Source: Escherichia phage PECP14. Taken from it: a stretch of 64,000 nt of DNA. This document shows positions 1 through 64,000 of the stretch, in pieces. Numbering within the stretch: the first letter of the stretch is position 1; each line of letters opens with the position of its first letter. A model generated the notes under the pieces. That model was not told the DNA's origin and did no database searches. It was given only the letters and a program-made list of their open reading frames with translations. The stretch lies in the sequence record OQ870555.1. One strand, given 5' to 3'. The translations under genes and the position numbers were made by a program.

Positions 1-9
1 AAAATTCAT

Positions 10-127
10 TGTCGGATTCGCACATATAAAAAATATTTCCCATCGGATTTGCACACTACCAAAAATTGTCGGATTCGCACATGCACGCTGGCACGTAATC
101 CGTGGGGGCAAATGTCGGATTTGCACA
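10..127. repeat. Four dispersed copies of a 15-bp motif TGTCGGATT(C/T)GCACA (10-24, 41-55, 67-81, 113-127)
   Basis: Read directly: near-identical 15-mers at four positions in non-coding DNA at the window start; candidate protein-binding sites. Confidence 0.8.
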
Positions 128-166
128 AAAGCGCAGGGCAAATAGAAAATGCCCTGCCTGCCGAAA

Positions 167-307
167 TGCGAATGATAATGAGATTGATTCGCATTTGAGA
201 AATTGAACGCGAATGAGAATGATTCGCGTTTAGAAAGCGGAATGAGAATGGTTATCATTTACAGAATTGAATGAGAGTGATTTGCATAATGAGAATGATC
301 TGCATTT
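167..307. repeat. Five tandem imperfect hairpin repeats, unit about GCGAATGAGAATGATTCGC(A/G)TTT
   Basis: Read directly: copies at 167-195, 208-230, 236-259, 268-286, 288-307; each contains the short palindrome GCGAAT...ATTCGC; not CRISPR-like (no uniform spacers). Confidence 0.8.
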
Positions 308-339
308 AGGAGGGGAAGTGAGAAACACTGTTATTTAAG

Positions 340-348
340 TTATCCACA
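340..348 (+). promoter_or_regulatory. DnaA box (TTATCCACA, perfect 9-mer consensus)
   Basis: Exact match to E. coli DnaA box consensus TTATNCACA; part of a 24-bp direct repeat GTTATCCACAGnnTTATnAACAG (339-362 and 400-423). Confidence 0.6.
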
Positions 349-400
349 GGTTTATTAACAGCACGATTTGACTTGACAAAATCCTAGCGATTTTGAGGCG

Positions 401-409
401 TTATCCACA
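401..409 (+). promoter_or_regulatory. DnaA box (TTATCCACA)
   Basis: Exact consensus 9-mer; lies inside the left arm of the 47-bp inverted repeat. Confidence 0.6.
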
Positions 410-447
410 GACTTATCAACAGGTTATTCTACTGTATAAATATACAG
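401..447. repeat. Left arm of a 47-bp inverted repeat (partner 4040-4086)
   Basis: Reverse complement of 4040-4086 equals 401-447 with 2 mismatches; each arm contains a DnaA box plus the LexA-like palindrome. Confidence 0.85.
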
Positions 448-449
448 TA
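430..449. promoter_or_regulatory. LexA (SOS) box-like palindrome TACTGTATAAATATACAGTA
   Basis: CTGT-N8-ACAG with an AT-only centre; 19/20 match to the ideal palindromic LexA operator TACTGTATATATATACAGTA. Function inferred, not demonstrated. Confidence 0.5.
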
Positions 450-561
450 TTCCTGCGTAGTGAATAACTCTAATATAGCTCTAAAACGCTCTATAACGCA
501 TTCTAACGCGTTTATTTTTGGGGGAGGTATTTTAATAAGGGGAAATTTGTTTGCAGGCAGA

Positions 562-590
562 AAAGGCGGGGCCGATAGTTGCGCCCCGTT
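562..590 (-). terminator. Rho-independent terminator-like hairpin (CGGGGC...GCCCCG) downstream of leftward gene 595-834
   Basis: GC-rich stem followed on the minus strand by CCTTTTCT; shares the motif CGCCCCGTTATTA with the hairpin at 1862-1885. Confidence 0.5.
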
Positions 591-594
591 ATTA

Positions 595-834
595 TTAGTC
601 TGCTATGTATTCCTTCTCGTAGTCGTCAAAGATCTGGACGGTTTCGGCTGGCGTATATCCATATGAATCAAAATGCGTACATGTTGAAACTGAATTGATC
701 CACGCCCCTAGCGCCGCCGTACTAGCTCCGCTTTTCTGCATTTCTAAAAATTGCGCATATTGCGCATCAGTTAAATGATGCTGCATAATATCGGTTTCTT
801 TACGTTCTACATATCGTAAAATTCTTACAGCCAT
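595..834 (-). CDS. hypothetical pre-early protein (79 aa)
   Basis: ORF in the leftward tandem array, followed by a terminator hairpin; no recognisable motif. Confidence 0.5.
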   Translation of the reverse strand: MAVRILRYVERKETDIMQHHLTDAQYAQFLEMQKSGASTAALGAWINSVSTCTHFDSYGYTPAETVQIFDDYEKEYIAD

Positions 835-961
835 GCCATTGCTCCTAGAATGAGAATGATTATCAATATCATTGTAAAGCCATTACCAAATCGTAAACGC
901 TGGGAATGTTTCCCAGCGGTATTATTAGATTTATGACTTTGTGTTTTTCGCCACCAGCTAT

Positions 962-1174
962 TCACGGTTTTAAATTCTCTATAGTTAATTTTGCGCGAAT
1001 AGTGATTCCATATAATTCGCCTCCCTTGTTTCTTACATCAGGTAGCCAGTCCCACAATTCAGAGTATCCGCTTAAAATTCCTAGCGATGCAAGATTAGCA
1101 ATAAAACCGGCTATAGTAACCGCTTCCAGTGAAATAGTTACACGATTATTAATAACTAAAGTAAACTTTTTCAT
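962..1174 (-). CDS. hypothetical protein (70 aa)
   Basis: ORF in the leftward array; 4-nt stop/start overlap with the upstream gene 1171-1515 suggests translational coupling. Confidence 0.45.
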   Translation of the reverse strand: MKKFTLVINNRVTISLEAVTIAGFIANLASLGILSGYSELWDWLPDVRNKGGELYGITIRAKLTIENLKP

Positions 1175-1515
1175 TGCGCTACCTTTCGAAACGCTGTTTC
1201 GATACTTTCAGCGGTTGATTGAATATATGCGCCTTTCATAATCAGGCGCTCCGTACATACTTTGCGGAAAATGTCAATAAATTCATTTTCATTTTCTGCT
1301 ACTAATGGCTCTCCCATAACCTGAATATCGCATGAGTTAAAAGTAAGAAACTGAAAGGCAAGCTCGCGAGCGACAACGGCATTAATCTTATAATGTGCTT
1401 TTCCTTCATAGATATTAACCACGCCTTTATAAACTGGTGAAAGCTGATTTAAATAGTTTGCTAATAATGCCGGACGGCAATTAGTAACAAAACGATTACC
1501 CTCGTAAATAACCAT
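1171..1515 (-). CDS. hypothetical protein (114 aa)
   Basis: ORF in the leftward array; coupled to 962-1174. Confidence 0.5.
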   Translation of the reverse strand: MVIYEGNRFVTNCRPALLANYLNQLSPVYKGVVNIYEGKAHYKINAVVARELAFQFLTFNSCDIQVMGEPLVAENENEFIDIFRKVCTERLIMKGAYIQSTAESIETAFRKVAQ

Positions 1516-1624
1516 TTGTCAAGCTCCTAAAGCTGGGAAAATATCAGGTACATTTTTAAAACAAATGCAGCGAATGAGCAAACAACGCCAACGGTAGCAA
1601 ACGCTAGAGCAATATATAAGGATC

Positions 1625-1843
1625 TCATAATACCCCACGAAAAGCAGCGTAAAAGGTGGCAAAGTGTTTAACCGTTTCGGCTACCAAATTTCCGCGCTTG
1701 TCAAATTTCTTTTCAGTAACACGAAACGCGTTTTTGTTGCGTGCTACATATTCGATTTTACAATCTGGACGCTCAAACGTGTTAACATCCACCAGCTTAA
1801 AACCTTTAGAACGGGCAAGGGAAACATTCTTTAACATTTGCAT
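1625..1843 (-). CDS. hypothetical protein (about 72 aa; start refined to internal ATG preceded by AGGAG)
   Basis: The listed ORF 1625-1930 runs through the hairpin at 1862-1885; the internal Met at 1843 has an AGGAG ribosome-binding site. Confidence 0.4.
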   Translation of the reverse strand: MQMLKNVSLARSKGFKLVDVNTFERPDCKIEYVARNKNAFRVTEKKFDKRGNLVAETVKHFATFYAAFRGVL

Positions 1844-1861
1844 GACTCCTAGTAAGGGAAT

Positions 1862-1885
1862 GAGGGGCGAAAGTAACGCCCCGTT
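1862..1885 (-). terminator. Hairpin GGGGCG-N7-CGCCCC between leftward genes
   Basis: GC stem read directly; the downstream T-run is weak, so this may be an attenuator or processing site. Confidence 0.35.
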
Positions 1886-1890
1886 ATTAA

Positions 1891-2121
1891 TTACATTAAA
1901 ACAATTTTCGCCGCTTGCTTTTTGGTGCAATGTTCTGATTTCAACGTGTCCAGCAAAAATCCGGCGGTTTGCTGGTCAATCTGATCATTATCATAAAGCG
2001 CCTGAATAGTAACATAAGTTTTACCTATCCCAAATTCCGAAACCATTTGATCAATGATCCAGCGATTAGATACCCAACCTTTACCAGTGAAAAGAGAGTC
2101 AGAAGAAGAGAAAGCAACCAT
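1891..2121 (-). CDS. hypothetical protein (about 76 aa)
   Basis: ORF with GGAGG 9 nt upstream of the ATG at 2121. Confidence 0.45.
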   Translation of the reverse strand: MVAFSSSDSLFTGKGWVSNRWIIDQMVSEFGIGKTYVTIQALYDNDQIDQQTAGFLLDTLKSEHCTKKQAAKIVLM

Positions 2122-2230
2122 TTTTAACGCCTCCAAAAAATTTTGGGAAAATTTTCAATCCACCGTTTCGGTGTAAAGGCATTATAACAAAAAAGGCCGC
2201 CGATTAAGGCGACCTTTACAAAACTTTACA

Positions 2231-2725
2231 TTAGACTATTTCTAATGCTTCAATGTTGAAACAGCGTTTTAATTCTTTCTGTAAAACGGCATATTCATCC
2301 CAACGGGAATTATCAGGAATATAAACAAGCTGTTTTAATCGATTTGCGTATAATAACGCCTTGTTACCAATTATTTCCGCGCCACCGTGTTTAATAATTA
2401 GTTTCATAACGGTATTAATAGGATCGCCGCCATTTACATAAGTACCAGACTTACTCAATTGATAATGATAAAGACTCGCATATACATTATCATTTTCAAT
2501 CCATTCCCCTGTTTCTTCATCTTCTTCCCCATCGCTACCGAAACGAGAAGCATTATCATATGCGTGTTCGTTTGCGAAAGCGTCCAGATCACAGCCAGCG
2601 GGAACAAAATGTTCCTCCGTCCAGCCCTCCCCGCAATAGCCAGTATGACAATCAACTAAAACGATCATATCGTGTTTAGCTTCATTCACACTTTCTAGCG
2701 AAAAGCCATATTTTTCTTCTGACAT
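2231..2725 (-). CDS. hypothetical acidic protein (164 aa) with Cys cluster (CHTGYCGEGW...GCD)
   Basis: ORF; acidic run SDGEEDEETGEW; function unknown. Confidence 0.55.
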   Translation of the reverse strand: MSEEKYGFSLESVNEAKHDMIVLVDCHTGYCGEGWTEEHFVPAGCDLDAFANEHAYDNASRFGSDGEEDEETGEWIENDNVYASLYHYQLSKSGTYVNGGDPINTVMKLIIKHGGAEIIGNKALLYANRLKQLVYIPDNSRWDEYAVLQKELKRCFNIEALEIV

Positions 2726-2761
2726 AATTAGTCTCCTAACAATTAACAGGGAAATAGTAAA

Positions 2762-2779
2762 GCGGGGAATAATCCCCGC
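2762..2779 (-). terminator. Hairpin GCGGGGA-ATAA-TCCCCGC (same hairpin as 6168-6185)
   Basis: Perfect 7-bp GC stem; on the minus strand followed by TTTACTATTT; sits between leftward genes 2789-3790 and 2231-2725. Confidence 0.5.
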
Positions 2780-2788
2780 TAGTAATTA

Positions 2789-3790
2789 TTATTCTGTTTC
2801 GGCGCTTTGAGTAAAGGTAGAAATGTCAATACCTTTTACCATTTCATCGATCATTTCAGCAATATTGAAACTCTGTACCATTTCCAACATTGCCGCTTCC
2901 ATTGCCGCGCCTGCTACCGCTTTCGCTTTCGCATTAGTCGGGGCGTACTGGTCAACCGCTACACTCAGCAGGTTAGCGATCACTACACGACCAATCGGCG
3001 TATCAATATAACCTTTAATCATAAACGGCGCTTTTTTCGCCGCTACTTTTGTGATTTGAGTCAGTGCAATTTTACCTGCTTCCAGTTTAGCAGCGTTAAC
3101 AACGGCGGATTTATTAGCGGCAACGATAGAAGATACTTTAGACATAATATTTCCTTTATTTTCAGTAGTTTGCGCATTTGCGCTTGAAGTTTGAGAGTTT
3201 ACAGCCTGTTTTGTTACGTTGTCAAGCGGTAAAAGTGTAAATCCAGCGTTTGCAACGTTTGATTCATTCCCATACTCTAAATAATCGTTAGGGATCAACA
3301 TGTTACCGCTAGCGCGTTCAAAACACAATACGCCAGTTGTTTCGATTGCGTCACTATCAGCACCTTTATAACTGGATGATAATTCACGCCAGATACTATT
3401 TAATAACGATCCGACACTATCAAGTCTGATACTATTTACTTTTGTTGCTGTTACCTGCTCTTTTTCTTGCACGTTATATAATCGCGCAATGTAACCATTA
3501 TGAGACTCACTATAACCAACAATGATAAAATCAATATCAGTTCCCCGACTATTACGGAAAATGTGATAATCACGGTTGAAAATTACTAGCGCCCTTGTCT
3601 GGTCTAGTAATAGCGTGAAATCATCAACTGAATAATGAGTATCATTATTGTCTAAAATTTCATCGTGAATCTTTTCTACAATAGTAGCGGTATGTTGTAC
3701 GCTTGCCGCACTACTACCATCTAGCAGGTTGCGCAAACTACCCTTAATAATAGTGGCGTTTGCTGGTACTGCAATTCTTACAGTAGACAT
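2789..3790 (-). CDS. hypothetical pre-early protein (333 aa)
   Basis: Long ORF with GAGGGAG upstream of the ATG; first gene of the leftward block; no motif recognised. Confidence 0.6.
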   Translation of the reverse strand: MSTVRIAVPANATIIKGSLRNLLDGSSAASVQHTATIVEKIHDEILDNNDTHYSVDDFTLLLDQTRALVIFNRDYHIFRNSRGTDIDFIIVGYSESHNGYIARLYNVQEKEQVTATKVNSIRLDSVGSLLNSIWRELSSSYKGADSDAIETTGVLCFERASGNMLIPNDYLEYGNESNVANAGFTLLPLDNVTKQAVNSQTSSANAQTTENKGNIMSKVSSIVAANKSAVVNAAKLEAGKIALTQITKVAAKKAPFMIKGYIDTPIGRVVIANLLSVAVDQYAPTNAKAKAVAGAAMEAAMLEMVQSFNIAEMIDEMVKGIDISTFTQSAETE

Positions 3791-4039
3791 TTCTTTGTCT
3801 CCCTCGTTAATCGGTGAGTGAATGATATAGATAATTGTTCGCTAGGGGCAAGAAAAAAGAAAAGGTTTTTTATTCCTTGCCTACTGCCTGTTTTTATGAT
3901 AGCCGCGCGTTTTCTATTTCTAGCTCTCTGTAAGCGTACACAAGGCTTTATTATAATAAGGGTAGCAGTGAGAAAACGCCGTGTAGCGCGTTCTAGGCCG
4001 CTTAAATTTGATTGCGGTTGTTACTGCTACCTATTTACC

Positions 4040-4055
4040 CTGTATATTTATACAG
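4040..4055. promoter_or_regulatory. LexA box-like palindrome CTGTATATTTATACAG
   Basis: CTGT-N8-ACAG with AT-only centre; mirror copy of the 430-449 element. Confidence 0.5.
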
Positions 4056-4077
4056 TAGAATAACCTGTATATAAGTC

Positions 4078-4086
4078 TGTGGATAA
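4078..4086 (-). promoter_or_regulatory. DnaA box (TGTGGATAA = TTATCCACA on the minus strand)
   Basis: Exact consensus 9-mer in inverted orientation. Confidence 0.6.
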
Positions 4087-4126
4087 GTCGCCAAAACGTC
4101 GCCTATTGCGTCAAGTTATTTTGTGC

Positions 4127-4135
4127 TGTGGATAA
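4127..4135 (-). promoter_or_regulatory. DnaA box (TGTGGATAA)
   Basis: Exact consensus 9-mer; a fifth 8/9 copy (AGTGGATAA) lies at 4411-4419. Confidence 0.55.
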
Positions 4136-4880
4136 CTTTGTGCATAACCTAAATGATAGTGGTTCTCACTTAGTCGATAGTTTCTTATAGTTATTATTTC
4201 TCTTTAATTTATAAGTATATTATATAATATGAAATAGTTAGTTGGCTAATAGGTTTTTAGAGTATTAATAGTCTGCTAACTGTTTCAGCTGTTACAATCC
4301 ACCAGCGTGATTATCCTCCTAGCGATTGTTAGTATGCTAATGGTCTGATACACGTCCAGACTTATTTGTCAATGAAAAATAACAGCAGAAAATACTTTTT
4401 TGAAAAATCAAGTGGATAACTCATTAAATTTCATTTTTGCTTTTTGTATAAGTTATTAACAGGGTCTAAAACGCTCTGTAAGCGATTCTAAGCGCCTCAA
4501 AGGAAAAGCTAGGCAAGTGCATTGCCTACTAGCCGTTATCGCCACTATGAGGATTTTAGATTTTGTCAAGTAGGGCAAAGCAAATATAAATGAAAAAATT
4601 ACTTGCTAAAATGGTTGTTTTGGTGTTATTCGCGCGCCCATTTCATTAAATTTAGTGCGCCGCTGGACGTTTGCGGGTAGTGGTTTTCTTTACGTTTCTT
4701 TACAAAAATACGCTTGCGCCATTTTCGGGAATAACCTATTATTTATCTCGTAGGACGGCGGGACGGAAACGAAACGCAAGATTACACGGCGGGGAAGTTT
4801 ACCGCCATGCTCTTTAAAAACTAGGGAACATCTTAAAGCCTATCGGCGGTAAACTTATATAATATAAGGAATCGACGATA

Positions 4881-5099
4881 ATGATCAAATCAAAAAACGC
4901 TTTAGTGATTAGTGCGAAACCTGCTAGCGCATTAGATAGCAGAACAAAAAATTTGTTGACAGTAGCGCAACGATCTGTAAAATACAGATTCAAGCAATAC
5001 AAGAAAGGTAAGCAGCAAGGTCTGGAAATGGTGTGGCGTAATATAATGATTGATTTATATAACTCCCATCAAATCGAAAAAAGTTTAAAAAACGCTTGA
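4881..5099 (+). CDS. hypothetical small basic protein (72 aa), doubtful
   Basis: ORF bracketed by a 23-bp inverted repeat; contains an internal TTGACA-N16-TAAAAT promoter-like sequence, so it may be non-coding. Confidence 0.25.
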   Translation: MIKSKNALVISAKPASALDSRTKNLLTVAQRSVKYRFKQYKKGKQQGLEMVWRNIMIDLYNSHQIEKSLKNA

Positions 5100-5263
5100 C
5101 ACGCTAGCCGATAGGTTTTAAGATGTTCCCCGTAGTAACTGCTCTTTAAAAATTTGGATAACGGTAATGTTTAGGCTAACTCCTAGCGGATTATAATCTA
5201 ATAGCGTTTCAAAGTATCGAGGCGCTATTGTGGAATAATCCCCAATAAACCGGAGTATTAAAA

Positions 5264-5515
5264 ATGCAAAACGTTATTACCGCGCCGAAAGTAGGTCAAT
5301 CTGTTTTCATTCCTTTTGTAACTAAAACTGATGAATTAACCGGAAAAGCCGAACGTATCAAAGGTGCGGCGCTTGATCCCTTTGATAAGATTGAAGCGGT
5401 CTATGCGGAAACGGAACGCAGTAACAACGGCAAGCCTATTTATAACGTCCGTGTTAAATCTGGCGACGTTGTAAAGGTCATTCAGAAAGATGATAAATGG
5501 CAAGCTATCGCCTAA
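5264..5515 (+). CDS. hypothetical protein (83 aa)
   Basis: ORF preceded by the conserved initiation region ACCGGAGTATTAAAAATG, which recurs at 6200-6218. Confidence 0.5.
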   Translation: MQNVITAPKVGQSVFIPFVTKTDELTGKAERIKGAALDPFDKIEAVYAETERSNNGKPIYNVRVKSGDVVKVIQKDDKWQAIA

Positions 5516-5740
5516 TAGCTTATTAATAACCCGCGCCTTTAATCGGCGTAAATAAATAAGGCTAGCGCCTCATGTTAGATTTTCGATATATTAACCATGT
5601 AGTGTGAACAATGTTATGGCACACAATTTAAACTTATATGATTAGTGTTACTTTTATATTCCCCTGAAATATGGGGAATATATGGATTAACATTAGTTAA
5701 TCATAATCCCTTAATTAATAATTGAATGGAGTATTAAATT

Positions 5741-6157
5741 ATGTCTAACGTTAAAACCGAAAAAACCGCAAAATTCTCTTGGAACGAAGAAAACACTGAA
5801 AAAGCTGTTTCTATGTATTCTGAAATGGTCGCTAAAAGCGGAATTGAATTTGCTAACAGTGACGGCTTGAAAGAAATCGCCGCCGCCGTTGGTGCTGCTA
5901 GTCCGGTGTCTGTACGTTCTAAATTGACCAGTGCAAAAGCCTACCAGAAAAGCGATAAACCGCGTAAAGTTGGCGGCGGGTCTAGTATCCGTAAAGCTCA
6001 CTATGTGCGCGTCATTGCTAAACATGCCATTGATAGCGGCATTGTAAAAGATGCCGATGATCTGGCAAGTCTGGAAAGTGCAAAACTTGAAACGCTGGAC
6101 GCCGTAGCGCAATTGTTAGGCGTAGCGGAGGAAGTAAAACAGGCCGCAGGTGAATAA
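5741..6157 (+). CDS. hypothetical protein (138 aa)
   Basis: ORF with AATGGAG upstream of the start and a terminator hairpin downstream. Confidence 0.55.
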   Translation: MSNVKTEKTAKFSWNEENTEKAVSMYSEMVAKSGIEFANSDGLKEIAAAVGAASPVSVRSKLTSAKAYQKSDKPRKVGGGSSIRKAHYVRVIAKHAIDSGIVKDADDLASLESAKLETLDAVAQLLGVAEEVKQAAGE

Positions 6158-6167
6158 ATTTTAATTA

Positions 6168-6185
6168 GCGGGGAATAATCCCCGC
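6168..6185 (+). terminator. Hairpin GCGGGGA-ATAA-TCCCCGC after gene 5741-6157
   Basis: Identical hairpin to 2762-2779; followed by TATAATTTCCCTTT. Confidence 0.5.
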
Positions 6186-6215
6186 TATAATTTCCCTTTG
6201 ACCGGAGTTATTAAA

Positions 6216-6443
6216 ATGATCTTCTTTCCTAGTGAAGCGTTTATTTTAGGTTTATTTATAGTTGCCGCTATATTTATATTTAATTACGGCAAATATATAA
6301 TCTCTATTATCGGCATTAATTCAGCTTATGCCGCTGATATGTTTAAACGTCAAGCTAATAAACAAAAATATCTAGCGATTATATTTTTAACGCTGGCTAT
6401 CAGTTGCGGTTTTAGTTCTAGTCTTATGCCAATTCTAGAATAA
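6216..6443 (+). CDS. small membrane protein (about 75 aa, two predicted transmembrane helices)
   Basis: Hydrophobic stretches FILGLFIVAAIFIF and LAIIFLTLAISCGF; start taken at the ATG preceded by ACCGGAGTTATTAAA. Confidence 0.5.
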   Translation: MIFFPSEAFILGLFIVAAIFIFNYGKYIISIIGINSAYAADMFKRQANKQKYLAIIFLTLAISCGFSSSLMPILE

Positions 6444-6551
6444 TATTGCAAATTATAACGCCTTTTAAATTGTCCTCACTTCAGGCAAGGCGTTATATTT
6501 GGCAATATTGCCAGTATTAATATTTATCCCTTTATAGGAGTTGATTTAGTT

Positions 6552-8216
6552 ATGAATATTTCCGCAGAAAAACAAGCTCAAATTCTGAAAATGGCCGCAG
6601 ATTTTAACTTCTACGGTAAGCGTTTACGCGCTACTAAATTGGAAGTTTGCGACGATATTTCAAAAGCTGTTTATGATACGCCGAAACATTCGACCGCAAT
6701 TTGTGACTGGTTAGAAGCAAATAAGCCAGCGAAACCGAAAGCGGCAAAAGCTGAAAAGGCGATTAAAAATGATGATCGCCCCGAAGCGGCGGGAATTGTT
6801 TCTAGTACCGTTGAACAATGGGAAGTTAAATCCGGTCGCCGTTTTATTCTAACGTCGATTCAAAATAATACTTTCCCGCATAAAAACTTTTTAGCAAGTC
6901 TGGAAAAATTCGCTGAATATTGCGGCGCTGAATTGCTGATTAGTAAATTCATTTATAATAAAAATGGATTCCAGAACGGGGAAGGGGCAAACGGTATTAA
7001 ATACGATCCCGCATTTGATAAATATGTTTGTGATAAAAACGTATTTTTAAATAATCGCCGCTTTGCTTTCATGGCTGAAATTAACGTTTTACCAACGGCA
7101 GATTATCCGCTTTCAGGATTCGCAGAAACCGCCACGGCTTTAAATATCGAAGGTCTGGCAATTGGTCACGCTAAAATCACCGCTGAAAGTGTGCCAGCGT
7201 TAAAAGGTGAAGTCGTGCGCCGTATGTATTCAACCGGAACGGCGACACTAAAAAACTATATCCAGCAAAAGGCGGGACAAAAAGCCGAGGCTTTACATAA
7301 TTTCGGCGCTTTGCTGGTAGAGTTTGACGACGACGGAGAATTTTATTGCCGCCAGCTTGAAACAATGGACGAAAGCGGAATGTTCTACGATTTGAACGTG
7401 TGCGCTACCGCTACCGGATGTTATGAAACATCGGGCCATGTTCTAGGCTTGCAATATGGCGATATTCACGCCGAAAAACTAGATGATGATTGCGCCGTCG
7501 CTTCATGGGCTAGTGAAAACAGCTTGCTTGATATTCTTAAACCGAAATATCAATTTATTCATGATGTGCATGATTTTACATCCCGCAATCACCATAACCG
7601 CGCAAGTGGTGTATTCCTTGCTAAACAGTACGCCGCAGGACGTGATAAAGTTATTGATGATTTGATTGATACCGGTCGCGTGTTGGAATCTATGGAGCGT
7701 GATTTCTCTCAAACAATCATTGTGGAATCTAACCATGATTTAGCTCTTTCACGCTGGCTAGATGATCGTAACGCTAACATTAAGGACGATCCCGCAAACG
7801 CGGAACTGTATCACCGTCTAAACGCTGCGATTTACGCCGCTATTGCTGAAAAGGATGATACCTTTAACGTGCTAGATTACGCCTTGCGGAACGTCGCAGG
7901 ATGCGAATTTAACGCCATTTTCTTGACTACTGACCAGTCATTTAAAATCGCTGGCATTGAATGCGGCGTACATGGTCACAACGGCATTAACGGCAGTCGG
8001 GGCAATCCTAAGCAGTTTAAAAAGTTGGGACGCCTTAACACTGGTCATACTCATACGGCTAGCATTTACGGCGGCGTTTATACCGCTGGCGTGGCGGGGT
8101 CGCTTGATATGGGCTACAACGTGGGCGCGTCAAGCTGGACGCAAACGCATTTAATTACCTATGCAAACGGTCAAAGAACATTGATTGACTTTAAGAATGG
8201 TAAATTCTTTGCATAA
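6552..8216 (+). CDS. A1: A1-like pre-early protein, calcineurin-type metallophosphoesterase (554 aa)
   Basis: Phosphoesterase motifs GDIHAE and ESNHDL in the translation; size and position next to A2-like and dmp genes match my recollection of T5 A1 (about 556 aa). Confidence 0.8.
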   Translation: MNISAEKQAQILKMAADFNFYGKRLRATKLEVCDDISKAVYDTPKHSTAICDWLEANKPAKPKAAKAEKAIKNDDRPEAAGIVSSTVEQWEVKSGRRFILTSIQNNTFPHKNFLASLEKFAEYCGAELLISKFIYNKNGFQNGEGANGIKYDPAFDKYVCDKNVFLNNRRFAFMAEINVLPTADYPLSGFAETATALNIEGLAIGHAKITAESVPALKGEVVRRMYSTGTATLKNYIQQKAGQKAEALHNFGALLVEFDDDGEFYCRQLETMDESGMFYDLNVCATATGCYETSGHVLGLQYGDIHAEKLDDDCAVASWASENSLLDILKPKYQFIHDVHDFTSRNHHNRASGVFLAKQYAAGRDKVIDDLIDTGRVLESMERDFSQTIIVESNHDLALSRWLDDRNANIKDDPANAELYHRLNAAIYAAIAEKDDTFNVLDYALRNVAGCEFNAIFLTTDQSFKIAGIECGVHGHNGINGSRGNPKQFKKLGRLNTGHTHTASIYGGVYTAGVAGSLDMGYNVGASSWTQTHLITYANGQRTLIDFKNGKFFA

Positions 8217-8268
8217 TTAAATTTAATCGGCGGTTGAAATATACCGCCATTAATAAAAGGTTTATTAA

Positions 8269-8526
8269 ATGAATATTGTATTACCTAAAACACTGGATAA
8301 AAAGCAGTATATAACGCCGGATGATATGGAATGCGGCAAGGTATACCAATTCGATTATATGTTGGCTAGTCCGACGAATACAGGTTGTATTATTGCAGTT
8401 GATACCCGTGATAATGACGTATTAACGTTTAATGATTATTCTGACTTTATGGAATGGTTAGATGATCAAAGTATTACTAATAACGGCGAATTAACGCCGT
8501 ATCAATTAACAATTGCAATTAAATAA
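8269..8526 (+). CDS. hypothetical protein (85 aa)
   Basis: ORF between the A1 and A2-like genes. Confidence 0.45.
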   Translation: MNIVLPKTLDKKQYITPDDMECGKVYQFDYMLASPTNTGCIIAVDTRDNDVLTFNDYSDFMEWLDDQSITNNGELTPYQLTIAIK

Positions 8527-8562
8527 ATTAATCCCGTAATTAAATAATCTGGAGTCATAAAC

Positions 8563-8955
8563 ATGAAACAACAAAATATTCCTTTTGATCGCGCTACTTC
8601 TTCCATCGTTCTAGTTTATTCTAATGGCGAACGTTATCACGTCGAGGCGGGGCAAGTTAATTTAGATTTGCTGAATTATAACGACGCTTTGCAGGTTACT
8701 ACCTTTGCTTATGATACCGGCAAAGTGGCAAGCCATACAAAAGCAAAAGGCGTTTACGCTGATACTTTGACAGTGCAAACAATTATTATTGATGCGCTTA
8801 AATCCGGTCTAGCGTTTGCAGTTGTTAAGCCGTGTCCGGTCTGCCATCCCGAAGCTAGCGCGATGGTTTACACTTGCGCGGGGATTCGCTCTAGTGTACA
8901 TGGTGAAGATCTTAGCTTTATCGCCGATGCTCTCGCTTTTGGTCTGGCGTTCTAA
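8563..8955 (+). CDS. A2-like pre-early protein (130 aa)
   Basis: Size and position after A1 are consistent with T5 A2 (about 14-15 kDa); assigned by synteny only. Confidence 0.5.
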   Translation: MKQQNIPFDRATSSIVLVYSNGERYHVEAGQVNLDLLNYNDALQVTTFAYDTGKVASHTKAKGVYADTLTVQTIIIDALKSGLAFAVVKPCPVCHPEASAMVYTCAGIRSSVHGEDLSFIADALAFGLAF

Positions 8956-8978
8956 TAGTTAATTGAACATTGCCAGCT

Positions 8979-9009
8979 AATCTAATATAATTAGCTGGCA
9001 AGATTGAAT
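8979..9009. other. Perfect 11-bp stem hairpin TGCCAGCTAAT-N7-ATTAGCTGGCA between A2-like gene and dmp
   Basis: Read directly; no T-run follows, so it may be a processing or regulatory structure rather than a terminator. Confidence 0.5.
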
Positions 9010-9042
9010 TAACCTAAATCCCTTAAATGGAGAATGTAACAA

Positions 9043-9777
9043 ATGAATCAAGTCAACATGAATATTACCCGCACTTTCCCGCATATTTCCCGCGTTATGA
9101 TTTGGGATTTAGACGGAACGATTATAAATTCTTTCCATCGTGTAGCGCCTTGCTTTGACGATAACGGGAATTTAGATTTAGTTAAGTATTCCCGCGAAGC
9201 CTGCAAACATGAATTAATTATGCAGGATTCCTTATTACCATTGGTTGAATATATGCGCCAATGTATGAATGATCCCAATACCTTAAACCTTATTTGTACC
9301 GCTCGCTTAATGGGTAAATCTGATTATTATTTCTTGCGTAAACAAAGTCTAAGAGGGCGCGGAAATAGTAATATTCGCGTATTTTCCCGCGATACATTAC
9401 ATAAATACTTTGATGCAAATAAGGTTAGCGAAATATACCACAGTAAAGACGCTGTATATAAATCTTATTACTTTGAACTGTTTAAACAGCTATACCCTAA
9501 CGCTGATTTTACGATGATTGATGATCATAAAGGTGTATTATCGGCGGCGGCAAGTGCTGGATTTAAAACGCTGGACGCTCAAGCCGTTAATGATATCCTA
9601 TCAATCGGGGTAACATTGATCGGTGAAACCTTTATTGATGAATCGTTAGATGATGATAACGATTATCAATTCCTAGCCGAACGTTTAAAAATGTGTTGGG
9701 AAGGTATGACCGAGGAAGAACGCGCGGAATATAGTACCACACCGCAACAATTCATTGATAAATTAAAAGTTGCCTAA
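9043..9777 (+). CDS. dmp: 5'-deoxyribonucleotidase, HAD superfamily (244 aa)
   Basis: HAD motif I (IWDLDGTII) near the N-terminus; length matches my recollection of T5 Dmp. Confidence 0.75.
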   Translation: MNQVNMNITRTFPHISRVMIWDLDGTIINSFHRVAPCFDDNGNLDLVKYSREACKHELIMQDSLLPLVEYMRQCMNDPNTLNLICTARLMGKSDYYFLRKQSLRGRGNSNIRVFSRDTLHKYFDANKVSEIYHSKDAVYKSYYFELFKQLYPNADFTMIDDHKGVLSAAASAGFKTLDAQAVNDILSIGVTLIGETFIDESLDDDNDYQFLAERLKMCWEGMTEEERAEYSTTPQQFIDKLKVA

Positions 9778-9795
9778 CAATTAAAAATAAAATAG

Positions 9796-9830
9796 TCACG
9801 GTGTGTAACGATAACATGCCGTGACTATTA
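9796..9830 (-). terminator. Rho-independent terminator (stem TAGTCACGG / CCGTGACTA, then TTTTATTTTT on minus strand)
   Basis: 9-bp stem plus T-run; closes the leftward small-gene operon and lies just after the dmp stop. Confidence 0.55.
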
Positions 9831-9935
9831 GCTTGCTAAGTACCGGGGCGGTAATGAGACTCATTCTCATCTAGGGAACCTCTGGGCACACCTTCATGTG
9901 TAATCTTAGGAGATTTGGCAAAAGTCAAATTAGCG

Positions 9936-10151
9936 CTATTTACGGACTGACTGCTTGAGAATGGACTGCCATAGAGGGTCAGTCTTAACAAGATTATTGA
10001 TGTACTCAATAGCTTCATCAAATCTCATAAATCCTTCTGGAATTTCCGAAGACTTAGGAAGAACCTGTAGTAACTCCTGAGTGATGCCCATCTTTTCAAG
10101 TTCTTCTTGGGTTATCTCAAACTCCCCGAAAAACTTCCCGAATTCTTTCAT
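9936..10151 (-). CDS. hypothetical small soluble protein (about 71 aa)
   Basis: ATG at 10151 overlaps the TGA of the upstream gene (ATGA) and is preceded by AGGAGAAG; the longer listed ORF (to 10232) is probably an upstream extension. Confidence 0.4.
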   Translation of the reverse strand: MKEFGKFFGEFEITQEELEKMGITQELLQVLPKSSEIPEGFMRFDEAIEYINNLVKTDPLWQSILKQSVRK

Positions 10152-10393
10152 GAGCTTCTCCTGTCTACTGGCTTGTCTCCCGATTCTGACATACGAAATC
10201 TCCTCCGCGACGCCCGAGATCCATCCGACCACTCTCGCTCAAACTCCTCCCGTTTCTCCGCAAACCTCCGCTCCCTTTCCGAAAGCTCCCGCGATACTCC
10301 CGCAACATATTCACGATGCTTGTTAATAGCCCCGAGTGTTCCGAAGATTCCCGCAAGTACCCCGATAATGAAGATAGCTACAAAGCTAAACAT
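10148..10393 (-). CDS. small membrane protein (81 aa; N-terminal transmembrane helix, charged Arg/Glu-rich tail)
   Basis: N-terminus MFSFVAIFIIGVLAGIFGTLGA is hydrophobic; start overlaps the stop of the 34-aa ORF (TAATG). Confidence 0.45.
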   Translation of the reverse strand: MFSFVAIFIIGVLAGIFGTLGAINKHREYVAGVSRELSERERRFAEKREEFEREWSDGSRASRRRFRMSESGDKPVDRRSS

Positions 10394-10497
10394 TATTTAT
10401 CTCCCCGCAGCTTACGTTCGATACGAGCTAAATGGTTATCTAGAATGCACTGCCCGATAATTACCACAACTAGTAAAGCAATAATCACTACTTCCAT
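10393..10497 (-). CDS. very small transmembrane peptide (34 aa, MEVVIIALLVVVIIGQCILDNHLARIERKLRGDK)
   Basis: Hand-translated (below the 60-aa ORF cutoff); start and stop both overlap neighbouring genes by TAATG. Confidence 0.3.
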   Translation of the reverse strand: MEVVIIALLVVVIIGQCILDNHLARIERKLRGDK

Positions 10498-10682
10498 TAT
10501 AACCACCCCGCCATAGCTGCTAACCAAAAGAGTACAAAGATAAAGAATAATACAGTTCCGAATCCGAAACTATTTATCCAACTTTCGTATACTTCTCCGC
10601 GTCTGTTCTTTCTTCTGTTGTCGTTTGACATCTCTTTGCTTCTCCTGTAAGCCTGGTATTTGGAAGATTCTAGCAATTGCAC
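10497..10682 (-). CDS. small tail-anchored membrane protein (61 aa or shorter; C-terminal transmembrane helix)
   Basis: C-terminus FGFGTVLFFIFVLFWLAAMAGWL is hydrophobic; overlaps the upstream 104-aa ORF, so the exact start is uncertain. Confidence 0.4.
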   Translation of the reverse strand: MQLLESSKYQAYRRSKEMSNDNRRKNRRGEVYESWINSFGFGTVLFFIFVLFWLAAMAGWL

Positions 10683-10884
10683 GAACCATTACGACTGTCC
10701 CGATAAGATCCATTACTTCGTCGAAGCCGGATTCTTCTAGTAAGAAGGATGTTCCCATCACGTCTTCCATTGTATCTTCTATGACGTCTTGAATGATTTC
10801 GTTAATTGCATCATGTATTGCTTTAGTCCTGGGATCTATTTCAAAGTTAACAGGTTCCTGAAAGGACTTTTCTTCATCTTGCAT
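10570..10884 (-). CDS. hypothetical acidic protein (104 aa)
   Basis: ORF immediately downstream of llp on the same strand; acidic N-terminal half. Confidence 0.4.
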   Translation of the reverse strand: MQDEEKSFQEPVNFEIDPRTKAIHDAINEIIQDVIEDTMEDVMGTSFLLEESGFDEVMDLIGTVVMVRAIARIFQIPGLQEKQRDVKRQQKKEQTRRSIRKLDK

Positions 10885-10958
10885 TGTGTTTGCTACCTGT
10901 ACCTCATCCCAGAAATAAAAATTTTTGTTTACTTCGAGATCTTTTTACTTTATACTAA

Positions 10959-11225
10959 TTACAAGTGACCAGATTGTTCTAGTTTAAATTTGCAATCGCC
11001 ATATTTGAGGTCAAACTGTGACAAATCCCACCACCCAAACTTAGTGCGTAACTGAGTTTTAGGGAATCGGTAGCCCACAGTACGTGCTTCTCGAATATCT
11101 AAAGCATAGTGTTCTTCACCAACATGACCATAAGACTTCACGTATGCCTTACAGAATGGCTCGGGAGCCGGTACACAACCCGTCAACACTGCTGCTGCAA
11201 CTACGATGGCTAGTAACTTTTTCAT
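10959..11225 (-). CDS. llp: Llp-like lipoprotein (receptor-blocking superinfection-exclusion protein, 88 aa)
   Basis: Signal peptide plus lipobox (AAAVLTGC); divergently placed next to the receptor-binding-protein gene, as I recall for T5 llp/oad. Confidence 0.75.
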   Translation of the reverse strand: MKKLLAIVVAAAVLTGCVPAPEPFCKAYVKSYGHVGEEHYALDIREARTVGYRFPKTQLRTKFGWWDLSQFDLKYGDCKFKLEQSGHL

Positions 11226-11254
11226 AATCGTTCCTCTGTTTAATTTATAAATAT

Positions 11255-11283
11255 ATTATAGCAAAATAGAGGGATCTAAGCAA
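11255..11283 (-). promoter_or_regulatory. Early sigma70-type promoter for llp (TTGCTT-N17-TATAAT)
   Basis: Minus-strand -35 TTGCTT at 11278-11283 and -10 TATAAT at 11255-11260 with a 17-nt spacer and AT-rich downstream region. Confidence 0.6.
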
Positions 11284-11308
11284 ATACATTTTTAAAGAAG
11301 GAGATTGT

Positions 11309-13090
11309 ATGAGTTTTTTCGCAGGAAAATTTAGTGATGGTAAAACTGTATTATCTCTAAACGCTGCTAATGGTGGTGATATAAATCAGCACTACTCTCC
11401 AAATACTAATAGTATCTTCCACTCAGATATGCCCTTCGTCCTAGTTGATGGGACTTATGAGGCTGCCCTAGGTGATGCAGGTAATGGGTACTTTGTTACT
11501 CAGATGCCTTGGGATATTATAAACATTAAATCCAATGATCCTGGTAGAGTTATATTAACTGCTATTGAGATAAATGGTACTCATAGGGGTTTCCTTAATG
11601 GTACACAATCTCAGGTTGGCCAGTTCTTATCATTCTTTGAAGACCAACCACGTGCTGGTGCTGAACTGGCTATAACATCTGCTTTTGCAATCGGTGATAG
11701 TTTAGCTCACGGTACTTATATATATAATGGTGGTCTTGGTCATGAGGAATCTATTGCTAGGCAAGGAACTGGTGGTACTTTACTACAATCTTCCGGTTTC
11801 CAGATCTTTAGACCTGGTGGTGTTTCCGCAGGTGAAGCTATTTCCAGAGCCTGGGGATTAATGGGCTTTCCTACTGGTGTTTCTACTGTTCCTATAGATG
11901 GTGGTAACGCCGATTATTGGGAACCTAACTGGCAAGCGCCTGTTGGTTCTGCTGGTAGAGGCCATGATTGGTTTTATGTTTGTAATTCTAATATTCGTGG
12001 CTTCGCAGGTAAGAAAGGTGTACTACCAGATAACGTAAACGTTCTTTACCAATCTCCTGCATATCCAGAAAAAATATATGTTTGTAGAGGTTCTACTTCT
12101 AATATGGCTGCTCAGTCTGCTAGAAAGGTATATGTACAGGACTGGTATAACGTTACGCCAACTAAGGTTATTTGGTATGTGCTAAATCTGCGCTATTCTA
12201 ATGGTAGTATGGGGGTTTCTGGTAATCCATTTACCGGTTCAGATATCCTAATATCTCCATCTAACTTTACTATTAAAGGTGTTAGCCTACCAAATACAGG
12301 CTATAAATTTATTAACCAGAATGCTTTCGGAAACTTAGGCTATCGCCCTGATATGGAGTATGTTGGTAATAACGCCGCGTATACCGGAGTTTTTGGTGAT
12401 AATACTGCACGATGTGAATTTATTGGCTCTAGTAACGGTGGGTTGTGGTCACCCGTTAACTATGGGGGTGCAGCTTCTCAAATTAGCCTATATAAATTTG
12501 GTGTAGGTAAACAATGGTATGTAGATACTAATACCAACTCCATTGGTAATGAACATGGACCTGTCTGGAGTCCTAGTACTGTACCCCTCAGGTTATTCCC
12601 AGGCAACGTTGCAAGTACTTATGTAGGGGATGATATAACTCCATCCTACCCTGGTGCTGGTGACTTCTACACACCTTTGGCCACAGTTTGGTTGGGATTA
12701 CCAAATGCTCACTCTACTGTTATATTAACTACTGAAGTTATTATGGGTAATCTTAATACTGCTGGAATGCCTGTGCGTACTTATGGTGGTAGTGCTTGGC
12801 AGGTACAAGGTAGACGTCAACAAAGTTATACAGCTGGTGATGGTGTATTCCATCAGATTCTTACTCTGCCACCTGGCTATCTAGTACCTTATCACAGTAC
12901 AACTTCCTATAGTTATACACAAACTTGGGCTAGTAGGCCAGATGAGTTTGCTTTCCGTAGGAACGGATATATTTATACTATTAAAAACCTTGGTAATGGC
13001 AACGTTGAGTTGGGTGTTATCATTCACGCTGCAGAAGCGGCAGCTGTTTTCTTGCCAAGACTACGTGTAACAGTTCAACGCCTAACCTAA
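11309..13090 (+). CDS. receptor-binding tail protein (pb5-like, 593 aa)
   Basis: Large Gly/Asn/Thr-rich protein divergent from llp and just upstream of the terminase genes; assigned by synteny. Receptor specificity cannot be read from sequence. Confidence 0.7.
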
Positions 13091-13100
13091 AGGAGGATAT

Positions 13101-13583
13101 ATGGCAAATGATGTATTAGTTCCCGATCTCATGTCTCCCGAAGGCATGGATGTTATTGAAGCCTATTTACAATGCGGTAGTGATGTTCCTGCCGCTGCTC
13201 GTAGTCTTGGGATGTCCGAGATTGCATTCCGTGATATAATGAATCGTGGGGAAGTTAAAAACTATCTTAACGATATCTTTATGGAAAGCGGCTTCCGTAA
13301 TCGTGACCGTTTGTTTGGGGTTCTTGATGAAGTTATCAAGCGTAAGCTAGAAGAACTTGAAGAAACTGGCATGGGTTCTGACCAGGATATCATGGATATT
13401 CTCTGGAAGGCGCACAAGATGAAAATGGAAGAAATGAAAATGATGGTAGAACTGGAGAAAGTGAAGGCAGCAGCCCGTACTCCGGCTAACCAGACTAACA
13501 TTCAGAATAATATTATTGCTGGAAGTGGTGACGAAAACTATATGAATCTTATTACCGCTCTAGCAGGAGGAGGTAAGAGATAA
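13101..13583 (+). CDS. terminase small subunit (160 aa)
   Basis: Immediately upstream of and overlapping the large terminase (ATGA); helix-turn-helix-like N-terminus and coiled-coil C-terminus. Confidence 0.6.
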
Positions 13584-14899
13584 TGAAAGTCTCTAGAGAC
13601 TATATTAACACCACAGATGTTATTGACTTTGGTATTGACAAACGATTCTTTCGTCTACCAGTCTCTAGCATCCTAGCACAAGAGGGAATTACACCTAATG
13701 CCCCTCAAATTGCAATTATTAATGCGTTGGAAGACCCAAGACACCGTTTCGTGACCGCATGTGTATCACGTCGTGTAGGTAAGTCATTCATCGCATATAC
13801 ACTTGGGTTCCTGAAGCTTCTGGAGCCTAATGTGAAGGTGCTAGTAGTTGCACCTAACTACTCACTGGCTAACATCGGTTGGTCTCAGATTCGTGGTCTT
13901 ATTAAGAAATATGGGCTACAGACTGAACGTGAGAACGCCAAAGATAAGGAGATTGAACTAGCGAATGGTTCTCTCTTTAAGCTGGCTTCTGCGGCACAGG
14001 CTGACTCCGCGGTTGGTCGTTCGTATGACTTCATCATCTTTGACGAAGCAGCTATTTCCGATGTTGGTGGTGCAGCTTTCGATATTCAGTTACGTCCTAC
14101 CCTAGATAAACCAAACTCTAAAGCTCTATTTATTTCTACACCTCGTGGTGGTAACTGGTTCAAAGAGTTCTACGAGAAAGGATTTAATGAAACGTTACCT
14201 AACTGGGTATCTATTCATGGTACATATCGTGATAACCCACGTGCTGACCTGAACGATATCGAGGAAGCGCGTCGTACTGTTAGTAAAAATTACTTCCGTC
14301 AAGAATACGAGGCTGACTTCTCCGTATTCGAAGGTCAGATCTTTGATACCTTCAATGCTATCGAGCATGTTAAAGACCTCAAAGGTATGCGTCACTTCTT
14401 TAAAGATGATGAGGCTTTCGAAACATTACTTGGTATCGACGTTGGTTATCGTGACCCTACAGCAGTTCTTACTATCAAGTATCACTACGATGAAGATGTT
14501 TATTACGTACTGGAAGAATATCAGCAAGCTGAAAAGACTACAGCTCAACACGCTGCTTACATACAGCACTGTATAGATCGTTATAACGTTGATCGTATAT
14601 TTGTAGACTCCGCTGCTGCTCAGTTCCGTCAGGACTTGGCATATGAACATGAAATCGCTTCTGCTCCTGCTAAGAAATCTGTCCTAGATGGTCTGGCATG
14701 CCTACAAGCACTGTTCCAGCAAGGTAAGATCATCGTAGATGCTTCATGTACCTCATTGATCCACGCCCTAGCGAACTACAAGTGGGACTTCCAGGAGGGC
14801 GAAGAGAAATTATCACGTGAAAAACCACGTCATGATGCGAACTCTCACCTTTGTGACGCACTGCGTTATGGAATTTACTCAATTTCCCGTGGGAAATAA
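13583..14899 (+). CDS. terminase large subunit (438 aa)
   Basis: Walker A-like CVSRRVGKS and Walker B DFIIFDEAA; length matches my recollection of T5 TerL. Confidence 0.9.
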   Translation: MKVSRDYINTTDVIDFGIDKRFFRLPVSSILAQEGITPNAPQIAIINALEDPRHRFVTACVSRRVGKSFIAYTLGFLKLLEPNVKVLVVAPNYSLANIGWSQIRGLIKKYGLQTERENAKDKEIELANGSLFKLASAAQADSAVGRSYDFIIFDEAAISDVGGAAFDIQLRPTLDKPNSKALFISTPRGGNWFKEFYEKGFNETLPNWVSIHGTYRDNPRADLNDIEEARRTVSKNYFRQEYEADFSVFEGQIFDTFNAIEHVKDLKGMRHFFKDDEAFETLLGIDVGYRDPTAVLTIKYHYDEDVYYVLEEYQQAEKTTAQHAAYIQHCIDRYNVDRIFVDSAAAQFRQDLAYEHEIASAPAKKSVLDGLACLQALFQQGKIIVDASCTSLIHALANYKWDFQEGEEKLSREKPRHDANSHLCDALRYGIYSISRGK

Positions 14900-14910
14900 A
14901 TAAGTATAGG

Positions 14911-14939
14911 ATGGGATACTACTCAGTTGGTATCCCATT
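14911..14939 (+). terminator. Hairpin ATGGGATAC-N10-GTATCCCAT after the large terminase gene
   Basis: Perfect 9-bp stem followed by TCCTGCATTTT. Confidence 0.45.
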
Positions 14940-15013
14940 CCTGCATTTTAAAATCCCCTTTACAAATTCGACATGATTATGTATACTATATTCATACAGT
15001 TGAGGAGAATACT

Positions 15014-15451
15014 GTGGCAGGAAATGTAAAATATAAACGTGATGCTATATCACTCATGCGAGACGGTATAAAAAGTCAATATAAAAAAGCCGATCGCTGC
15101 GAAATCTGTGGTTGTGGTGAAGAATTAGAGCTTCATCATTACCATACAGTGTCTCTACTAGTTAAAAAATTTGCTAAAGAACTCCAATTGGATTTCACTG
15201 ACGAAGAAACAGTCCTCTCAAATAGGACGGCATTCTATGAAAGATATAGGCATGAGCTAGTAGATGACACTGTTACCCTTTGTGTCCACCATCACCAACT
15301 ATTACATAAGGTGTACACTAAAGAACCTCCCCTTTTCTCTGCTAATAAGCAGAAGGTATGGGTTCTTAAACAAAAGGAAAAGCTACAGAATCCTCAAGAA
15401 AAGACACAAGTCAAGACTGAAATTAAATCAGGATTCGCAAGGTTCTTATAA
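15014..15451 (+). CDS. HNH-family endonuclease-like protein (about 145 aa; start uncertain)
   Basis: Cys/His-rich motifs CEICGCGEELELHHYH and CVHHHQLLH; GTG at 15014 is preceded by GAGGAG, whereas the listed ORF begins upstream at a TTG inside the hairpin. Confidence 0.55.
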   Translation: MAGNVKYKRDAISLMRDGIKSQYKKADRCEICGCGEELELHHYHTVSLLVKKFAKELQLDFTDEETVLSNRTAFYERYRHELVDDTVTLCVHHHQLLHKVYTKEPPLFSANKQKVWVLKQKEKLQNPQEKTQVKTEIKSGFARFL

Positions 15452-16668
15452 TGGGTTTAAAAAGCTGGATTACTGAAAAGCTAAATCCGGGTCAACGTAT
15501 TATAAGAGACATGGAACCCGTTAGTCATCGCACTAACCGTAAGCCATTTACCACTGGACAAGCCTACAGTAAGATTGAGATTCTCAACCGAACTGCTAAC
15601 ATGGTTATCGATAGTGCGGCTGAGTGTTCTTATACTGTCGGAGATAAATATAATATTGTCACGTACGCTAATGGCGTCAAGGCAAAGACTCTAGACACTC
15701 TCTTAAATGTACGACCTAATCCATTCATGGATATAAGCACATTCCGTAGACTTGTAGTCACTGACCTACTTTTTGAGGGTTGTGCATACATCTATTGGGA
15801 TGGCACAGCACTTTACCATGTCCCTGCTGCACTAATGCAAGTAGAGGCAGATGCCAATAAGTTTATCAAAAAATTCATATTTAATAACCAGATAGACTAT
15901 CGCGTAGATGAGATTATCTTTATAAAGGATAACAGTTACGTGTGTGGCACAAACTCCCAAATTTCTGGACAATCTCGTGTTGCTACAGTTATTGACTCTC
16001 TTGAGAAGCGTTCTAAAATGCTTAACTTTAAAGAGAAGTTCCTCGATAACGGCACAGTGATTGGTCTTATTCTTGAGACGGATGAAATCCTGAACAAGAA
16101 ATTGCGTGAGCGTAAACAAGAAGAATTACAACTCGATTATAATCCTAGTACTGGTCAGTCTACTGTCCTGATTCTAGATGGTGGTATGAAAGCAAAACCG
16201 TACTCCCAAATATCCTCTTTTAAAGATCTAGACTTCAAGGAAGATATCGAAGGATTTAATAAATCCATCTGTCTTGCCTTTGGTGTTCCGCAAGTGTTAC
16301 TTGATGGTGGTAATAATGCTAACATTCGACCAAACATCGAATTGTTCTATTACATGACTATCATTCCTATGCTGAACAAGCTGACTAGTTCTCTTACTTT
16401 CTTCTTTGGCTACAAGGTTACTCCTAATACTAAGGAAGTAGCTGCACTGACGCCAGATAAAGAAGCTGAGGCTAAACATTTAACCTCTTTGGTTAATAAC
16501 GGTATCATGACTGGTAACGAAGCTCGTGAAGAGCTTAACCTTGAACCTTTAGATGATGAGCAGATGAATAAGATTCGTATTCCTGCTAACGTTGCTGGTT
16601 CTGCAACAGGTGTATCTGGTCAAGAAGGTGGTAGACCGCAAGGCACTGCCGATGGGGATAAAGAATGA
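15451..16668 (+). CDS. portal protein (405 aa)
   Basis: Position after terminase and before protease/capsid; size typical of T5-like portals. Confidence 0.8.
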   Translation: MGLKSWITEKLNPGQRIIRDMEPVSHRTNRKPFTTGQAYSKIEILNRTANMVIDSAAECSYTVGDKYNIVTYANGVKAKTLDTLLNVRPNPFMDISTFRRLVVTDLLFEGCAYIYWDGTALYHVPAALMQVEADANKFIKKFIFNNQIDYRVDEIIFIKDNSYVCGTNSQISGQSRVATVIDSLEKRSKMLNFKEKFLDNGTVIGLILETDEILNKKLRERKQEELQLDYNPSTGQSTVLILDGGMKAKPYSQISSFKDLDFKEDIEGFNKSICLAFGVPQVLLDGGNNANIRPNIELFYYMTIIPMLNKLTSSLTFFFGYKVTPNTKEVAALTPDKEAEAKHLTSLVNNGIMTGNEAREELNLEPLDDEQMNKIRIPANVAGSATGVSGQEGGRPQGTADGDKE

Positions 16669-17147
16669 TTGATTATGATGGTCTAAAGGCCATTTTTGGT
16701 GAAAAGCTGCCAGAATCTCATATCTTCTTTGCTACGGTTGCAGCACACAAGTTCGTTCCAAACTACGCTACTCTACGTAAAGAGTTTGGAATGACCACTG
16801 CACATACCAACCGCAAGGTTTGGAATAAGTTCAAAGAAGTATACGAAGTTACTGCTCCGGTTGTTCCGGCTCTAGCTTTCACGAAGAATCTGGCTAAAAC
16901 TCTAGCTGTTGATACTGGTGCAGCAATTAATCTGGGCGTAACAGTTACTGGTGGTACTGCACCATATACTTATGCTTGGACTAAAGACGGTTCTCCACTT
17001 AGTGGTGTTACTGGCCCTAATTTCAACAAAGCTACAGCTGCTGCAGAAGATGCTGGTACTTACAAAGTTGTTGTAACGGATAGTAAATCTACTTCTATTA
17101 CTTCTAACGAGTGCGTAACAACTATCAACCCTGCGCCGGAGGCTTAA
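16665..17147 (+). CDS. capsid decoration protein with C-terminal Ig-like domain (pb10-like, 160 aa)
   Basis: C-terminal half (TGGTAPYTYAWTKDGSPLSG...GTYKVVVTD) matches an Ig-like fold pattern. Confidence 0.6.
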   Translation: MIDYDGLKAIFGEKLPESHIFFATVAAHKFVPNYATLRKEFGMTTAHTNRKVWNKFKEVYEVTAPVVPALAFTKNLAKTLAVDTGAAINLGVTVTGGTAPYTYAWTKDGSPLSGVTGPNFNKATAAAEDAGTYKVVVTDSKSTSITSNECVTTINPAPEA

Positions 17148-17150
17148 TAA

Positions 17151-17783
17151 ATGACAAATGCTGCTATTGACTATAACAAGTTAAAATCAGCACCGGTTCA
17201 TTTAGACGCTTACATTAAGTCTATTGATAGCGAATCCAAAGAGGGTGTTATAAAAATCCGTGGATTCGCTAATACAATTAGTAAAGATCGCGCTGGTGAC
17301 GTAATTCCTGCTTCGGCATGGAAAACGTCTAATGCACTTGCTAACTACATGAAAAACCCGATTATTCTTTTCGGCCACGACCATCGTCGTCCAATCGGCA
17401 AGTGTATTGATCTTAACCCTACTGAAATGGGTCTCGAAATTGAATGCGAGATTTATGAAAGTTCTGATCCAGCTATCTTCTCACTAATTAAAAACGGTGT
17501 ACTGAAAACCTTCAGTATCGGATTCCGCTGCCTAGACGCAGAATGGGATGAAGCTACTGACATATTTATTATTAAAGATTTAGAACTATACGAAGTTTCG
17601 GTAGTTTCTGTACCTTGTAATCAGGACTCAACGTTCAACCTCGCTAAGAGTATGAATGGCCACGATTACACTGAATGGCGCAAATCTTTTACTGCAACAA
17701 GTTCTAAGGCTGTCCCAGCTCAAGAACGTAATCTTTCTGAACTAGAAAAACTTGCGATAGCTTTAGGCTACGTTAAAGAATAA
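17151..17783 (+). CDS. prohead maturation protease (210 aa)
   Basis: Immediately upstream of the major capsid gene; size matches the T5 head protease. Confidence 0.7.
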   Translation: MTNAAIDYNKLKSAPVHLDAYIKSIDSESKEGVIKIRGFANTISKDRAGDVIPASAWKTSNALANYMKNPIILFGHDHRRPIGKCIDLNPTEMGLEIECEIYESSDPAIFSLIKNGVLKTFSIGFRCLDAEWDEATDIFIIKDLELYEVSVVSVPCNQDSTFNLAKSMNGHDYTEWRKSFTATSSKAVPAQERNLSELEKLAIALGYVKE

Positions 17784-17800
17784 CGGAGAATTATTTAAAA

Positions 17801-19177
17801 ATGACTATTGATATTAATAAGCTGAAGGAAGAACTTGGTCTGGGTGATCTGGCTAAATCTCTGGAAGGTCTGACTGCTGCTCAGAAAGCTGCGGAAGCTA
17901 AGCGTCTGCGTGAAGAGCAGGAAGAAAAAGAACTGGCTCGTATGAACGACCTAGTATCTAAAGCTGTTGGTGAAGACCGTAAGCGTCTGGAAGAAGCTCT
18001 GGATCTGGTTAAGAACCTGGACGAGAAGTCTAAGAAGAGCGCAGAATTGTTTGCACAGACTGTAGAAAAGCAACAGGAAACCATCGTTGGTCTTCAGGAC
18101 GAAATCAAGTCTCTGTTGGCAGCTCGTGAAGGTCGTTCCTTCGTTGGTGATAGCGTAGCTAAAGCTCTTTATGGCACTCAGGATGCTTTCGAGGATGAAG
18201 TTGAGAAACTGGTTCTTCTGTCTTATATGATGGAGAAGGACGTATTCGAAACTGAACATGGTAAGGCTCACGTTAAAGCTGTAAACGGTTCTTCTTCCGT
18301 TTCCATGTCTAGCGAAGCATACGAAACTATCTTCTCTACCCGTATTATCCGTGACCTGCAGAAGGAACTGGTAGTTGGTGCACTGTTCGATGAACTGCCA
18401 ATGTCCAGCAAAATCCTTACTATGCTCGTTGAACCAGAAGCTGGTCGCGCTACTTGGGTAGATGCTTCCAAATTCGGTACTGACGAAACTGTTGGTGACG
18501 AAGTTAAAGGTCAACTGACTGAAATCAGCTTCAAAACTTACAAGCTGGCTGCTAAGTCCTTCATCACTGATGAAACTGAAGAAGATGCAATCTTCTCCCT
18601 GCTGCCTCTGCTGCGTAAGCGTCTGATCGAAGCACACGCTGTTTCTATCGAAGAAGCTTTCATGTCCGGTAATGGTACTGGTCAGCCTAAGGGTCTGCTG
18701 AAACTGGCTGCTGATGATGGTGCTAAGGTTGTTACCGAAGCTAAAGCTGACGGTTCTGTTCTGGTAACTGCTAAGACTATCTCCAAGCTGCGTCGTAAAC
18801 TGGGCCGTCACGGTCTGAAACTGAGCAAACTGGTACTGATCGTATCTATGGATGCTTACTACGATCTGCTGGAAGATGAAGAATGGCAGGATGTTGCCCA
18901 GGTTGGTAACGATGCTGTTAAACTGCAGGGTCAGGTTGGTCGTATTTACGGTCTGCCGGTTGTAGTTTCTGAGTACTTCCCAGCTAAAGCTGCTTCCGCT
19001 GAATTCGCAGTTATTGTTTATAAAGATAACTTCGTAATGCCGCGTCAGCGTGCCGTTACTGTTGAACGTGAGCGCCAAGCTGGCAAACAGCGTGATGCAT
19101 ACTACGTTACCCAGCGTGTTAACCTGCAACGTTACTTCGAAAACGGCGTTGTATCTGGTGCTTACGCTGCATCTTAA
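17801..19177 (+). CDS. major capsid protein with N-terminal scaffolding (delta) domain (458 aa)
   Basis: Coiled-coil N-terminal about 150 aa followed by an HK97-like body; length matches T5 pb8; strong terminator downstream. Confidence 0.9.
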   Translation: MTIDINKLKEELGLGDLAKSLEGLTAAQKAAEAKRLREEQEEKELARMNDLVSKAVGEDRKRLEEALDLVKNLDEKSKKSAELFAQTVEKQQETIVGLQDEIKSLLAAREGRSFVGDSVAKALYGTQDAFEDEVEKLVLLSYMMEKDVFETEHGKAHVKAVNGSSSVSMSSEAYETIFSTRIIRDLQKELVVGALFDELPMSSKILTMLVEPEAGRATWVDASKFGTDETVGDEVKGQLTEISFKTYKLAAKSFITDETEEDAIFSLLPLLRKRLIEAHAVSIEEAFMSGNGTGQPKGLLKLAADDGAKVVTEAKADGSVLVTAKTISKLRRKLGRHGLKLSKLVLIVSMDAYYDLLEDEEWQDVAQVGNDAVKLQGQVGRIYGLPVVVSEYFPAKAASAEFAVIVYKDNFVMPRQRAVTVERERQAGKQRDAYYVTQRVNLQRYFENGVVSGAYAAS

Positions 19178-19195
19178 TACAGGCTTTTCAGCCGA

Positions 19196-19224
19196 CAAGG
19201 AGAGCTTCGGCTCTCCTTTTTTAT
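19196..19224 (+). terminator. Rho-independent terminator after the capsid gene (GGAGAGC-TTCG-GCTCTCC-TTTTTT)
   Basis: Perfect stem-loop plus T-run, followed by the conserved junction TTATTGGGAAAAATAAATG. Confidence 0.8.
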
Positions 19225-19236
19225 TGGGAAAAATAA

Positions 19237-19749
19237 ATGCAAATCATCACTGTTGAAGATTATAAACTATATGGGAATTTAAAACGTCCTGATATGGAAA
19301 CTCAGGTTGAGATGATGATTAAAGCTGCCAATACGCTGATTACAAGCCTTCTAGGTATGGATGATGCAGATGCGGTAGATCAATTAATTACCACAAAACC
19401 TAGCCGTAGGAAATATTTCCTGAGTTCTCCTTCAGCCACATCTATTACAAAGATGACTATTAACGAGAATGAAATAGACCCGGAACAGTTTAAACTGTAT
19501 CCTGATGGTGTTATTCTCCTTAAGTTTAATCCTCCTGAAGGATATATGGATGTAGAGTATACTCAAGGTGGTTTCAATCCAATGCCTGAAGATCTTAAAC
19601 TGGCAGCATGTCTGTTAGTAGATCACTGGCATAAGCAAGATTATCGTCAAGCCAAGACTATTGGTGGTGAGACAGTTACGTTTAACAATACTAAGTCTGG
19701 TATTCCAGAGCATATTCGTACAATCATCGAAGTCTACAGGAGAGTATAA
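19237..19749 (+). CDS. head completion / head-tail adaptor protein (170 aa)
   Basis: Position between capsid and tail genes; synteny only. Confidence 0.5.
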   Translation: MQIITVEDYKLYGNLKRPDMETQVEMMIKAANTLITSLLGMDDADAVDQLITTKPSRRKYFLSSPSATSITKMTINENEIDPEQFKLYPDGVILLKFNPPEGYMDVEYTQGGFNPMPEDLKLAACLLVDHWHKQDYRQAKTIGGETVTFNNTKSGIPEHIRTIIEVYRRV

Positions 19750-20516
19750 TGGCTCTTTCTGATCTAGCTAGACAAATTATTAAAGAGCAGCTAGATACTG
19801 CAGGACGATCTGAGAATAATAAGAATACTGTTGTGTATACAGTTGAGACAGGTTTGAAAGATCCTACAAGAGATGGTACAGTTGCACAGGTATCTTTCAA
19901 ATTCTCGAAACCAGTATCACAAGACTTATTAAATGTTAGGACAGCATCTATACTGAAGGCTGTTTCTTCTAACTTAGATCTTTCTGGTGATTTAGGTGCT
20001 CTAGAGAATCTAATTCAAGCAACCGCAGGTAAACGTTCCGCCGTTGGTAAAAAACGTTCTACCGGTAGAGTTCAGGTAAACTTTGGAGATCCTAGAGATA
20101 CTGAAGATGGCTATTCTGGTGCAGTAACAGGTGCTTCCGGTCGTTTCGTATCGAATAGTAACATGCGTGCTATTCTTGAGATAGTAGCTAAGGAATACTT
20201 AATCAAGGATATGAAAAAAGCAGGGGCACCATTGAAGTTCAGAACTGGTCGCTTTGCTAACTCCTTAAAGATTAAAGACGTTATGCTACGTGATGCAGAA
20301 ACTAGTAAAGGTGCTCCAGAGCTGAATGTGACATATAATTATATGGTTCGTCCTTACTCTGTATTCAACCCCGCAGTTTCTACATATCGAAGACTTTCTC
20401 TACGACCTTACCCTGGCGCTCGAAACCCTCAAAAACTTATTGGGGAAGCAATCGCAAAAGCTGCAAGAGACCTGATTCACTCTAGATATAAAATCAAGGT
20501 TAATCAAGGAACCTAG
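19749..20516 (+). CDS. putative neck / head-tail joining protein (255 aa)
   Basis: Synteny only; start overlaps the upstream stop (TAATG). Confidence 0.45.
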   Translation: MALSDLARQIIKEQLDTAGRSENNKNTVVYTVETGLKDPTRDGTVAQVSFKFSKPVSQDLLNVRTASILKAVSSNLDLSGDLGALENLIQATAGKRSAVGKKRSTGRVQVNFGDPRDTEDGYSGAVTGASGRFVSNSNMRAILEIVAKEYLIKDMKKAGAPLKFRTGRFANSLKIKDVMLRDAETSKGAPELNVTYNYMVRPYSVFNPAVSTYRRLSLRPYPGARNPQKLIGEAIAKAARDLIHSRYKIKVNQGT

Positions 20517-20519
20517 TAA

Positions 20520-21005
20520 ATGGATCACAGAACAAGTATTGCACAAGCAGTGGTTGACCGAATCGCCACACAAATGGATGGTTCACAACCTGACGAGTAT
20601 TTCAATAACCTTTATGGAAACGTTTCTCGTCAAACTTATAAATTCGAGGAAATCCGAGAATTTCCTTATGTGGCAGTCCATATCGGAACTGAAACTGGGC
20701 AGTATCTTCCTTCAGGCCAACAGTGGATATTTTTAGAACTTCCAATCCTCGTGTATGACAAAGAGAAAACAGATATTCAAGAGCAACTTGAAAAACTCGT
20801 AGCTGACATAAAAACCGTCATTGACACAGGTGGAAATTTAGAATATACTGTTAGTAAACCTAATGGATCGACCTTCCCATGTGAGGCAACTGATATGAGC
20901 ATCACCTCAGTAGCTACAGATGAGGGTCTACTGGCCCCATATGGTTTAGCGGAAATAAATGTAACAGTGAAGTATCAGCCACCTCGTAGGGCACTTCGCA
21001 GATAA
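20520..21005 (+). CDS. putative tail terminator / tail completion protein (161 aa)
   Basis: Directly upstream of the tail tube gene; synteny only. Confidence 0.5.
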   Translation: MDHRTSIAQAVVDRIATQMDGSQPDEYFNNLYGNVSRQTYKFEEIREFPYVAVHIGTETGQYLPSGQQWIFLELPILVYDKEKTDIQEQLEKLVADIKTVIDTGGNLEYTVSKPNGSTFPCEATDMSITSVATDEGLLAPYGLAEINVTVKYQPPRRALRR

Positions 21006-21031
21006 GTTACAGATTAGGAGAATATAAATAA

Positions 21032-22441
21032 ATGTCTTTACAACTATTACGTAATACTCGAATCTTCGTGTCTACGGTTAAGACTGGTCACGATAAGACC
21101 AACACGCAAGAGATTCTAGTTCAAGATGATATTTCTTGGGGTCAGGACAGTAACTCAACTGATATTACTGTTAACGAAGCTGGTCCGCGTCCAACTCGTG
21201 GTTCAAAACGTTTCAACGACTCCCTGAACGCAGCTGAGTGGAGTTTCTCTACTTACATCCTGCCTTACTTAGATAAGACTACTAGTAAGCAGATCGTTCC
21301 GGACTACATGCTGTGGCATGCTCTTTCTAGTGGTAAGCCTATCAACCTAGATGGTGATACAGGTGCACACACTAACGAAACTAACTTCATGGTTAACTTT
21401 AAGGATAACGCATACCACGAACTGGCAATGCTGCACATTTACATCCTTACCGATAAAGCATGGAGCTACATCGATTCCTGCCAGATCAACCAGGCTGAAG
21501 TAAACGTTGATATCGAAGATATCGGTCGTGTAACTTGGTCAGGTAATGGTAACCAGCTGATCCCTCTGGATGCTGCTCCATTTGATCCTGATACTGTAGG
21601 TATTGATGATGAAACTTACATGACCATCCAGGGTTCTTACATCAAGAACAAACTGACTATCCTCAAAATTAAGGATATGGATACTGGTAAGGCATATGAC
21701 ATTCCGATCACTGGTGGTAGCTTTACAATCAACAACAACATCACCTATCTGACCCCGAACGTCATGTCCCGCGTTAACATCCCAATCGGTTCATTTACTG
21801 GTGCATTCGAGTTAACTGGTTCTCTAACTGCTTATCTTAACGATAAAGCTCTAGGTTCTATGGATCTGTACAAAGATCTGATTAAGACTCTTAAAGTAGT
21901 TAACCGTTTCGAAATCGCCCTAGTACTTGGTGGTGAATATGATGATGAGCGCCCAGCTGCTGTTCTAGTTGCTAAGCAAGCTCATGTAAACATCCCAACT
22001 ATTGAGACTGACGATGTACTTGGTACTTCTGTAGAGTTCAAAGCAATTCCTACTGATCTGGATACTGGTGATGAAGGTTATCTTGGTTTCTCTAATAAGT
22101 ACACCAAAGCTACTATTGCAAATCTGATTGCAACTGGTGACGGTGGTAAAGCAGCTCCAGTAAAAGTAACAGGTATTACTGTTAAATCTGCGGGTGATGC
22201 AACTTCCGTCGAGAATAGTGCAACTCTTCAGATGACTGTAGATATTTTGCCTGCTGAAGCTACTAATAAGGAAGTAACTTGGTCTATTTCCTCCGGTACT
22301 GCTGCTACTATTGATGCAACTTCTGGTTTACTGACCGCTGATGCTTCTAAGACTGGTGCAGTTACTGTGAAAGCCGTAGCTAAAGATGGTTCTGGTGTAG
22401 AAGGTACTAAGAGCATTACAGTTACTGCTTCTGGTGGCTAA
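21032..22441 (+). CDS. major tail tube protein with C-terminal Ig-like (Big_2-type) domain (pb6-like, 469 aa)
   Basis: C-terminal about 90 aa (VKVTGITVKSAGDATSV...VTVKAVAKDGSG) has a bacterial Ig-like pattern; size and position match T5 pb6. Confidence 0.85.
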   Translation: MSLQLLRNTRIFVSTVKTGHDKTNTQEILVQDDISWGQDSNSTDITVNEAGPRPTRGSKRFNDSLNAAEWSFSTYILPYLDKTTSKQIVPDYMLWHALSSGKPINLDGDTGAHTNETNFMVNFKDNAYHELAMLHIYILTDKAWSYIDSCQINQAEVNVDIEDIGRVTWSGNGNQLIPLDAAPFDPDTVGIDDETYMTIQGSYIKNKLTILKIKDMDTGKAYDIPITGGSFTINNNITYLTPNVMSRVNIPIGSFTGAFELTGSLTAYLNDKALGSMDLYKDLIKTLKVVNRFEIALVLGGEYDDERPAAVLVAKQAHVNIPTIETDDVLGTSVEFKAIPTDLDTGDEGYLGFSNKYTKATIANLIATGDGGKAAPVKVTGITVKSAGDATSVENSATLQMTVDILPAEATNKEVTWSISSGTAATIDATSGLLTADASKTGAVTVKAVAKDGSGVEGTKSITVTASGG

Positions 22442-22445
22442 TTAA

Positions 22446-23345
22446 ATGTACTACTCTCTAATGAGGGAGTCAAAAGTTATAGTTGAGTATGATGGCAGGG
22501 CTTATCATTTTGATGCCCTGTCAAATTACGATATCAATACGTCCTATGAGGAATTTAAAACTCTTCGTAGGACTATCCATCGTAGAACCAACTATGCTGA
22601 CTCTATTATTAATGCACAAACTCCATCTTCAATATCGCTGGCTATAAATTTTAGTAATACCCTTACTGAAGCTAACTTCTTTGAATGGATGGGCTTTGAC
22701 CGAGAGGGTAACACATTCCTACTACCACTTTATAGTACAAATATTGAGCCAACAATGTTTAATATATACATAGTTAATAAAGATAATAACTGTGTGTATT
22801 TTGAGAATTGCTATGTATCTACTGTAGACTTTTCTCTAGATAAAAGCGTTCCTATTCTAAACGTAGGAATTGAATCTGGTAAGTTCTCTGAGGTGTCTAC
22901 TTTTACTCCTGCTGGTTCTATTGTTCAGGGTGAAGTTATGTCATATAGTCCTCCTAGAGTATCTACTAACAGTAACGTTTTACCGGCTCTTTTATCCGCT
23001 TCTATGTCATTCCAGCAACAATGTTCTTGGAGAGAAGATAAAAGCGTATTTGACATAAACAAAATATATAATAATAAGAGAGCTTATGTTAATGAGATGA
23101 ATGCTTCGGCAACAATTGCATTTTACTACACTAAGCGATTTGCTGGTGATATGTTTTATAATATTGAACCCGAAACTGACATACCATTAACCATCCGAAA
23201 TGAACATATTTCGATTGACTTTCCTTCAGCACGTATAACAAAACGCCTACAATTCTCGGATATATACAGAGTTGAATGGGATGTAATCCCTACTGCAGAC
23301 TCTGATCCGGTAAGAATCGACTTCTTTGGAGAAATAAAGAAATGA
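22446..23345 (+). CDS. tail protein (p140-like, 299 aa)
   Basis: Position between tail tube and chaperone/tape-measure genes. Confidence 0.45.
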   Translation: MYYSLMRESKVIVEYDGRAYHFDALSNYDINTSYEEFKTLRRTIHRRTNYADSIINAQTPSSISLAINFSNTLTEANFFEWMGFDREGNTFLLPLYSTNIEPTMFNIYIVNKDNNCVYFENCYVSTVDFSLDKSVPILNVGIESGKFSEVSTFTPAGSIVQGEVMSYSPPRVSTNSNVLPALLSASMSFQQQCSWREDKSVFDINKIYNNKRAYVNEMNASATIAFYYTKRFAGDMFYNIEPETDIPLTIRNEHISIDFPSARITKRLQFSDIYRVEWDVIPTADSDPVRIDFFGEIKK

Positions 23346-23746
23346 TCAATTTAAAAGATATTACCCTTGAAACTCGTACTATTGAGCTGGCTTACCCAGG
23401 TATGCCTAACTTCAAGCTACAACTGAACTACATGTCTCGTGCTGCATCTAAGCGTGTTATCTCTTCCGCTAAGCGTGATGAGTGGGTTAACGGTACTATG
23501 ATTCAGGTTCAGGATGATGATAAGTTTATTGAAGCTTTCGTTGATACTGCAATTGCTGGCTGGACTGGCTTGACGATTGGAGATGTTGAGAAGCTGATGC
23601 TTATCGAAACTGAGGCTGATCCTACTACTGAAGTTCCATTTAGTCGCGATAACGCTATCATGCTTATGCAGAACTCTGCTGCGTTTGATTCTTGGATCAA
23701 CCAGACAGTGTTCCACTTAGACACTTTTCGTAGCTCAAAAGCGTAA
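23342..23746 (+). CDS. putative tail assembly chaperone (134 aa)
   Basis: Small acidic protein upstream of the tape measure gene. Confidence 0.45.
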   Translation: MINLKDITLETRTIELAYPGMPNFKLQLNYMSRAASKRVISSAKRDEWVNGTMIQVQDDDKFIEAFVDTAIAGWTGLTIGDVEKLMLIETEADPTTEVPFSRDNAIMLMQNSAAFDSWINQTVFHLDTFRSSKA

Positions 23747-23807
23747 GCAGTTACTAGATGCTGTTGCCGATTTTGCAGATAAATGCATTAAATCCTCAGC
23801 ATCTAAA

Positions 23808-24176
23808 ATGACAAAACAACAATATTTAATGCTTTGTGAGTCTCTAGGTATTGAACCTGATCCTAAGGCAATGCCTGTTGAACTCGAAGATTTTCCACCT
23901 ATTGTATCTACTAGTATGAATATTTATAACAGTCTTATTGACTGTTTCATACCAGGTGACTTTCCTATCTTTATAGGAAAAGACAAAAGTGCATTAGGTG
24001 TTTTATTTGATATCTATGGGATTACTGATCCTATAGAGAAAGAGTTTGTTCTACACATCATCAATATATTTGATTCGAAAGCTGTAGATGCAGCTCGTAA
24101 GAGAGCCGAGAAGCATAGTAAACCTAATGGTCGTACCCCGAACATTAAGCCACATGCTAGATCTCGAGCTCAGTAA
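23808..24176 (+). CDS. hypothetical protein, possible second tail assembly chaperone (122 aa)
   Basis: Position only. Confidence 0.4.
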   Translation: MTKQQYLMLCESLGIEPDPKAMPVELEDFPPIVSTSMNIYNSLIDCFIPGDFPIFIGKDKSALGVLFDIYGITDPIEKEFVLHIINIFDSKAVDAARKRAEKHSKPNGRTPNIKPHARSRAQ

Positions 24177-24210
24177 AAAGTTTCCTCCAATGGGCGTTCC
24201 ACGATGAGGC

Positions 24211-24246
24211 TTGGCTCTGGGTGATTTGCCCAGAGCCTTTTTTATT
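24211..24246 (+). terminator. Terminator hairpin GGCTCTGGG-N7-CCCAGAGCC-TTTTTTATT upstream of the tape measure gene
   Basis: Perfect 9-bp stem plus T-run, followed by the same TTATTGGGAAAAATAAATG junction seen after the capsid gene. Confidence 0.7.
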
Positions 24247-24257
24247 GGGAAAAATAA

Positions 24258-27200
24258 ATGACTGATAAGCTAATACGAGAACTACTTATAGATGTAAAGC
24301 AGAAAGGGGCAACCCGTACTGCAAAATCTATTGAGAACGTTTCCGATGCGTTAGAAAATGCTGCTGCCGCTTCCGAACTGACTAATGAACAGTTAGGAAA
24401 AATGCCCAAAACTCTTTACTCCATTGAGAGGGCGGCGGATAGAGCAGCTAAAAGTCTAACTAAAATGCAGGCTAGCAGAGGTATGATGGGCATCACCAAA
24501 TCTATGGATAGTATTGGTGCTAAGTTAGATGACCTTGCTATTGCTATGATCGAGGTATCTGATAAGCTAGAGTCTGGATTTACACATGTTGGTAAATCTG
24601 TTAAGGCTATGGGTAACGATGTAGCTGCTGCAACTGAAAAAGTTCAAGATAGATTATATGATACTAACCGAGCACTAGGTAATACTGCTAGAGGCTTTAA
24701 TGATACAACTACCGCTGCAGGACGTGCTAGTCGTGCAATTGGTAATACTTCTGGTTCAGCACGTGGTGCAACTCGTGACTTCGCAGCTATGGCTAAAGTG
24801 GGTGGTGGTTTACCTCTTATGTACGCTGCTATCGCATCTAACGTGTTCGTTCTACAATCTGCATTCGAACAGCTTAAGATGGGTGACCAGTTAAACCGTC
24901 TTGAGAAGTTTGGTACTATTGTTGGTACTCAAACAGGTACTCCGGTACAAACGCTAGCTAGATCTCTACAAGAGGCTGCTGGTTATGCAATTTCCTTCGA
25001 AGAAGCAATGAGACAGGCATCCTCTGCTTCTGCATATGGATTCGATGCTGAACAACTTAATAAATTTGGTCTAGTAGCTCGTCGTGCTGCTGCTGTTCTT
25101 GGTGTTGATATGACTGATGCACTTAATCGTGTAATCAAGGGTGTATCTAAACAAGAAATCGAACTTCTGGACGAACTTGGTGTTACTATTCGTCTTAATG
25201 ATGCTTACGCTGACTATGTTAAACAGTTAAATGCTGCTAACACAGGTATCACATATAACGTCAATAGTCTTTCAACTTTCCAGAAACAACAAGCATATGC
25301 TAACGCAGTAATCGCTGAATCTACTAAACGTTTCGGCTACCTGGATGATGTACTTCGTGCAACCCCATGGGAACAGTTTGCTGCTAATGCTGATGCTGCA
25401 CTGAGAAAGGTTCAACAGGCTGCTGCTAAGTATTTAGGGCCAGTAATTGATTCTATCAACGCAGTATTCTATACTTCTCAAGCATCTATTTCAGCTTCTG
25501 CTGCTAGAGCACAGGAAGAAACTAACCGTCAGATTGACCCCACTAACGTTGGTGCTGTAGCTTTAAGTCTTTCCGCTTCTGAGGAAGGATATAATAAAGC
25601 TCTTGATATGTATAAAGAATCTCTAGAAAAGCGTAATAAGTTAAAAGCTGATCTAGATAAGCGTATGGAACAGGCTGACTTCTTTACTGCAGGTGCAATT
25701 CGTTCTGTGGCTCAAGGTGTTCCGGTAAGTGCTGCGGCTCTTGGTGCTTCGGAGGAAAACAAGAAGTTCGTAGCTGAAACTGCGGCTATGGCACTCCAAG
25801 TAGAACGTTTGGATAAGGAAGTTACTGATTCAACTGATAACTTAGGTGCATGGAAGTCTGCATATCAAGCTGCTGGTGCTGCGGCTGCTAAGGCTAATCC
25901 AGAATTCCAGAAGCAGATTAATCTGCAGAAGGATATGAATGACCCTGATGCGGTTTATGACTTTAACTCTGCAACCCTAAAAGGACTGACAGAGCAGCAG
26001 AAAGCATATGATCAAGCTAAGAAAACTGCTAGTGACTTAGCTAACGATATCCAGAACATCGCTCAGAACACTAACACTGCGGCTAAAACTAGTGCATCCC
26101 TATCAGATACGATTAAGACTATTGAGTCTCTATCTGCGGGTACTGGTAAAAATGCTGATGAGTATGTTAAGAGCCTGAACTTAGGGTATAATACTCTTAG
26201 TGAGATGAAGACTGCTTCACAAGCTCTTGCTGGTTACGTAAAATTAACTGGTAATGAGACTAAGAATCAGTTAGAAGTTCAGCAGAAGATTGCCGAAGTG
26301 TACAACCAGACTAAGGACAAAGAGAAAGCTCAGGAAGCTGGTAGACGTCTGGAAATTCAACAGTTAGAAGAACAGGAAGCAGCTCTTAAGCGTGTCCTAG
26401 AAACTAACAAAGGTAACAAAGCAATCGAAGGTGAAATAGCTAAGATTCAGTTAGAACGTATCAAGATTACTAACCAGGGTATGGAAGCTCAGAAGAAGGT
26501 TAAGGACTATACCGATAAGATTCTTGGTGTTGATCGTGAAATTGCTCTCCTGAATAACCGTACTATGACAGATACTCAATATCGTTTAGCTCAGTTGAAC
26601 CTTGAACTGACTGTCGAGAAAGAAAAGTATGAATGGTACTCCAAACAGGTTGATAAGCATAAGGAAGCTGAACAATCAAGACGTGCTCAGGCACAAATTG
26701 AACGTGAAATCTGGAAATTCCGTCAGGATCAGCAAAAGGAAATGGCTGCTGGCAGGGAAGAGGAGCAACAAAGAAAATTTACTGCAAATCCTTTAATGGG
26801 AGCTGCGGAACGTATCAAGGAGCAAATCCAGCTATTCGAAGACCTTAAGCAAAAAACTTTAGGGAATGCTGCTGCTCAGCTAGAATATAACAAAAAGCTA
26901 GCGGAAACTAGGGCACAGTTAGCAGCTCTAAGAGTACAACGTGATGCAGAGATGCAATCTTCTGTAGGTGCAGCTGTAGGGGCTACTTATACTCCTACTA
27001 CTGGATTAACTGGAGAAGATAAAAACTTCGCAGATATGCAGAATAGAATGGCATCCTATGACCAGGCTATTTCTAAGCTATCTGAACTGAACTCCGAAGC
27101 AACTGCCGTAGCACAAAGCATGGGTAACCTAACTAATGCTATGATCCAGTTCTCTCAAGGATCTCTGGATACTACCTCTCTAGTAGCGGCTGGTATGCAA

Positions 27201-27938
27201 ACTGTGTCTTCAATGATTCAGTATAGTGTTGGTCAACAGGTAAGTGCTATTGATGCAGCTATTGCAGCAGAACAGAAACGTGATGGTAAATCTGAGCAAT
27301 CTAAAGCTAAGATCAAGAAGTTAGAGGCTGAAAAGCTCAAGATCCAGCAAGATGCGGCTAAGAAGCAAATCATTATCCAGACGGCAGTAGCGGTGATGCA
27401 GGCAGCAACAGCTGTTCCGTATCCATTCTCTATTCCTCTGATGGTTGCGGCTGGTTTAGCAGGTGCTATGGCTCTTGCTCAAGCATCCTCTGCATCTGGT
27501 ATGTCTTCTATTGGGGACTCTGGTGCTGAGACAGCTGGTTACTTAACTCTTGGAGAGCGCCAGAAGAACGTAGACGTTTCTATGTCGGCTAACGCAGGAG
27601 AACTTTCTTATATTCGAGGTGATCAAGGGATTGGTAATGCTAACTCTTTCGTACCTCGTGCAGAAGGTGGTAATATGTATCCTGGAGTTAGTTACCAGAT
27701 GGGTGAGCATGGTACCGAAGTAATCACTCCTATGGTTCCGATGAAGGCTACTCCTACTGATGAACTCAAAGGATCTTCAAAGGGTACATCGGGTAGACCT
27801 ATTGTGCTGAACATCAGTACGATGGATGCGGCTAGCTTCCGAGACTTTGCTTCGAGCAACAGTGCTGCTTTCAGGGATGCCGTGGAACAGGCTCTTAATG
27901 AGAATGGAACCACCCTGAAATCACTTGGTAATTCTTAA
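24258..27938 (+). CDS. tail tape measure protein (pb2-like, 1226 aa)
   Basis: Very long, Ala/Gln/Lys-rich coiled-coil protein with a hydrophobic segment near the C-terminus; longest gene in the tail module. Confidence 0.9.
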   Translation: MTDKLIRELLIDVKQKGATRTAKSIENVSDALENAAAASELTNEQLGKMPKTLYSIERAADRAAKSLTKMQASRGMMGITKSMDSIGAKLDDLAIAMIEVSDKLESGFTHVGKSVKAMGNDVAAATEKVQDRLYDTNRALGNTARGFNDTTTAAGRASRAIGNTSGSARGATRDFAAMAKVGGGLPLMYAAIASNVFVLQSAFEQLKMGDQLNRLEKFGTIVGTQTGTPVQTLARSLQEAAGYAISFEEAMRQASSASAYGFDAEQLNKFGLVARRAAAVLGVDMTDALNRVIKGVSKQEIELLDELGVTIRLNDAYADYVKQLNAANTGITYNVNSLSTFQKQQAYANAVIAESTKRFGYLDDVLRATPWEQFAANADAALRKVQQAAAKYLGPVIDSINAVFYTSQASISASAARAQEETNRQIDPTNVGAVALSLSASEEGYNKALDMYKESLEKRNKLKADLDKRMEQADFFTAGAIRSVAQGVPVSAAALGASEENKKFVAETAAMALQVERLDKEVTDSTDNLGAWKSAYQAAGAAAAKANPEFQKQINLQKDMNDPDAVYDFNSATLKGLTEQQKAYDQAKKTASDLANDIQNIAQNTNTAAKTSASLSDTIKTIESLSAGTGKNADEYVKSLNLGYNTLSEMKTASQALAGYVKLTGNETKNQLEVQQKIAEVYNQTKDKEKAQEAGRRLEIQQLEEQEAALKRVLETNKGNKAIEGEIAKIQLERIKITNQGMEAQKKVKDYTDKILGVDREIALLNNRTMTDTQYRLAQLNLELTVEKEKYEWYSKQVDKHKEAEQSRRAQAQIEREIWKFRQDQQKEMAAGREEEQQRKFTANPLMGAAERIKEQIQLFEDLKQKTLGNAAAQLEYNKKLAETRAQLAALRVQRDAEMQSSVGAAVGATYTPTTGLTGEDKNFADMQNRMASYDQAISKLSELNSEATAVAQSMGNLTNAMIQFSQGSLDTTSLVAAGMQTVSSMIQYSVGQQVSAIDAAIAAEQKRDGKSEQSKAKIKKLEAEKLKIQQDAAKKQIIIQTAVAVMQAATAVPYPFSIPLMVAAGLAGAMALAQASSASGMSSIGDSGAETAGYLTLGERQKNVDVSMSANAGELSYIRGDQGIGNANSFVPRAEGGNMYPGVSYQMGEHGTEVITPMVPMKATPTDELKGSSKGTSGRPIVLNISTMDAASFRDFASSNSAAFRDAVEQALNENGTTLKSLGNS

Positions 27939-27942
27939 TACT

Positions 27943-27970
27943 GGAGGAGGACTTTATGTCCTCCTTTTCT
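27943..27970 (+). terminator. Terminator hairpin GGAGGAC-TTTAT-GTCCTCC-TTTTCTTT after the tape measure gene
   Basis: Stem-loop plus T-rich tail read directly. Confidence 0.65.
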
Positions 27971-27981
27971 TTATGGAAAAA

Positions 27982-28010
27982 TAAAAATTTCTTGATAAAA
28001 TTTTCCAATC
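27982..28010 (+). promoter_or_regulatory. sigma70-like promoter TTGATA-N17-TATAAT upstream of the Dit/baseplate genes
   Basis: -35 TTGATA at 27982-27987, 17-nt spacer, -10 TATAAT at 28005-28010; the gene start follows at 28047. Confidence 0.5.
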
Positions 28011-28046
28011 CTATTATAATATTGTTATTAAGAGGAGAAATTAACT

Positions 28047-28661
28047 ATGAGACTACCAGACCCATACACGAACCCAGAGCTATCAGGGTTAGGTTTTGAA
28101 AGCGTTAACTTAGTAGACAATGACCCTATGATTCGTGATGAATTACCTAATGGTAAAGTTAGGGAGGTTAAGGTGTCTGCTCAATATTGGGGTATTAATA
28201 TCTCTTATCCAGAATTATTCCCAGATGAATTTGCTAAATTAGACTCATTCATTCTAGATTATAAAAGAACAGGTAGCTATATTGATGTGTTATTACCACA
28301 ATATGAAGCTTTCCGAGTTCGTGGTGATACTAGTGTTGTAAATATTCCTGCTGGACAAAAAGGTTCAACAGTTATTATGGACACTAAAGGTACACTTCGT
28401 GGACTGCCTAAACCAGGCGATTTATTTAAGTTGTCCAATCATCCAAAAGTGTATAAAATCACTTCTATCAATACAGCAGGAAATACTTGGAATATAAGTG
28501 TTTACCCTGACCTATTCATTACTACTACGGGTAGTGAGAAACCGGTATTTAATGGTATTCTGTTTAGAACTAAATTAATGAACGGAGACAGTTTTGGCTC
28601 TACGTTAAATAGTAATGGTACATATACTGGTATTTCACTTTCCTTGAGGGAAAGTCTATGA
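28047..28661 (+). CDS. distal tail protein (Dit, pb9-like, 204 aa)
   Basis: Position directly after the tape measure gene; length matches T5 pb9. Confidence 0.7.
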   Translation: MRLPDPYTNPELSGLGFESVNLVDNDPMIRDELPNGKVREVKVSAQYWGINISYPELFPDEFAKLDSFILDYKRTGSYIDVLLPQYEAFRVRGDTSVVNIPAGQKGSTVIMDTKGTLRGLPKPGDLFKLSNHPKVYKITSINTAGNTWNISVYPDLFITTTGSEKPVFNGILFRTKLMNGDSFGSTLNSNGTYTGISLSLRESL

Positions 28662-31507
28662 AGAAAATTCTTGACAGTGCAAGAGAGTATTTAAGAACCA
28701 ATAATAAAATAAAAACTGCATGCCTTATTACTCTTGAATTGCCAAGCTCTACCGGATCAAGTTCTGCGTACATTTATCTTACAGACTATTTTAGGGATGT
28801 AATTTATAATGGTATTCTTTACACATCCGGTAAAGTTAAGTCTATAACAACACATAAACAAAATAGAAAACTTTCCATTGGTAGCCTTTCTTTTACTATC
28901 ACAGGTACTGCTGAGGATGAAGTATTAAAACTAGTCCAAAATGGTGTATCCTTCCTAGATAGATCCATCTCAATCCATCAAGCGGTTATTGATGAAGAAG
29001 GTAACATTCTTCCTGTAGATCCAGACACCAATGGTCCTTTACTTTACTTCCGTGGTAAAATCACTGGTGGTGGTATTAAGGATAACATTGGTACTTCTGG
29101 AGTTAGTACATCTGTTATTACATGGAACTGTTCAAACCAATTCTATGACTTTGATAGAGTAAACGGACGTTTCACAGATGATGCTGACCATAGAGGACTT
29201 GAGATTGTTGCTGGCCAATTAGTTCCATCTAATGGTGCTAAACGACCTGAATATCAAGAGGACTACGGATTCTTTCATGCTAACAAGAGTATTTCTATTC
29301 TTGCTAAGTATCAGGTTCAGGAAGAACGTTATAAGTTACAATCTAAGAAAAAGTTATTTGGTCTTTCTAGAAGCTATAGCCTAAAGAAATACTATGAGAC
29401 TGTAACTAAGGAAGTCGATCTTGATTTTAACTTAGCAGCTAAATTCCTTCCAGTAGTATACGGAGTTCAGAAAATTCCTGGAATCCCAGTATTTGCAGAT
29501 ACTGAACTACATAACCCTAATATTGTATATGTAGTATACGCTTTCTGTGAGGGTGAGATTGATGGATTTCTAGATTTCTACTTTGGTGATGTACCAATGA
29601 TCTGTATTGATCCTAATGATAGTAAGTCTCGTACTTGCTTTGGTACTAAGAAAGTAGCTGGTGATACCATGCAACGTATTGCTTCTGGTCAACCAAGCTC
29701 TGAACCTTCTGTTCATGGGCAGGAATATAAGTATAATGATGGTAATGGTGATATCCGTATCTGGACTTATCATGGTAAGGCTGATCAATCTGCTGCTGAT
29801 GTTCTAGTTAACATTGCAAAAGAGAAAGGTTTCTATTTACAGAACATGAATGAGAATGGACCGGAATACTGGGACTCTCGTTATAAACTGTTAGATACTG
29901 CTTATGCTATAGTTCGCTTTACTATTAATGAAAACAGAACAGAAATTCCAGAAGTTAGTGCAGAAGTTCAAGGTAAGAAGATTAAGATCTATCATTCAGA
30001 TGGTAGAGTAACTGCTGATAAGACTAGCTTAAATGGTATCTGGCAAACTCTGGACTACCTAACCTCTGATCGCTATGGTGCTAATATCACTATCGATCAG
30101 TTCCCGCTCCAGCAACTTATTCAAGAAGCAGCTATTTTGGATATCATTGATGAATCCTATCAGGTTTCTTGGCAACCCTATTGGAGATACGTTGGATGGA
30201 CTGATGCTGTAGGAGAGAATAGACAAATAGTCCAAATGAACACTATTCTGGATACCTCTGAGTCAGTATTTAAAAATGTTCAGGGATTAATAGAGTCTTA
30301 TGGTGGTGCTATCAACAACTTATCGGGACAGTATAGGATAACTGTTGAGAAGTTCTCAAATACTCCACTAGAGATTGACTTCTTAGATACCTACGGTGAT
30401 TTGGAGCTATCAGATACCACAGGTAGAAATAAGTTCAACTCAGTACAAGCCTCCATATTAGATCCTGCATTAAGCTGGAAGACTAACTCCATTACATTCT
30501 TTAACTCTATATTTAAGGAACAAGATAAAGGATTAGATAAAAAACTTCAGCTTTCTTTTGCAAATATCACTAACTACTATACTGCACGTAGCTTTGCAGA
30601 TAGAGAACTGAAAAAGTCTCGTTACTCACGAACTCTCACATTCTCATTACCATACCATTTCATAGGCATTGAGCCTAACGATCCGATTGCTTTTACATAT
30701 GGTCGTTATGGTTGGGACAAGAAATACTTCCTAGTTGATGAAGTTGAAAACTCTAGAGAAGGTAAGATTAATATTACACTGCAAGAGTACGGTGAGGATG
30801 TATTCATTAACTCCGAGCAGGTTGATAATAGTGGTAACGATATCCCTGATGTTAGTAATAACGTACTGCCTCCTAGAGACTTTATGTATACACCAACACC
30901 GGGGGGACAAGTAGGATCTATTGGTAAGAATGGTGAGCTATCTTGGCTTCCTAGCTTAACTAATAACGTTGTTTATTACTCCATCGTTCACTCTGGGCAT
31001 GCTGATCCTTATATAGTACAGCAACTAGAAACTAATCCAAATCTACGAATGATCCAAGAAATTATTGGAGAACCTGCTGGTTTAGCAGTCTTTGAGATTA
31101 GAGCTGTAGATATTAATGGTAGACGAAGTTCTCCTGTAACATTATCGGTAGAACTTAACTCTGCTAAAAACTTAAGCGTCGTTAGTAATTTCAGGGTTAC
31201 TAACACAGCTTCAGGAGATGCATCGGAGTTTGTAGGACCAGACGTTAAGTTGGCCTGGGATAGAATTCCAGAAGAAGATATCATTGATGGAATCTTCTAC
31301 ACTCTCGAAATCTACGATAACCTAGATCGTTTATTAAGAAGTGTACGAATTGAAGATCAGTATGTCTACGATTATCTACTGATATACAATAAGGCAGACT
31401 ATGCTCTTCATAACGAGGATGCTCTAGGTATTAATAGGAAGTTACGCTTCCGTATAAGAGCAGAAGGTGATAATGGCGAGCAATCTGTGGATTGGGCATC
31501 TATTTAA
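28658..31507 (+). CDS. baseplate hub protein (pb3-like, 949 aa)
   Basis: Large protein after Dit; length matches T5 pb3. Confidence 0.75.
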   Translation: MKKILDSAREYLRTNNKIKTACLITLELPSSTGSSSAYIYLTDYFRDVIYNGILYTSGKVKSITTHKQNRKLSIGSLSFTITGTAEDEVLKLVQNGVSFLDRSISIHQAVIDEEGNILPVDPDTNGPLLYFRGKITGGGIKDNIGTSGVSTSVITWNCSNQFYDFDRVNGRFTDDADHRGLEIVAGQLVPSNGAKRPEYQEDYGFFHANKSISILAKYQVQEERYKLQSKKKLFGLSRSYSLKKYYETVTKEVDLDFNLAAKFLPVVYGVQKIPGIPVFADTELHNPNIVYVVYAFCEGEIDGFLDFYFGDVPMICIDPNDSKSRTCFGTKKVAGDTMQRIASGQPSSEPSVHGQEYKYNDGNGDIRIWTYHGKADQSAADVLVNIAKEKGFYLQNMNENGPEYWDSRYKLLDTAYAIVRFTINENRTEIPEVSAEVQGKKIKIYHSDGRVTADKTSLNGIWQTLDYLTSDRYGANITIDQFPLQQLIQEAAILDIIDESYQVSWQPYWRYVGWTDAVGENRQIVQMNTILDTSESVFKNVQGLIESYGGAINNLSGQYRITVEKFSNTPLEIDFLDTYGDLELSDTTGRNKFNSVQASILDPALSWKTNSITFFNSIFKEQDKGLDKKLQLSFANITNYYTARSFADRELKKSRYSRTLTFSLPYHFIGIEPNDPIAFTYGRYGWDKKYFLVDEVENSREGKINITLQEYGEDVFINSEQVDNSGNDIPDVSNNVLPPRDFMYTPTPGGQVGSIGKNGELSWLPSLTNNVVYYSIVHSGHADPYIVQQLETNPNLRMIQEIIGEPAGLAVFEIRAVDINGRRSSPVTLSVELNSAKNLSVVSNFRVTNTASGDASEFVGPDVKLAWDRIPEEDIIDGIFYTLEIYDNLDRLLRSVRIEDQYVYDYLLIYNKADYALHNEDALGINRKLRFRIRAEGDNGEQSVDWASI

Positions 31508-33565
31508 ATGATTTCGAATAATGCACCAGCCAAGATGGTCTTAAATAGTATTATGACTGGATATACTATGGCGTATATCCAGCATTCTATCTATACCGAC
31601 TACGATGTTATCGGTAGATCATTCTGGCTTAAACTTGGCGAAGAAGTGGATAGAAGAGATTTCACTGGAATCGACACTTTCTTTGTTATGATCAATAACT
31701 TAACTCCCTCAACTACCTATCAGGTTCAGGGAGCTTTTTATGACTCAATTATTGACTCAGAACTTTTAAATGCAAAAATTGGTATTAACCTCTCTAATGA
31801 AACTAACTTTAAAACAAAAGAGAAGCCAATAATTGTTACAGCAAGGTCTGAGTCAGAACCAGTGGATGTTGGGGTGGGCGCACCGATAGTTGTTGTGGAA
31901 ACTACTGGTGAAGCAAGTTACTGTACTATTGAGTTAAAAAGTACAGCCACGGAAGATAGTCCTTGGACTAAGTATTACATTGGGGCTTTAGGTTCTACTA
32001 TTAAATTTGGTGGAGTTCCTATCGGAGATTATAAGATCAGAATATCTGGTCAAGTAACTATGCCTGATGGTGTTACAGTTGATTCTTCTGGTTACTATGA
32101 GTTCCCTAGTATTCTAACTGTAGCTTATAATTTTGTTCCTCCTACTGCACCTATCGATATTGTTTTTAAAGCTGCACGAATTGCTGATGGTAAAGAACGA
32201 TATGATGTTAGAATTGAGTGGGATTGGGAACGCGGTGCTGGTGCTAATGTTCGTGAGTTCTTGGTTACTTATATAAACTCCGAAGAATACGCTAAGACTG
32301 GCTGGGCTAAAGCTCAAAAGATAAACGTGGGGGCTGCTAGAGCTGCAACGATTATATCATTCCCATGGAAAGTTGAACATACCTTTAAGGTTTCATCAAT
32401 TGCCTGGGGACCAAATAAGCAAGATATAACAGAATCAGCTCCTGTAACATTTATTCTGAATGAGGATACTCCTCTAGATAACAGTTTTGTCAATGAGACG
32501 GGTATTGATGTTAACTATGCCTTTATTAAGGGTAGTATGAAAGATGGGGAAATCTGGAGACAGACATTCTTAATTGATGCAGCTACTGGTGCTATTAACA
32601 TTGGTCTGCTCGATGAAGAAGGAAAAGCACCTATTTCTTTCGACCCTATAAATCGTGTTGTTAACGTTGATGGTAAAGTAATTACTAGAGATATTAATGC
32701 TGCGAACTTTATCATGACTAACTTGTCTGGTAAAGATAATCCAGCAATTTACACTCAAGGTAAATCTTGGGGAGATAATAACTCTGGTATTTGGATGGGT
32801 ATGGATAATACCTCTGCCAAAGCGAAACTAGACATTGGTAATGCTACACAATGGATACGTTATGATGGTACTACTCTGCGCATCTCTAGTGGTGTAGTAA
32901 TTGGAACGCCAAATGGTGACGTAGATATTGGAACTGGTTTACAAGGTAAGCAAACAGTATTTGTTTATAAGTTAGCAACATCTTTACCGGCCAAACCGCT
33001 AGAACAAGATTATCCGCCTCCTGGTTGGTCAAAAACTCCACCTAACCGTACAGATATGACACAAAATATCTATGCGACTACAGGTACACTTGATCCAGTT
33101 ACTAACAAACTTCTTGAAGGTACTAGCTGGTCTGATGTAGTTCAGTGGAGTGGTACTGAAGGTACTATAGGACATGATGGACAGCGTGGTCCTGGGATGT
33201 ACTCCATGGGTATTCCTGGACTAGGTGGTTGGGATGATGGACAAGCTAACGCATTCTTCCAAAATAACTTTGGAAAACCTCCGGTTAAGTATGATGTTCT
33301 AACACAATTTAACAGTAATGCTCCGCAAACAGCATTTACCCGTCAATGGAACGGAGCTGGATGGATTAACCCTGCAATGGTTCTTCATGGCAATATGATT
33401 GTTAATGGGACTGTTACTGCGGATAAGATTGTGGCAGGAAATGCCTTCTTATCGCAAATCGGTGTTAATATAATCTACGATAGAAATGCTGCATTATCAG
33501 GGAACCCTGAAGCATACTACAAGATGAAGATAGACCTAAATAGTGGGTATATCCATATAAGGTAA
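31508..33565 (+). CDS. tail tip / central fibre protein (pb4-like, 685 aa)
   Basis: Position after the hub gene; synteny with T5 pb4. Confidence 0.65.
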
Positions 33566-33570
33566 TTATA

Positions 33571-33993
33571 ATGAGTACAGAAAACCGAGTTATTGATATT
33601 GTTGTTGATGAAAAAGTACCTTATGGTCTTATCATGCAATTTATGGATGTTGATGATAGTGTATATCCACCAACAGAAGTTCCTGTTAACTTGACGGGGT
33701 ATTCTCTCCGAGGGACTATTAAGTCTAGTTTAGATGAGAACGCCGAGGTTCTAGCTAATTTTAAAGCTCGTGTTATTGATGCTGCTCAAGGTGCTGCTGC
33801 AATTAGTCTTTCTGTTGCAGACGTTACAAATATTGGTGAAAAAGCATCTAAAGAACGTGATAAGTACAACCCAAGACAACGTTTTGCAGGTTATTATGAT
33901 ATCCTAATGACTCGTGATGTGATTGGCTCTGAAGTCAGTTCTTTCCGTATTATGGAAGGTAAAGTATACATCAGCGATGGAGTAACTCAATAA
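33571..33993 (+). CDS. tail collar protein (p132-like, 140 aa)
   Basis: Small protein immediately upstream of the tail-fibre gene; size matches T5 p132. Confidence 0.5.
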
Positions 33994-36900
33994 TGGCACT
34001 TAAAACTAAAATTATTGTACAGCAGATTCTGAACATAGATGACACTACAACTACTGCTAGTAAGTATCCTAAATATACAGTAGTTTTAGGTAATTCTATT
34101 AGTTCTATTACTGCTGGTGAATTAACTGCTGCTGTAGAAGCCTCTGCTGCTTCTGCTGCGGCAGCAAAAGATTCTGAAATAGCAGCTAAGGAATCTGAAA
34201 CAAATGCTAAGGACTCGGAGAACCTAGCTGCAATTTATGCTACTTCTTCTGAAACATCTGCAACTCAATCTGCGGCATCTGCCGCGGAAGCTGAGAGACA
34301 AGCTGGTCTGTCACAAAAGAGTGCTGAAGCATCCGCTACATCGGCGGAAGAATCTAAAGGATTCAGGAATTCTGCTGAATTAGCTGCTCAAAATGCGGAG
34401 ACCAGTCGTAGACTTGCCGAACAAGCTAAAACTGCGGCTCAACAAGCTCAGACAGCTGCAGAAACTGCTAAGACTGGTGCTGAAACAGCAAAAGCAGGTG
34501 CAGAAGCTGCTGCTACAACTGCTGGAGAACATGCTGCTTCCGCTAAACAATCAGAATTAAATGCTAAAGAATCAGAAACTAATGCGGCTGGTTCTGCTGT
34601 AGAAGCAGGAGATAAGGCTGTAGATGCTACTACTGAGGCAAATCGTGCTAAGGCTGAAGCCGATCGCGCAGCTCAGATTGTAGATAGCAAGCTGGATAAA
34701 GAAGATATATCTGGTTTCATCAAAGTTTATAAGACAAAAGCAGAAGCTGATGCAGATGTTGCAAATCGTGTTCTGGGTGAAAAGATTCTAGTCTGGAACC
34801 AAACTGATTCAAAATATGGTTGGTATAAGGTTGCTGGTACTGCTGAGGCTCCTGTCCTAGAATTAGTAGAAATTGAACAGAAACTCGTATCAATCAATAA
34901 CGTTCATGCAGATGATGCTGGTAACGTACAGATCACTCTTCCAGGAGGTAACCCTTCTTTATGGTTAGGTGAAGTTACTTGGTTCCCTTACGATAAAGAT
35001 TCGGGTGTTGGATACCCTGGTGTTCTGCCAGCTGATGGTCGTGAAGTACTTCGTGTTGACTATCCTGATACTTGGGAAGCCATCGAAGCTGGTCTAATTC
35101 CTTCTGTTTCAGAAGCTGAATGGCAGGCCGGTGCAACTCTCTACTTCTCCACTGGTGATGGTTCCACAACCTTCCGTTTACCAGATATGATGCAAGGGCA
35201 GGCTTTTCGTGCACCTACTAAGGGAGAAGAAGACGGCGGTGCTATTAAGGAACAGATTCCTTATATCACTACTGTGAATGGAATTGGTCCTGCTGATGAT
35301 ACTGGAGCTATTAAGCTTCCTTACGTGGCAATGGTCAATGGAACTATTCGTCCAGATGAGAACGGAAATCTAGCACTAGGTAACGTAGTAACCAAAAACG
35401 TTTGGAACGGTACTGATGGAGAAGTCTTACTAAGGGGTGCATTTGGTTTAGGTGGTGCTGGTATAATTCTTAATGAACCAGATCTAGTATCCTTCTTTAA
35501 AGCAATGCGTGCTTTCGGTTCAGGGTATTATAGAAATGATAACGAGAGTAACTTAGTAATCCCTAAGTATTCTGCTGGATTCTACTCTAAAGTTGGAGAT
35601 ACCCATACCTTTATTTGTTCTGCCTATAGCAATGGTGTTGCTTTTGTAGCTTCTGCTTCTGATAGAGATTTAGATGAAGAATCTACAGTACATACTAATA
35701 TTCTTTATGGTACTGCAAATAAGCCTGATTTAAATAATGATACTCAAGGTGTCTTAGGTCTCGATAAAGGAGGAACAGGAGCTTCTACAGTTAGTTCTGC
35801 CAAAACTAACCTAGAAGTGGATAGAATAAAGCAGCTAGTAGGAGGAACACATATAACCTCTCAGGATCAAAATATAGTGTTTATGGTTCAGGACACTAAA
35901 ACCTGGGGGGTATACGACCATTCTGAAAACAAGTGGATATCTTTACCTGTTGAACATGGGGGTACTGGAGCTACTGAGCCAGTTCAAGCTAGAAAAAATT
36001 TAGGGGCTGCAAGTGCCGGTATTAACTCCGATATTACTCAGCTACGTAATATGGAGGGTTGGCCTCTTAGCATTAAGAACGGTGGTATTATTACTCGTAA
36101 ATACCACGCAGTTCCTTCGGATGGGTTTTACTTAGGATCGGAAGTTTTTTCTGCTCAGGTCCAACTGGATAATTCAGAGGATCCAGATACCCCTCGTTTA
36201 GAGGCATTATTTTACGCTGAAGGTAACTATGCCCAATCTCGTACTGAAAGGGCTACAGTAGCTGCTTATAGGCGTACTGCAGATGGTTCGTTAACTGCTA
36301 CTAAATATGCTAACCTGTACATGGATTCAGGGGCTTGGAATGCAGAACGTATGCAAGCTCTAGGGTATTCTAAAGGTTGGGACGATGATTCCTTTGGTTT
36401 CCTCGCTCCTTTTCAAGCTTCTGATGTAACGGGCAATGATCATGGATTCGTACCTATTATTAGTGCTATGACTCAATCCACAGGTGGCTACCCAATGAGG
36501 GCTACTACTGGATTAATATCTCGAGGTACTAGTACTTGGCCTGCCTATGCATTTAGACTTCGTGGAGATTCTAATTGGGGATGTACCTATCAGTTCCACA
36601 TGACAGGGGATATTGACGGATGGGGGTCAGACTATAATAACGTTGTCTTTAACTTTACTTACACAAAAAATGCGGTGTCGGATATCAATCTAAAAGATAA
36701 TATTCAAGACGTATCGGGTGAAGAATCTCTTGAAAACATTGAAAAAATGGAGTTCAAGAAATTCACCTATAAGTTTGATAAGAAAAAGAGTATTAGACGT
36801 GGTGTTATTGCACAACAAATAGAGTTGATTGATCCTCAATATGTTAAAGCTATTGGCAATCCTGAAACCGACGATATTACTTTAACCCTAGATACCAATC

Positions 36901-37076
36901 CATTGTTAATGGATGCTTTAGCTGCTATTAAGGTATTATCTGAAAGAAATAAGTCTCTTGAGACTAAACTACAAGAGATGTCTACTGTTATTGAAAACAT
37001 TAACGAAAAGCTTAATTTGATGACTAGATTATCAAATATAGAAGCAGAGTTAGATAAAATGAAAGGTACTAGTTAA
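33993..37076 (+). CDS. L-shaped tail fibre protein A with C-terminal intramolecular chaperone (auto-cleaving) domain (1027 aa)
   Basis: N-terminal Ala/Glu/Ser-rich repetitive helical region; C-terminal about 130 aa (SDINLKDNIQDVSGEE...GVIAQQIELIDPQYV...) fits the peptidase-S74-type chaperone pattern. Confidence 0.8.
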   Translation: MALKTKIIVQQILNIDDTTTTASKYPKYTVVLGNSISSITAGELTAAVEASAASAAAAKDSEIAAKESETNAKDSENLAAIYATSSETSATQSAASAAEAERQAGLSQKSAEASATSAEESKGFRNSAELAAQNAETSRRLAEQAKTAAQQAQTAAETAKTGAETAKAGAEAAATTAGEHAASAKQSELNAKESETNAAGSAVEAGDKAVDATTEANRAKAEADRAAQIVDSKLDKEDISGFIKVYKTKAEADADVANRVLGEKILVWNQTDSKYGWYKVAGTAEAPVLELVEIEQKLVSINNVHADDAGNVQITLPGGNPSLWLGEVTWFPYDKDSGVGYPGVLPADGREVLRVDYPDTWEAIEAGLIPSVSEAEWQAGATLYFSTGDGSTTFRLPDMMQGQAFRAPTKGEEDGGAIKEQIPYITTVNGIGPADDTGAIKLPYVAMVNGTIRPDENGNLALGNVVTKNVWNGTDGEVLLRGAFGLGGAGIILNEPDLVSFFKAMRAFGSGYYRNDNESNLVIPKYSAGFYSKVGDTHTFICSAYSNGVAFVASASDRDLDEESTVHTNILYGTANKPDLNNDTQGVLGLDKGGTGASTVSSAKTNLEVDRIKQLVGGTHITSQDQNIVFMVQDTKTWGVYDHSENKWISLPVEHGGTGATEPVQARKNLGAASAGINSDITQLRNMEGWPLSIKNGGIITRKYHAVPSDGFYLGSEVFSAQVQLDNSEDPDTPRLEALFYAEGNYAQSRTERATVAAYRRTADGSLTATKYANLYMDSGAWNAERMQALGYSKGWDDDSFGFLAPFQASDVTGNDHGFVPIISAMTQSTGGYPMRATTGLISRGTSTWPAYAFRLRGDSNWGCTYQFHMTGDIDGWGSDYNNVVFNFTYTKNAVSDINLKDNIQDVSGEESLENIEKMEFKKFTYKFDKKKSIRRGVIAQQIELIDPQYVKAIGNPETDDITLTLDTNPLLMDALAAIKVLSERNKSLETKLQEMSTVIENINEKLNLMTRLSNIEAELDKMKGTS

Positions 37077-39061
37077 TGTCACGTAATTTAATGCCAAAAA
37101 GTGGGGCTATGGCCCCATATGTTGTAGTTAATAGAGACGCCGCAGTTGCCGGCGTTTTCTCTGTTGATGGAGAAGCTGGTGCTGTTGTGCTAACTTCCAA
37201 ATACCTGCAAATCTCTAAGTATACTACTGATAAAGCTGCTACTGATGCAGCTATCAATAATATTAACGAGTCGATTGGTAATATTAATACTGCATTAGGA
37301 GGTGTTAATACTACTTTAGATACTAAAGCTGCTAAAGGTGCCAATAACGATATTACAGAATTAAATGCACTTACTAAAGCTATTAAAATTTCTCAAGGTG
37401 GTACTGGGGCAGTAACGCTAGAAAATGCTAGAGCAAATCTACAAGTAGAACGCCTACGTCAGCAAGATAACGGAACTTTTATTACCTCTCCTGACGGTAA
37501 ATATTCTTTATTTATCTATAATAGTGGAGATTTTGGTTTAATTAATAGTGCTAGTACAGCAGTTAGTGCTATGAAAGTTGCTTTCGGTGGTACGGGTGGA
37601 ACTACTCCTAAAACTGCAAGAAAAGGCCTTAATGTCCCTGTTGGTGCCTTGGCTGAGATAGTACCTGATGGAGATAACGTATTGAACTATGTAGCTGTTG
37701 CTGGCCAGAGTGGGTATTATTCCTCTGGTGACGCAATAGTTAACGGGCCTCCCAAGCAAGAGGGTTGGTGGACGTATAACTTCCACTGTCATGGAGTAGA
37801 CATAAATGGTGTGGCACAATACGGTATACTTCGTGCAGTTGGATTGTCTGGTAGTTCCTGGGTTAACGTTCTTGATGGTACTGATAACTGGAGAGGATGG
37901 CAGGAACAATTTAATGTTCAAACTACTGTTCAAATCTCTAATGGGGGTACTGGTGCTCAGAGTGTAGGACAAGCAAGAAGTAATCTTGGAATTGGTGAAA
38001 CTGATATTCCTGTTTTTAGGGGTGTGAATCTTATTGAAAAGAATGGTGCTAATTCCGGCATTCTTTACCTAATAAACAAGAACGCAGAAGGTGTGCAACT
38101 TTCATATTCCAGGATCTACAATGAAATTCAAGGAGCGACCGCTAAAGCAACAATACAAGTAACAAGAGAAGGTGGTGATAATAACTATTATCAATTTGAC
38201 GAGCATGGTAATGCACTAAACTATAACTCTATAACAGTAGGTCGTGGTATTGGTAACGCTCTTGGTGATAATTCATTGGTTATTGGTGATACTGACACTG
38301 GCTTTAAATGGGGTGGTGATGGTATTATTCAAATTCATTGCAATGGTAGTAATATTGCATCTTATGAAGCGCACAATATGCATATTAATGGATTACTTAC
38401 AATATGGCCTACTGAGAATAACGCAAATGGGGTTAGAGTTTCAGGCGCTAGAACTGGTGGCGGTAATGCGTTAATTGGGGGTCAAATTGCTGGCGGCGGC
38501 TGGGATGGTTGGCGAGATCGCGCATCTGGTCTACTTGTTGAACTACCAGGTGATGATGCCGCATCAAACATATTCAAGGCTGTTAGGTGGGGCGGTGATT
38601 GGGCTGCTGGTCTTGATGTTGTAAGATATGGTGCTGGAGGTTGTGAGGCGCACCTTAATATAAGAGGTGCAACTTACACATTTAATGATGCTGGGTATGC
38701 GTCTGCTGTTCAGTGGGTTAACACATCCGATATTCGCCTGAAAGCAAATCTAAAAGAGATTGAAAGCGCTAAAGAAAAAGTGAAATCGATTAAGGGTTAT
38801 ACTTATTTTAAGCGTAATAATCTTGATGAAGATGAACACTCTATTTATTCTGAGGAAGCGGGTGTAATAGCTCAGGATGTGCAGGCTGTTTTGCCGGAGG
38901 CTGTTTATAAAATCTCTAACAGTGAGTATTTAGGTGTAAGTTATAGTGGTATTACCGCTCTCCTAGTTAACGCTTTTAATGAACTTAATGAAGTTGTTGA
39001 AAAGCAGCAGCAAGAAATTGATGAACTTAAGAAATTGGTAAAACAATTACTTGATAAGTAA
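37076..39061 (+). CDS. L-shaped tail fibre protein B with C-terminal intramolecular chaperone domain (661 aa)
   Basis: Gly-rich body; C-terminal SDIRLKANLKEIESAKEK...GVIAQDVQAVLPEAVYK chaperone-type domain paralogous to the C-terminus of the preceding gene. Confidence 0.75.
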   Translation: MSRNLMPKSGAMAPYVVVNRDAAVAGVFSVDGEAGAVVLTSKYLQISKYTTDKAATDAAINNINESIGNINTALGGVNTTLDTKAAKGANNDITELNALTKAIKISQGGTGAVTLENARANLQVERLRQQDNGTFITSPDGKYSLFIYNSGDFGLINSASTAVSAMKVAFGGTGGTTPKTARKGLNVPVGALAEIVPDGDNVLNYVAVAGQSGYYSSGDAIVNGPPKQEGWWTYNFHCHGVDINGVAQYGILRAVGLSGSSWVNVLDGTDNWRGWQEQFNVQTTVQISNGGTGAQSVGQARSNLGIGETDIPVFRGVNLIEKNGANSGILYLINKNAEGVQLSYSRIYNEIQGATAKATIQVTREGGDNNYYQFDEHGNALNYNSITVGRGIGNALGDNSLVIGDTDTGFKWGGDGIIQIHCNGSNIASYEAHNMHINGLLTIWPTENNANGVRVSGARTGGGNALIGGQIAGGGWDGWRDRASGLLVELPGDDAASNIFKAVRWGGDWAAGLDVVRYGAGGCEAHLNIRGATYTFNDAGYASAVQWVNTSDIRLKANLKEIESAKEKVKSIKGYTYFKRNNLDEDEHSIYSEEAGVIAQDVQAVLPEAVYKISNSEYLGVSYSGITALLVNAFNELNEVVEKQQQEIDELKKLVKQLLDK

Positions 39062-39068
39062 AAGAAAA

Positions 39069-39090
39069 CCCCAGTGGATTTCCACTGGGG
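39069..39090. terminator. Bidirectional terminator CCCCAGTGGA-TT-TCCACTGGGG between convergent late and early units
   Basis: Perfect 10-bp stem flanked by A-run upstream and TTTATTATTAT downstream. Confidence 0.8.
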
Positions 39091-39097
39091 TTTATTA

Positions 39098-39364
39098 TTA
39101 TCTGCTGCCAGCAATAACACCTAAGTTAAACACTGCTAACATAGCTCTAAGAGTAGGATCTTCTGAATTGCTACATAGTTCGACAAAAGCCTCTTCATCC
39201 CACTGGATTACATTGCCTTCACGATCTACCTTAAGAACTACGTTATTCACATCCGGTTCTGCTACCATAACATGATGATACGTAGCGGGATGTTCAAATG
39301 ATCCTATCATATTAGGATCAGCAAAATTATTTACTTCCTGAGCTTCCAAAGCCGCCTTCTCCAC
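39098..39364 (-). CDS. hypothetical protein (88 aa, GTG start)
   Basis: ORF with AGGAG upstream of the GTG; overlaps the dUTPase 3' end. Confidence 0.4.
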   Translation of the reverse strand: MEKAALEAQEVNNFADPNMIGSFEHPATYHHVMVAEPDVNNVVLKVDREGNVIQWDEEAFVELCSNSEDPTLRAMLAVFNLGVIAGSR

Positions 39365-39773
39365 GATCAGTCTCCTCTAGTTCGTCAACGATTTCAAAAT
39401 GATGAGTTGAGTAGTGTGGTAGTACTACTAGCTGACAAAGTCTCTCGAAATTCTCCAGAGTTTGCATTTCAGAACCGTAGTTAAACAGGTTCATCTTAAT
39501 AGTACCACGGTAGTCTGAGTCGATCACTCCTGCGGTATTTGCGATCATTAGTTTACGCTTACCTAAAGAGCTGCGAGGAACTACCAAACCAAACCAACCT
39601 CGCGGAATTTCCACCGCGACACCGGTGTCAATCATAAGGGATTTGCCTGGTGCAATAGCACGTAAATCTGCCGCAAGGTTAGTACCAAAGAATGCACGCA
39701 GATCCATACCTGCGGCATCATCAGAACCAATCCTCGGCATGCAATCTGGATGAGTTAGTTTAATTTTAATCAT
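39327..39773 (-). CDS. dut: dUTP diphosphatase (148 aa)
   Basis: dUTPase-type motifs AAGMDLRA, RSSLG and DSDYRG in the translation. Confidence 0.85.
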   Translation of the reverse strand: MIKIKLTHPDCMPRIGSDDAAGMDLRAFFGTNLAADLRAIAPGKSLMIDTGVAVEIPRGWFGLVVPRSSLGKRKLMIANTAGVIDSDYRGTIKMNLFNYGSEMQTLENFERLCQLVVLPHYSTHHFEIVDELEETDRGEGGFGSSGSK

Positions 39774-40645
39774 TGTCCTGCGATCTCCAAAATATCTTTC
39801 GTAAACTTATCTAATACGTCTTGACCCACAGCAGCAATAGCATCTACACAATAGGTCGGTAAATCAACCAGAATCAGATTTCGGAAAAGCAACTCCTCCG
39901 ATGCGTTCAGATTCTGTATATATTTCTGTTTCCCAGGCAGAGGGAGTTGATCAATAATATCCAGAACATTACCAAATTCACGGATAATATTATAACCACG
40001 TTTTGCACCGATGCCTTCAACACCACGGATGTTATCACCAAGATCTCCCATAATTGCTTTCAGAGAGATAAACTGATCTACATCGTCAACGTTATGATGT
40101 TCATACATATCACGAAGATGGTACTCACGACGTGTGGTGAAGGAGAAGCGAGAAACTCGATCAGTTAATAGAGTATCCCAGTCACCATCAGTAGAGATCA
40201 GCCAAACGTGATCATATAAATGACCAATGAGCTTAACAATATAAGCTGCCATATCGTCTGCTTCTACACCACGAATAGTGAAAGTTGGGAATGTGGTTTC
40301 ACACAACTCGAAAGCATCACGAAGATACTCGAAGAACTGTTCATCTAGTGCTTTCTCTTCTTCTGTACGTTGAGCATACTTTTCATCACGGTTGCCCTTA
40401 TAATCAGGAAGGTGCTCTAAACGGAATACAGACTTTCCTTTATCACCGAGAACGATTGTAGTTCTAGCTGAGTAGGATTTTGCGAGAGATTGAATTGTAG
40501 AAACATAACTTGAAGCGAAGGGTTTCTTACTATTATTATGTTTGAAGCGGAAGCCTAAGTTAGTTCCATCAACAATCATTAGGTTGCGACGAGAAGCCAG
40601 CTCAGCTTCTTCCTCTTCAATAAATTTTCCCCAGGATTTACTCAT
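39770..40645 (-). CDS. D15: flap endonuclease / 5'-3' exonuclease (D15-like, 291 aa)
   Basis: N-terminus MSKSWGKFIEEEEAE...MIVDGTNLGFRF and acidic metal-binding residues match my recollection of the T5 D15 exonuclease. Confidence 0.9.
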   Translation of the reverse strand: MSKSWGKFIEEEEAELASRRNLMIVDGTNLGFRFKHNNSKKPFASSYVSTIQSLAKSYSARTTIVLGDKGKSVFRLEHLPDYKGNRDEKYAQRTEEEKALDEQFFEYLRDAFELCETTFPTFTIRGVEADDMAAYIVKLIGHLYDHVWLISTDGDWDTLLTDRVSRFSFTTRREYHLRDMYEHHNVDDVDQFISLKAIMGDLGDNIRGVEGIGAKRGYNIIREFGNVLDIIDQLPLPGKQKYIQNLNASEELLFRNLILVDLPTYCVDAIAAVGQDVLDKFTKDILEIAGQ

Positions 40646-41127
40646 TATTTAATTAAGTCCTCAACAGATGCGTGATGTAACCACGGTTCGAATAACCCGA
40701 TTACGATTTCCATGTCTTTCTTATTTAACACCATATGGGTACGACTCATTAAGTTGTCGACCATAGGGTCTGAGCTATCCAAAGCAATTAACCACTGTCC
40801 TCTGTCTTTCTTGAATATTAAGGCTGGTTTGGAGTTCATCTGTTCACCTTCACGGGAACACTGCTGCCACCACTTCTCTAGAGTGGATTCACCAACGTTA
40901 AATAAATTACTTGATATGTTATCATCTTTATACCACTTAACTTCGAAGCAGTATTTACTAATGTGTCCGCTTTGTGGTGGAAGGTAGATGTCACCCTTCA
41001 GTCCATGGCTCTGGCCAAAAGCACCAGAACCTGGAACACGTTCCCACTCAAGACCTGTACGTTCACGTAGTATATCTCTTACCTGATATTCACCACGTTT
41101 ACCTTTCTCTCTACTATCTACGGCCAT
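40645..41127 (-). CDS. hypothetical protein (D14-like, 160 aa)
   Basis: Position between the D13 and D15 homologues. Confidence 0.5.
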   Translation of the reverse strand: MAVDSREKGKRGEYQVRDILRERTGLEWERVPGSGAFGQSHGLKGDIYLPPQSGHISKYCFEVKWYKDDNISSNLFNVGESTLEKWWQQCSREGEQMNSKPALIFKKDRGQWLIALDSSDPMVDNLMSRTHMVLNKKDMEIVIGLFEPWLHHASVEDLIK

Positions 41128-41130
41128 GTT

Positions 41131-42969
41131 TTATTCTAAGTAGGAAAATCCTTCTGCATCTTTTTTGACAGTAATCTTATGGGCTACTGGATGCGTATGC
41201 CCATGAGAAACAATGATAGAATTCAGACTATCTTCCTCATTTAATAATTCAACGAGAGTATCAAGTCCTTTCGTATCAATAAAGCTAATAACTTCGTCAA
41301 GGAACAGAAGATTAATATTAACTTTACTAATAGATGTTAACAGCATTCGAATAGCTAACAGAGTTGCTAGGTTAATTCTACTCTGCTGACCAGTAGAGCA
41401 GTTCTCCATACTGGTGCGGTTTCCATCATTGAAGATTACTACTTGTAATTTAGTTTCATCAAGTTCAAATCCAAGTGCGAACTTACCACCAGTCATAATA
41501 GAAAGATATTTATTAATCAATTCCTCAAATACTTTCACACTATGCTCTAATTTATATCCTACCAGATTTTTCAATGCAGTGATCAGAATATCAAGATCAG
41601 CAACAGCTTCTGATACTCCATCCAGTTTGGACGTTATCTCAGACATTTCTGCCTCAGCTTTCTCAATCTGTTCTAGTTTCGCTTTATATTTTGCATTGGC
41701 TAACTCGACATTTGCATTATGCTCTTTGGCAATTGCAACTTTAGAACGTCCATCTGCGATTTCCTGTTCTAATTGTCGGATTTGCACCTGTAGGATTTGC
41801 ACATTGAGTTCTTCAAAAGAAGCATCACTCATTGAATTTTTGAACTCGTCCCTAGCTGCTATTGCCTTATCCAAAGCATCCTTAGCTCTAGTATATGCAG
41901 TGTACTCGACTTGTTCTTTCTTCAACTGCTCCAATGTAGCTTCAAGAGATTGTTTCTCTTTAAACAGAGGATCATATTCTGTTCTAGCCATATCCATTGC
42001 TTTTTGAGCAGCAGTTGTATCAAGATGCGTACCACAAGTAGGACATTCAGTATTTGAAGCCTCTTGCTTAAACTTCTGATAACGTTTCTTGACTTCTCCC
42101 GCACGTGAGGTAACAATCGTTAAGTCACGCGTAACACTTGAGATCTCTTCAGATTGGTCAGTGGGCGCAGGGAAATTTTTGAAAGGCTCGAAAGATTGTT
42201 CGGCAACTTGTACAGCTTTGTCCAAATTACGGAGTTTAGTAATATTAGCCTCTTGTGACTTGGCTAATGCCGCCTTAATTTTCGATTCAGTAAGTTCTTG
42301 TGCTAATGGTTCTTCATCAAACTCTGGAACTTCAACTGGCTCTTGTAAACTTCCGAGATTGCCTTTTCCGTTGAGGATCTTCGTAATTACGGCCATCTGG
42401 CCTTGCAAGTTACTTAACGTACTTGCCACTTCTTTACGATCAGCCTTAATAGTTTCTGACATCTCTTTATACTGTTCCTGATTGAACAGATTAACAAGAA
42501 AAGCTTTACGTGTCGCATCAGTTGCTTTGAGGAAGTCTAGATTGGAACCTACAGATTGATAGATCAGTTTAGTGAATGTTTGGAAGTCACCACCCATAAT
42601 CTCTTCAATCATCTTATACGTTTGAGTTGCTGTGTGTCCACTGATATCTTCTCCATTCTTAATCAGTGTAACCTTAGCAGTTGATTTAACTACTTTATGC
42701 AATTCATACTCATCTTCATCTTTCGAGAAGTAAGCATGCATATCATACTCTTTCTTCGGAGAACCCCAAGAGAATAGGGCGTCCTTCTTGATACCACGTG
42801 AGTTCTTGTTATAAAACAATTCCTCAATAACAGTAGCAATAGTGGACTTCCCTAGACCGTTTCCTCCGATTAACTGAGTAACTGGATTCTTATCGAAATG
42901 AATTACGATATCCTTACCGTAAGACATAACGTTGCTGAATTTTAGTGTCTTAATTATAATCTTTGACAT
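41131..42969 (-). CDS. D13: SbcC/Rad50-like ATPase (D13-like)
   Basis: Walker A GGNGLGKST, long central coiled coil, C-terminal signature/D-loop region (LFLDEVISFID); start taken at an internal Met, the listed ORF extends to 43044. Confidence 0.8.
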   Translation of the reverse strand: MSKIIIKTLKFSNVMSYGKDIVIHFDKNPVTQLIGGNGLGKSTIATVIEELFYNKNSRGIKKDALFSWGSPKKEYDMHAYFSKDEDEYELHKVVKSTAKVTLIKNGEDISGHTATQTYKMIEEIMGGDFQTFTKLIYQSVGSNLDFLKATDATRKAFLVNLFNQEQYKEMSETIKADRKEVASTLSNLQGQMAVITKILNGKGNLGSLQEPVEVPEFDEEPLAQELTESKIKAALAKSQEANITKLRNLDKAVQVAEQSFEPFKNFPAPTDQSEEISSVTRDLTIVTSRAGEVKKRYQKFKQEASNTECPTCGTHLDTTAAQKAMDMARTEYDPLFKEKQSLEATLEQLKKEQVEYTAYTRAKDALDKAIAARDEFKNSMSDASFEELNVQILQVQIRQLEQEIADGRSKVAIAKEHNANVELANAKYKAKLEQIEKAEAEMSEITSKLDGVSEAVADLDILITALKNLVGYKLEHSVKVFEELINKYLSIMTGGKFALGFELDETKLQVVIFNDGNRTSMENCSTGQQSRINLATLLAIRMLLTSISKVNINLLFLDEVISFIDTKGLDTLVELLNEEDSLNSIIVSHGHTHPVAHKITVKKDAEGFSYLE

Positions 42970-43927
42970 ATTTAGCAGCTCTAGCCAAGATTCTATCAAT
43001 GTCGTCTTGAGACAGCTTTTCAACTTCACGGAAGTAAAGCTCAAGCTCGCCTAACATATCAAGATCAACAAGATTTAACTTAGCATCTTTAGTAACTCGA
43101 TGGTTAATCTTTTTATCTAAGAGATCGGAATCTTTAATAGACTTTAACTGAACGACGTCACCAGTGACTTCATAAATTACACGGTCATAGTCACTAGGCT
43201 CCATTTCCTCACCAACTCCGATTGTTTTACGAATCAGTTGTGGTAAGTCACCAAGTTCAATCCATTCTACTTTTAATGTGTCGGTATCAATGATAAAACA
43301 ACCATTTGTACCTTTTGTTCGTTCTCTATGGAACGATGTAGTTAATGGAGATCCTGGATAAAGAAGTCTAGTAGAACCAACAGTTTGACTATTAGTATAA
43401 GAATGTAAATCGCCAGCAATTACAGTGTCATAACAGTTATACCTCGTTAGATCAATCTCTGGTTTTACATGTGGAGGGATTTCACCACGAACATGCGTGA
43501 AACATAGTTTTGATTCAGATGGTTTCCACTTTGGTTTGTGGATTTCATCATAAGGGATAATATCAAATTCAGGAGAACGATATGGTTTAGTAATGACTTC
43601 CCAATTTCCGTTTGTTACTTTATTAATAACTCCTGCATAATGATACAGACATGAAATAGTTTTAGTTAACATTTCATGGTTCCCAGTGAAGATCTTGCCT
43701 GAATGGTCAAGTCTTGACATGAACTGTTCAAGAAGTTCTATTTCTTCCGACGATGGGTCGGCAACATCAAGAATATCACCACCAGCAATATGCAGATCAC
43801 AGTTATGATTATGGAATATGTCATTTAACCGTTCTCCTAGCATCAGGAAGCGACGCTTCTGCCATTCCTTTGGAACTTTATCTTGTCCTAATTTGATATG
43901 ATGATCAGCACTAAATAGTATTCTCAT
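42950..43927 (-). CDS. D12: SbcD/Mre11-like metallophosphoesterase nuclease (D12-like, 325 aa)
   Basis: Phosphoesterase motifs ADHH, GDILD, GNHE and GDLH; paired with the Rad50-like ATPase. Confidence 0.8.
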   Translation of the reverse strand: MRILFSADHHIKLGQDKVPKEWQKRRFLMLGERLNDIFHNHNCDLHIAGGDILDVADPSSEEIELLEQFMSRLDHSGKIFTGNHEMLTKTISCLYHYAGVINKVTNGNWEVITKPYRSPEFDIIPYDEIHKPKWKPSESKLCFTHVRGEIPPHVKPEIDLTRYNCYDTVIAGDLHSYTNSQTVGSTRLLYPGSPLTTSFHRERTKGTNGCFIIDTDTLKVEWIELGDLPQLIRKTIGVGEEMEPSDYDRVIYEVTGDVVQLKSIKDSDLLDKKINHRVTKDAKLNLVDLDMLGELELYFREVEKLSQDDIDRILARAAKYVKDYN

Positions 43928-43966
43928 AAGTTAAAAAGAAAGGGAGCCGTAGCTCCCCTTGGTTTA

Positions 43967-44740
43967 TTAGTCGTCCAGATCGCTAGCAGCTTCAGCGTCG
44001 ATGCCTTTCTGAGAACCAGCATCACCACCAGACTTAGTGTCACCGCCGTCTTGCTTCTCACGACCTTCCATGAAGGCGAGAATAGCTTCTTTCTGCTCTT
44101 CGTAGGACGGAACCGGGTAGGTTTCTTCCAGAGAAGGAACTTTTTCAAACTTGATGAACTCACCAGTATCATCACACATAGCTTCACCGAGAATATCGGC
44201 ATCTGCGGCGTGCAGTTTAGCTTCTGCGCTAGTAGGATCTTTCAGAGCCATCTGGAACTGCATTGCTGCGATCTGCTGTACATCGTACTCAGTATCGAAG
44301 CCTTTACCTTTCTTCTCGATAGAAATATCGATATCGAACGGGTCGGACAGTTTCAGCTGCTTCATGATAGACTGGATGCCTTTCAGGATAGTAGCTTTAA
44401 CTTCCATAACTTTCAGTTTGTTATCAGAACGGTCGATAACGAAAGCGATGTAGTTTTTCTTCGGTTTCAGCGGAACACGATTACCATCTTTGTCCAGCTC
44501 TTTCTCGAAGAAGCCCATTTCGTGAATCGGGTCAGCTTTACCGCGAACGAAGCTCTCTTTAGTACGGTTGAAACGCAGGCACTCAAACGGAGCTGCATTA
44601 CCATCTTTGTTAGTCAGCCAGTAGACATAACGTGGAAGAACACCAGAAACGATACGAACACGAGTTACACCGTTGTTGAATTTCAGGAAGTCGATTTTAT
44701 CGTTAGAACCGCCAGTAGTTTCGCCCCAAGACTTAGCCAT
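43967..44740 (-). CDS. hypothetical DNA-metabolism protein with acidic C-terminal tail (257 aa); possible single-stranded DNA-binding protein
   Basis: Position inside the replication cluster; acidic C-terminus ...AASDLDD is reminiscent of SSB tails. Speculative. Confidence 0.45.
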   Translation of the reverse strand: MAKSWGETTGGSNDKIDFLKFNNGVTRVRIVSGVLPRYVYWLTNKDGNAAPFECLRFNRTKESFVRGKADPIHEMGFFEKELDKDGNRVPLKPKKNYIAFVIDRSDNKLKVMEVKATILKGIQSIMKQLKLSDPFDIDISIEKKGKGFDTEYDVQQIAAMQFQMALKDPTSAEAKLHAADADILGEAMCDDTGEFIKFEKVPSLEETYPVPSYEEQKEAILAFMEGREKQDGGDTKSGGDAGSQKGIDAEAASDLDD

Positions 44741-45095
44741 ATTTTATTTCCTCTTTAAAGATTATCTTCGATTTATTGATTGCAATTAGTGGGTTAGTGT
44801 CGATTACAGAACGTGGTATCCATATGGGAACATATTGCATGTCCAAACTCGGATCGTTTGTAAACTTATATTCGGCATAATTTCGTAGACTTAGAATTCC
44901 TAGATATTCTGCCAGTTGTCTATTAGACAATTTGTAAGGGTTATCAACAATAGTTGATTCATTCAAGATGAATGAAGAACCGACCAGTAACTGGTGAGCA
45001 TCAGGCTCTGCAAGCATTCTATTAAATAGCTTGACAATCAGGTCGGAGTTTCCTCTAGCTAAGAGGTAAATTCTCTCGTAATCAAAGAATTTCAT
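44733..45095 (-). CDS. hypothetical protein (120 aa)
   Basis: ORF directly downstream of two tandem early promoters; GAGAGA ribosome-binding site. Confidence 0.5.
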   Translation of the reverse strand: MKFFDYERIYLLARGNSDLIVKLFNRMLAEPDAHQLLVGSSFILNESTIVDNPYKLSNRQLAEYLGILSLRNYAEYKFTNDPSLDMQYVPIWIPRSVIDTNPLIAINKSKIIFKEEIKYG

Positions 45096-45122
45096 TTTTG
45101 TCTCTCATCAATTTATGTATAT

Positions 45123-45152
45123 ATTATACATTAAATCGGGAGGATTTGACAA
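45123..45152 (-). promoter_or_regulatory. Early promoter (TTGTCA-N18-TATAAT)
   Basis: Minus-strand -35 at 45147-45152, -10 at 45123-45128; conserved downstream leader ATATACATAAATTGATGAGAGA carrying the ribosome-binding site. Confidence 0.55.
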
Positions 45153-45223
45153 GTACAATTTTTATTTTTCTGCTTCGGACTTTCTTATCAATCCGAAACT
45201 TTCTCTCTCAAATTTATGAGTAT

Positions 45224-45252
45224 ATTATACAATAATTATGAGCAGTTGCCAA
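45224..45252 (-). promoter_or_regulatory. Early promoter (TTGGCA-N17-TATAAT), tandem with the promoter at 45123-45152
   Basis: Minus-strand -35 at 45247-45252, -10 at 45224-45229; overlaps the 3' end of the D10 helicase gene. Confidence 0.55.
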
Positions 45253-46588
45253 ATGCAATTTTAGCTAATTGTACTGCTTTCTCCGGAGTCATAGTAATAG
45301 TTTTCCATGCATTATTGCGATACACGGCCATACGTCCAGAAGCCTGTCTTAAACCAGTACCTCCTTTCATAATTAAATCTACAACAATCGGATCTAGCTT
45401 TCCGTCAACAATACGTTGAACGCGGCCTGCTAACTGTTCTATGAGAGATTCATTATTAATGAGACTTCCCATTATTAAACAAGACAGCTCGTTAAGAGAA
45501 ATACCTTCTGAGAAGATACTCTGAGCTGCTGCAAGCACACAGGGTCCGCCCTCCGCTACATCTTTCTGGATTCTCAATCGGTCATCCAAAGGAGTTGCAC
45601 CTATAATCTCATAGGTTGTAACACCACGTTGTGCGAGAGCTTCTAATATTGTTTGGATTAGTTCCGTCCTATCACTTACAAAGAGAACCTTATGCCCCAT
45701 AGACACATATAAATGTGCTAGGTTTATAATAGTTTCCCGATATTCAGGATGATTATATACATCATTAGCACGTAGTGCCCACGGTACGTTCTGGTTTCCT
45801 GATAACTCGACAGGTACGGAGTACCTATGGATTGTGGGTGGAACAGTGTTATTAACAGGGGGACTAAAGATCTTATATCCAAAGAAATCTTTGAACATAA
45901 CTTGTAGCCCATCTTTACGTTTTAATGTACCTGATAGACCGATCTTGTAGCGAGCACATGAGATCTCTAGGAAATTAGTGAAAGTTGTAGCTACACAGTG
46001 GTGAACTTCATCAACTATAACAGTACCGAATACCTTAGAAAGATTATTCGCATGTTTGTTCACTGTTTGTATATTACTGACCACGATTGGTGGATCAATG
46101 TTATACTTTCCAGAACCTATAATACCCGGCTCGAATCCAAACCATTTACGAACTTCTGCAGCCCACATTTCACGAATGGATGTGTTAGTGCAGATTACCA
46201 GAGTTTTCTGGCCAAACTTATATGCAAGAGCTAGAGCTAGGATAGTTTTACCAAATCCAGGCTTACCATTAATAATACAGGTATCATCGCACTCTTCATA
46301 TATAGGAAGCTGATCTTCTTCACGTAGCTTGAACTGAGGTTCTGGTATTTCTACCGGAGCTAATGTGCGTTTATCAACTAATTCGTATTTTACTCCCTTA
46401 GCATCTAGTAAATCCAGACGCGTAATGGGAATCCACTTAATCTCTTTAGCAACAACACCACTATTCTTATACATAATAGGGTATTTACTAGTCATTGTCT
46501 CGATGTGATAAGTGGTTTGCTTACTACAATAATCCCAGAGTTCATCATCGGGCTTGAAATAGGCTTTATTAGATATAACAACCTTCAT
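45236..46588 (-). CDS. D10: SF2 DNA helicase (D10-like, 450 aa)
   Basis: Walker A GKPGFGKT and DEAH-type box VIVDEVHH; helicase motif VI region QLAGRVQR. Confidence 0.85.
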   Translation of the reverse strand: MKVVISNKAYFKPDDELWDYCSKQTTYHIETMTSKYPIMYKNSGVVAKEIKWIPITRLDLLDAKGVKYELVDKRTLAPVEIPEPQFKLREEDQLPIYEECDDTCIINGKPGFGKTILALALAYKFGQKTLVICTNTSIREMWAAEVRKWFGFEPGIIGSGKYNIDPPIVVSNIQTVNKHANNLSKVFGTVIVDEVHHCVATTFTNFLEISCARYKIGLSGTLKRKDGLQVMFKDFFGYKIFSPPVNNTVPPTIHRYSVPVELSGNQNVPWALRANDVYNHPEYRETIINLAHLYVSMGHKVLFVSDRTELIQTILEALAQRGVTTYEIIGATPLDDRLRIQKDVAEGGPCVLAAAQSIFSEGISLNELSCLIMGSLINNESLIEQLAGRVQRIVDGKLDPIVVDLIMKGGTGLRQASGRMAVYRNNAWKTITMTPEKAVQLAKIAFGNCS

Positions 46589-47082
46589 AATTTTATTCTA
46601 AGTCTAGGAATTTCAGGCTCCTCTTGATGGACTTGATAAATAACAGGGCTATTATTTACCAGAATATAGCTTATATAAGCTGGAACATAGGATAGCACGA
46701 ATGGATACGGGACTTTAGCCACATAGCATTGATACTTTCCATTATAAATTCTTGCAGAATGCAGAACTTTAGATGTGATAACATCATAGAACGTAGTTTT
46801 CTTCCAGTTAATGAGATTTCCATCAGAATCTATGAACTGGCTACGCTTTGACCCAACTAATTGGGACAACATTGATATTCTACCACGAATAGGATAGAGC
46901 TTATAAGGTAATTCTTTCCGCTTCTCAAATAAGGCTAACCTACGTTGAGAGAATGTGCCAGGCAACTCCCTGTTATCCAGCACATATTTATTATATCTTG
47001 TTGTAATTACGGAATAATCACCTTCCTGCTCAATTGATACAAACGCCCGTAAAGCATATACGGGCAATTTGAAATCAAGCAC
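46585..47082 (-). CDS. hypothetical protein (165 aa)
   Basis: ORF between the DNA polymerase and helicase genes, overlapping both by a few nucleotides. Confidence 0.5.
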   Translation of the reverse strand: MLDFKLPVYALRAFVSIEQEGDYSVITTRYNKYVLDNRELPGTFSQRRLALFEKRKELPYKLYPIRGRISMLSQLVGSKRSQFIDSDGNLINWKKTTFYDVITSKVLHSARIYNGKYQCYVAKVPYPFVLSYVPAYISYILVNNSPVIYQVHQEEPEIPRLRIKL

Positions 47083-49642
47083 CTAAAATCCTTTTCACAT
47101 TATCCAGATCTTTACATACAGCAATAAACTTATCATCCTTGTACTTGCTGTGGTCTGGATGCTCTTTATCCATTGCAGCTAACTTCTTATACTCGAAATC
47201 TGCATCGAGTAATACACCCTTAACATAACGAGTATACTCATCATCATCAATACAAGCGATTGATGGGTGCTGTTTCTTCATCTTACCACAAGAGTAGTCA
47301 CGAGAACCACCTTTCTCAGAATCAGAATCAATACCGATTGGGCAGCCAGGGATACTAATACCACGATCCTTCTGGATGTTACGAATCAGAATCTCGTTAT
47401 ATTGATCAATCAGATCTTCACGTACAATAGCAACCACGGAGTCGTGAACCAACATGACGATCTTCATCTCTTTTCCTAGACCCAGGGACAGGATTTCCTC
47501 ATCCGCATCAATAGCACCTAACAACAGGCTATCAGAAGATGCAGACTGAATGATTGCGTTAAATCCAGAACGGATTTCTTCACCCTGAACACCGCGATCT
47601 TCGGAGTGGATATTGTGCAGACGACGCTTACGACCAAAGTGACTATAGATGAATCCAAAGTTCTTGATCTGATCGTGGCACTTATCAATCCAACGCTTAA
47701 GCTGAGGGAACTGACCGAAGTAAGTTTCGATATAGTCCTTCGCATCTGCAACGGTACATTCAACAAACGGTTCGCCTGTCTTAGCAGCCTGTTCCAGAAG
47801 AGCTTCGTTAACAGAATGAGCTACTTTAGCTGGGCCAGAACCATACAGAATACCGAAGGTAATTGCCTTAGCAGCCTGACGCAGAGCTGGGAACAGCTTC
47901 TTAACATCACGTGGTTCACAGGTCAGTTTAAATACCATGTGTGCGATGTTTGAGTGGAAGTCAGGGTATTTATCAGGCTCATTCTTCATGTTGATAAATA
48001 CTTGTTGCATGTTTCTGTCACCAGACAGTACAGCAGCGTAATAAACTTCCGCAGTTGTTAAGTCCCATGCGATTACACGATATCCAGGGGGAGCTACTAC
48101 ACAACCCTTAATAATAGATTCATCACGTGGTAACTGTTGCAGGTTTAGCTTACCAGAAGAACTCAGACGACCAGAAGTAGTCATGTGTTCGTGGAAACCG
48201 GTACGAATGCAACCATCTGCATCGATGCTCAGAAGAATCTTCTCAACATAAGTAGAGATCAGCTTAGTCAGCTTACGAATCTCTAGCAGAGTTTTCGCAA
48301 TCGGGTGCTGAGTAGCCAATTCATTCAGAGCTTCTGCGTTTGTAGAATCTGCACCTGTATCTGTCAGTTTACCAGTTGGAGTCAGACCAACATAATCAAA
48401 CAGAAGAACACGAAGTTGCTTAACAGAGTTCGGGTTAAATGCTTCGTTCTGATCTTTCTCTAGCTGAACGACTTCTGGATAAGTATACAGCTTTTCACGA
48501 GCCTTGTTCAGGTTGTGAGTTAACTGATACTGAGCTTCTTTCAAGCGATCAACAGAAATTGGTACACCACGATCTTCAACACGTTGCAGGAATACGCAAC
48601 CAGGCATCAGAACATCATAGTATAGACTGCGAAGTTTTTCATTCTTCTCAATTTTCGGTAAGAAGAAGTTATGCAGACGCAGAGTAGCATCGGTATCTTT
48701 TGCAGCATATGGCCACATAATATCAAATGGAATCAGATCATAGCTGAAATCCTCTTTTTTGATCTTATGTGCCTTGCAATAATCATCCTTGAACTTATCC
48801 AGTTCAAAGTCGTAATCGCCCATGTCAGTATACTTCATAGCCAGAGATTTCAGGCCGTGGGTACCACGACGTTCATCGAGAACATAGTGTTGTAACATGG
48901 TATCATGAAGTCTACGCTCTTTATGTGCTTTCTCAAAGGAAAGTCCTAAATGATAGGAATAAAAGTGCATATCGAACTTCAAGTTATGAAAAACGATCTG
49001 ATGATTCTTGCTATCCAGAATTTTCTGGAGATAATGTACAGCTACTTCGGTGATGCTGTCAGAGTCAATATAAACACCCTGATACTCTTGGTGAGACATA
49101 GAAACACCAAGCAGATAACCATCACGAGCGTACAAAGCTGAGGTTTCGGAGTCGAATGCGACAGGTCCGATAACCATGTTATACACCATCTTAATGTATT
49201 CTTCAGCTTCGTCTGGATCAGTAATAGGACGATAATCACCAGCTTTTGCAATCTTCTCACGACCATTAATAATGTCATGAATACTTTCTACAGTTGCATC
49301 GAAAACTGGTTTCATTTCAGGTTTAAAGTGTAGCTGAGCTGGACTAATACTTGCAATCCAGTTGGCATAGCCGCCATGCTCTACACGTTTACCAGTATAA
49401 TCACCGATACCTTTCTTACCTGCGAAATACAGGAAAGGTTCAGCACCAACTAGTACAACAAAATCGTAATCGTTCGGATCGAACGGGTTAACTGGAGTTC
49501 CGATTGTAATATGCTTTTTCAGCAAACGGCCAGATAACTTCTCGTTACACATATGGAATACATCAACTTCCTCACCGTAAAGCTGGAAGTGTTTATCATA
49601 ACGAGTGTTATTTAGAGCTTTATCAACTACTGCAATTTTCAA
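47075..49642 (-). CDS. family A DNA polymerase with 3'-5' exonuclease domain (855 aa)
   Basis: Pol I-type motifs (DYxxAE-like region, RxxAKxxxFGxxYG motif B, VHDS motif C); length matches my recollection of the T5 polymerase. Confidence 0.95.
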   Translation of the reverse strand: MKIAVVDKALNNTRYDKHFQLYGEEVDVFHMCNEKLSGRLLKKHITIGTPVNPFDPNDYDFVVLVGAEPFLYFAGKKGIGDYTGKRVEHGGYANWIASISPAQLHFKPEMKPVFDATVESIHDIINGREKIAKAGDYRPITDPDEAEEYIKMVYNMVIGPVAFDSETSALYARDGYLLGVSMSHQEYQGVYIDSDSITEVAVHYLQKILDSKNHQIVFHNLKFDMHFYSYHLGLSFEKAHKERRLHDTMLQHYVLDERRGTHGLKSLAMKYTDMGDYDFELDKFKDDYCKAHKIKKEDFSYDLIPFDIMWPYAAKDTDATLRLHNFFLPKIEKNEKLRSLYYDVLMPGCVFLQRVEDRGVPISVDRLKEAQYQLTHNLNKAREKLYTYPEVVQLEKDQNEAFNPNSVKQLRVLLFDYVGLTPTGKLTDTGADSTNAEALNELATQHPIAKTLLEIRKLTKLISTYVEKILLSIDADGCIRTGFHEHMTTSGRLSSSGKLNLQQLPRDESIIKGCVVAPPGYRVIAWDLTTAEVYYAAVLSGDRNMQQVFINMKNEPDKYPDFHSNIAHMVFKLTCEPRDVKKLFPALRQAAKAITFGILYGSGPAKVAHSVNEALLEQAAKTGEPFVECTVADAKDYIETYFGQFPQLKRWIDKCHDQIKNFGFIYSHFGRKRRLHNIHSEDRGVQGEEIRSGFNAIIQSASSDSLLLGAIDADEEILSLGLGKEMKIVMLVHDSVVAIVREDLIDQYNEILIRNIQKDRGISIPGCPIGIDSDSEKGGSRDYSCGKMKKQHPSIACIDDDEYTRYVKGVLLDADFEYKKLAAMDKEHPDHSKYKDDKFIAVCKDLDNVKRILGA

Positions 49643-49703
49643 ATTTAGTCTCCTTTTGGTAAGTAAGTATAACTTCAGTGTTTCTTCTCTAACTTACCAA
49701 TAT

Positions 49704-49732
49704 ATTATACCAAATCTTTGAGCGATTCGGCA
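49704..49732 (-). promoter_or_regulatory. Candidate promoter with extended -10 (TGGTATAAT) upstream of the DNA polymerase gene
   Basis: Minus-strand TATAAT at 49704-49709 preceded by TGG; the -35 is weak; lies inside the 3' end of the primase gene. Confidence 0.35.
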
Positions 49733-50595
49733 ACTAAAATTTCAATACGTTGAGCCAACATATCGATCTCTTCTTTATTTAAATCACCTGGGTCTTTGCC
49801 TTCTGGAAGAAGGAAGTTACCAACTACAGGTGTTAAACGTGTTTTTGTACGAATTAGCTTCGCTAGTGCTTGAGCAGCTTTATTACCAGAGGCATCATTA
49901 TCTAATAGGATAACTACTACTCTTACTCCAGCAATAATGTAAGGACTGAACTTATCAGCAATGTTATCAGATGTAAACTGATGTGTACCAAAGCAGCAAG
50001 AAGCATAATCCACACCGTTATCTTCTAGATTTAACATATCAAAGATACCTTCAACTAGAACAAGAACTGGTGTATTATATCGTACAGGGAAAATCGGTGG
50101 TGAAACTTGTTTTGGTTTTACTAAGTATTTAGGAGGGGCAGAACCGTTTATAGAACGTCCCAGAAATAGGATATTGCGTCCAACAGCATCTGTTATTGGG
50201 AATACAATTCTGCCTTCCCAGTCTGCTTGATGTTGGAAAGCAAAATATTTCTTCAAGGTCTTAGAACTGATACCTCGGAAATCACCTTCGAAAAGGTAAG
50301 CAGATTCAGGAATTGCAAGATTCGTAGATCCATTCCTAATCTCTGAAATCTTTTTACGTACTTGTGACAATCTTGGTGACTGTCTGTACTGAGTCTCATT
50401 AAAATAATGGTAAATGCTCGGTATTCCTCTACCGAAGCCACAACTCAAGCAGTGCATAATACCTGATTCAGGATCAATACGCAAACTTGGGTGTTTATCA
50501 TCATGATCTGGATTGAGACAACAGATGAGGATGTCCCCACCTGTGTCTTTGTATTCAATGCCTTTCAGATCAAGTAGTTCTGTTATTCTACTCAT
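49705..50595 (-). CDS. DnaG-like DNA primase (zinc-binding domain plus Toprim, 296 aa)
   Basis: CHC2-type zinc motif CLNPDHDDKHPSL...HCLSCG; Toprim-like VLVEG and LLDNDASGNKAA. Confidence 0.8.
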   Translation of the reverse strand: MSRITELLDLKGIEYKDTGGDILICCLNPDHDDKHPSLRIDPESGIMHCLSCGFGRGIPSIYHYFNETQYRQSPRLSQVRKKISEIRNGSTNLAIPESAYLFEGDFRGISSKTLKKYFAFQHQADWEGRIVFPITDAVGRNILFLGRSINGSAPPKYLVKPKQVSPPIFPVRYNTPVLVLVEGIFDMLNLEDNGVDYASCCFGTHQFTSDNIADKFSPYIIAGVRVVVILLDNDASGNKAAQALAKLIRTKTRLTPVVGNFLLPEGKDPGDLNKEEIDMLAQRIEILVAESLKDLV

Positions 50596-52064
50596 ATATC
50601 GCTGGCCTGTTCACCTGTTGAATTTTCAGCTTTGTCTTTCTTAGCACGTTTAGGTTGAGCTGGTTTATCCTTTTCAATAGGAATAACGAACTCAGCTTCC
50701 ATTTGCGCAATATCTTCCATTGCTAGGTTGGTAGTATTATCCATTCGCAGAGTTTCCCAGTTCATCTTAGGCATAAACTTCACACTATCAGAGGAACGAG
50801 TCTTAACGAAGTCAAACATAATAGCACCTTGACCGTTATCAGCTTTTGCAGCATTAAGATTAGCAGCCATATCTGCGGAATCAAGAATCCCTTTAGACAT
50901 ACGCGTTCTACCATCTTGGTCAATCTGGTAAGGGGCAACACCAGCCACGTTATGTTTCTGGCAGATAGATTTGAAAGATGAACTAACAACCATCTGTTCT
51001 TTCCAGTCATACATATCAATGGTCTTTGAATCTGGAAGTCTTGTTTGGTTAATATAGTCTAGAAGAGCTACAGTAACCTTATCACCATACTTAGCAACTA
51101 GTTTATTTAATTCTACGTCAACCGTCGTAATAGACAGTTCAGGATCGTAAACGATGATCATAGGAGTGTGAAGCTCATAGCCTTCAAGGAGTTTACTTTC
51201 CATATCATAGAAGTCACTCATTTTAGCCATAGTGTATTGCTTAACGAAGTTATCGAAAAGCTCTTCACCACCATTAAACATCCTAGCCCTAGTTCTGGCT
51301 AATCTCAACAGAGCAGCACCTTCAAGAGTGTTATTACGCATTGCTAATGCAGATACTCCAGCTAACATAGCCAGATTACGTCTAAACACTTCGTGCTCTT
51401 TCATCTCAATTGAGAAGTATGGAGCAATGTCTCCATTCAAATATTGCTGAACCTGTATGTTTGAACAGATAATGGATTTACCAGTACCACGCCAACCACC
51501 AAGCAGTAACGTTTCTGTGCGAGCTAAACCAATTTGAGCGTCGAACTCATTACAAATACCAAGAGCGATCAAGTTCAGTTTGGTATCTTCTTCTCTCTGG
51601 AAAATACGCATTGTGTCTGCGTTGAATACCTTTCCAGTATTCGTTACTTTCTCTTCTAATTTTAAGTGAAGGGAGGCAACTCGGTTGAGAATTTCTCCCT
51701 GATCCAGCATTGTTAAATCTTGAAGCACGTCTGTTTCTAGAAGTTTCAGGAATAGATCCTGTGTATATTCGGCTTCTAGGACTTCAAGCGCCTGTTCCAT
51801 GCTCACTTCTGGAATTTGAGTGTTAGCTAAGACGACAAGAGCTTGAGAAAGGCGGGCGTTCCTATTGGCCTCAAGCATCAGTGCGTCAATGGACGGCATT
51901 GCGTTATATTTCTTATAATAATTCTGGACGGCTTGGTAAATTGAGGAGAAAGCGTCATTAAAATGATCTTTATGCAGTTTTGAGAATGTTTCCAATGCTA
52001 TTTGCTTCTGTTCAGAAGCGAGAAGCATCTTCAACACTACAGCTTGCACGTTAAACAAGGTCAT
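50592..52064 (-). CDS. DnaB-like replicative helicase (about 490 aa)
   Basis: Walker A GGWRGTGKS with RecA-like core; start set at the ATG preceded by AGGAG (the listed ORF extends to 52115). Confidence 0.75.
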   Translation of the reverse strand: MTLFNVQAVVLKMLLASEQKQIALETFSKLHKDHFNDAFSSIYQAVQNYYKKYNAMPSIDALMLEANRNARLSQALVVLANTQIPEVSMEQALEVLEAEYTQDLFLKLLETDVLQDLTMLDQGEILNRVASLHLKLEEKVTNTGKVFNADTMRIFQREEDTKLNLIALGICNEFDAQIGLARTETLLLGGWRGTGKSIICSNIQVQQYLNGDIAPYFSIEMKEHEVFRRNLAMLAGVSALAMRNNTLEGAALLRLARTRARMFNGGEELFDNFVKQYTMAKMSDFYDMESKLLEGYELHTPMIIVYDPELSITTVDVELNKLVAKYGDKVTVALLDYINQTRLPDSKTIDMYDWKEQMVVSSSFKSICQKHNVAGVAPYQIDQDGRTRMSKGILDSADMAANLNAAKADNGQGAIMFDFVKTRSSDSVKFMPKMNWETLRMDNTTNLAMEDIAQMEAEFVIPIEKDKPAQPKRAKKDKAENSTGEQASDI

Positions 52065-52107
52065 TCTCCTTTGCACGCTTTCGTGCCTTCTAAATGCAAA
52101 AAGGGGA

Positions 52108-52140
52108 AGGAGCATAGCCCCCTCCCCTTAGGTTTAATTT
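52108..52140 (-). terminator. Terminator hairpin (AAGGGGAGG / CCTTCCCCTT) followed by TTTTGCATTT on the minus strand
   Basis: GC-rich stem with one bulge plus T-run, directly downstream of gene 52147-52914. Confidence 0.55.
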
Positions 52141-52146
52141 ACCAGA

Positions 52147-52914
52147 TTATTCAGCAGCCGCAGCTTTTGCATCCAGTTTAGCACGCTTAGCGGCACCATC
52201 ATAGTCCTTAGCAACCAGACCACGACGAGACAGCATAGATTTAACACCGCGCTCAGACTTACCAGTTTTCTCAGCGATCTCAGCAACAGTCATGTTAGCC
52301 AGATCCAGACCTTCTAACAGATCTTCACGAGTTTTAGCACTTGAAGTTTCCTGTACCGGCATAGCAGCGATACGACCTTCACGAAGCAGACTCAGAGCTT
52401 TACCACGGATCTGCTTAATATTGCGACCGAAGTGAGCAGCGATAGCTTCAATAGTAGCACCAGCAACAACCTGATTAACGAAATCAGTTTCTTCGTCAGG
52501 AGTGAAGGAACGAACAGCAGCAGCTTTTTCGGTTGGCTTAACAGAAGCAGTCATTTCCAGACTCAGGATCTTACCCTGTACCTGCTTAGCACCGAACTGA
52601 CCACCAGCTACAGCAGCAGCGATTTCAGCGTAAGTATACTGACCAGCATGAGCGTTCAGGAAATCAACCAGTTCAGCTTCCTGCTCAGGAGTCCACGGGG
52701 ATTTCTGTACTTCGTTTGCTTTCTGTACTTCGAAACCTTCTTTACGCAGCTTAGAGCCAACAGAGCGAGCGGTAACGTCTTTGCCAGTCTCGGTAGCCAA
52801 TTCAGCAGCGATAGCAGCTACTTGTTCTTGAGAGATTACAGCAACACCCAGAGCAGTGGCTTTTGCTTTCAGAGACTCGGTTACACCTTCTACGTTCCAG
52901 TTCAGTTTAGACAT
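52147..52914 (-). CDS. DNA-binding protein with four tandem helix-turn-helix-like repeats (255 aa; possibly D5-like)
   Basis: Four repeats of the pattern (V/I)AxIAxx(T/F)G(K/R)...(K/R)xLxxxG; position next to the replication genes. Assignment to D5 is tentative. Confidence 0.55.
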   Translation of the reverse strand: MSKLNWNVEGVTESLKAKATALGVAVISQEQVAAIAAELATETGKDVTARSVGSKLRKEGFEVQKANEVQKSPWTPEQEAELVDFLNAHAGQYTYAEIAAAVAGGQFGAKQVQGKILSLEMTASVKPTEKAAAVRSFTPDEETDFVNQVVAGATIEAIAAHFGRNIKQIRGKALSLLREGRIAAMPVQETSSAKTREDLLEGLDLANMTVAEIAEKTGKSERGVKSMLSRRGLVAKDYDGAAKRAKLDAKAAAAE

Positions 52915-53689
52915 TATTATTTTTCTCCAATAGTTCTTTAATCGACAGGATTTCTATCCCATTCGTTTCGGCTTTCTTATAAGATGAGGAAGAACGTTTT
53001 GATTCATCCTCACAGATTAGGTATTTGACGTCTTTGGTAACGGACTTCTTAACCGTATATCCTAGACTTTCTAAATAGTTTGTTGCATCCGTTCGATTTG
53101 CAAAATCTTGCAAAGATCCGGTAATACAGACCGTGATTCCATTTGGCTGGGTAACTAAATCATCTGTAATGATGATATCCGCTTTAGCACCTCGAATACC
53201 TGTTGAGAATTTCCACGGTAATTCAATAACATCCTTGCCTTGTGGGGAATTTAGCCAGGTTTTGTAATTTTCTCCAGCCTTGCCGTCAGCCTTCACATCG
53301 TGGAAGCTAGTGCAATTTTGGGACAGTTTCTTTGCTGCAACCTCTCCAATAAGAGGAATTCCTAAAGAACCGAGAACTGAACCAAAGTCAGTGTCTCCGC
53401 GAACCTTAGTATTTAACTCGCTAATCAATTTAGCGGCAACCTTGCTACCCACAGCTCCGACCAAATCTTCTTCGGTCAGGTAAAACAGTTCTGAGATCTT
53501 AGTCAGCTCCAGCTTCTCAATAGTTTTCGGGCCAAAGCCCTTTAACTTCATTTTTGTGCAGAAGTTCTCGATTAACTTACTTGATTGCGCTGGACAGTTG
53601 GACTTATTCCTACAGAATAATTGCCCGTTGACAAGATCTAGCTTAGAACCACAAGAGGGACATTGTGTTGGAATTTCGATTTTCATCAA
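52907..53689 (-). CDS. NAD-dependent DNA ligase, C-terminal part (zinc finger, HhH and BRCT region; 260 aa)
   Basis: Four-Cys zinc finger CPSCGSKL...CRNKSNCPAQ, helix-hairpin-helix GFGPKT and a BRCT-like tail; separate ORF from the adenylation-domain gene. Confidence 0.75.
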   Translation of the reverse strand: MMKIEIPTQCPSCGSKLDLVNGQLFCRNKSNCPAQSSKLIENFCTKMKLKGFGPKTIEKLELTKISELFYLTEEDLVGAVGSKVAAKLISELNTKVRGDTDFGSVLGSLGIPLIGEVAAKKLSQNCTSFHDVKADGKAGENYKTWLNSPQGKDVIELPWKFSTGIRGAKADIIITDDLVTQPNGITVCITGSLQDFANRTDATNYLESLGYTVKKSVTKDVKYLICEDESKRSSSSYKKAETNGIEILSIKELLEKNNNV

Positions 53690-53717
53690 ATTTCTTCCTT
53701 ATCAATTTATATAAATA

Positions 53718-53746
53718 TTATAACAAGTATTTAAGCATTTAGCAAC
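53718..53746 (-). promoter_or_regulatory. Early promoter TTGCTA-N17-TATAAT in the gap between the two ligase ORFs
   Basis: Minus-strand -35 at 53741-53746, -10 at 53718-53723, TG immediately upstream of the -10. Confidence 0.6.
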
Positions 53747-53888
53747 TACAATTTTAACTAACTTTGCTTACCCTCGCCATAACTTTCTATCCCTCAACTG
53801 AATGATAATAGTATATACCTAAGCGGCGAAAATGTCAATAACCACTTTATAATTCCGACATGGTAAACGGGTAGCAAAGGGTTACGAA

Positions 53889-54860
53889 TTAGTCGTATAC
53901 TCGCTCTACTATACAAGGGATTACACCACCAGCACGAATCACTCGAATCTGGCAACCGATCTCTAAATCGAGAGCGTTAATATAATCAACGTTATTAAGA
54001 GTTGCTTTAACGATTGTGGCATCATCAATAATCACCGGCTCGAAATAACCAACTGGAGTTACTTTACCAGAAGCCCCTACTTGCCATTCAACTTTAACAA
54101 GTGTGGTAATTTCGCCTTCTTCATCCTCTTTAATAGCAAATGCGCCACGAGGAAATTTATTAGTCCAACCTTCACGGAAGAATTTGTTGTTATCATTAAT
54201 ACGAACAACTTTACCATCTGTCGGAATCCATTTAAAGAAGGAACGAACATTAACAACTGTCAAGAAGTTCTCATTCTCTAGCCAAAGCATATCTTTTAAA
54301 TAGGCTTCTGTAATACCGACTGTTTCCGCTGAACACTGGATACCATATGCAACGAAGATTAAACCACCTTCACCAATACGTTGGATGAAATCATCGCTGT
54401 CTTTCAGGTTAATAGCACCTGAAGCGTAGTTACGTTTGTTCTCTACTTCTTTAGTAATGAGAACTTCACCAGTGATTTGAGTTGGAACTTTTTGGGAAAT
54501 AGTTTTAGGGATGTTCAGCATTTTAACATTATGCGTTACATCATTCCCTAGAATACCGTTACCACGAGTTAACGCTTGAACAAATTCACCATTAATATAT
54601 AATAGAGAAATCGCACAACCATCTAACTTATCAGTTTCAACCTGACCTAATGGATTGAATGGAGCTTTATCACCGCGACCGTAATAGACTTTCTGCAAAG
54701 AATACATACGATACAAATGAGGAATATCACCTTTCGGTCCGATTTCTTCCTCCAGTGGGAATCTTTTAATCAGACGATCATATTCTTCATCGGAAATAAG
54801 ACTCATTCCCTGGTAGTACGCTTCTTGACAACGTTTGATAAAGTCTTTTACATTATTCAT
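53889..54860 (-). CDS. NAD-dependent DNA ligase, N-terminal adenylation domain part (323 aa)
   Basis: Adenylation motif I KLDG (ETDKLDGCAIS) and following nucleotidyltransferase/OB region; ends 200 bp upstream of the C-terminal-part ORF. Confidence 0.75.
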   Translation of the reverse strand: MNNVKDFIKRCQEAYYQGMSLISDEEYDRLIKRFPLEEEIGPKGDIPHLYRMYSLQKVYYGRGDKAPFNPLGQVETDKLDGCAISLLYINGEFVQALTRGNGILGNDVTHNVKMLNIPKTISQKVPTQITGEVLITKEVENKRNYASGAINLKDSDDFIQRIGEGGLIFVAYGIQCSAETVGITEAYLKDMLWLENENFLTVVNVRSFFKWIPTDGKVVRINDNNKFFREGWTNKFPRGAFAIKEDEEGEITTLVKVEWQVGASGKVTPVGYFEPVIIDDATIVKATLNNVDYINALDLEIGCQIRVIRAGGVIPCIVERVYD

Positions 54861-55053
54861 CGTCTGCGATTTCCATTTTGAGTTCTTTGTTATACTGAGC
54901 AGCCATACCAGCTAAATCAGCAGCTTCTTTCAACCACGCATCTTTGTACGCTTTCTGGTTTGGAGTGCCGATACTATCCTGGTAATTGATTCTTGCTATG
55001 GAGAGCAAATTAAGTTTTGCTTGAATCTTTGGAAGTGTTATTGTCATTGCCAT
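54853..55053 (-). CDS. hypothetical small protein (about 66 aa)
   Basis: ORF directly downstream of an early promoter; start set at the ATG 6 nt after GAGAGGA. Confidence 0.4.
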   Translation of the reverse strand: MAMTITLPKIQAKLNLLSIARINYQDSIGTPNQKAYKDAWLKEAADLAGMAAQYNKELKMEIADDE

Positions 55054-55082
55054 AATTGATCCTCTCATCAATTTATATAAAT

Positions 55083-55111
55083 ATTATATATGAAAACTGA
55101 GTCGAAAGCAA
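55083..55111 (-). promoter_or_regulatory. Early promoter TTGCTT-N17-TATAAT
   Basis: Minus-strand -35 at 55106-55111 and -10 at 55083-55088; conserved downstream leader. Confidence 0.6.
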
Positions 55112-55127
55112 GTACATTTATAAAGAA

Positions 55128-55150
55128 AAAGCCAAGAACTAGGCATTCTT
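55128..55150 (-). terminator. Terminator hairpin GCCAAGAA-N7-TTCTTGGC followed by TTTTTCTTTAT on the minus strand
   Basis: 8-bp stem plus T-run at the 3' end of gene 55139-55447. Confidence 0.5.
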
Positions 55151-55447
55151 GGCTTTGAGTTCTTCAGCTCGTTTCTGTACTTCATGCAAGACCTCGGATT
55201 CACTGAGGATTTGCGTAAAAGCGTAGAATAGCTGTGATGTAGTTTCTAGGGTATAAGGAAAAGAGAAGCCGGATTTCGTTGGAAACCACTCTCCAGTAAT
55301 ATCTTGGAGCCAGTAACGAATTCCCATGTATAGATTCCCACGAAATTCAGATACGGTTAGTCTTACTTGTTCCCCCTCCTTCTCCCAAAGCATGATGGAC
55401 TGGTCGTCAACGTGTCCTTCATAGTTTTGATTTACCTGATCGCTCAT
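55139..55447 (-). CDS. hypothetical protein (102 aa)
   Basis: ORF with terminator hairpins at both flanks. Confidence 0.5.
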   Translation of the reverse strand: MSDQVNQNYEGHVDDQSIMLWEKEGEQVRLTVSEFRGNLYMGIRYWLQDITGEWFPTKSGFSFPYTLETTSQLFYAFTQILSESEVLHEVQKRAEELKAKNA

Positions 55448-55469
55448 TTACATATCCCAAATACACAAA

Positions 55470-55490
55470 AAGCCCCATATAGGGGCTAAT
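55470..55490 (-). terminator. Terminator hairpin AGCCCC-N5-GGGGCT followed by TTTTTGTGTATTT on the minus strand
   Basis: Stem plus T-run downstream of gene 55498-55794. Confidence 0.5.
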
Positions 55491-55497
55491 TGGTTTC

Positions 55498-55794
55498 TTA
55501 TCGGCCTACTGGAGAAGCACGATCTAACTCTGACTGGAGGCTCGTCACACGGCGAACTTTCGCAACAGGAATGAAACGGAAGCTATCGTTAGTACGAGAG
55601 AAAACGAGGATTTCATCTTCTTTCGGCTTACGGATGCGCTCACGTTTAATACGCTCAGCCAGGTATTTATCCTGAGCTGGATCAAATTCCATTGTACCCT
55701 GAAGGTACGTGGTTCCTTTCTGACGAAGTTTTTCGTAATGAAGATAAAACTCACCAAATTTTTCGCATTGAGCAATAATTTCAGCTTTATTCAT
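55498..55794 (-). CDS. hypothetical protein (98 aa)
   Basis: ORF in the early leftward array. Confidence 0.5.
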   Translation of the reverse strand: MNKAEIIAQCEKFGEFYLHYEKLRQKGTTYLQGTMEFDPAQDKYLAERIKRERIRKPKEDEILVFSRTNDSFRFIPVAKVRRVTSLQSELDRASPVGR

Positions 55795-55830
55795 AACTGT
55801 ATTCCTTGTGTTGGTGGATTTATCTAAGAA

Positions 55831-56241
55831 TTACTTAGTGATAGCTCGGATAGCTTCTGCCAGATGAGCAGCTGCTTTACCGGTCAGCTTGTCGATGATT
55901 GCGTCGTCCAGGAAGTCCGGTGCTAAGCCAGCATCAGAGAATGCAGAGCGAAGATCGGAGTGAGCCTGAGCTTTGGAAGTACGAGAACCACCAGAAGCTT
56001 TTTCTCCAGTAGATGCGCTTGATTTAGAAGTAGAGCCAGCAGCTTTCTTGATATACAGACCTGCTTTGGTCAGCTTCATACGGAAACCGTTCGGAGTTAC
56101 ACCATTTTCCTGAGCAATTTCGCTAACAATTTCCATGCTAACGCCCGGACGCTCATCTTCTGGGAATTGCTCCATACGAGCAACGTAGTCGGAAGACATT
56201 TTTTCGAACAGTTCATCAGTCCACTGAGTTGGAGTAGTCAT
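55831..56241 (-). CDS. hypothetical protein (136 aa) carrying one HTH-like repeat related to those in 52147-52914
   Basis: Motif EIVSEIAQENGVTPNGFRMKLTKAGL resembles the repeat unit of the 255-aa protein; possible paralogue. Confidence 0.5.
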   Translation of the reverse strand: MTTPTQWTDELFEKMSSDYVARMEQFPEDERPGVSMEIVSEIAQENGVTPNGFRMKLTKAGLYIKKAAGSTSKSSASTGEKASGGSRTSKAQAHSDLRSAFSDAGLAPDFLDDAIIDKLTGKAAAHLAEAIRAITK

Positions 56242-56299
56242 ATTTTTCGATTTCCTTAATTAAGAATTAAACAGAATAGTTCTTTCAAACTATGAGAAT

Positions 56300-56328
56300 A
56301 TTATATCAAGAATTACAGGATTAAGCAA
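56300..56328 (-). promoter_or_regulatory. Early promoter TTGCTT-N17-TATAAT
   Basis: Minus-strand -35 at 56323-56328 and -10 at 56300-56305. Confidence 0.55.
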
Positions 56329-56348
56329 CTGAAATTTTTCAGTAACTG

Positions 56349-56603
56349 CTACACATCTAGTTCAACGATCTCCCAATCGTTGGCCAGAGCTTCGTCTAGA
56401 GTTAGCTCAGTGGTTTTCCACGATGCATCGTCTAGCGTGAGTTTAGTGCGTCCATCTTTAGACCACCACCATGTAAATTCTACGATGTCATTATTATCAA
56501 CATCTACTTTGATAATAGTAGTAGAATAAGTATTGTTTTCCCAGCTATCTCGCTGGAGATATTTTACATCTCCAGCTTTTAACAGATCAGTTAGTTTACT
56601 CAC
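56349..56603 (-). CDS. hypothetical protein (84 aa)
   Basis: ORF; start overlaps the upstream gene by 8 nt. Confidence 0.45.
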   Translation of the reverse strand: MSKLTDLLKAGDVKYLQRDSWENNTYSTTIIKVDVDNNDIVEFTWWWSKDGRTKLTLDDASWKTTELTLDEALANDWEIVELDV

Positions 56604-57300
56604 GGCGTTTTCCTTTCTCTTTATCGAGTTTCAGGGCAGCTTTAACAGCTTCATTAACCAACGTGATAACTTCTTCACGACTCCACTTAAAGCCTAGAGC
56701 TTTAACGTCAACACCCAGCTTTTCCAGATGTTTAACAGAAGCTAATTCGTAGTGCATATAGTGCACGTTCTGTTGTTTACCTTCTGATAACAACCAAACA
56801 CGATAACAACCAACTGGATTAGTCATTGCTTTCTTGATCTCACCAATACACTGATAGCCAGGAACCCAAACAAGTTCACCAACTTCAAACTCTTCTGCCA
56901 TTGCATCATCAGGAATCAGCGGAGGATTCAATGGATCAACAATATCGTTTAAACGAAGCAGAGCACCATAACGTTCCAGAACAGATTTAATCATCGCTAC
57001 AGAACGATAGTTACGATCAGCAATTTCTTCAAAAGAATCACCAGAAAGATACTGTTCAATTACGTTTGCAAGCTCAACACCCTCAATCAGTGTTCCGCGC
57101 TTCTTCTTTTTCATTTCCGCAACTTGAACCTGACGATCTCTCCATTCTTCGATCATTCGTTCCATAGTTGGGTTAGAAGAAACACCGAGCATTTCACATG
57201 CTGCTTTCTTAGTACCACCATTCTCCAGATGTTCAATAACCTTTTTAAAGGTTTCATCAGGGATTTCATGGATAAGTTTCTTTCTACGAGAACCAGCCAT
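56596..57300 (-). CDS. putative DNA-binding protein with N-terminal helix-turn-helix (234 aa)
   Basis: HTH-like segment KKAACEMLGVSSNPTMERM; first gene after an early promoter. Confidence 0.5.
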   Translation of the reverse strand: MAGSRRKKLIHEIPDETFKKVIEHLENGGTKKAACEMLGVSSNPTMERMIEEWRDRQVQVAEMKKKKRGTLIEGVELANVIEQYLSGDSFEEIADRNYRSVAMIKSVLERYGALLRLNDIVDPLNPPLIPDDAMAEEFEVGELVWVPGYQCIGEIKKAMTNPVGCYRVWLLSEGKQQNVHYMHYELASVKHLEKLGVDVKALGFKWSREEVITLVNEAVKAALKLDKEKGKRRE

Positions 57301-57331
57301 ATTTAAACTCCTCTCTCAAATTTATGAATCT

Positions 57332-57360
57332 ATTATACAGAAAATTTTTCCTGAAAGCAA
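57332..57360 (-). promoter_or_regulatory. Early promoter TTGCTT-N17-TATAAT
   Basis: Minus-strand -35 at 57355-57360 and -10 at 57332-57337; leader with GAGAGGAG ribosome-binding site. Confidence 0.6.
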
Positions 57361-57369
57361 ATAAAATTT

Positions 57370-57603
57370 TTATGATTCTTTGAGCAAAGAAGCAAGTTCA
57401 GCATAGACTTTATCTAACTCAAAGCCAATGCGAAGAGACACACGAGTCTTCCGTTGTTTAAGTAACCATATGGAGACATTAGGGATGCCAGCGAGACGAG
57501 GTGGTACAACCCTACATAGTTTCTCCGCAGTATCGTAAACAGAAGTTTTACGTTCTTTTATGGGAAACTTCCTTGTTTCCCACTTTTTATTCTTCACTGT
57601 CAT
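57370..57603 (-). CDS. hypothetical basic protein (about 77 aa)
   Basis: ORF with GGGAG upstream of an internal ATG; the listed longer form overlaps the upstream gene. Confidence 0.4.
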   Translation of the reverse strand: MTVKNKKWETRKFPIKERKTSVYDTAEKLCRVVPPRLAGIPNVSIWLLKQRKTRVSLRIGFELDKVYAELASLLKES

Positions 57604-60376
57604 TTCTAGCTCCCAATTCAGCAAGAGCTTCCTCATGCATCTGACGTTCTTCATCTGTCATAAACTTAACTGGAATCGGCATACATTCGATCTTACAGTA
57701 AGTTCTGTACCAGTCCACAATCTTTTCCGTATCCAGATCTTTACCGATACCCATCATGCCAAGATACATACGAGCATATTTTGGGTTAGCGCTCTGACCT
57801 GTCTTAAGGAAGAAATCCTTCTTCTTATTCTTAAGAGCTTCGATAAACGGTTTGATTGTTACGTTTGAACACTTTTTAATATCTTCCCAGAACATCTCGT
57901 GCATCTTATGGAAAAATGCAGCTCGATCATTCGGTTTATCCTTGATATACTGTTCAACGTGTTCCACTGTTACATCTTTAATAGAATCCAGATGATAATA
58001 GCGAACCAGAAGTAACTTGGCTTCATAGGCATCTGCATGACGTGGTGCGCAATATTCAGGAGTTGAGTGCAGAATAGCTTTGATTCGCTCTTCTGTATAC
58101 TCTTTGCCTGCACCTTCGATAGTCCCCCAGCTTTCACTGAAGATATCAATAGTTGCACCTTGATCGAGAAGATAATAACGCAAAGTACTGGTATAGTTTC
58201 TAGATTCCAGCTCACGACGGCGTGCGTACAGTTGCTGAGCTAACTCAATCCAACCCTCGTCAATATTATATTGCTCGGAACCCGCAGAGAATCCACTCGT
58301 AGATTTATCAATAAAATAATAAATGTTCTGAGCACCACGGTCGCGCCTGATTGCTTGAAAACGCATGTTTGGCGCTTGGTTTGAGGTTCTAGTGATTACG
58401 AATACGTTATCAAAATAGTTAAAGTCAACACCACTCGTTACAGATGGACTACATAATAAACAATCAATCTGTTGATCAATTAGCTCATTAGTTGTATAAT
58501 CCAGAATACGTCGGATATCTACATCAGACGTAGAGTTTGAGTGAATTTCTTTAACTAACGCACCAGTATTACGACGTAATGCCATTCCCTTCTCATTCAG
58601 TTCATCCGGGCCACAGTCAGATACTAGGATTGATTTCTCCCCCATCTCTAAAGATGTTTGAAGTGCAACCCAAATACTGGATTCATCAGGGAATTCATAA
58701 GCATGAGCTTTCGCCAGCATTTTACGGTGGTGATTATAAAATGCGACTGGTTTATCAAAATCAATCAAAGAACCATAGGCTTCAATCGTTTCTGCACTGA
58801 TATCACCATCGGATAAGATAACAGTTTTAGCAGTAATAAGGATATCACGAAGAACCTGAATACATTCACGACGGTTTTTAACAACCGGAGCGAATAACAG
58901 ATCATTCATTACTGCGTCACATTCATCAATAAAGATCGTATCAATCTGACCCACAAAGCTCTTGAACTTATGGATAGAGTGAATAGTTGAAGACATACGA
59001 TCAATGGCACCACGTTTGAAGTTCAGCATATCAACTGACTTATCATACTGACCAGCACCGAATTTCTTCGCGTTAGAAGATACAAGTGCCCTAGTATTTG
59101 TGATTGCAATAAAGTTTCCTGGAAGAACACCTGCATCTAGCCACTTAGTTACTGCTGTAGTTTTACCCGTACCAAGACTTGCCTTAACAAATGTTAAATG
59201 TCCTTTTGGGGGTACAATGTTAATTTTCAGGTACGGAACTTCTGGTGGAGAATCTGTGTCTAGACGTTTTAATGGTACACCTTTTAAGTTTGGTGGAATC
59301 TCACGTTTGGAGTTATTTACAAAGGCTTTGAGAGCCTGCTTACGACCGTTATTAAAGTAATCTTGAATATTACGACTATTATCTTTAGTCGCAATATACT
59401 CAGATAAAGCTGGTTTAATCTCACGTTCTAACCACGTAAAGTCAACACCATCTTCTAACGCTCTGTGATAAAGTTTTGGGATAATACGCAGGTACACTCC
59501 ATCCTCAGCTTCTTCTAGTTCGCTGATGGTTTCTTCCACTTTATCAGATGCAGCCTTCTTGCCTTTAATTTGATCAAGTAAGGAGTAGAACTCTTCTTTA
59601 AACTCACCTCTAGTTGTTTCAAAGTCAACTAGGTTATTAGGTAGATTCACCTTCGAACCCTTAACATATACAAGACGTGGTTTATTCTCCGCTTTAAACG
59701 GATCGACTATACCATCATCAAATAAGGGATCTGCAAAATAGTGAAGCTGAACAGAAGAATAATAAGCTAAGTCAGCAATATCAAAGCCATACTTTTGCTT
59801 ACTACTGTCATTGATAGATGTAAATAAGAACTTTAACTGTCCCTGCGTTACCTTGACATTAGATTCTAGCATTAAGTGCATTCGGATACCTGGTTTTAAT
59901 CCAGCCGAAGACGATGCATGGGCAATAAACCCTGCATCAAGAGGAAACATATCCTCACTAATACTATTCAACATCTTAATAATATGACGTGCCATGCCAA
60001 CAAGATTAAACTTGTCATAGCCACCAGTATCTACAATACCATCCACGTCCATAGCAATAATATGACTAGGATTGGATACGTTAAAGTTTCCCCTGGTACG
60101 ACGCACATTATCTTTTGGAGCTAAACATTTACCACGAATAGCTACAATATGCGGGTCTTTGGTAAGACGACGCATGATAGGTAACATTTCAGCAAGGTTT
60201 TGCGGGTCAAGTTCTTCAAGTACATCAAATTTGAAGGGCATGGAAGCTGGTTTACCTTCTGGATGCTCTTTAGAGAATCGCTTTGCAAAGGTGTAATCTT
60301 CCACTTTGATCTCTTTCCAGATGCCAGTGGCTTTATCTCTGGAAAATCCTGCGTGACCTTGTAGGATTGAGAACAC
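57587..60376 (-). CDS. putative replication-origin-binding / SF2 helicase-like protein (about 930 aa; start uncertain)
   Basis: Walker A ASLGTGKTTAV and DExD-like IFIDECDAV; GTG at 60376 is preceded by AGGAG, while the listed ATG at 60499 adds a Cys-rich, non-protein-like 41-aa extension. Confidence 0.65.
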   Translation of the reverse strand: MFSILQGHAGFSRDKATGIWKEIKVEDYTFAKRFSKEHPEGKPASMPFKFDVLEELDPQNLAEMLPIMRRLTKDPHIVAIRGKCLAPKDNVRRTRGNFNVSNPSHIIAMDVDGIVDTGGYDKFNLVGMARHIIKMLNSISEDMFPLDAGFIAHASSSAGLKPGIRMHLMLESNVKVTQGQLKFLFTSINDSSKQKYGFDIADLAYYSSVQLHYFADPLFDDGIVDPFKAENKPRLVYVKGSKVNLPNNLVDFETTRGEFKEEFYSLLDQIKGKKAASDKVEETISELEEAEDGVYLRIIPKLYHRALEDGVDFTWLEREIKPALSEYIATKDNSRNIQDYFNNGRKQALKAFVNNSKREIPPNLKGVPLKRLDTDSPPEVPYLKINIVPPKGHLTFVKASLGTGKTTAVTKWLDAGVLPGNFIAITNTRALVSSNAKKFGAGQYDKSVDMLNFKRGAIDRMSSTIHSIHKFKSFVGQIDTIFIDECDAVMNDLLFAPVVKNRRECIQVLRDILITAKTVILSDGDISAETIEAYGSLIDFDKPVAFYNHHRKMLAKAHAYEFPDESSIWVALQTSLEMGEKSILVSDCGPDELNEKGMALRRNTGALVKEIHSNSTSDVDIRRILDYTTNELIDQQIDCLLCSPSVTSGVDFNYFDNVFVITRTSNQAPNMRFQAIRRDRGAQNIYYFIDKSTSGFSAGSEQYNIDEGWIELAQQLYARRRELESRNYTSTLRYYLLDQGATIDIFSESWGTIEGAGKEYTEERIKAILHSTPEYCAPRHADAYEAKLLLVRYYHLDSIKDVTVEHVEQYIKDKPNDRAAFFHKMHEMFWEDIKKCSNVTIKPFIEALKNKKKDFFLKTGQSANPKYARMYLGMMGIGKDLDTEKIVDWYRTYCKIECMPIPVKFMTDEERQMHEEALAELGARNDSEE

Positions 60377-60872
60377 AACAATACTCCTATGTTGGTTATT
60401 CGGATATCTTTCTTTAGGACTATTCAAAAGAATAGAACAACTATTACTACCATTTACACAAACATTAATCATCATCAAGCAGTATGAATAAGTTATCATA
60501 CCTCAGTGCTGCGCTCTCTTAACTCTTATCCAGATCAGAACCTAGGTCATTGGCCGCTAAGCCGATTCTGATTGCCCTCACTATCCTATTGGTAGGTGGC
60601 TACTGGACGTGTCACCATTCGCTGCTCTTTTCGTTCGCACCCCCATATAAAGCTCTGCCTATATAACGAGCTAAATATGCACGGTTTGGATTTACCTTTC
60701 CGAATTCAGGGTACGCAGATCACTTAATTGATAATTAACTAATGCAGTATAAACACTAGTAATAGTTAAAACAACCCTTAATGGGGCAGCCTAACTGTTC
60801 CGTATTGCGGATTGTAAACAAGAAAAATTAGCAAAATCAATTTTTACTAATGTCTCTCAATTCAATATAAAT

Positions 60873-60901
60873 ATTATATCAAGATTTTGAGCATCCTGCA
60901 A
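60873..60901 (-). promoter_or_regulatory. Early promoter TTGCAG-N17-TATAAT
   Basis: Minus-strand -35 at 60896-60901 and -10 at 60873-60878; unusually far (about 500 nt) upstream of the next gene start. Confidence 0.55.
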
Positions 60902-60948
60902 GTAAAATTTTTCCGAAGGTGCTATCAGTGTCTTTGAGCACAGAGAAA

Positions 60949-60969
60949 ACCGAGTCAAAACGACTCGGT
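60949..60969 (-). terminator. Terminator ACCGAGTC-GTTTT-GACTCGGT followed by TTTCTCTG on the minus strand
   Basis: Perfect 8-bp stem plus T-rich tail downstream of gene 60993-61388. Confidence 0.6.
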
Positions 60970-60992
60970 AATCAGGATTGAGCTAATGAAAA

Positions 60993-61388
60993 TCAATCAT
61001 CATTTAGGCCTGGGACATAGATTCCAATGCGATTTAATCGACCTTTAGCTTCTTCGAGAATATCTTCGGTGTACTCCCAAATATCATCTTCTACTTGCAA
61101 AAGATAAGGGGATTCACCAGTTTCGGGGTCACGTGTAATGGCTAAACCACGTGGATGGAATATAGAGAAGTTGAGGGCAACAATCAAGCCCATGCTGGAC
61201 AATTCATTCCAGTCAGCTTCCCAACCATCATCTTCATCTTCGTCCACAAAGACACCTACACTAGGGTCTGTTACAGAAGTAAACGGAAATGTTACACTAA
61301 CCTTGTCAACCCCCAACCAACGTGCAAGGAGCCCCTCAGCACGCTCTACCAAACTAGGATCTATCTGACGCCAAAATACTTGTTCCAT
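60993..61388 (-). CDS. hypothetical protein (131 aa), paralogue of 61398-61826
   Basis: Shares the pattern W..EL..MGL..ALN...F.P...TGE.P...QV...PGL with its neighbour. Confidence 0.5.
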   Translation of the reverse strand: MEQVFWRQIDPSLVERAEGLLARWLGVDKVSVTFPFTSVTDPSVGVFVDEDEDDGWEADWNELSSMGLIVALNFSIFHPRGLAITRDPETGESPYLLQVEDDIWEYTEDILEEAKGRLNRIGIYVPGLNDD

Positions 61389-61397
61389 TCTGCCTCC

Positions 61398-61826
61398 TTA
61401 AGCAGTTAAACCTGGGATCATATACCCGAAACGACGAAGTTTCTGAATCCCCTCATTTACTTCTTCGGGCGAGTATGACCAGCCCTCACGTTCATTTACC
61501 TGGAAAGCAGGAGCTTCACCAGTGCGATAATTTACAATAAGACGGTGATTTGCAGGCATAAACAGCTTATGGTTCAAGGCAAAAACCAGACCCATTTCAT
61601 CAAGTTCTTTCCAGTCTACAATCTCTTCTACTCCCTCGCCTAAATCCACACTAACTCCAATACACGGAGCTTCCTCTAGCGGGCCTTTAAAGGATAAGAA
61701 GATATCGTTATTCTCACACCAAATCTTGAGCAGATTGATGGTTTCATTATACATACCATTAGGGAGAGAGCGCCAGAAGTTGAGAAGCATAGGATTTACC
61801 TCTTTCATGAAAATATTATTGAACAT
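61398..61826 (-). CDS. hypothetical protein (142 aa), paralogue of 60993-61388
   Basis: See 60993-61388; tandem duplication. Confidence 0.5.
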   Translation of the reverse strand: MFNNIFMKEVNPMLLNFWRSLPNGMYNETINLLKIWCENNDIFLSFKGPLEEAPCIGVSVDLGEGVEEIVDWKELDEMGLVFALNHKLFMPANHRLIVNYRTGEAPAFQVNEREGWSYSPEEVNEGIQKLRRFGYMIPGLTA

Positions 61827-61828
61827 GC

Positions 61829-62368
61829 TTATACCTTAAGTTTCTGAAGAGCCTTACACATTTCAAGATCTGGACTAAATTCCAGCATATAGCTGATAGC
61901 ATTTAAATCTTGAAGGTTTATTCCAGTCCTGCCATTTACAATAACAGTAGGAAATTGGTACATCATAGCACCAGCATCATCTAGGACGCACCAATGCTTG
62001 AGCTTATGTTTTTCTACGAAACGTAAGACAGAATTACCCCGAGATAAACCACCTCCAGTAAAATCTGTTGTACCAAGAAAACGATCGATCAAACCGAGTC
62101 CGGTCATAATCTGAACGTTCTCCATTTCATTTCGTACAGAAAACCATGAAGATACCCCAACAATCATTATTGGGGATGGCTTAAGAAAGTTCTGAAAAGC
62201 CTGGAGTAATGGCTTGTAAACCCAATCACCACCAAAGAATAGCTTCTCACTATCTGGAGCATGATGGTGAGAGATGCTCGAATTGAGCACCCCATCAATA
62301 TCCAGGAAAATCACAGGAGTATTACTTATTTCCACCAGTAGCATCCCACGTCCAGACTTTAACTTCAT
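61829..62368 (-). CDS. HAD-superfamily phosphatase-like protein (179 aa)
   Basis: HAD motif I FLDIDGVL and a C-terminal VLDD motif; second HAD-type enzyme in the window besides dmp. Confidence 0.55.
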   Translation of the reverse strand: MKLKSGRGMLLVEISNTPVIFLDIDGVLNSSISHHHAPDSEKLFFGGDWVYKPLLQAFQNFLKPSPIMIVGVSSWFSVRNEMENVQIMTGLGLIDRFLGTTDFTGGGLSRGNSVLRFVEKHKLKHWCVLDDAGAMMYQFPTVIVNGRTGINLQDLNAISYMLEFSPDLEMCKALQKLKV

Positions 62369-62507
62369 CAGTAAAAGGAACTGGAACCTTCAATTCACCT
62401 TTACCCCACATAACAGATAGGAACAGAGAATAAATGGTAATCATACCGATTAGGTTGACAAACCATACTAGACCTTTCCAGATACCCTTAAAAATCTTCT
62501 TCACCAT
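62322..62507 (-). CDS. small membrane protein (about 61 aa)
   Basis: Hydrophobic helix GLVWFVNLIGMITIYSLFLSV; AGGAGGGAG ribosome-binding site before the internal ATG. Confidence 0.4.
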   Translation of the reverse strand: MVKKIFKGIWKGLVWFVNLIGMITIYSLFLSVMWGKGELKVPVPFTDEVKVWTWDATGGNK

Positions 62508-62670
62508 ATTCTCCCTCCTTAATAAGGAACTCTTTCCATTCTGCTGTATCCTCATAGATAACGCAGAAATCATCACTCTTCCATGAGAAGTCATCAGTAG
62601 CAAATTCGAAACGGTAGCACCAACTACCGTCTGGCCATACTAAAAGATCACACATGCTTTTCTGGGACAT
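62488..62670 (-). CDS. hypothetical small acidic protein (about 60 aa)
   Basis: GGAGGGA upstream of the internal ATG; the longer listed form overlaps the Sir2-like gene. Confidence 0.35.
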   Translation of the reverse strand: MSQKSMCDLLVWPDGSWCYRFEFATDDFSWKSDDFCVIYEDTAEWKEFLIKEGEYGEEDF

Positions 62671-63499
62671 AAATATTTCCCTCCATAAAAGCTTCAACTT
62701 GATCAATAAAGTGTTTATTACCAAAAACTTCGGCAGCTCCAGCACGCCATACAGTAACACCACGTTTCTCATACTCAAGCTGTTCGTCATAACGAACTTG
62801 TGGGTTAACAACCATCATCTTAGTTCCACGACATACAGCAGGAAATAGCTCCCAGTTGAAGTCGATTACTTGGTTGCTACAACCTACTACAATAACCATA
62901 TCATTGCTAGTAAGTGTATCAAACAGGTTAATCTGACCCATATACCACGGAGCCGTCTCACCAAAGAATGTTACGTTTGGTTTTACCCATTCGTAATCCT
63001 CAGGGGCAATCGCAGTATACCCAACATCTTCGATGATTTGGTTGCGACCCTGACGATAGATCACCTCTTTCAAGTACCCGTGAGCGTGAATGATTTCATC
63101 ACGAGGGATACCAGCACGTTCCAGAAGGTCATCAACGTTAGTAGTGAAGTTCTTCACGCTATCCTCACCATAACGCTGGAACCATTCTGCAATTCGCAGA
63201 TGGGCAATGTTAGGCTCAACAGTCTGTAATTCCTGACGACGCATGTTGTAGAACTCATGAGTCTTGAGATACAGATCGTTACCATCTTTATCAATGCCAG
63301 GGAAACGAGCACTGAAGTAGTTAGGATCATCTTCACCACAGAAGCGACGGAAGCCAGCTTCAAAGTTAGGCAAGCTACATACTTCCTCTAGATCGTACTC
63401 ATCCCACAAGGATTTCCCACTAGCAGTATCAGTACGGAAAGCACGAACACCACTATCTACACTCAAACCTGCACCACTAACAACGATTAGTCTACGCAT
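62648..63499 (-). CDS. Sir2-family (sirtuin-like) NAD-dependent protein, no zinc-ribbon module (283 aa)
   Basis: Sirtuin signature motifs in order: GAGLSVDSGVRAFR, TTNVDDLLERAG, HAHG, PNVTFFGE, VVVGCSNQV; no CxxC zinc-binding pairs. Confidence 0.7.
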   Translation of the reverse strand: MRRLIVVSGAGLSVDSGVRAFRTDTASGKSLWDEYDLEEVCSLPNFEAGFRRFCGEDDPNYFSARFPGIDKDGNDLYLKTHEFYNMRRQELQTVEPNIAHLRIAEWFQRYGEDSVKNFTTNVDDLLERAGIPRDEIIHAHGYLKEVIYRQGRNQIIEDVGYTAIAPEDYEWVKPNVTFFGETAPWYMGQINLFDTLTSNDMVIVVGCSNQVIDFNWELFPAVCRGTKMMVVNPQVRYDEQLEYEKRGVTVWRAGAAEVFGNKHFIDQVEAFMEGNIYVPEKHV

Positions 63500-63693
63500 T
63501 ATACGATTCCTTGCTTGAATCCTTCGATGATATTTTGGAGCAGAATTGCTTCTTCTGGGCGAACCTTCTCTTGCTTAATAAGCATATCCAAACCAGCAAT
63601 ACAGGTAGCTACTCCAGCATTATACCCAGCATTCCACTGCTCCATGAGCATATTTTCTAAATTACTTTTTAGATTCTGATTCAAGAAGTCCAT
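63499..63693 (-). CDS. hypothetical small protein (about 64 aa)
   Basis: GGAGGAAAAA upstream of the internal ATG; immediately upstream of the Sir2-like gene. Confidence 0.4.
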   Translation of the reverse strand: MDFLNQNLKSNLENMLMEQWNAGYNAGVATCIAGLDMLIKQEKVRPEEAILLQNIIEGFKQGIV

Positions 63694-63865
63694 AAAGTTT
63701 TTCCTCCAATTCCATAATACGATTTTCGTAAGAAGCACGCAGCTTCTCGATGGACAAAGCACGAACTGTAACTTCATCTGAATTGATCGCTAGCTGAGCT
63801 AGATCTTCTGTTTCCATACGTCCGTTGTAAATTAAGCGATATTTAAGATGTTTTACGTTTTTCAT
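63662..63865 (-). CDS. hypothetical protein (67 aa)
   Basis: ORF with coiled-coil-like C-terminus; part of the overlapping small-gene chain. Confidence 0.4.
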   Translation of the reverse strand: MKNVKHLKYRLIYNGRMETEDLAQLAINSDEVTVRALSIEKLRASYENRIMELEEKLYGLLESESKK

Positions 63866-63874
63866 TCTTGTTCC

Positions 63875-64000
63875 TTAGTTCTGTACTGTAAATTCATTCT
63901 TATCACAGTGAGCATAATAATACCCATACATACGATAAATTTTCACAGCCTTAGTAGACCCCTTCGATTCTTCATAATCAATCCAGAGCCACTTGTCTTT
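63875..64000 (-). CDS. partial CDS (3' end only; gene continues beyond the window)
   Basis: Open frame running off the right edge and ending at TAA 63875-63877 (...HCDKNEFTVQN*). Confidence 0.35.
   Translation of the reverse strand, partial: KDKWLWIDYEESKGSTKAVKIYRMYGYYYAHCDKNEFTVQN

Follow-up and report, generated by a model that had tools for sequence, protein, structure and literature searches.

A probable T5-family pre-early control region in Escherichia phage PECP14, with a predicted long-range RNA helix that involves a promoter core

In bacteriophage T5, the control of pre-early genes involves a textbook set of strong promoters, among them P-D/E20, which was used in classic studies of promoter strength, and a set of repeats catalogued in the T5 genome papers. 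Both P-D/E20 and P-H22 have been described as experimentally characterised promoters that overlap hdi (bioRxiv 10.64898/2026.04.02.716235). P-H22 has been confirmed in vivo by primer extension, and P-H22 and P11 are pre-early promoters in vivo (PMC7472727), while the product of hdi blocks formation of the FtsZ ring (PMC10714956). An IRC-spacer-IRD element with pairs of DnaA boxes 3 bp apart was described by Davison (bioRxiv 10.1101/866236), who hypothesised that both copies of the DnaA-box repeat bind membrane-associated DnaA. According to PMC10644984, experiments on the comparable repeats at the FST/SST border, and on the DnaA boxes there, are lacking. Several genome records and one review treat the tract as untranslated or give it spurious small ORFs. 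The conserved first-step-transfer repeats are part of a 50-year-old question, that of how T5 injection stops and restarts and how the pre-early genes are then shut off.

RNase III recognises helices such as those in T7 early mRNA and those formed over a long range by the flanks of 16S and 23S rRNA. In T4-type phages, the promoter-early stem-loops (PeSL) of Arbiol et al. in 2010 reportedly flank small ORFs in hyperplastic regions.

The window analysed here is the whole stretch of 64,000 nucleotides from Escherichia phage PECP14 (OQ870555.1). Sequence comparison indicates, with a probability of about 0.9, that the tract at 4090-5263 is the T5-family pre-early divergent control region, equivalent to T5 Repeat Regions 1 and 2 and located in the long terminal repeat, which ends at about position 9887. 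The T5 side of the comparison was taken from the annotations of AY587007, AY692264 and AY543070 and from Davison (bioRxiv 10.1101/866236). Such a region is already described and ordinary for T5-like phages, so that finding it again leaves knowledge of it unchanged, and its repeats are putative functional elements. The flanking gene blocks are T5p007-A2-A1-dmp at 5264-9777 (plus strand) and, in the opposite orientation, a T5.011-type block at 2789-3790 (minus strand). The tract shares 95% identity with Stitch and IrmaTschudi, in which the match falls inside the annotated terminal repeats, and it is collinear with T5 4680-5238 and 5943-6159; its homology to the T5 stretches 4680-5310 and 6022-6209 amounts to 76.6% identity over 602 nt and 71% over 250 nt. 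IRA, IRA', IRC, IRD, T5P1, T5P2 and T5P4 of T5 were all placed on the window by mapping. In 496 phage records the region is conserved, with nucleotide identities of 70-95%, and a metagenome scan gained 14 further loci.

The sequence is orthologous to the two T5 repeat regions and keeps their order, which is IRA, P-D/E20, hdi with the embedded P-H22, IRA', IRB, IRC-spacer-IRD and then the P11 block. In T5, insertion of the HNH gene hegG splits the region, whereas the window lacks this insertion and has Repeat Regions 1 and 2 contiguous; the window is also short of about 60 nt that the P-D/E20 leader has in T5. A 13-nt indel at 4762-4778 divides the genera. A preliminary description, made from the letters alone, had proposed a mostly non-coding control region. 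A control function is borne out by the location between divergent pre-early operons and by the homologs of P-H22 and P-D/E20, and the tract is indeed non-coding except for the ORF at 4881-5099; all features listed in that description are present, with coordinates shifted by 1-3 nt. Scanning the whole window for tRNA and tmRNA genes gave none. Other small ORFs, at 4676-4852 (bas28_0195-like), 4655-4753, 4671-4817 and 4814-5002 (minus strand), were discarded, as none stays open in relatives in a conservation test that took in the ORFs annotated there.

The one real gene that the analysis sets apart from the remainder of the tract corresponds to T5 hdi (T5.008, host division inhibitor) and occupies 4881-5099 on the plus strand. 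Its product is 68% identical to T5 Hdi (E = 9e-33), the frame is open in 27 of 28 relatives, and a dN/dS of 0.09-0.36 indicates purifying selection, all of which contradicts the earlier suggestion that the ORF may be non-coding. Judged by similarity and selection, this ORF is coding and a homolog of the FtsZ-inhibiting Hdi, and from the T5 experiments it would be expected to supply a division inhibitor that targets FtsZ. It is preceded by a Shine-Dalgarno sequence, AAGGA, at 4866-4870. T5 Hdi is 5 codons shorter than its counterpart in the window, where the ATGA overlap of T5.009 with hdi has been lost and the TGA stop codon of hdi sits within the -35 element of the next promoter, the P-D/E20 homolog.

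Two plus-strand promoters have hexamers and spacing identical to those of the annotated T5 P-H22 and P-D/E20. The P-H22 homolog, TTGACA-N16-TAAAAT (-35 at 4956-4961, -10 at 4978-4983), aligns with the annotated T5 promoter, is embedded in the hdi coding sequence and is the top promoter-like match of the scan (11/12). The P-D/E20 homolog, TTGACA-N17-TAAGAT at 5096-5124, was found by the scan and by alignment to the T5 annotation; it overlaps IRA and has an expected start at ~5131. The preliminary description had overlooked it. Promoter activity in PECP14 is inferred from T5. By homology to the T5 experiments, host sigma-70 RNA polymerase would start at both sites, and rightward transcription through T5p007, A2, A1 and dmp would begin as soon as the DNA enters the cell. 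The opposite block, which starts at 3790, lies downstream of a minus-strand homolog of P11, the T5 promoter upstream of gene 011 (TTGCCC-N18-TATCAT at 3822-3851, identified by scan and by alignment to T5 6422-6490), and would be driven by it. Of the two promoter-like elements proposed earlier, TTGACA-N16-TAAAAT is the P-H22 homolog, and TTGTCA-N16-TATAAA is likewise present on the plus strand (-35 at 4563-4568, -10 at 4585-4590). The latter has no annotated T5 counterpart; its -35 is conserved, its -10 is variable, and it fails the -10 rule of the scan since position 6 is not T. A strong minus-strand promoter at IRA' was considered and rejected, as a -10 is found there with a best -35 of only 2/6 and without a TG extension.

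With the P-H22 start inside the hdi gene, transcription of hdi itself would need a promoter further upstream. The best candidate, put forward from its conserved hexamers, is TTGCGC-N17-TATTAT at 4714-4742 (plus strand), which might also serve as a read-through promoter. It is a poor match to the consensus (8/12) and is absent from the T5 annotation, but its hexamers are invariant while the spacer varies (29 sequences). Two copies of TTTCTTTACG precede it and a conserved TTATCTCGTAGG follows it, the downstream motif occurring in 43 of 50 loci. A like layout is seen in KPN4 (TTGCGG-N16-TATTAT) and in locus L042 (TTGCAG-N17-TAATAT).

The inverted repeat bracketing hdi equals IRA'/IRA of T5. Its upstream arm, IRA' (4824-4847), precedes the hdi ribosome-binding site by 19 nt, and its downstream arm, IRA (5107-5130), reaches from the spacer of the P-D/E20 homolog over the -10 element and discriminator to about -1. 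The repeat, reported at first as 23 bp, is 24 nt long with 23 of 24 positions complementary, and no other inverted repeat in the window combines a spacing above 100 nt with a length of 20 nt or more and a complementarity of 90% or more. With up to 3 mismatches allowed, the 64 kb contain no further copy, and 100 shuffles produced none. Comparison of homologous regions revealed compensatory changes that keep the arms complementary; over 16 distinct sequences, 382 of the 384 cells of the 24-bp helix hold a pair. The predicted fold of 4748-5165 contains the helix in both the minimum-free-energy and centroid structures (z = -4.8), and the predicted helix exceeds the ~20 bp of double-stranded RNA within one transcript that was used to recognise an RNase III site. 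Transcripts from the 4714-4742 promoter would hold both arms, which could then pair as a 24-bp long-range helix bracketing the hdi cistron. A shorter 12-bp helix (4795-4806/4845-4856) is not regarded as conserved, three of its pairs being broken in two loci (L010 and L031), and the idea that IRA/IRA' forms an invertible promoter switch was dropped since the orientation is the same in every locus examined.

The same design recurs beyond the genus. The lineages covered, about six of the Demerecviridae with four of them in named genera, comprised Epseptimavirus, Tequintavirus, Sugarlandvirus (KPN4), Serratia phage Slocum, Hongcheonvirus (DU_PP_V) and an unclassified IMG/VR phage. In each, the promoter segment from about -24 to +1/+6 (spacer, -10 and discriminator) is complementary to a 24-38-nt partner 140-430 nt upstream, which lies just 5' of the ribosome-binding site of a small-ORF cassette, so that the cassette sits between the arms. 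The rule applies to those promoters or promoter-like sites that close inverted-repeat-bracketed ORF cassettes upstream of T5p007; P-H22, inside hdi, has no such partner. DU_PP_V has three tandem modules and the unclassified phage has two. The arm sequences vary from one genus to another, and within a genome the modules differ too, while complementarity is upheld by compensatory changes that include one coordinated 1-nt insertion. A hairpin upstream of A1 (6442-6509) was rejected as another promoter-core repeat; its loop in relatives is only 8 nt and it resembles an intrinsic terminator. No description of this family-wide complementarity was found in the accessible literature, nor did the literature search find a paper linking T5 pre-early RNA to RNase III.

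The most likely reading of the complementary arms is a long-range RNA helix that would form only in read-through transcripts. Taken as a whole, this reading of a family-wide design is tentative, at well short of even odds; the helix could act as an RNase III-type processing or insulating signal, in which case read-through and promoter-initiated mRNAs would gain the same 5' region. Like known RNase III helices, the predicted one of the window is at least 24 bp long, flanks a whole cistron and is accompanied by a two-segment leader hairpin, both being kept by covariation; its 3' arm doubles as a promoter core, which is not known of the T7 and rRNA sites, and it is a putative cleavage site. The likeness to T4 PeSL is that repeated promoter-plus-structure units part small variable early ORFs and that the cassettes differ between relatives. 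PeSL are direct repeats with local hairpins, whereas the present element is an inverted repeat with the cassette between its arms and with a sequence that changes between modules. The co-varying upstream partner of the promoter cores offers a concrete and cheap experimental handle.

Alternatively, IRA' and IRA could act as DNA, forming an operator pair that a protein of phage or host origin would bind, for instance during an A1-dependent pre-early shut-off in which P-H22 is looped out and P-D/E20 is occluded. IRA does cover the P-D/E20 spacer and -10, A1 reportedly lowers the activity of pre-early promoters, and A2 binds DNA as a dimer. This explanation is nevertheless improbable, given that the three tandem modules of DU_PP_V have three unrelated arm sequences and L042 has two modules; one sequence-specific protein cannot explain all arms, and complementarity is their sole common property. 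Nor do the arms keep a helical phase, being 283 bp apart in the window and 268 bp apart in T5, and the mismatches are all transitions that mostly give G.U on the plus strand, although that bias (7 vs 3 by position) is suggestive and not significant. Another proposal, that an independent small RNA or a short hydrophobic peptide is encoded here, draws on the conserved non-coding block at 4563-4880, which includes the conserved segment 4563-4640, and on a GC hairpin at 4788-4806 which, followed by GCUCUUUAAAAA, could end a ~65-nt RNA started at ~4749. The U-tract after the hairpin is interrupted, however, a permissively filtered Rfam covariance-model scan of both strands of 3600-5700 gave no match at E<=1, and the conserved RNA structures that were found sit inside mRNAs, which speaks against the small-RNA locus suggested earlier. 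As for the peptide, the hand-found 18-codon mini-ORF (4590-4646) does exist, as 19 codons and a stop at 4590-4649 on the plus strand; its product would be hydrophobic with flanking basic residues, and 23 of 26 relatives retain its start codon. Constraint at the protein level is lacking, though (dN/dS 0.85 vs 0.71 and 0.99 in the other frames), as is a Shine-Dalgarno sequence, and the nearest promoter-like -10 overlaps the ATG. The start is AGG in T5 and is lost in L011 and L023 (CTG in two other phages), and two phages (L007 and L018) are frameshifted. The mini-ORF is thus probably not translated, and an independent small RNA or peptide is more doubtful still than paired operators.

A different role, in pausing injection, has been considered for the region or its left part, where an IRC-spacer-IRD element (T5 Repeat Region 2) was located at 4040-4171 by self-match, alignment and T5 mapping. 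It consists of IRD (4040-4080), a 52-nt spacer (4081-4132) and IRC (4133-4171), with a palindrome, CTGTATATTTATACAG, at 4039-4054. Its inverted twin at 316-447 (86% column identity), outside the studied interval, adjoins the injection-stop region and maps to T5 IRC'/IRD' as an IRD'-spacer-IRC' element; an alignment check verified that both copies align with T5 IRC and IRD. DnaA-type boxes occur in pairs 3 bp apart, TGTATATAA-GTC-TGTGGATAA at 4066-4086 and TGTGGATAA-CTT-TGTGCATAA at 4127-4147, and in the twin at 340-348, 401-409 and 413-421. The preliminary description had mentioned one 8/9 box; two are present (TTATCCACT at 4411-4419 and TTATCCAAA at 5153-5161), and it missed a 9/9 box, TTATCCACA, at 4127-4135 and a consensus-class box, TTATGCACA, at 4139-4147, with a further 9/9 box at 4078-4086 just outside its interval. 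The 64-kb window has four perfect TTATCCACA boxes, all within the two ~130-bp elements. This confinement, the conserved pairing and 3-bp spacing, and the second first-step-transfer band near 5.8 kb cited by Davison, the element being 5.7-5.8 kb from the repeat end, would fit a pause or membrane anchor acting through membrane-associated DnaA on the putative boxes. The T5 injection stop signal (Repeat Region 3) has the ~131-bp IRC/IRD unit with DnaA boxes in common, inverted, but it lies just inside the boundary of first-step and second-step transfer, at about 7.9% of the genome, and has extra DRC/DRD/DRE repeats and a major nick. In T5 the stop is defined by a shear point that lies ~9.6 kb in from the left end, equivalent to window ~1-600 and 3.5-5 kb from the tract; T5 9208-9798 is homologous to window 1-571, and the tract to T5 4680-6159. 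Type 4 T5-like phages lack IRC and IRD at this place (Davison, bioRxiv 10.1101/866236), and most of 4090-5263 lies outside the element. The earlier proposal of an injection-pause element thus holds for the left edge at most, and even there it is unlikely, if less so than the operators. Clustered DnaA boxes adjoining the AT-rich repeat tract at 4176-4260 also resemble oriC, but a DnaA-dependent replication origin is very improbable, as the origins of T5 were mapped around the middle of its genome, first-step DNA does not express replication genes (Davison, bioRxiv 10.1101/866236), and a second copy of the element adjoins the injection-stop region.

The adjoining AT-rich conserved tract (4176-4530) is non-coding. 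It contains a TTTCTTATAGTTATTATT-type unit at 4180-4200 that is duplicated in some relatives, the motif TAGTNNGCTAA at 4239, 4269 and 4330, and the DnaA-like box at 4411-4419, which is conserved. Relatives have an insertion hot spot between ~4279 and 4507, T5 carrying the HNH endonuclease hegG. T5P3, the hegG promoter, was rejected as a feature of the window, where the alignment is confined to its -35 side (4333-4338) and no -10 is present.

The direct repeat noted earlier is present as GCTCTTTAAAAA, with two exact copies only in the window, at 4809-4820 immediately 5' of IRA' and at 5141-5152 in the first 10-20 nt of the predicted P-D/E20 transcript (both plus strand). The first copy is kept at its position in 47 of 48 loci. 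The copy after IRA is direct in the window, whereas Tequintavirus has an inverted AAGAGCG there. Further into the leader of T5p007, a second conserved hairpin is predicted at 5188-5241 (plus strand), with outer GGATT/AATCC and inner AATAGCG/CGCTATT segments, ending 10 nt before the Shine-Dalgarno sequence GGAG (5252-5255). It appears in the minimum-free-energy and centroid folds, and RNAalifold gave 18 pairs, of which 6 show compensatory changes, and an invariant U.G pair. KPN4, DU_PP_V and Slocum have a hairpin at the same place in the leader, formed from unrelated sequences. In Vibrio Demerecviridae, the T5p007 homolog lies in another context and the repeats upstream of A2 are arranged otherwise.

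The region at 4090-5263 is a feature already known: with a probability of about 0.9 it is a pre-early control region of the T5 type, in which the promoters and hdi, the host division inhibitor gene, function as they do in T5. The interval 3800-5600 matches 496 phage records by megablast, the best being those of the Epseptimavirus phages IrmaTschudi (95.3%) and Stitch (94.8%). Stitch and Seabear carry the matching sequence on the minus strand, within the annotated terminal repeat, so relative to the usual T5 map the window is reverse-complemented. Gene order agrees, as the T5p007 homolog (5264-5515), A2 (5741-6157), A1 (6552-8216) and dmp (9043-9777) follow on the plus strand, with the end of the terminal repeat near 9887, and the divergent block starts at 3790 on the minus strand. 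BLAST against T5 (AY587007) pairs 5133-4536 with T5 4680-5238 (76.6%), 4279-4033 with 5943-6159 (71%) and 571-1 with 9208-9798, the injection-stop region. On this map 4090-5263 corresponds to T5 Repeat Region 1 (4682-5310) and Repeat Region 2 (6022-6209), which carry pre-early promoters, and the preliminary description was right to propose a control region; all the features it listed are present at slightly shifted coordinates. Its alternative of a small-RNA locus is unsupported, as a search of the region against Rfam gave no match.

The left end of the window (1-600) falls within the homolog of the T5 injection-stop region (Repeat Region 3). Most T5-like phages lack the insertion that splits the T5 region (Davison, bioRxiv 10.1101/866236). 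An insertion hot spot lies at 4279-4507, where relatives carry 400-700 extra bp (the HNH endonuclease gene hegG in T5; loci L009, L015, L017, L018, L020, L024, L026, L029-L031, L033 and L036), so that 1356 to 2069 bp separate the P11 block from T5p007. An ARAGORN scan of 1-64000 detects no tRNA genes, which places the cluster of tRNA genes usual in T5-like phages beyond the window.

ORF 4881-5099, which had been thought possibly non-coding, is a genuine gene, and the protein it encodes has 68% identity to T5.008 (Hdi), which blocks FtsZ ring formation and gives T5 a competitive advantage (PMC10714956). The ORF is present in 26 of 29 distinct relatives, keeps its reading frame open in 27 of 28, and has a dN/dS of 0.18-0.36 against other genera (median 0.09 within Tequintavirus). 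The proposed mini-ORF (4590-4649), on the other hand, is probably not a gene: it lacks a Shine-Dalgarno sequence, its dN/dS of 0.85 is no different from that of either other frame, T5 has AGG and two phages have CTG in place of the start codon, and frameshifts occur in two phages. Nucleotide conservation within this stretch is nevertheless strong (GAAAAAATTACTTGC, TTCGCGCGCC). Other small ORFs annotated in some records of the tract are not conserved among the relatives compared.

Of the two promoter-like elements noted earlier, the second (TTGACA 4956-4961, N16, TAAAAT 4978-4983) aligns to the T5 annotation "promoter P-H 22" and is encoded in hdi codons. The first (4563-4590) has a conserved -35, a variable -10 without the final T and no counterpart among annotated T5 features. 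An element missing from that list (TTGACA 5096-5101, N17, TAAGAT 5119-5124) aligns to "promoter P-D/E 20", and the hdi stop codon falls within its -35 (GCT TGA CA). In T5, P-H22 and P-D/E20 are strong, experimentally characterised promoters whose overlap with hdi is full or partial, and locus fragments carrying them were uncloneable, which blocked deletion of hdi and gene 009 (bioRxiv 10.64898/2026.04.02.716235). Primer extension in T5 established the pre-early behaviour of P-H22 and P11 in vivo (PMC7472727); the P11 homolog (3822-3851, minus strand) lies outside the region. For the upstream promoter that hdi requires, a better candidate than 4563-4590 would be TTGCGC 4714-4719, N17, TATTAT 4737-4742, judging from its hexamers, which are invariant across relatives while the spacer varies; the arrangement also occurs in the Sugarlandvirus KPN4 and a distant IMG/VR phage.

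The inverted repeat of the preliminary description is real and maps to IRA'/IRA of T5. Its arms lie at 4824-4847 and 5107-5130 (24 nt, 23 of 24 complementary). No other inverted repeat of the window is both widely spaced and high in identity, and no further copy of this one occurs in the 64 kb or in shuffles. IRA covers the P-D/E20 spacer, -10 and discriminator, ending at about -1, and IRA' lies 19 nt 5' of the hdi ribosome-binding site. The helix is supported by covariation: of the 384 cells in 16 distinct sequences, 382 pair as plus-strand RNA versus 365 as minus-strand RNA; three pairs are altered on both sides, no shuffle matches the observed covariation score, and in one phage a coordinated 1-nt insertion affects both arms. 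With more loci the mismatches are all transitions, giving G.U at seven positions, many of them common, versus A.C at three, all rare, an asymmetry that is suggestive and not significant by position count. For a transcript covering 4748-5165, the minimum-free-energy and the centroid predictions each include the helix (z = -4.8). Davison, comparing 25 phages, records IRA and IRA' with no function assigned and says nothing of promoters (bioRxiv 10.1101/866236).

The layout, an upstream arm paired with an arm in a promoter core, recurs in other phages with different arm sequences. KPN4 has arms of ~29 nt, 406 nt apart, with TTGACA-N17-TATTAT; the Serratia phage Slocum has 28-nt arms, 96% complementary, with TTGACA-N17-TAAGAT; the unclassified IMG/VR phage L042 has two modules, and the Hongcheonvirus DU_PP_V three in tandem. 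The enclosed cassette varies: most phages have hdi there, L015 and L035 have hdi and an additional ORF, L039 has another ORF and KPN4 has two. Both Tequintavirus-like loci L015 and L035 retain the arms, their extra 52-aa ORF (MQTIYNDHPATHD...) lying between IRA' and hdi, as does L039, where a different 56-aa ORF replaces hdi. The interest of the region comes chiefly from this co-varying pairing of promoter cores with upstream arms.

Because a single genome can hold several unrelated arm pairs, selection seems to act on complementarity itself rather than on a protein-binding motif, and the same coexistence speaks against IRA'/IRA being a DNA-level operator, which we consider improbable. That the arms are a functionless repeat maintained by gene conversion is unlikely too, if slightly less so. 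We favour over both a long-range RNA helix that IRA' and IRA would form in read-through transcripts, tentatively serving processing, insulation or stability; a literature search for a link between T5 pre-early RNA and RNase III found nothing.

The direct repeat GCTCTTTAAAAA occurs exactly twice in the window (4809-4820 and 5141-5152). The motif GCTCTTTAA(A/C)AA precedes the upstream arm in six of the seven modules and, in these genera, comes after most of the downstream arms, with Tequintavirus a further exception; this recurrence indicates that the repeat is conserved and no chance match. The motif GCUCUUUAA resembles an anti-Shine-Dalgarno sequence. Fold prediction for the P-D/E20 leader pairs UGCUCU of the direct-repeat motif (5140-5145) with the T5p007 Shine-Dalgarno GGAGUA (5252-5257), and copy 1 could pair with the hdi UAAGGA in a similar way. 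A stem-loop in the T5p007 leader (5188-5241) is supported by covariation, with compensatory changes in 6 of 18 pairs and an invariant U.G that would be a mismatch on the opposite strand; KPN4, DU_PP_V and Slocum have hairpins of unrelated sequence at the equivalent position. Tequintavirus relatives (L009-L041) carry ~60 extra conserved GC-rich nt between the P-D/E20 start and the leader hairpin (GACGGTCGG...CCCGCCCCCTAACTGGGATATAGCGGCC...), missing from the window lineage at ~5165, which may be a further structured element. A hairpin with 23-nt arms at 6442-6509, between the small ORF 6198-6443 and A1, resembles an intrinsic terminator or an attenuator; its conservation, with compensatory changes, extends to DU_PP_V, L043 and a Vibrio phage. 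The loop has a 16-nt insertion in the window lineage.

DnaA boxes do exist here, as noted before, and were under-reported: perfect or consensus-class boxes at 4078-4086, 4127-4135 and 4139-4147 had been omitted. All four perfect TTATCCACA boxes of the 64 kb fall within two ~130-bp elements, 340-421 and 4078-4147, which are mutually inverted copies and correspond to IRD'-spacer-IRC' and IRC-spacer-IRD of T5. The IRD'-spacer-IRC' unit spans 316-447 (boxes 340-348, 401-409 and 413-421). The box pairs are spaced by 3 bp, as Davison gives for T5-like phages (bioRxiv 10.1101/866236), and the BF23 genome paper notes a lack of experiments on the comparable repeats and DnaA boxes at the border of first-step and second-step transfer (PMC10644984). 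The hypothesis that IRC-spacer-IRD would act through DnaA as a membrane anchor is possible but rather unlikely. Adjoining the DnaA-box element, 4176-4200, following GATAGTTTCTTATAG, is a variable tandem repeat, with extra TTTCTTATAGTTATTATT-like copies in relatives (~30-60 extra nt) versus one in the window. TAGTNNGCTAA, a TTAG/CTAA half-palindrome, occurs three times in direct orientation within 100 bp (4239-4249, 4269-4279 and 4330-4340) and four times in the 64 kb versus 0.8 expected; relatives keep the first two copies exactly and the third nearly so. A conserved DnaA-like box, TTATCCACT, lies at 4411-4419, with a second, inverted copy ~20 nt upstream in Tequintavirus relatives, and 3' of it a palindromic pair of DnaA-like half-sites, TGTATAAGTTATTAACA, occupies 4444-4460.

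Follow-up and report, generated by a model that had tools for sequence, protein, structure and literature searches.

A conserved series of genes for small, predicted inner-membrane proteins in the llp operon of a T5-like phage

What is encoded behind llp, at the edge of the unique part of a T5-like genome, and what might these small genes do for the phage? T5 ranks among the classic model phages, and phages related to it find wide use in the biocontrol of Salmonella and E. coli; the llp operon is kept in essentially every T5-like genome, where it has been labelled 'hypothetical' for thirty years. Here, we followed up a preliminary description in which the locus was read as a cassette of translationally coupled membrane-protein genes sharing the llp early promoter. 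The analysed stretch of DNA, called the window below, comprises 64,000 nucleotides of Escherichia phage PECP14 (record OQ870555.1); it belongs to a T5-like Epseptimavirus and is approximately 97% identical to the Salmonella phages fuchur and Stitch.

The minus strand carries, in this order, llp (88 aa) and genes for proteins of 104, 44, 34, 81 and 71 aa, followed by a hairpin/U-tract terminator (Table 1). All five small ORFs listed earlier were found on this strand, downstream of llp, at the place given for them. Two boundaries had to be moved, however. The tail-anchored product had been taken as 61 aa long, starting from GTG at 10682, whereas the real gene encodes 44 aa from the ATG at 10631; we chose this start since it lies behind an AGGAG ribosome-binding site and since the PHROG 8596 profile and all 27 homologues begin there, the profile match covering residues 22-61 of the 61-aa ORF. 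The left end of the cassette had been placed at 9836, which belongs to another 61-aa ORF with a TTG start. This ORF is probably spurious: it matched no family, and it overlaps, in a different frame, with the 71-aa gene. The claim that starts and stops overlap as TAATG or ATGA holds for three junctions: 44 to 34 (TAATG at 10497) and 34 to 81 (TAATG at 10393), each with one base in common, and 81 to 71 (ATGA, 10148-10151, four bases in common). It fails for the 104 to 44 junction, which is a 62-nt out-of-frame overlap (10570-10631). The neighbours of the cassette are llp, the receptor-binding gene and dmp. By alignment with Stitch, the long terminal repeat would occupy the part of the window left of about 9887, an arrangement also found in T5, and the cassette would form the last unique coding sequence ahead of it. 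In relatives, genes are readily gained and lost at this locus, and homing endonucleases insert there.

Table 1. Features of the llp operon and its surroundings (positions in the window)
Feature	Position	Strand	Basis
Intrinsic terminator of the llp operon	9783-9829	-	RNA fold -17.9 kcal/mol, z -3.2
Boundary of terminal repeat and unique genome (inferred)	9887	no strand	Annotated repeat of Stitch, mapped by alignment
71-aa acidic soluble protein, accessory gene	9936-10151	-	PHROG 20937, E 2.7e-50
81-aa membrane protein (predicted), T5.162 (orf4) homologue	10148-10393	-	PHROG 6447, E 8e-46
34-aa membrane peptide (predicted), T5.160 (orf2) homologue	10393-10497	-	PHROG 6369, E 2.5e-23
44-aa tail-anchored membrane protein (predicted), T5.159 (orf1) homologue	10497-10631	-	PHROG 8596, E 1e-27
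104-aa acidic protein, accessory gene	10570-10884	-	PHROG 16810, E 1e-67
llp, 88-aa lipoprotein precursor, Cor/Llp receptor-blocking type (putative)	10959-11225	-	PHROG 1119, E 9.6e-23
Early sigma-70 promoter of the llp operon	11255-11283	-	Sequence reading and pattern search
pb5-like receptor-binding gene	11309-13090	divergent from llp	

The promoter of the operon consists of a -35 element TTGCTT (11283-11278), a 17-nt spacer and a -10 element TATAAT (11260-11255), with an A-rich stretch upstream. Pattern search recovered it in the window, in Stitch, in T5 and in other loci, and T5 records annotate a promoter at the equivalent place; it resembles T5 early promoters such as PN25. At the other end, the terminator is a strong one, a hairpin with an 11-bp stem (9829-9791) followed by UUAUUUUU; it is located approximately 58 nt past the boundary of the terminal repeat, facing the end of dmp, and a repeat is marked at the equivalent place in T5 record X75922. 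Between llp and the cassette, RNA folding and promoter search revealed neither a convincing terminator nor a conserved promoter. A promoter-like site within the cassette (TTAGCA-16-TATAAT, 10523-10496) was not counted as a feature because it is not conserved in T5, and an Rfam search of the region returned zero RNA families. In phages H8 and S124, which are of the FepA type and have no llp, a promoter of the same type stands directly in front of the cassette. Published RNA-seq of the Tequintavirus Bas33 (PMC13250531, Dataset S1) places the cassette region at llp-like transcript levels 20 min after infection, in per-gene counts that are not strand-specific and that come close to zero for the smallest genes, probably as an artefact of read assignment; the cassette is silent when the pre-early genes alone are expressed (PMC13250531). 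The proposal that the small genes use the llp early promoter is thus upheld by the lack of a separating signal, by the H8 and S124 promoters and by the Bas33 transcription: transcription of llp and of the closely coupled small genes behind it starts from one early promoter and ends at the terminator.

Are such short ORFs genes at all? We compared 27 loci, i.e., the window and 26 others. Gene order and overlapping junctions are the same in all of them, every core junction being an overlap of 1-13 nt. The 44-aa and 81-aa genes are intact in 27/27 loci and the 34-aa gene in 26, despite synonymous differences of 30-49%. Every gene shows a dN/dS of 0.14-0.45 (0.14-0.38 for the core ORFs, 0.17 for the 34-aa gene), as expected under purifying selection, and the ribosome-binding sites of the core genes are conserved together with their junctions. 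The recurring overlaps and the dN/dS values place this arrangement far beyond chance. One could still regard the ORFs as chance products or decaying remnants that the llp transcript carries in its 3' untranslated part: the encoded proteins are very small, the 44-aa gene is missing from some records, and the neighbouring 104-aa gene is truly decaying in most relatives. Such a reading is already contradicted by the intact core, the low dN/dS and the conserved translation signals, and we regard it as very improbable. At the level of sequence comparison, the cassette is confirmed as a real, conserved, translationally coupled set of genes for tiny predicted inner-membrane proteins.

These genes are also not new, although both the cassette and its 34-aa peptide had been treated as such. 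The T5 ORFs orf1, orf2 and orf4 of record X75922 (1994), which are T5.159, T5.160 and T5.162 of NC_005859, are direct homologues of the core genes of the window, with the same order, the same place between llp and the right terminal repeat and the same overlapping junctions. The 34-aa transmembrane peptide is real and conserved, as claimed, but homologues of T5.160 are annotated in many relatives. Our result is therefore a correct description of annotated genes and not a discovery. The window differs from T5 in three respects: it has no T5.161 homologue, which is deleted cleanly from start codon to start codon; its 104-aa gene is intact, whereas that of T5 is a pseudogene with stop codons; and it has a 71-aa gene that T5 lacks.

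The first gene of the operon behaves differently from the core. The llp product has a signal peptide with the lipobox LTGC (the lipobox cysteine being Cys17), matches the Cor/Llp family, is encoded divergently from the receptor-binding gene, and is annotated in relatives as a receptor-blocking or Cor protein. We assign it to the Cor/Llp receptor-blocking type, receptor blocking in the window being putative. Llp by itself is sufficient to block FhuA, to which it binds (PMC9586334). Among relatives, the receptor-binding protein and Llp are exchanged between FhuA, BtuB and FepA types, while the cassette is kept throughout; this indicates that the cassette is not a receptor-specific partner of Llp. 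In the loci compared, it is the small, predicted membrane proteins, and not Llp, that form the constant part of the llp operon. The records of H8 and S124 name the 104-aa protein a receptor blocker. We consider this to be naming by position and reject it, since the protein lacks both signal peptide and lipobox, is helical with an acidic pI, and is found in the window together with a true Llp.

The three core products each have one hydrophobic transmembrane segment, with best 19-residue Kyte-Doolittle windows of 2.3-2.8, and in the T5 record, T5.159, T5.160 and T5.162 each carry a note of a single transmembrane domain. Profile match, position and transmembrane segment all agree with membership in the PHROG 8596, 6369 and 6447 families. 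The 44-aa protein (82.5% identical to T5.159; identities here are from tblastn) is predicted from hydropathy to have a basic cytoplasmic N-terminus followed by a C-terminal transmembrane helix. For the 34-aa peptide (87% identity to T5.160 over 30 residues), hydropathy and flanking charges predict that an N-terminal transmembrane helix is followed by a short, basic tail in the cytoplasm. The 81-aa protein (72% identity to T5.162 over 67 residues) has a predicted N-terminal transmembrane helix with invariant G11, G15 and G18, then a charged helix, the conserved motif FEREWSDGSRASRxRFR and a variable stretch of 14 last residues. From the charge distribution, which follows the positive-inside pattern, we infer an N-out/C-in orientation for the 34- and 81-aa proteins and, for the 44-aa protein, a tail anchor with the N-terminus inside. 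With these orientations, essentially all non-membrane residues of the core proteins would face the cytoplasm.

The description as a membrane-protein cassette thus applies to three products, predicted to be single-pass inner-membrane proteins, and not to the 104- and 71-aa proteins, which are non-membrane proteins often lost among relatives. The 104-aa protein (pI 4.8) has four predicted helices and a basic C-terminal tail; seven of the 27 loci have an intact copy of its gene, and in T5 and most of the remaining loci this gene is a pseudogene, decay being visible as stop codons in T5 and other loci. The 71-aa gene is present in six of the 27. AlphaFold models of the two proteins (pLDDT 71 for the former and 69 for the latter, which is small and helical) gave zero Foldseek matches in the PDB at E <= 0.001, and in the viral library each matched its own family only; PDB sequence profiles gave zero matches to the 71-aa protein. 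Some records label the 71-aa protein a homing-endonuclease remnant. This label was rejected, as the protein does not resemble the HNH enzymes found at the same spot in other phages and has no such domain.

Remote homology and structure prediction, put forward earlier as a check of the products, led to phage-specific families and, for the two accessory models, to no outside fold match. In searches of Pfam, PADLOC, NCBIfam and PDB sequence profiles, only phage-specific PHROG families were matched for all products. Nothing rose above the cut-offs in Pfam and NCBIfam, there were zero matches to exclusion or defence families in these libraries and PADLOC, and no DNA-binding or other domain was detected in the cassette proteins. 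An exhaustive comparison of the 81-aa family profile with 1.84 billion representative proteins yielded five clusters, all at E <= 1e-10, the best of which was a relative already known from the word-indexed search. Word-indexed searches with the 81-, 104- and 71-aa proteins returned T5-like phage sequences only. Since these profile and word-indexed searches gave no homologues beyond T5-like phages, there is nothing to borrow a function from, and our literature searches found no paper giving T5.159-162 a function.

The same searches bear on a role in lysis. Holin and antiholin partners have a comparable architecture, being small single-pass proteins with charged tails, and the core proteins, which are also made early, might regulate lysis timing or membrane integrity as antiholin-like proteins, as holin partners or by sealing the membrane after injection. 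However, holin families gave zero matches in PHROGs, Pfam and NCBIfam, spanin profiles gave zero matches in PHROGs, the cassette does not adjoin an endolysin gene, and T5-like phages encode their holin, endolysin and both spanins elsewhere, in a lysis cassette of its own (PMC4342426). A lysis-related role is therefore improbable in our judgement.

The available functional evidence comes from a CRISPRi-ART knock-down screen of T5, which gave the score 'Not Fit' to llp and to each of T5.159-162 (PMC11879866), a weak negative result as several virion-class genes, among them ltf and N4, were also scored not fit. The core genes appear dispensable in this one available laboratory screen, which fits an accessory role comparable to that of llp. 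Dispensability in a K-12 host, together with confinement to one phage lineage and the gene turnover and endonuclease insertions at the locus, would also suit proteins that counteract membrane-associated systems of abortive infection or exclusion in the host or its prophages. Against such counter-defence, the core trio is nearly universal and well conserved in comparison to typical counter-defence genes with their fast turnover. In PADLOC, none of the six proteins had a match at E <= 1, and so none resembled a defence-system protein; this library holds no anti-defence proteins. We find counter-defence quite unlikely.

A further explanation starts from the predicted cytoplasmic location of all soluble parts. 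The core proteins could be membrane tethers whose conserved motifs (for instance, RRGEVYESWIN of the 44-aa and FEREWSDGSRASRxRFR of the 81-aa protein) capture, at the inner membrane, a cytoplasmic factor from host or phage, e.g., FtsH or another protease, a component of a stress response, or phage DNA or replication proteins; p16.7 of phage phi29 offers an analogy for a membrane tether of phage DNA and replication. The design of the 81-aa family, a charged helical spacer ending in a near-invariant short motif, agrees with this, as do the coiled-coil tails added by the T5.161 family and by a 51-aa paralogue of T5.160. On the other hand, the searches detected no DNA-binding or other domain, and the screen speaks against a core role in replication (PMC11879866). 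Tethering remains, in our view, a rather doubtful explanation.

The reading that we favour, tentatively, is a cytoplasm-facing complex of the core proteins in the inner membrane, with an accessory role in the envelope or in exclusion. Its core would be three bitopic inner-membrane proteins, the homologues of T5.159, T5.160 and T5.162. Coupled translation and the invariant small-residue motifs in the helices suggest that the three may assemble as one hetero-oligomeric complex, to which the soluble 104- and 71-aa proteins would be optional additions, and which would be made only after the whole genome has entered the cell. The weakest step is the last, namely that the complex would have an accessory envelope role independent of the receptor; its likeliest form would be to block or seal the inner-membrane step of DNA entry by later phages, complementing the receptor-specific block by Llp. 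The exclusion or host-takeover role proposed for the cassette in the preliminary description is a conjecture from its position. In favour of our reading, the cassette is kept while receptor-binding protein and Llp are exchanged, and in Bas33 it is transcribed after second-step DNA transfer (PMC13250531). Against it, hardly any part of the core proteins would reach into the periplasm, where known exclusion proteins of the inner membrane have domains.

In a more specific version, which we consider unlikely, the core trio would act as a receptor-independent gate in the inner membrane and, after complete entry of the phage's own genome, close the route of later phages, either by interfering with the channel formed by the injected tape-measure protein pb2 or by disabling the TonB-ExbB-ExbD energiser common to all outer-membrane receptors to which T5-like phages turn. 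The membrane cassette would then be the ancient, constant part of an exclusion operon, and Llp its exchangeable, receptor-specific add-on. If there were such a second, receptor-independent layer of exclusion or membrane control, a feature conserved throughout a phage subfamily would be explained, and the design of phage cocktails would be affected, as one T5-like phage could block another that uses a different receptor.

Imm and Sp of T4 and gp15 of HK97 are inner-membrane superinfection-exclusion proteins that are likewise small, early and dispensable, and they would add a receptor-independent block to a receptor block, which is the role proposed above for the core proteins. Searches of Pfam, PADLOC and NCBIfam showed no sequence or family similarity to them, and the core proteins would have almost no periplasmic exposure. 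The two-component spanins (Rz/Rz1) share with it an operon that includes an outer-membrane lipoprotein gene and proteins with an N-terminal helix and a charged helical tail. However, the predicted topology of the cassette proteins is opposite (N-out/C-in, with cytoplasmic tails), Llp is a FhuA-binding protein (PMC9586334), and T5-like spanins sit in the lysis cassette (PMC4342426). We rejected a spanin identity on the grounds of that predicted topology and the separate lysis cassette. An N-out membrane helix with a cytoplasmic coiled coil is also the design of PspB, a membrane protein of the envelope-stress response. The T5.161 homologue of fuchur matched PspB weakly, at E 0.008 (16.5 bits, with a cut-off of 90), the family profile did not match PspB of E. 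coli (3.8 bits), and none of the window's proteins matched PspB models. This resemblance was set aside, the match being far below the cut-off and the T5.161 gene being absent from the window.

A similar arrangement in a distant relative, the Klebsiella Sugarland-like phage vB_Kpn13-P2, also speaks for the reading that we favour. It differs from the cassette in having two genes only (genes 141 and 142, encoding 74 and 151 aa), no lipoprotein gene and no detectable homology. Both genes nevertheless occupy the same position, divergent from the receptor-binding gene and by dmp, stand behind a TTGTCA-17-TATAAT promoter, and encode proteins with an N-terminal membrane helix and a coiled-coil tail.

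The minus-strand cassette of the window lies between the long terminal repeat, which ends with dmp, and a pb5-like receptor-binding gene. This region shares ~97% identity with fuchur, Stitch and HMD-P2, Salmonella phages of the T5-like genus Epseptimavirus. Alignment to the annotated repeat of Stitch places the terminal-repeat boundary at ~9887, thus no unique coding sequence lies between the cassette and the right terminal repeat, an arrangement shared with T5. All ORFs listed in the preliminary description were found in the window, and that description is correct but for the start codon of one ORF, the type of one junction and its claim to novelty. The tail-anchored ORF, given as 61 aa, is indeed a gene, but it encodes 44 aa from an ATG at 10631, since an AGGAG site lies 10-15 nt upstream of this codon, the PHROG profile covers only residues 22-61 of the longer ORF, and the same start point is common to all 27 homologues. 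The claimed start-stop overlaps are present as TAATG (44- to 34-aa and 34- to 81-aa genes) and ATGA (81- to 71-aa genes), whereas the 104- and 44-aa genes overlap out of frame by 62 nt (10570-10631). The left end of the range first proposed, 9836, had been set by a TTG-start ORF without a family match, which is probably spurious and not a gene.

The 34-aa peptide, which the preliminary description had picked out by hand, is homologous to T5.160 and already has an annotation in fuchur and HMD-P2. After llp, the T5 genome record lists T5.159 (42 aa), T5.160 (35 aa), T5.161 (64 aa) and T5.162 (81 aa), each with the note 'single transmembrane domain', and the 1994 llp record X75922 contains the same genes as orf1-orf4. 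The 44-aa gene is left out of several Epseptimavirus records, probably owing to its overlap with the 104-aa gene. Annotations of the cassette in T5 and near-identical genomes go back decades, so its interest is modest.

Features of the llp operon and its surroundings in the window, with gene occurrence among the compared T5-like loci
Feature	Position	Strand	Details	Occurrence
dmp	9043-9777	plus	last gene of long terminal repeat	
Terminator	9829-9783	minus	after 71-aa gene; 11-bp-stem hairpin, then UUAUUUUU; -17.9 kcal/mol, z -3.2	
TTG-start ORF (61 aa)	9836-10021	minus	overlaps 71-aa gene out of frame, crosses terminal-repeat boundary; probably spurious	
71-aa gene	9936-10151	minus	acidic protein	6/27
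81-aa gene	10148-10393	minus	T5.162 homologue	27/27
T5.161 family			none in window	17/27
34-aa gene	10393-10497	minus	T5.160 homologue	26/27
44-aa gene	10497-10631	minus	T5.159 homologue	27/27, intact
104-aa gene	10570-10884	minus	acidic protein, pI 4.8	intact in 7/27
llp	10959-11225	minus	88 aa; lipobox LTGC, Cys17	
llp-operon promoter	11283-11255	minus	TTGCTT-17-TATAAT; upstream of llp	
pb5-like receptor-binding gene	11309-13090	plus	beyond cassette	

Sequence comparison shows that the cassette ORFs are true genes, maintained by selection, and that the coupling between them is conserved as well. Each product has a strong phage-family match (PHROGs 16810, 8596, 6369, 6447, 20937). We compared 27 loci, namely the window, fuchur, Stitch, HMD-P2, T5 and 22 IMG/VR genomes; because these include T5, it counts twice. 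Synonymous differences between homologues of the cassette genes reach 0.2-0.5 per site, with dN/dS of 0.14-0.45. The core genes (44, 34 and 81 aa) overlap by 1-13 nt at each junction in each of the 27 loci; two apparent gaps are occupied by a 51-aa T5.160 paralogue overlapping both neighbours. These conservation data rule out that the core ORFs are non-genes. The paralogue, which has a longer coiled-coil tail and a one-base overlap with its neighbour on each side, lies between T5.159 and T5.160 in loci L011 and L026 (2555-2710) and in the Tequintavirus Bas33 (bas33_0190). All 38 clusters of the 81-aa family come from T5-like phages and are at least 70% identical. When 1.84 billion representatives were searched exhaustively with the family profile, only five clusters were returned; by tblastn, 440 phage records carry the gene, and essentially all of them are T5-like.

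T5.161 and the 104- and 71-aa genes have been lost repeatedly. In the window, the T5.161 homologue (64 aa, membrane helix and coiled coil) is missing from the 34/81-aa junction at 10393, exactly from its start codon to that of the next gene, with the TAATG coupling kept, and such clean absence in 10 of the 27 loci, from both T5-like genera, suggests repeated loss or exchange. The 104-aa gene is decayed by stop codons and truncations in T5 (locus L004, 3212-3379) and most relatives. The T5 remnant keeps its 3' end because of the overlap with the start of T5.159; its last part is apparently retained as the carrier of the T5.159 ribosome-binding site and N-terminus. Homing-endonuclease genes also insert at this locus. 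HNH genes lie immediately after the T5.162 homologue in the compared loci L005, L009 and L021 (about 3180-3716) and in Bas33 (bas33_0186), where the insertion point coincides with the 14 C-terminal residues that vary in the T5.162 family; in H8-like phages (L005/L007, 2434-2781), a truncated endonuclease-like ORF separates the 104-aa gene from T5.159.

The llp-operon promoter is identical in Stitch, conserved in T5 and BF23-type loci, and annotated at the corresponding place in T5 records. RNA folding of the llp-to-104 spacer gave only a weak A/U hairpin (z -1.5) without a U-tract. The operon terminator is inside the terminal repeat, ~58 nt in from the inferred repeat edge, and faces the dmp end, thus the same hairpin is also close to the left physical end of packaged DNA. 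A promoter-like TTAGCA-16-TATAAT (10496-10523, minus strand, 10/12 matches), whose -10 overlaps the 44-aa stop and the 34-aa start and reads TTTAAT in T5, may be a chance match or a genus-specific internal promoter.

For expression we used published RNA-seq of Bas33 at 20 min post infection (TPM, two replicates; PMC13250531 Dataset S1). The values were 219/127 for llp (bas33_0192), 162/137 for the T5.160 paralogue (bas33_0190), 462/408 for the T5.161 homologue (bas33_0188), 525/444 for the inserted HNH gene (bas33_0186), 22/13 for the T5.162 homologue (bas33_0187) and about 1 for the two smallest genes (bas33_0189, bas33_0191). This alternation among overlapping genes of 108-246 nt looks like a read-assignment artefact and not real variation. 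Under daunorubicin, where only pre-early products are reported to be made, TPM of llp and the cassette all fell to nearly zero (PMC13250531). Together, the 20-min levels and the loss under daunorubicin are good support, short of proof by end mapping, for transcription of the cassette along with llp once second-step transfer has occurred.

The topology prediction proposed in the preliminary description gave one membrane helix in each core protein. By hydropathy and flanking charges, the helix of the 44-aa protein is C-terminal, followed by four residues and preceded by a basic N-terminus (5 K/R) predicted to be cytoplasmic. The helix of the 34-aa protein is N-terminal and its basic tail has 15 residues; in the 81-aa protein, the N-terminal helix begins after four residues and is followed by a tail of 58 residues, 17 of them K/R and 13 D/E. 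The positive-inside rule, applied to the flanking charges, predicts that all three tails are cytoplasmic. A rival to the function proposed below, possible but in our view rather unlikely, is that such proteins tether a cytoplasmic factor to the membrane. In the 81-aa family, G11, G15 and G18 of the helix are invariant, and the tail contains a near-invariant FEREWSDGSRASRxRFR followed by 14 last residues that occur in several forms, according to whether the 71-aa gene, an HNH endonuclease or nothing comes next. AlphaFold predicted four helices for the 104-aa protein (pLDDT 71) and a small helical domain for the 71-aa protein (pLDDT 69); with these models Foldseek found no PDB match, and in the viral library only their own family. 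Profile searches of Pfam, PADLOC, NCBIfam and PDB with the cassette products gave nothing above threshold; that the core proteins are counter-defence factors seems improbable to us.

The comparison adds that what stays constant in the operon is the membrane cassette and not llp. Between T5-like phages of different receptor types, identity of the receptor-binding protein drops to 25-30% and Llp is non-homologous, while the membrane proteins remain 72-100% identical and are thus not receptor-specific. Also new is that the cassette is kept behind the same promoter type in phages without llp: in the FepA-type phages H8 and S124, the promoter (TTGTCA-17-TATAAT and TTGTCA-17-TATACT, respectively) and a similar leader are followed directly by the 104-aa gene and then the membrane cassette. 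No Llp-type lipoprotein gene is present at this locus in H8 (L007) and the S124-like locus (L008; ~1874-2036), and their records name the 104-aa gene 'receptor blocking protein', apparently from position only.

Llp alone binds and blocks FhuA (PMC9586334), so the membrane proteins are not needed there. Holin, endolysin and both spanins of T5-like phages are located elsewhere (PMC4342426), which rules out the cassette genes as spanins; a part for the core proteins in regulating lysis timing or in membrane sealing is, in our opinion, hardly probable. In a CRISPRi-ART screen of T5, llp and T5.159-162 were all 'Not Fit', i.e., dispensable in that assay, which is weak evidence since several virion-class genes were missed too (PMC11879866). 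We tentatively propose that coupled translation would supply the three core proteins in fixed proportion, that small-residue helix motifs could drive their assembly into a cytoplasm-facing inner-membrane complex, and that this complex may have an accessory, receptor-independent envelope function, most likely to block the DNA of later phages at the inner-membrane step of entry. Gene structure, conservation and expression are shown by the data, and topology and assembly are inferred from them; an exclusion-type function is a guess from the operon partner, timing, dispensability and independence of receptor type; the earlier reading of the cassette as an exclusion or host-takeover module appears plausible.

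At the equivalent position, a distant relative, Klebsiella phage vB_Kpn13-P2 (L027, 5361-6044), encodes 74- and 151-aa proteins without detectable homology to the T5 set. The pair is preceded by a TTGTCA-17-TATAAT promoter with no lipoprotein gene, and each protein has an N-terminal membrane helix and then a coiled coil, the longer one ending in a serine-rich disordered tail.

Follow-up and report, generated by a model that had tools for sequence, protein, structure and literature searches.

The divergent gene pair at positions 10,959 to 13,090 of the window (the whole 64,000-nucleotide stretch of Escherichia phage PECP14 DNA that was analysed) is very probably the host-recognition and lytic-conversion cassette of Epseptimavirus in its BtuB-specific form. 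One gene encodes a receptor-binding tail-tip protein (RBP) and the other a small lipoprotein precursor, Llp. The cassette is already known: it is carried by hundreds of sequenced phages, copies 98–100% identical are annotated in many genomes, and the class has been described since BF23. The original prediction, that a gene with a lipobox and a gene for a large tail protein are transcribed divergently here, was borne out by the open reading frames, which lie at the positions given below with 83 bp between them.

10959..11225, minus strand: llp, lipoprotein precursor of 88 aa, ATG start (from the list of open reading frames).
11226..11308: divergent spacer of 83 bp containing both ribosome-binding sites and the likely promoters.
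11309..13090, plus strand: RBP gene, receptor-binding tail-tip protein of 593 aa, ATG start (from the list of open reading frames).
13101..13583, plus strand: terS, small terminase subunit (phrog_3802, E 2.2e-90).

Downstream of the RBP gene the order is terS, terL, a small endonuclease-like open reading frame and the portal gene. The order llp on the minus strand, RBP on the plus strand, terS and terL is identical in T5, BF23, JNwz02 and BSP22A, so that the pair matches these phages in both arrangement and position. The two genes are a T5-type llp/oad module, divergent and located upstream of terS and terL. The first 25 kb of the window shows 96–97% nucleotide identity to the Salmonella phages Stitch (97%), JNwz02 (96%), SIY1lw and OSY-STA and to Escherichia phage EscoHU1. 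Judged by these identities, the window is from a T5-like siphovirus of the genus Epseptimavirus (Markadamsvirinae, Demerecviridae). The corresponding genes in T5, BF23, JNwz02 and BSP22A are annotated as ‘receptor binding protein’ and ‘receptor blocking protein’.

The RBP was examined against profile, sequence and structure collections. It matches phrog_4815, ‘receptor binding tail protein’, over residues 1–593 with an E value of 4.8e-284, and PF26860 is present in the precomputed annotations of all 39 of its 39 database homologues. A local Pfam-A scan of both proteins gave nothing beyond sub-threshold noise (KOW6, LPAM_1 and Phage_lipoprotein). Among PDB sequences the RBP matched the T5 pb5 chains 8b14_B and 8a8c_B, both from FhuA-bound structures, at E 1e-46. 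An AF2 model built from 36 homologues had a pLDDT of 91 and a pTM of 0.90, and when this model was compared with the PDB using Foldseek the same two chains were the sole significant matches (8b14_B, E 5e-33, TM 0.63/0.68; 8a8c_B, E 2e-29; TM range 0.60–0.68), the third match having an E value of 2e-3. The sequence matches and the model together argue that the RBP is a true, full-length homologue of T5 pb5 (the pb5/Oad/Hrs family) with the elongated, mostly-beta pb5 fold.

Alignment with pb5-type proteins of known receptor, which had been proposed as a check, found no full-length closeness to T5 pb5; the identity was 28% in a local tblastn alignment and 33.7% in a global one. The conserved regions are the N-terminal ∼60 residues (MSFFAGK...FHSDM), a central block at ∼300–360 and the C-terminal ...QRLT, and of these both termini, MSFFAGK... 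and ...QRLT, are kept across all receptor classes. Residues 90–300 and 440–540 are only 17–30% identical to T5 pb5 and contain many indels. Comparison with the RBP of phage H8 gave 28% local and 32.3% global identity, while the N-terminal 60 residues were 63–83% identical between the two proteins; this region is presumably the tail-attachment part. The T5 protein (T5.157) is 640 aa long, which is the approximate length given in the original prediction, as against 593 aa for the RBP of the window. The prediction had taken the shorter length as a sign that the receptor may differ from that of T5. A differing receptor is indicated by the 28–34% identity to pb5 set against the 98.1% identity to the RBP of JNwz02, but length had no part in showing this: the length difference is uninformative alone, and it is the sequence class that predicts the receptor.

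The identities of the RBP to its closer relatives were as follows.

SUT_E1620: 99.7%.
BSP22A: 98.7% (8 substitutions).
EscoHU1: 98.5%.
JNwz02: 98.1% (11 substitutions).
EPS7: ∼98% (the deposited sequence contains frameshifts).
BF23 Hrs: 76.7%.
Yersinia phage phiR2-01: 60%.

We take BSP22A to be a BtuB phage as well, a point that was given no weight as evidence. The literature consulted on BSP22A gives only a target differing from those of its cocktail partners. For other phages in the list the receptor has been reported. Deletion of btuB in Salmonella abolishes plaque formation by JNwz02 and lowers its adsorption from 91% to 8%, and btuB mutations were found in 97.5% of co-evolved resistant clones (PMC11014889). 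EPS7 is a reported BtuB phage (Hong 2008, as cited in PMC8594841 and PMC11014889), EscoHU1 is stated to use BtuB (PMC12887010) and the reported BtuB phages also include BF23, SPC35, DT57C, DT571/2 and phiR2-01, with BF23 Hrs being the classical BtuB RBP. The BASEL study divided the RBPs of T5-like phages into three clusters, for BtuB, FepA and FhuA, such that the cluster predicts the receptor, and noted that among T5-like phages ‘the vast majority target BtuB’ (PMC8594841). Genome-wide screens described in a 2026 preprint found 23 BtuB-dependent Demerecviridae whose RBP was ‘approximately 30%’ identical to pb5, and the 28–34% found for the RBP of the window agrees with this figure.

On sequence the RBP is placed in the BtuB cluster, with BF23 Hrs, EPS7, DT57C, phiR2-01 and JNwz02, separate from the clusters for FhuA and FepA. 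Because the RBP is ∼98% identical to those of phages assayed for BtuB dependence, the receptor of this phage is almost certainly BtuB. The other two receptor classes were rejected on identity. An RBP that binds FhuA like T5 pb5, together with a lipoprotein that blocks FhuA, is a reading to which we attach next to no probability: it would account for the RBP being a true pb5 homologue that has kept the fold and the termini, and for an Llp in the same PHROG as T5 Llp, but it conflicts with the low identity to T5 pb5, above all in the two divergent regions, with the near-identity of the RBP to the RBPs of btuB-dependent phages, with the ∼20% identity of Llp to T5 Llp and with the failure of the DT57C/BF23-type Llp to protect against T5. 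A pb5 in the strict sense, that is a FhuA binder, was rejected as a candidate on the local and global identities and on alignment windows covering residues 91–300, which stood at 17–30% with indels. Binding to FepA, as by phage H8 or S124, is scarcely credible either, since the whole-protein identity to the H8 RBP is just 28–32%, the FepA and BtuB clusters are distinct (PMC8594841) and a homologous llp is absent from the H8 locus examined; the likeness to H8 that might speak for FepA lies in the N-terminal 60 residues.

With BtuB preferred as the receptor, the second gene of the pair can be considered. Llp opens with the sequence MKKLLAIVVAAAVLTGC, a textbook lipoprotein signal peptide, and its N-terminus reads MKKLLAIVVAAAVLTG followed by C, giving a canonical L-T-G-C lipobox with the cysteine at position 17. 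The Pfam family LPAM_1 matches residues 1–17 at a sub-threshold score. The predicted signal peptide comprises residues 1–16, with Cys17 as the predicted site of lipidation, which would leave a mature protein of 72 aa, compared with 62 aa for T5 Llp. Sorting of lipoproteins is governed by the Lol +2 rule and, as the +2 residue of Llp is Val, sorting to the outer membrane is expected. Two further cysteines, Cys25 and Cys78, at positions 9 and 62 of the mature protein, do not vary across 16 family members. The mature T5 Llp has a Cys11–Cys58 disulphide (PMC9586334), and the Cys25/Cys78 pair is placed like it.

The identities of Llp to other Llp proteins were as follows.

Salmonella phage SB13: 100%.
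JNwz02, BSP22A, EPS7 and BASEL phage GreteKellenberger: 98.9%.
BF23 Llp: 67%, over the full length.
T5 Llp (77 aa): ∼20%.

Llp forms a narrow family, which falls into 15 clusters at 90% identity and a single one at 50%, and across which the C-terminal half, TKFGWWDLSQFDLKYGDCKFKLEQS, is nearly invariant. An exhaustive profile search with Llp returned, besides the single 50%-identity cluster, one distant lipoprotein of 86 aa. Two word-indexed searches and an exhaustive search of representatives with the Llp profile brought up neither T5 Llp nor Cor, a phmmer search of PDB sequences with Llp gave no match and a Foldseek search with Llp did not retrieve T5 Llp. When the Llp family profile was aligned to T5 Llp using hhalign, the alignment was confined to residues 1–29, that is the signal peptide and the first Cys. 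The profile of phrog_1119, ‘Cor superinfection exclusion protein’, was matched by Llp of the window (9.6e-23), by its mature part (1.7e-13) and by T5 Llp (1.1e-19), although this PHROG may contain both subtypes. The best structural match of Llp was T5 Llp, and comparison with the T5 Llp fold found agreement. T5 Llp and BF23 Llp have been called non-homologous in the literature (including PMC4728585). Llp probably shares the T5 Llp fold, and a shared origin of the mature domains is plausible but unproven.

What is known of blocking by this type of Llp comes from BF23 and DT57C. BF23 Llp blocks BtuB (PMC4728585). The Llp of DT57C is the same as that of BF23 bar one residue and, when cloned, it reduced the plating of BF23 and DT57C by >100-fold and left T5 unaffected (PMC4728585). 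It might be argued that the RBP binds BtuB but that the lipoprotein is some other membrane-associated early protein, or has another target, and does not block the receptor. The blocking of BtuB by the EPS7-type allele is, after all, extrapolated from the 67%-identical BF23/DT57C allele, homology of the mature domain to T5 Llp is not demonstrable by sequence and the authors of the phiR2-01 work described the role of their Llp homologue as unverified. We consider this improbable given that the 67% identity to the BtuB-blocking BF23 Llp extends over the full length with an almost invariant C-terminal half, that llp occurs strictly together with BtuB-type RBPs and that the best structural match is T5 Llp. 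By analogy we conclude that Llp would work like T5 Llp, in this case as a blocker of BtuB.

The linkage between the two genes was measured across a phage collection using tblastn, which found the RBP in 534 records and Llp in 397. An RBP at least 60% identical to that of the window was present in ∼398 phage records, against the 397 with this type of Llp. In the 136 records where the RBP was <60% identical (the T5/FhuA type, the H8/FepA type and a 657-aa Klebsiella type) none was among the Llp matches. These numbers support the view that the Llp type travels with the receptor type of the RBP, and they agree with the earlier suggestion that Llp had co-evolved with the RBP. Together with the PHROG matches of both proteins, the tblastn counts place the pair well outside chance.

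Within the BtuB class the matching of RBP and Llp is looser. Llp occurs as two discrete alleles, the EPS7 type and the BF23 type, which are ∼67% identical to each other, with ∼191 records at ≥95% identity and ∼204 at 60–80%, whereas the RBP identities run almost without a break from 65% to 99%. In Kenya-K45 and TrudiGerster, for example, an RBP of 81–83% identity is paired with an Llp of 66–67%. A recombination point between hrs and llp has been proposed for DT57C (PMC4728585) and the loose pairing fits this proposal. The two Llp alleles alongside a near-continuum of RBPs suggest that Llp may recognise a part of BtuB that is conserved on its periplasmic side, with the RBP diversifying in response to the variable extracellular loops.

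The way in which the cassette would act can be outlined as follows. The RBP would occupy, as a single copy, the tip of the phage's straight central fibre, where it would bind irreversibly to the extracellular face of BtuB, the TonB-dependent vitamin B12 transporter, leading to DNA ejection. After export and lipidation at Cys17, Llp would be sorted to the outer membrane, on its inner leaflet, and by binding BtuB it would make the transporter unusable as a receptor. Superinfecting BtuB phages would then be excluded and progeny would not be wasted on cell debris. T5 Llp, an outer-membrane lipoprotein on the periplasmic side, binds the plug of FhuA in a non-native state and causes the extracellular loops EL7 and EL8 to fold inward over the pb5 site, a process termed ‘reverse allostery’, and the authors argue that this mechanism could extend to other TonB-dependent transporters (PMC9586334). 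By analogy with T5 Llp and FhuA, Llp may act on BtuB at its plug and periplasmic face, closing the extracellular side by reverse allostery. As BtuB is a TonB-dependent transporter and the Val at +2 predicts that Llp is in the outer membrane, such periplasmic jamming of BtuB is the most likely mode of action. The case is evenly balanced for a wider proposal, which starts from Llp of the window having the fold and Cys pair of T5 Llp with hardly any sequence similarity left: that reverse allostery, set off by a lipoprotein that jams the plug on its periplasmic side, is the ancestral, general means by which T5-like phages shut any TonB-dependent receptor, Llp and RBP reading the conserved and variable surfaces of BtuB respectively.

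The modules of EPS7, JNwz02, Stitch, BSP22A and EscoHU1 consist of essentially identical genes (RBP 98–99.7% and 593 aa; Llp 98.9–100% and 88 aa), with the orientation, the spacer and the position upstream of terS as in the window. The RBP differs by 11 substitutions from that of JNwz02 and by 8 from that of BSP22A, and the single substitution in Llp is in the signal peptide; a functional difference from the EPS7/JNwz02/BSP22A-type module is not expected. The prototype, the Hrs and Llp module of BF23, is of the same family with the same architecture and receptor and a conserved spacer, but it is a distinct allele class in which the divergence of the RBP is concentrated at residues 150–270 (60–73% identity) and that of Llp in the N-terminal half of the mature protein. 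The pb5 (Oad) and Llp proteins of T5, for which complexes with FhuA have been solved (8a8c, 8b14, 8a60 and 7qjf), represent the FhuA receptor class, with a pb5 of 640 aa and an Llp of 77 aa whose sequence homology to the Llp of the window is undemonstrable beyond the N-terminus. More distant are the Cor lipoproteins of T1/phi80-like phages, which are also small outer-membrane lipoproteins encoded beside an RBP gene and inactivate a TonB-dependent transporter. Cor proteins target FhuA, belong to another phage family and are likened to Llp through phrog_1119, which they have in common; T5 Llp is itself reported to be ∼20% identical to Cor, disulphide included (PMC9586334).

In terms of annotation, BtuB can be called as the terminal receptor of such a phage from sequence alone, which is of use in the design of phage cocktails and in the prediction of cross-resistance, as btuB mutants will resist. 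The cassette also touches on a question wider than this window, namely the structural basis of BtuB recognition and blocking; no structure of BtuB with an RBP or with Llp was found in the copy of the PDB searched.

The spacer between the two genes was examined for signals controlling their expression. The Shine-Dalgarno sequence for the RBP gene is AAGGAG at 11298..11303 and that for llp is GAGGA, the reverse complement of 11232..11236. The T5 and BF23 records carry annotated divergent promoters in the corresponding spacer. An alignment of the spacers of the window, JNwz02, BF23 and T5 gave a mean column identity of 86%, and BF23 and T5 share with the window the conserved blocks TAATTTAT, CTATTATA and TAAGCAA.TA.ATTTTT. 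The spacer is thus conserved though the flanking open reading frames of T5 are only ∼20–34% identical to those of the window. Reading by eye, in combination with this conservation, gave one further feature.

11255..11283, minus strand: candidate llp promoter of the T5 early type.

The candidate has a -35 hexamer TTGCTT (the reverse complement of 11278..11283), followed by a spacer of 17 nt and an extended -10 element TGCTATAAT (the reverse complement of 11255..11263). A scan for generic sigma-70 sites turned up no promoter between the two genes, the number of sites being no more than in shuffled sequence; the scanner missed this candidate because its -35 has only 3 of the 6 consensus bases. 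Both hexamers fall within invariant columns of the alignment of the window, JNwz02, BF23 and T5, and 11255..11283 is probably the llp promoter. It resembles strong T5 early promoters such as PN25. Expression of llp would then be early, and that of the RBP gene late.

The 83-bp spacer between the divergent llp and receptor-binding protein (RBP) genes, window 11226..11308, was aligned with its counterpart in T5. The blocks TAATTTAT, CTATTATA and TAAGCAA are shared. The spacer is thus kept between the two phages, yet the open reading frames (ORFs) on either side of it are only 20-34% identical. Judged from these sequences, the divergent promoter region seems to have been fixed while the llp/RBP cassette around it was exchanged or diverged.

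The genes downstream of llp and on the same strand include the following.

Window 10570..10884, minus strand: 104-aa acidic ORF matching phrog_16810 (unknown function), E 1e-67
Window 10393..10527, minus strand: small ORF, 44 aa
Window 10148..10393, minus strand: small ORF, 81 aa

The acidic ORF lies directly downstream of llp and its counterparts are kept in JNwz02, EPS7 and H8. The ORFs annotated at the equivalent position in T5, T5.159 to T5.162, are all small and have a single transmembrane segment. The two small ORFs are examples from a series with hydrophobic segments, co-oriented with llp, that occupies window 9836..10530 on the minus strand; these small ORFs are similar to the T5.159-T5.162 proteins.

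The FepA-specific phage H8 was examined for an equivalent module using its draft record.

AC171169 44702..46612: FepA-type RBP of H8, 637 aa

No adjoining lipobox ORF of at least 40 aa was found in this gene together with about 3 kb on each side of it. Next after the RBP gene of H8, in divergent orientation, comes a homologue, 108 aa long, of the acidic ORF. The FepA-type module of H8 therefore seems to be without an llp gene, as far as the draft record represents it. An exhaustive search gave a sole distant relative of the Llp family (E 1e-5), the 86-aa lipobox protein P0055, in which the cysteine spacing (C15, C24 and C78) matches that of the family. P0055 may be an Llp for a further receptor class.

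Precomputed Pfam annotation places PF26860 on every homologue of the RBP. A local hmmscan against Pfam-A gave no PF26860 match for the window RBP, the model seemingly being absent from the library scanned. The EPS7 RefSeq record, NC_010583, has no CDS annotated for the RBP; tblastn recovered the protein at 38150..39931 as three pieces in different frames with 95-98% identity, indicating that the deposited sequence has frameshifts. The RBP of KKP 3953 is likewise in three parts, each labelled as a hypothetical protein.

Among the matches in the phage collection, records that carry the name of a Listeria, Campylobacter or Klebsiella phage also hold this Salmonella/E. coli phage module in near-identical form, two of them being as follows.

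Listeria phage LM 4-14-1: near-identical module copy, 2.6 kb
Klebsiella phage 150049: near-identical module copy, 96% identity over 25 kb

It looks as though the hosts of these records were mis-assigned or the contigs are contaminants.

Three further ORFs of the window are listed here.

Window 14927..15451, plus strand: ORF between terL and portal, 174 aa with a TTG start in the ORF listing
Window 6552..8216: A1-like ORF, 554 aa
Window 9043..9777: deoxynucleotidase/dmp-like ORF

Since the homologue of the first in JNwz02 and BF23 is annotated at a shorter 145 aa, as a 'nicking site-specific endonuclease', its true start is probably an internal ATG. No tRNA genes were found in the window. The pre-early region, to which the A1-like and deoxynucleotidase/dmp-like ORFs belong, occupies window 1 to about 9900; its counterpart in the T5, BF23 and Stitch genomes sits within the long terminal repeat.

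Follow-up and report, generated by a model that had tools for sequence, protein, structure and literature searches.

The question raised by this locus is whether two tail fibre genes lying in tandem in a T5-like genome encode one fibre that is branched and has two receptor-binding specificities, as the original prediction had proposed. The window, the whole stretch of 64,000 nucleotides that was analysed, is by its sequence that of a T5-like phage of Salmonella (Epseptimavirus), and the fibre locus shares 99% identity with deposited, annotated Epseptimavirus genomes such as that of STK8t. Both genes were recovered exactly where they had been placed, at 33993-37076 (ORF1, ltfA, 1027 aa) and 37076-39061 (ORF2, ltfB, 661 aa) of the + strand, each specifying a protein with a C-terminal Peptidase_S74 domain, and T5 does carry, as had been stated, one ltf gene, which is followed by a terminator. 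The report of such fibres in T5 relatives, to which the prediction alluded, is that of Golomidova et al. 2016 (PMC4728585) on DT57C and DT571/2. Positions 33571-39061 probably represent an ltfC-ltfA-ltfB late operon encoding a two-protein lateral (L-shaped) tail fibre of the DT57C type, a reading to which we assign a probability of about 85%. The two-protein LtfA/LtfB fibre has been known since the 2016 description of DT57C, about 150 sequenced relatives carry the pair, and the feature is an ordinary one.

Gene order, attachment and shaft

The operon begins with ltfC (33571..33993, + strand, like the coding features that follow), specifying a collar protein of 140 aa that serves to attach the L-shaped fibre (PF23926 LtfC, E 8.6e-16), which is 94% identical to DT57C LtfC across all 140 aa. 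It lies directly upstream of ltfA, to which it is joined by a TAATG overlap, and the start of ltfB overlaps the ltfA stop codon in the same way (TAATG), whereas the ltfA and ltfB genes of DT57C are 38 nt apart. LtfA, with a predicted mature form of aa 1-895, matched phrog_5481 (tail fiber, E 0) and the DT57C LtfA structure (PDB 8hqz_d, E 2.5e-251), with 85% identity over aa 1-458, which span the attachment strands, the coiled coil and a gp14-like region. LtfB, with a predicted mature form of aa 1-550, matched phrog_12321 (tail fiber, E 1.1e-275). Immediately downstream is a bidirectional intrinsic terminator (39066..39093; 12-bp stem with 7 GC pairs, T-runs on both strands), closing the late tail fibre operon and a convergent dut operon, and a bidirectional terminator is annotated at the equivalent position in the T5 record.

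The N-terminal strands of LtfA (aa 1-39, 33993..34109) were identified as the tail attachment by homology to DT57C LtfA, and identity over aa 1-80 was 95% to DT57C LtfA, 96% to Eps7 and 67-72% to T5 pb1. In the cryo-EM study of DT57C (Ayala et al. 2023, PMC10713586, PDB 8HQZ), these strands fit into the LtfC/TTMP groove, LtfC forms a dodecameric ring, and the LtfA helix begins at T40. By homology, the LtfA chains would form a trimer, with the strands of aa 1-39 threading the groove beneath a dodecameric LtfC collar. The Ala/Glu/Ser-rich N-terminal shaft that had been noticed in the first protein was borne out at aa 40-232 (34110..34688), where Ala, Glu and Ser make up 33%, 13% and 11% of the 193 residues, the heptad register is unbroken, and the 3.5-residue periodicity of Ala is pronounced (z = 13.4; 0/1000 shuffles). 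Its DNA contains three 21-nt tandem arrays, and the region is 84% identical to DT57C. This alanine-heptad coiled coil, presumably trimeric, would project outward from the tail tip.

Proposed docking domain and adaptor peptide

The next region of LtfA (aa 233-458, 34689..35366) is homologous to phiEco32 gp14 (45% identity) and SU10 gp12 (44%), as well as to DT57C (84%), and matched PDB 7z47_D (E 1.4e-45); a PF07484 Collar match here was sub-threshold (20.4 bits, cut-off 24). The equivalent gp14-like region of DT57C LtfA (approximately aa 223-471) was proposed as the docking site for LtfB in PMC4728585. The likely counterpart is the N-terminal adaptor peptide of LtfB (aa 1-49, 37076..37222), with identities of 94% to DT57C LtfB, 96% to DT571/2 LtfB, and 71% to each of phiEco32 gp15 (over aa 1-45) and SU10 gp13. 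All seven of the two-gene T5-like loci that were examined (DT57C, STK8t, S124, oldekolle, 118970_sal2, GEC_N3 and Kp150049) contained both socket and adaptor, as did the kuraviruses phiEco32 and SU10; the single-fibre loci of T5 and Eps7 contained neither. Among database records, 154 contained the docking domain (at least 60% identity) and 147 the LtfB N-terminus (at least 80%). LtfA aa 233-458 may thus act as a socket that takes the first 49 or so residues of an LtfB trimer, which would then stand out as a side branch held on the virion through LtfA. Even in DT57C, cryo-EM did not resolve a contact between the two proteins, and the density ascribed to LtfB was weak (PMC10713586).

DT57C and DT571/2 have the same gene order, ltfC-ltfA-ltfB, and both of their fibre proteins end in S74 domains, but the two distal modules found here are different cassettes, and E. 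coli is their host where that of the present phage is Salmonella. Repeats shared by ltfA and ltfB cause ltfA-ltfB fusions in DT57C (PMC4728585); no long DNA repeats common to the two genes were found at the present locus. T5 pb1 (Ltf) shares the N-terminal attachment region and the coiled coil (51% identity, aa 5-230), a C-terminal S74 domain with SDxxLK, and a matching genome position before the bidirectional terminator, but it is one protein of 1396 aa, lacking the gp14-like docking domain and any ltfB partner. No alignment to pb1 extended past its residue 534, and the receptor-binding regions are not alignable. A single fibre of the pb1 type was rejected, as there are two genes here, pb1 has no socket, and the pb1 receptor-binding domain was not matched. 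The kuravirus pairs (phiEco32 gp14/gp15; SU10 gp12/gp13, PDB 7Z47) have in common the socket (44-45%), the adaptor (71%), and adjacent genes in the same order, but kuraviruses are podoviruses, the fibre of which attaches to the portal adaptor and not to an LtfC collar. No S74 match was found in SU10 gp12. A long fibre of the gp14/gp15 type was also rejected, since LtfA has an S74 domain of its own and a T5-type, LtfC-binding N-terminus.

Chaperone domains and distal modules

Hallmarks of self-cleaving chaperones had been claimed for both C-termini, and each was found to contain PF13884 (Peptidase_S74) together with a Ser/Lys dyad. The S74 intramolecular chaperone of LtfA occupies aa 896-1027 (36678..37073; PF13884 at aa 896-951, 47.1 bits, E 3e-12) and that of LtfB aa 551-661 (38726..39058; PF13884 at aa 551-611, 54.6 bits, E 1.3e-14), both scoring above the Pfam gathering cut-off of 22 bits. 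The predicted length of about 130 aa held for LtfA (132 aa, Ser to stop) but was a slight overestimate for LtfB (111 aa). The dyads are intact in LtfA (SDINLKDNI, S896/K901) and LtfB (SDIRLKANL, S551/K556), and align with that of T5 pb1 (SDARLKNDV, S1264/K1269), which adjoins the annotated end of the mature peptide in the T5 record; when T5 pb1, DT57C LtfA and LtfB, SU10 gp13 and phiEco32 gp15 were aligned with the two proteins, the dyad columns (S-D-x-x-x-K) showed no variation. A structural model of the LtfA chaperone (pLDDT 82-96) matched MyRF ICA (7dc3) in a Foldseek search (E 5.5e-5, prob 1.0, TMt 0.57-0.61) and, more weakly, 3gw6. The fold search with the LtfB chaperone gave no significant match, while at the sequence level LtfB aa 550-658 matched the chaperone part of S16 gp37 (PDB 6f45_A, whole-chain E 3e-21). 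PF13884, the dyad and a C-terminal helix are shared with endosialidase K1F CIMCD (3GW6), MyRF ICA (7DC3) and S16 gp37 (6F45). Unlike in endosialidase K1F, the passengers in LtfA and LtfB are putative fibre tips, and a Pfam search detected no catalytic glycosidase domain in either protein. By analogy, each chaperone would assist the folding of its distal module and then be released through autoproteolysis by the Ser/Lys dyad, at S896 in LtfA and at S551 in LtfB.

Between adaptor and tip, LtfB has a proximal shaft (aa 50-295, 37223..37960) in which the GGTGx..AR.NL motif occurs three times (at aa 108, 171 and 290) and which shows 50% identity to DT57C LtfB with half its length covered; LtfB aa 79-185 share 33% identity with aa 564-670 of LtfA, and the LtfA distal module itself contains two GGTGA..AR.NL motifs (aa 593 and 656). 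That module (aa 459-895, 35367..36677), putative receptor-binding region 1, had no detectable homology to the distal part of DT57C LtfA, reached an identity of 80% or more in only 14 of the 490 records that matched, and was about 40% identical to fibres of T7-like Shigella phages carrying PF03906. The LtfA tip resembles fibres of T7-like podoviruses with genomes of about 39 kb. The LtfB module (aa 296-550, 37961..38725), putative receptor-binding region 2, had no detectable homology to DT57C LtfB, but showed 78% identity to the fibre of Escherichia phage SRT8 (49.6 kb), and 44% to part of the single Ltf of Eps7, and locally matched the tip of S16 gp37 (PDB 6f45_A). For the LtfB tip, the resemblance is to the T-even gp37 tip and to the fibres of siphoviruses of about 50 kb, SRT8 among them.

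The two distal modules are unrelated, the only match between them (E 3e-4, 22% identity) lying mostly within the chaperone. Relatives swap them independently of one another, whereas the parts for attachment and docking are conserved: in Klebsiella phage 150049 the LtfA module has been replaced and LtfB kept, while in 118970_sal2 LtfA is kept at 98-100% and the LtfB module is only 63% identical. Independent exchange of unrelated modules is what two specificities predict, and it fits a different receptor specificity at each tip. AlphaFold models of the monomers showed no fold that could be interpreted in either putative receptor-binding module, so glycan binding is inferred from context only.

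Alternative arrangements and receptor binding

Every sequence-defined feature of the DT57C system is present at the locus, which supports the branched, two-specificity fibre. Docking, self-cleavage, incorporation of the two proteins into virions and the type of receptor are carried over from work on DT57C, T5 and phiEco32, and by that analogy the fibre of the present phage would be physically branched and processed in the same way. An unbranched fibre, in which LtfB is joined to LtfA end-to-end or at an elbow and alone touches the receptor, appears unlikely. It follows the description given by the SU10 authors, for whom the homologous gp12 and gp13 make up the proximal and the distal part of a 700-Angstrom fibre that has a single elbow and is not branched, and the present locus shares its docking domain and adaptor peptide with SU10 and phiEco32. 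However, LtfA continues for 437 residues past the docking domain and, in contrast to SU10 gp12, ends in its own S74 domain, the hallmark of a free folded tip; exchanging the C-terminal region of LtfA changes the host range of DT57C and DT571/2 (PMC4728585), and the independent exchange of the LtfA module among relatives likewise speaks against a serial arrangement.

It is very unlikely that LtfB forms a second, independent fibre attached directly to the tail tip (via LtfC, pb3 or pb4). Its N-terminus is unlike any T5 tail protein or the LtfA attachment peptide, matching instead kuravirus gp15, and in the loci examined was found only alongside the gp14-like domain of LtfA; moreover, mutants in ltfA no longer grow on either host (PMC4728585). 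Weak densities by the DT57C tail tip were tentatively given to LtfB, but no robust LtfB density was seen on the tail core, and the weak density was read as folded-back C-terminal ends (PMC10713586). A role for ORF2 as merely an assembly factor or chaperone for ORF1, rather than a receptor-binding virion component, can be considered very improbable, as ORF2 specifies a complete fibre architecture with its own predicted self-cleaving chaperone, and a distal module homologous to the fibres of other phages (SRT8, 78%) and to the distal part of the only fibre of Eps7. Proteomics of phage phiR2-01 found both fibre proteins, and the ltfB mutation of DT571/2 ended growth specifically on the O81-type host (PMC4728585). 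The same opal mutant was without any visible LTFs (PMC4728585), which indicates that LtfB aids fibre assembly or stability. The loss of all LTFs suggests that LtfB is both a receptor-binding branch and required for fibre stability, and these roles do not exclude each other.

In the branched fibre, the two tips would each bind reversibly to a different surface glycan, O-antigens being the most likely, allowing passage through the O-antigen layer and then irreversible binding by the pb5-type terminal receptor-binding protein (593 aa, 11309..13090, + strand; phrog_4815, E 4.8e-284). The latter matched T5 pb5 (PDB 8a8c/8b14, E 1e-46) in its C-terminal half only, and was 98.5% identical to the RBP of EscoHU1, a phage described as BtuB-dependent (PMC12887010), and 98.7% to that of BSP22A; by homology it would be of the BtuB type and act after the fibres in adsorption. 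In a less probable reading, LtfB could bend back towards the tail tip and serve there as a conditional sensor, an idea put forward speculatively for DT57C, and the conserved LtfC, LtfA (1-458) and LtfB (1-49) could constitute a natural plug-and-play scaffold for cassettes from other phage groups, possibly giving an unusual dual specificity; if so, the pair could target two Salmonella O-serogroups, or an O-antigen together with a non-O-antigen glycan.

The fibre locus and its genomic setting

The tail fibre locus of PECP14 belongs, by its sequence, to the DT57C-type LtfA/LtfB/LtfC system, a two-protein, branched, L-shaped tail fibre, and all five of the sequence-defined features of that system were found. 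The two tandem ORFs of the original prediction proved exact in their coordinates and real, far beyond chance: ltfA (33993-37076, plus strand) specifies 1027 aa, and ltfB (37076-39061, plus strand) specifies 661 aa. A 140-aa ORF, the collar gene ltfC (33571-33993), directly precedes ltfA. At both the ltfC/ltfA and ltfA/ltfB junctions the stop codon shares a base with the next ATG (TAATG), overlaps that argue for co-translation rather than an internal promoter. Sigma-70-like sites, sought as signs of a promoter between the genes, showed no enrichment (27 found, 34.6 expected). A perfect 12 bp, GC-rich hairpin with T-runs on each strand (39066-39093, both strands) sits 3' of ltfB, facing a convergent 88-aa ORF and the dUTPase (dut) operon, and its position is that of an annotated 'efficient bidirectional rho-independent terminator' in the T5 record.

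The ORFs upstream of the locus are homologues of pb3 and pb4, with four PB4 Pfam domains (E values down to 5e-199). The 5.07-kb locus matched 324 phage records, mostly Salmonella and Escherichia T5-like phages, and was 99.0-99.4% identical in Salmonella phages STK8t and vB_SalS_KFSSM and in the 'Campylobacter phage A148' record, and 98% identical in UTK0010. GenBank thus holds nearly the same sequence at 99% identity, labelled as tail fibre proteins. STK8t (Demerecviridae, Markadamsvirinae, Epseptimavirus) is annotated with the same gene order of distal tail protein, pb3, pb4, collar protein and two tail fibre proteins, followed on the other strand by dut, exonuclease and further genes. ARAGORN detected no tRNA genes in the entire 64-kb window, and a 554-aa 'DNA transfer protein' (phrog_1745) is encoded at 6552-8216; the window therefore appears to start at a genome end, and we infer that it runs from there through the late structural genes to the replication genes. 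Two records carrying a T5-like enterobacterial fibre locus bear unexpected host names, MG065642.1 ('Campylobacter phage A148', 113 kb, 99.4% identical to the window locus) and PQ773600.1 ('Corynebacterium phage CPphiVTCCBPA_418', 41 kb), and these labels look like contamination or mis-assignment.

Module structure of LtfA and LtfB

Residues 1-458 of LtfA are 85% identical to DT57C LtfA (PDB 8HQZ chain d, E 2.5e-251). The attachment segment (aa 1-39) was assigned from the DT57C cryo-EM structure (PMC10713586), where the first ~39 residues are beta-strands augmenting the sheets of a dodecameric LtfC ring, and a long helix from T40 forms a trimeric coiled coil. The following shaft (aa 40-232) had been described as Ala/Glu/Ser-rich, and its composition (33% Ala, 13% Glu, 11% Ser), unbroken heptad register and 3.5-residue Ala periodicity (z = 13.4) identify it as an alanine-heptad coiled coil. 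It is common to T5 pb1, which is 51% identical to LtfA over aa 5-230. The shaft DNA carries three short arrays of 21-nt (7-codon) tandem repeats (34161-34585), and slippage in these could change shaft length; the oldekolle record has repeat_regions annotated at the corresponding place. Next comes the socket (aa 233-458), which shares 84% identity with DT57C LtfA and 44-45% with phiEco32 gp14 and SU10 gp12 (PDB 7z47_D, E 1.4e-45). This gp14-like region was proposed as the LtfB docking site by Golomidova et al. (PMC4728585); the Pfam Collar domain scored below threshold within it. Homology to DT57C LtfA stops at residue 458, and the distal module (aa 459-895) is a different cassette: of 490 phage records that match it, only 14 reach 80% identity. 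Beyond the T5-like phages, the fibres closest to it belong to T7-like Shigella phages of ~39 kb (about 40% identity) and have a PF03906 N-terminus.

LtfB begins with a short adaptor (aa 1-49) that found no Pfam family but is 94% identical to DT57C LtfB and 96% to DT571/2 LtfB; phiEco32 gp15 and SU10 gp13 have N-termini 71% identical to it. The proximal shaft (aa 50-295) carries three copies of a recurrent motif, GGTG[AG]-x7-9-A[RK]-x-[NG]L, at aa 108, 171 and 290 (37397-37470, 37586-37660 and 37943-38015), and LtfA has two, at aa 593 and 656 (35769-35840 and 35958-36030). Copies are spaced ~63 aa apart, and LtfA aa 564-670 and LtfB aa 79-185, which span a motif pair, are 33% identical. The motif also occurs in DT57C LtfA and LtfB, four times in phiEco32 gp14 and twice in SU10 gp12; it was not found in T5 pb1, and these modules matched no Pfam family. 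The distal module of LtfB (aa 296-550) has no homology to DT57C LtfB, shares 78% identity with the fibre of Escherichia phage SRT8 (49.6 kb) and 35-46% with prophage fibres of enterobacteria, and has a homologue in the distal part of Eps7's only Ltf. A T-even gp37/gp38-type tip was considered for LtfB, given a short local match to the S16 gp37 tip (PDB 6f45) at aa 394-433, but was not adopted.

Both proteins end in an intramolecular chaperone domain, as originally predicted, with Peptidase_S74 (PF13884, 'chaperone of endosialidase') matches that clearly exceed the gathering score, at aa 896-951 of LtfA (domain aa 896-1027) and aa 551-611 of LtfB (domain aa 551-661; SDIRLKANL, S551/K556). The LtfA motif SDINLKDNI aligns with SDARLKNDV of T5 pb1 (S1264/K1269), the position at which the mature pb1 peptide ends in the T5 GenBank record. 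The LtfB chaperone matched that of S16 gp37 (whole-chain E 3e-21).

Models of the distal halves were built on alignments of 23-24 sequences. In the AlphaFold model of LtfA aa 640-1027 the chaperone (pLDDT 82-96) was the only confident part; it resembles the MyRF ICA domain (7dc3, E 5.5e-5, probability 1.0), with a weaker match to the chaperone of an endosialidase (3gw6), and was the only part of the model that Foldseek matched in the PDB. The monomer model of LtfB aa 296-661 (mean pLDDT 72.6) gave nothing significant in the same search (best 6f45, E 0.065). The receptor-binding parts were poorly modelled (pLDDT 30-65 in LtfA, 50-80 in LtfB), and neither a fold nor an enzymatic activity could be assigned to either tip from these models.

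Proposed attachment of LtfB to LtfA

Were LtfB docked on the gp14-like domain of LtfA, socket and adaptor would be expected to occur together or not at all. Local tblastn searches found both in DT57C, STK8t, S124, oldekolle, 118970_sal2, GEC_vB_N3 and Klebsiella phage 150049, as well as in phiEco32 and SU10, while the single-fibre phages T5 and Eps7 lack both and retain LtfC, the attachment N-terminus and the coiled coil. Among 50,697 phage records, the docking domain (≥60% identity) occurred in 154, the LtfB N-terminus (≥80% identity) in 147, and the attachment N-terminus of LtfA/Ltf in 529. About 30% of records with the attachment N-terminus are thus of the two-gene type, and socket and adaptor travel together. 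Kuraviruses formed a second band in both the docking-domain and the LtfB N-terminus searches. No solved socket-adaptor joint was found; the SU10 entries (7z47) hold the gp12 chain only, and the remainder of the fibre beyond gp12 was not resolved in the SU10 paper. The phage vB_SalS-SIY1lw is described as lacking LtfB (PMC12887010), whereas its genome (PP105779.1) encodes 49 aa 100% identical to the LtfB N-terminus (37815-37961) and a docking domain with 97.6% identity (35118-35741).

It is conceivable that LtfA and LtfB are successive segments of one fibre, since the authors of the SU10 study call the homologous pair proximal and distal segments of a single elbowed fibre. However, LtfA has 437 residues and its own chaperone past the socket, SU10 gp12 gave no S74 match, and the genetics of DT57C also argue against a serial arrangement, which is ranked low; together these points favour a branch. 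Two other readings, that ORF2 is purely a chaperone or is attached to the tail independently of LtfA, fit poorly and are likewise ranked low. Proteomics has confirmed both fibre proteins of phiR2-01, a phage with a docking domain 78% identical to the LtfA socket. A T5 pb1-type single fibre was rejected, as the locus has two genes, with a socket and adaptor that T5 lacks, and so was a kuravirus fibre, even though that pair is common to kuraviruses and PECP14. The original finding of a two-gene, probably branched fibre is therefore correct but already known; the arrangement was published in 2016 (PMC4728585) and 2023 (PMC10713586) and is mentioned in several genome papers, those on BF23 and phiR2-01 among them.

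Tip exchange, adsorption and applications

Outside the chaperone, the distal modules of LtfA and LtfB are unrelated (best alignment 22% identity, E 3e-4). Module-by-module comparison showed LtfC, LtfA aa 1-458 and LtfB aa 1-49 to be 84-100% identical across all phages of the two-gene type, whereas the distal modules have been swapped independently. In Klebsiella phage 150049 LtfB is retained (98-100%), but the LtfA chaperone and tip are different, the tip with 70% identity over 35% of the module; 118970_sal2 keeps LtfA (98-100%) with a divergent LtfB tip (63%); both tips differ in S124 and GEC_vB_N3; and in oldekolle the LtfA tip has diverged (66%) and that of LtfB is largely replaced. Tips that determine host range independently of each other would be expected to show such a pattern. 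Direct evidence for tip specificities comes from DT57C and DT571/2 only (PMC4728585): the C-terminal region of LtfA sets O22-like versus O87 specificity, an O81-type host requires LtfB, and ltfA mutation abolishes growth on both hosts. An ltfB opal mutant was without L-shaped fibres by electron microscopy, so LtfB also stabilises the fibre. In DT57C, DNA repeats shared by ltfA and ltfB lead to gene fusions; in PECP14 none was longer than 32 nt at 72% identity, and such instability is not expected here.

Two related records have irregular fibre annotations. In Eps7 (CP000917, locus positions 7001-9918) the ltf CDS is annotated to end at 9424, and homology to the LtfB distal module and S74 chaperone runs on in other frames to about 9918, which suggests that a frameshift or sequencing error cuts the annotated fibre before its chaperone domain. 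The 118970_sal2 record (NC_031933, locus positions 4584-6567) splits ltfB into two CDS that overlap (4584-5471 and 5422-6567), so that 'three' fibre genes are annotated, probably through a frameshift in the record and not a third fibre.

A terminal receptor-binding protein of the pb5 type is encoded at 11309-13090. It shares 98.5% identity with its counterpart in EscoHU1, described as BtuB-dependent (PMC12887010), and 98.7% with that of BSP22A, and matches T5 pb5 in the C-terminal half only (E 1e-46), which suggests a receptor of the BtuB rather than the FhuA type. The two fibre tips would likely bind glycan reversibly first, after which, by homology, pb5 likely binds BtuB irreversibly.

While nothing new emerges on the workings of phages, the present analysis contributes exact module boundaries, the two predicted cleavage sites, a test of co-occurrence and the comparison of independent exchange. 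Its practical use lies in annotation, as the genes can be named ltfA and ltfB and cleavage predicted at S896 and S551, and in engineering, as the borders between conserved and swappable parts (in LtfA after aa 458, in LtfB around aa 50-295) are sharp enough to guide changes to the host range of Salmonella T5-like phages.
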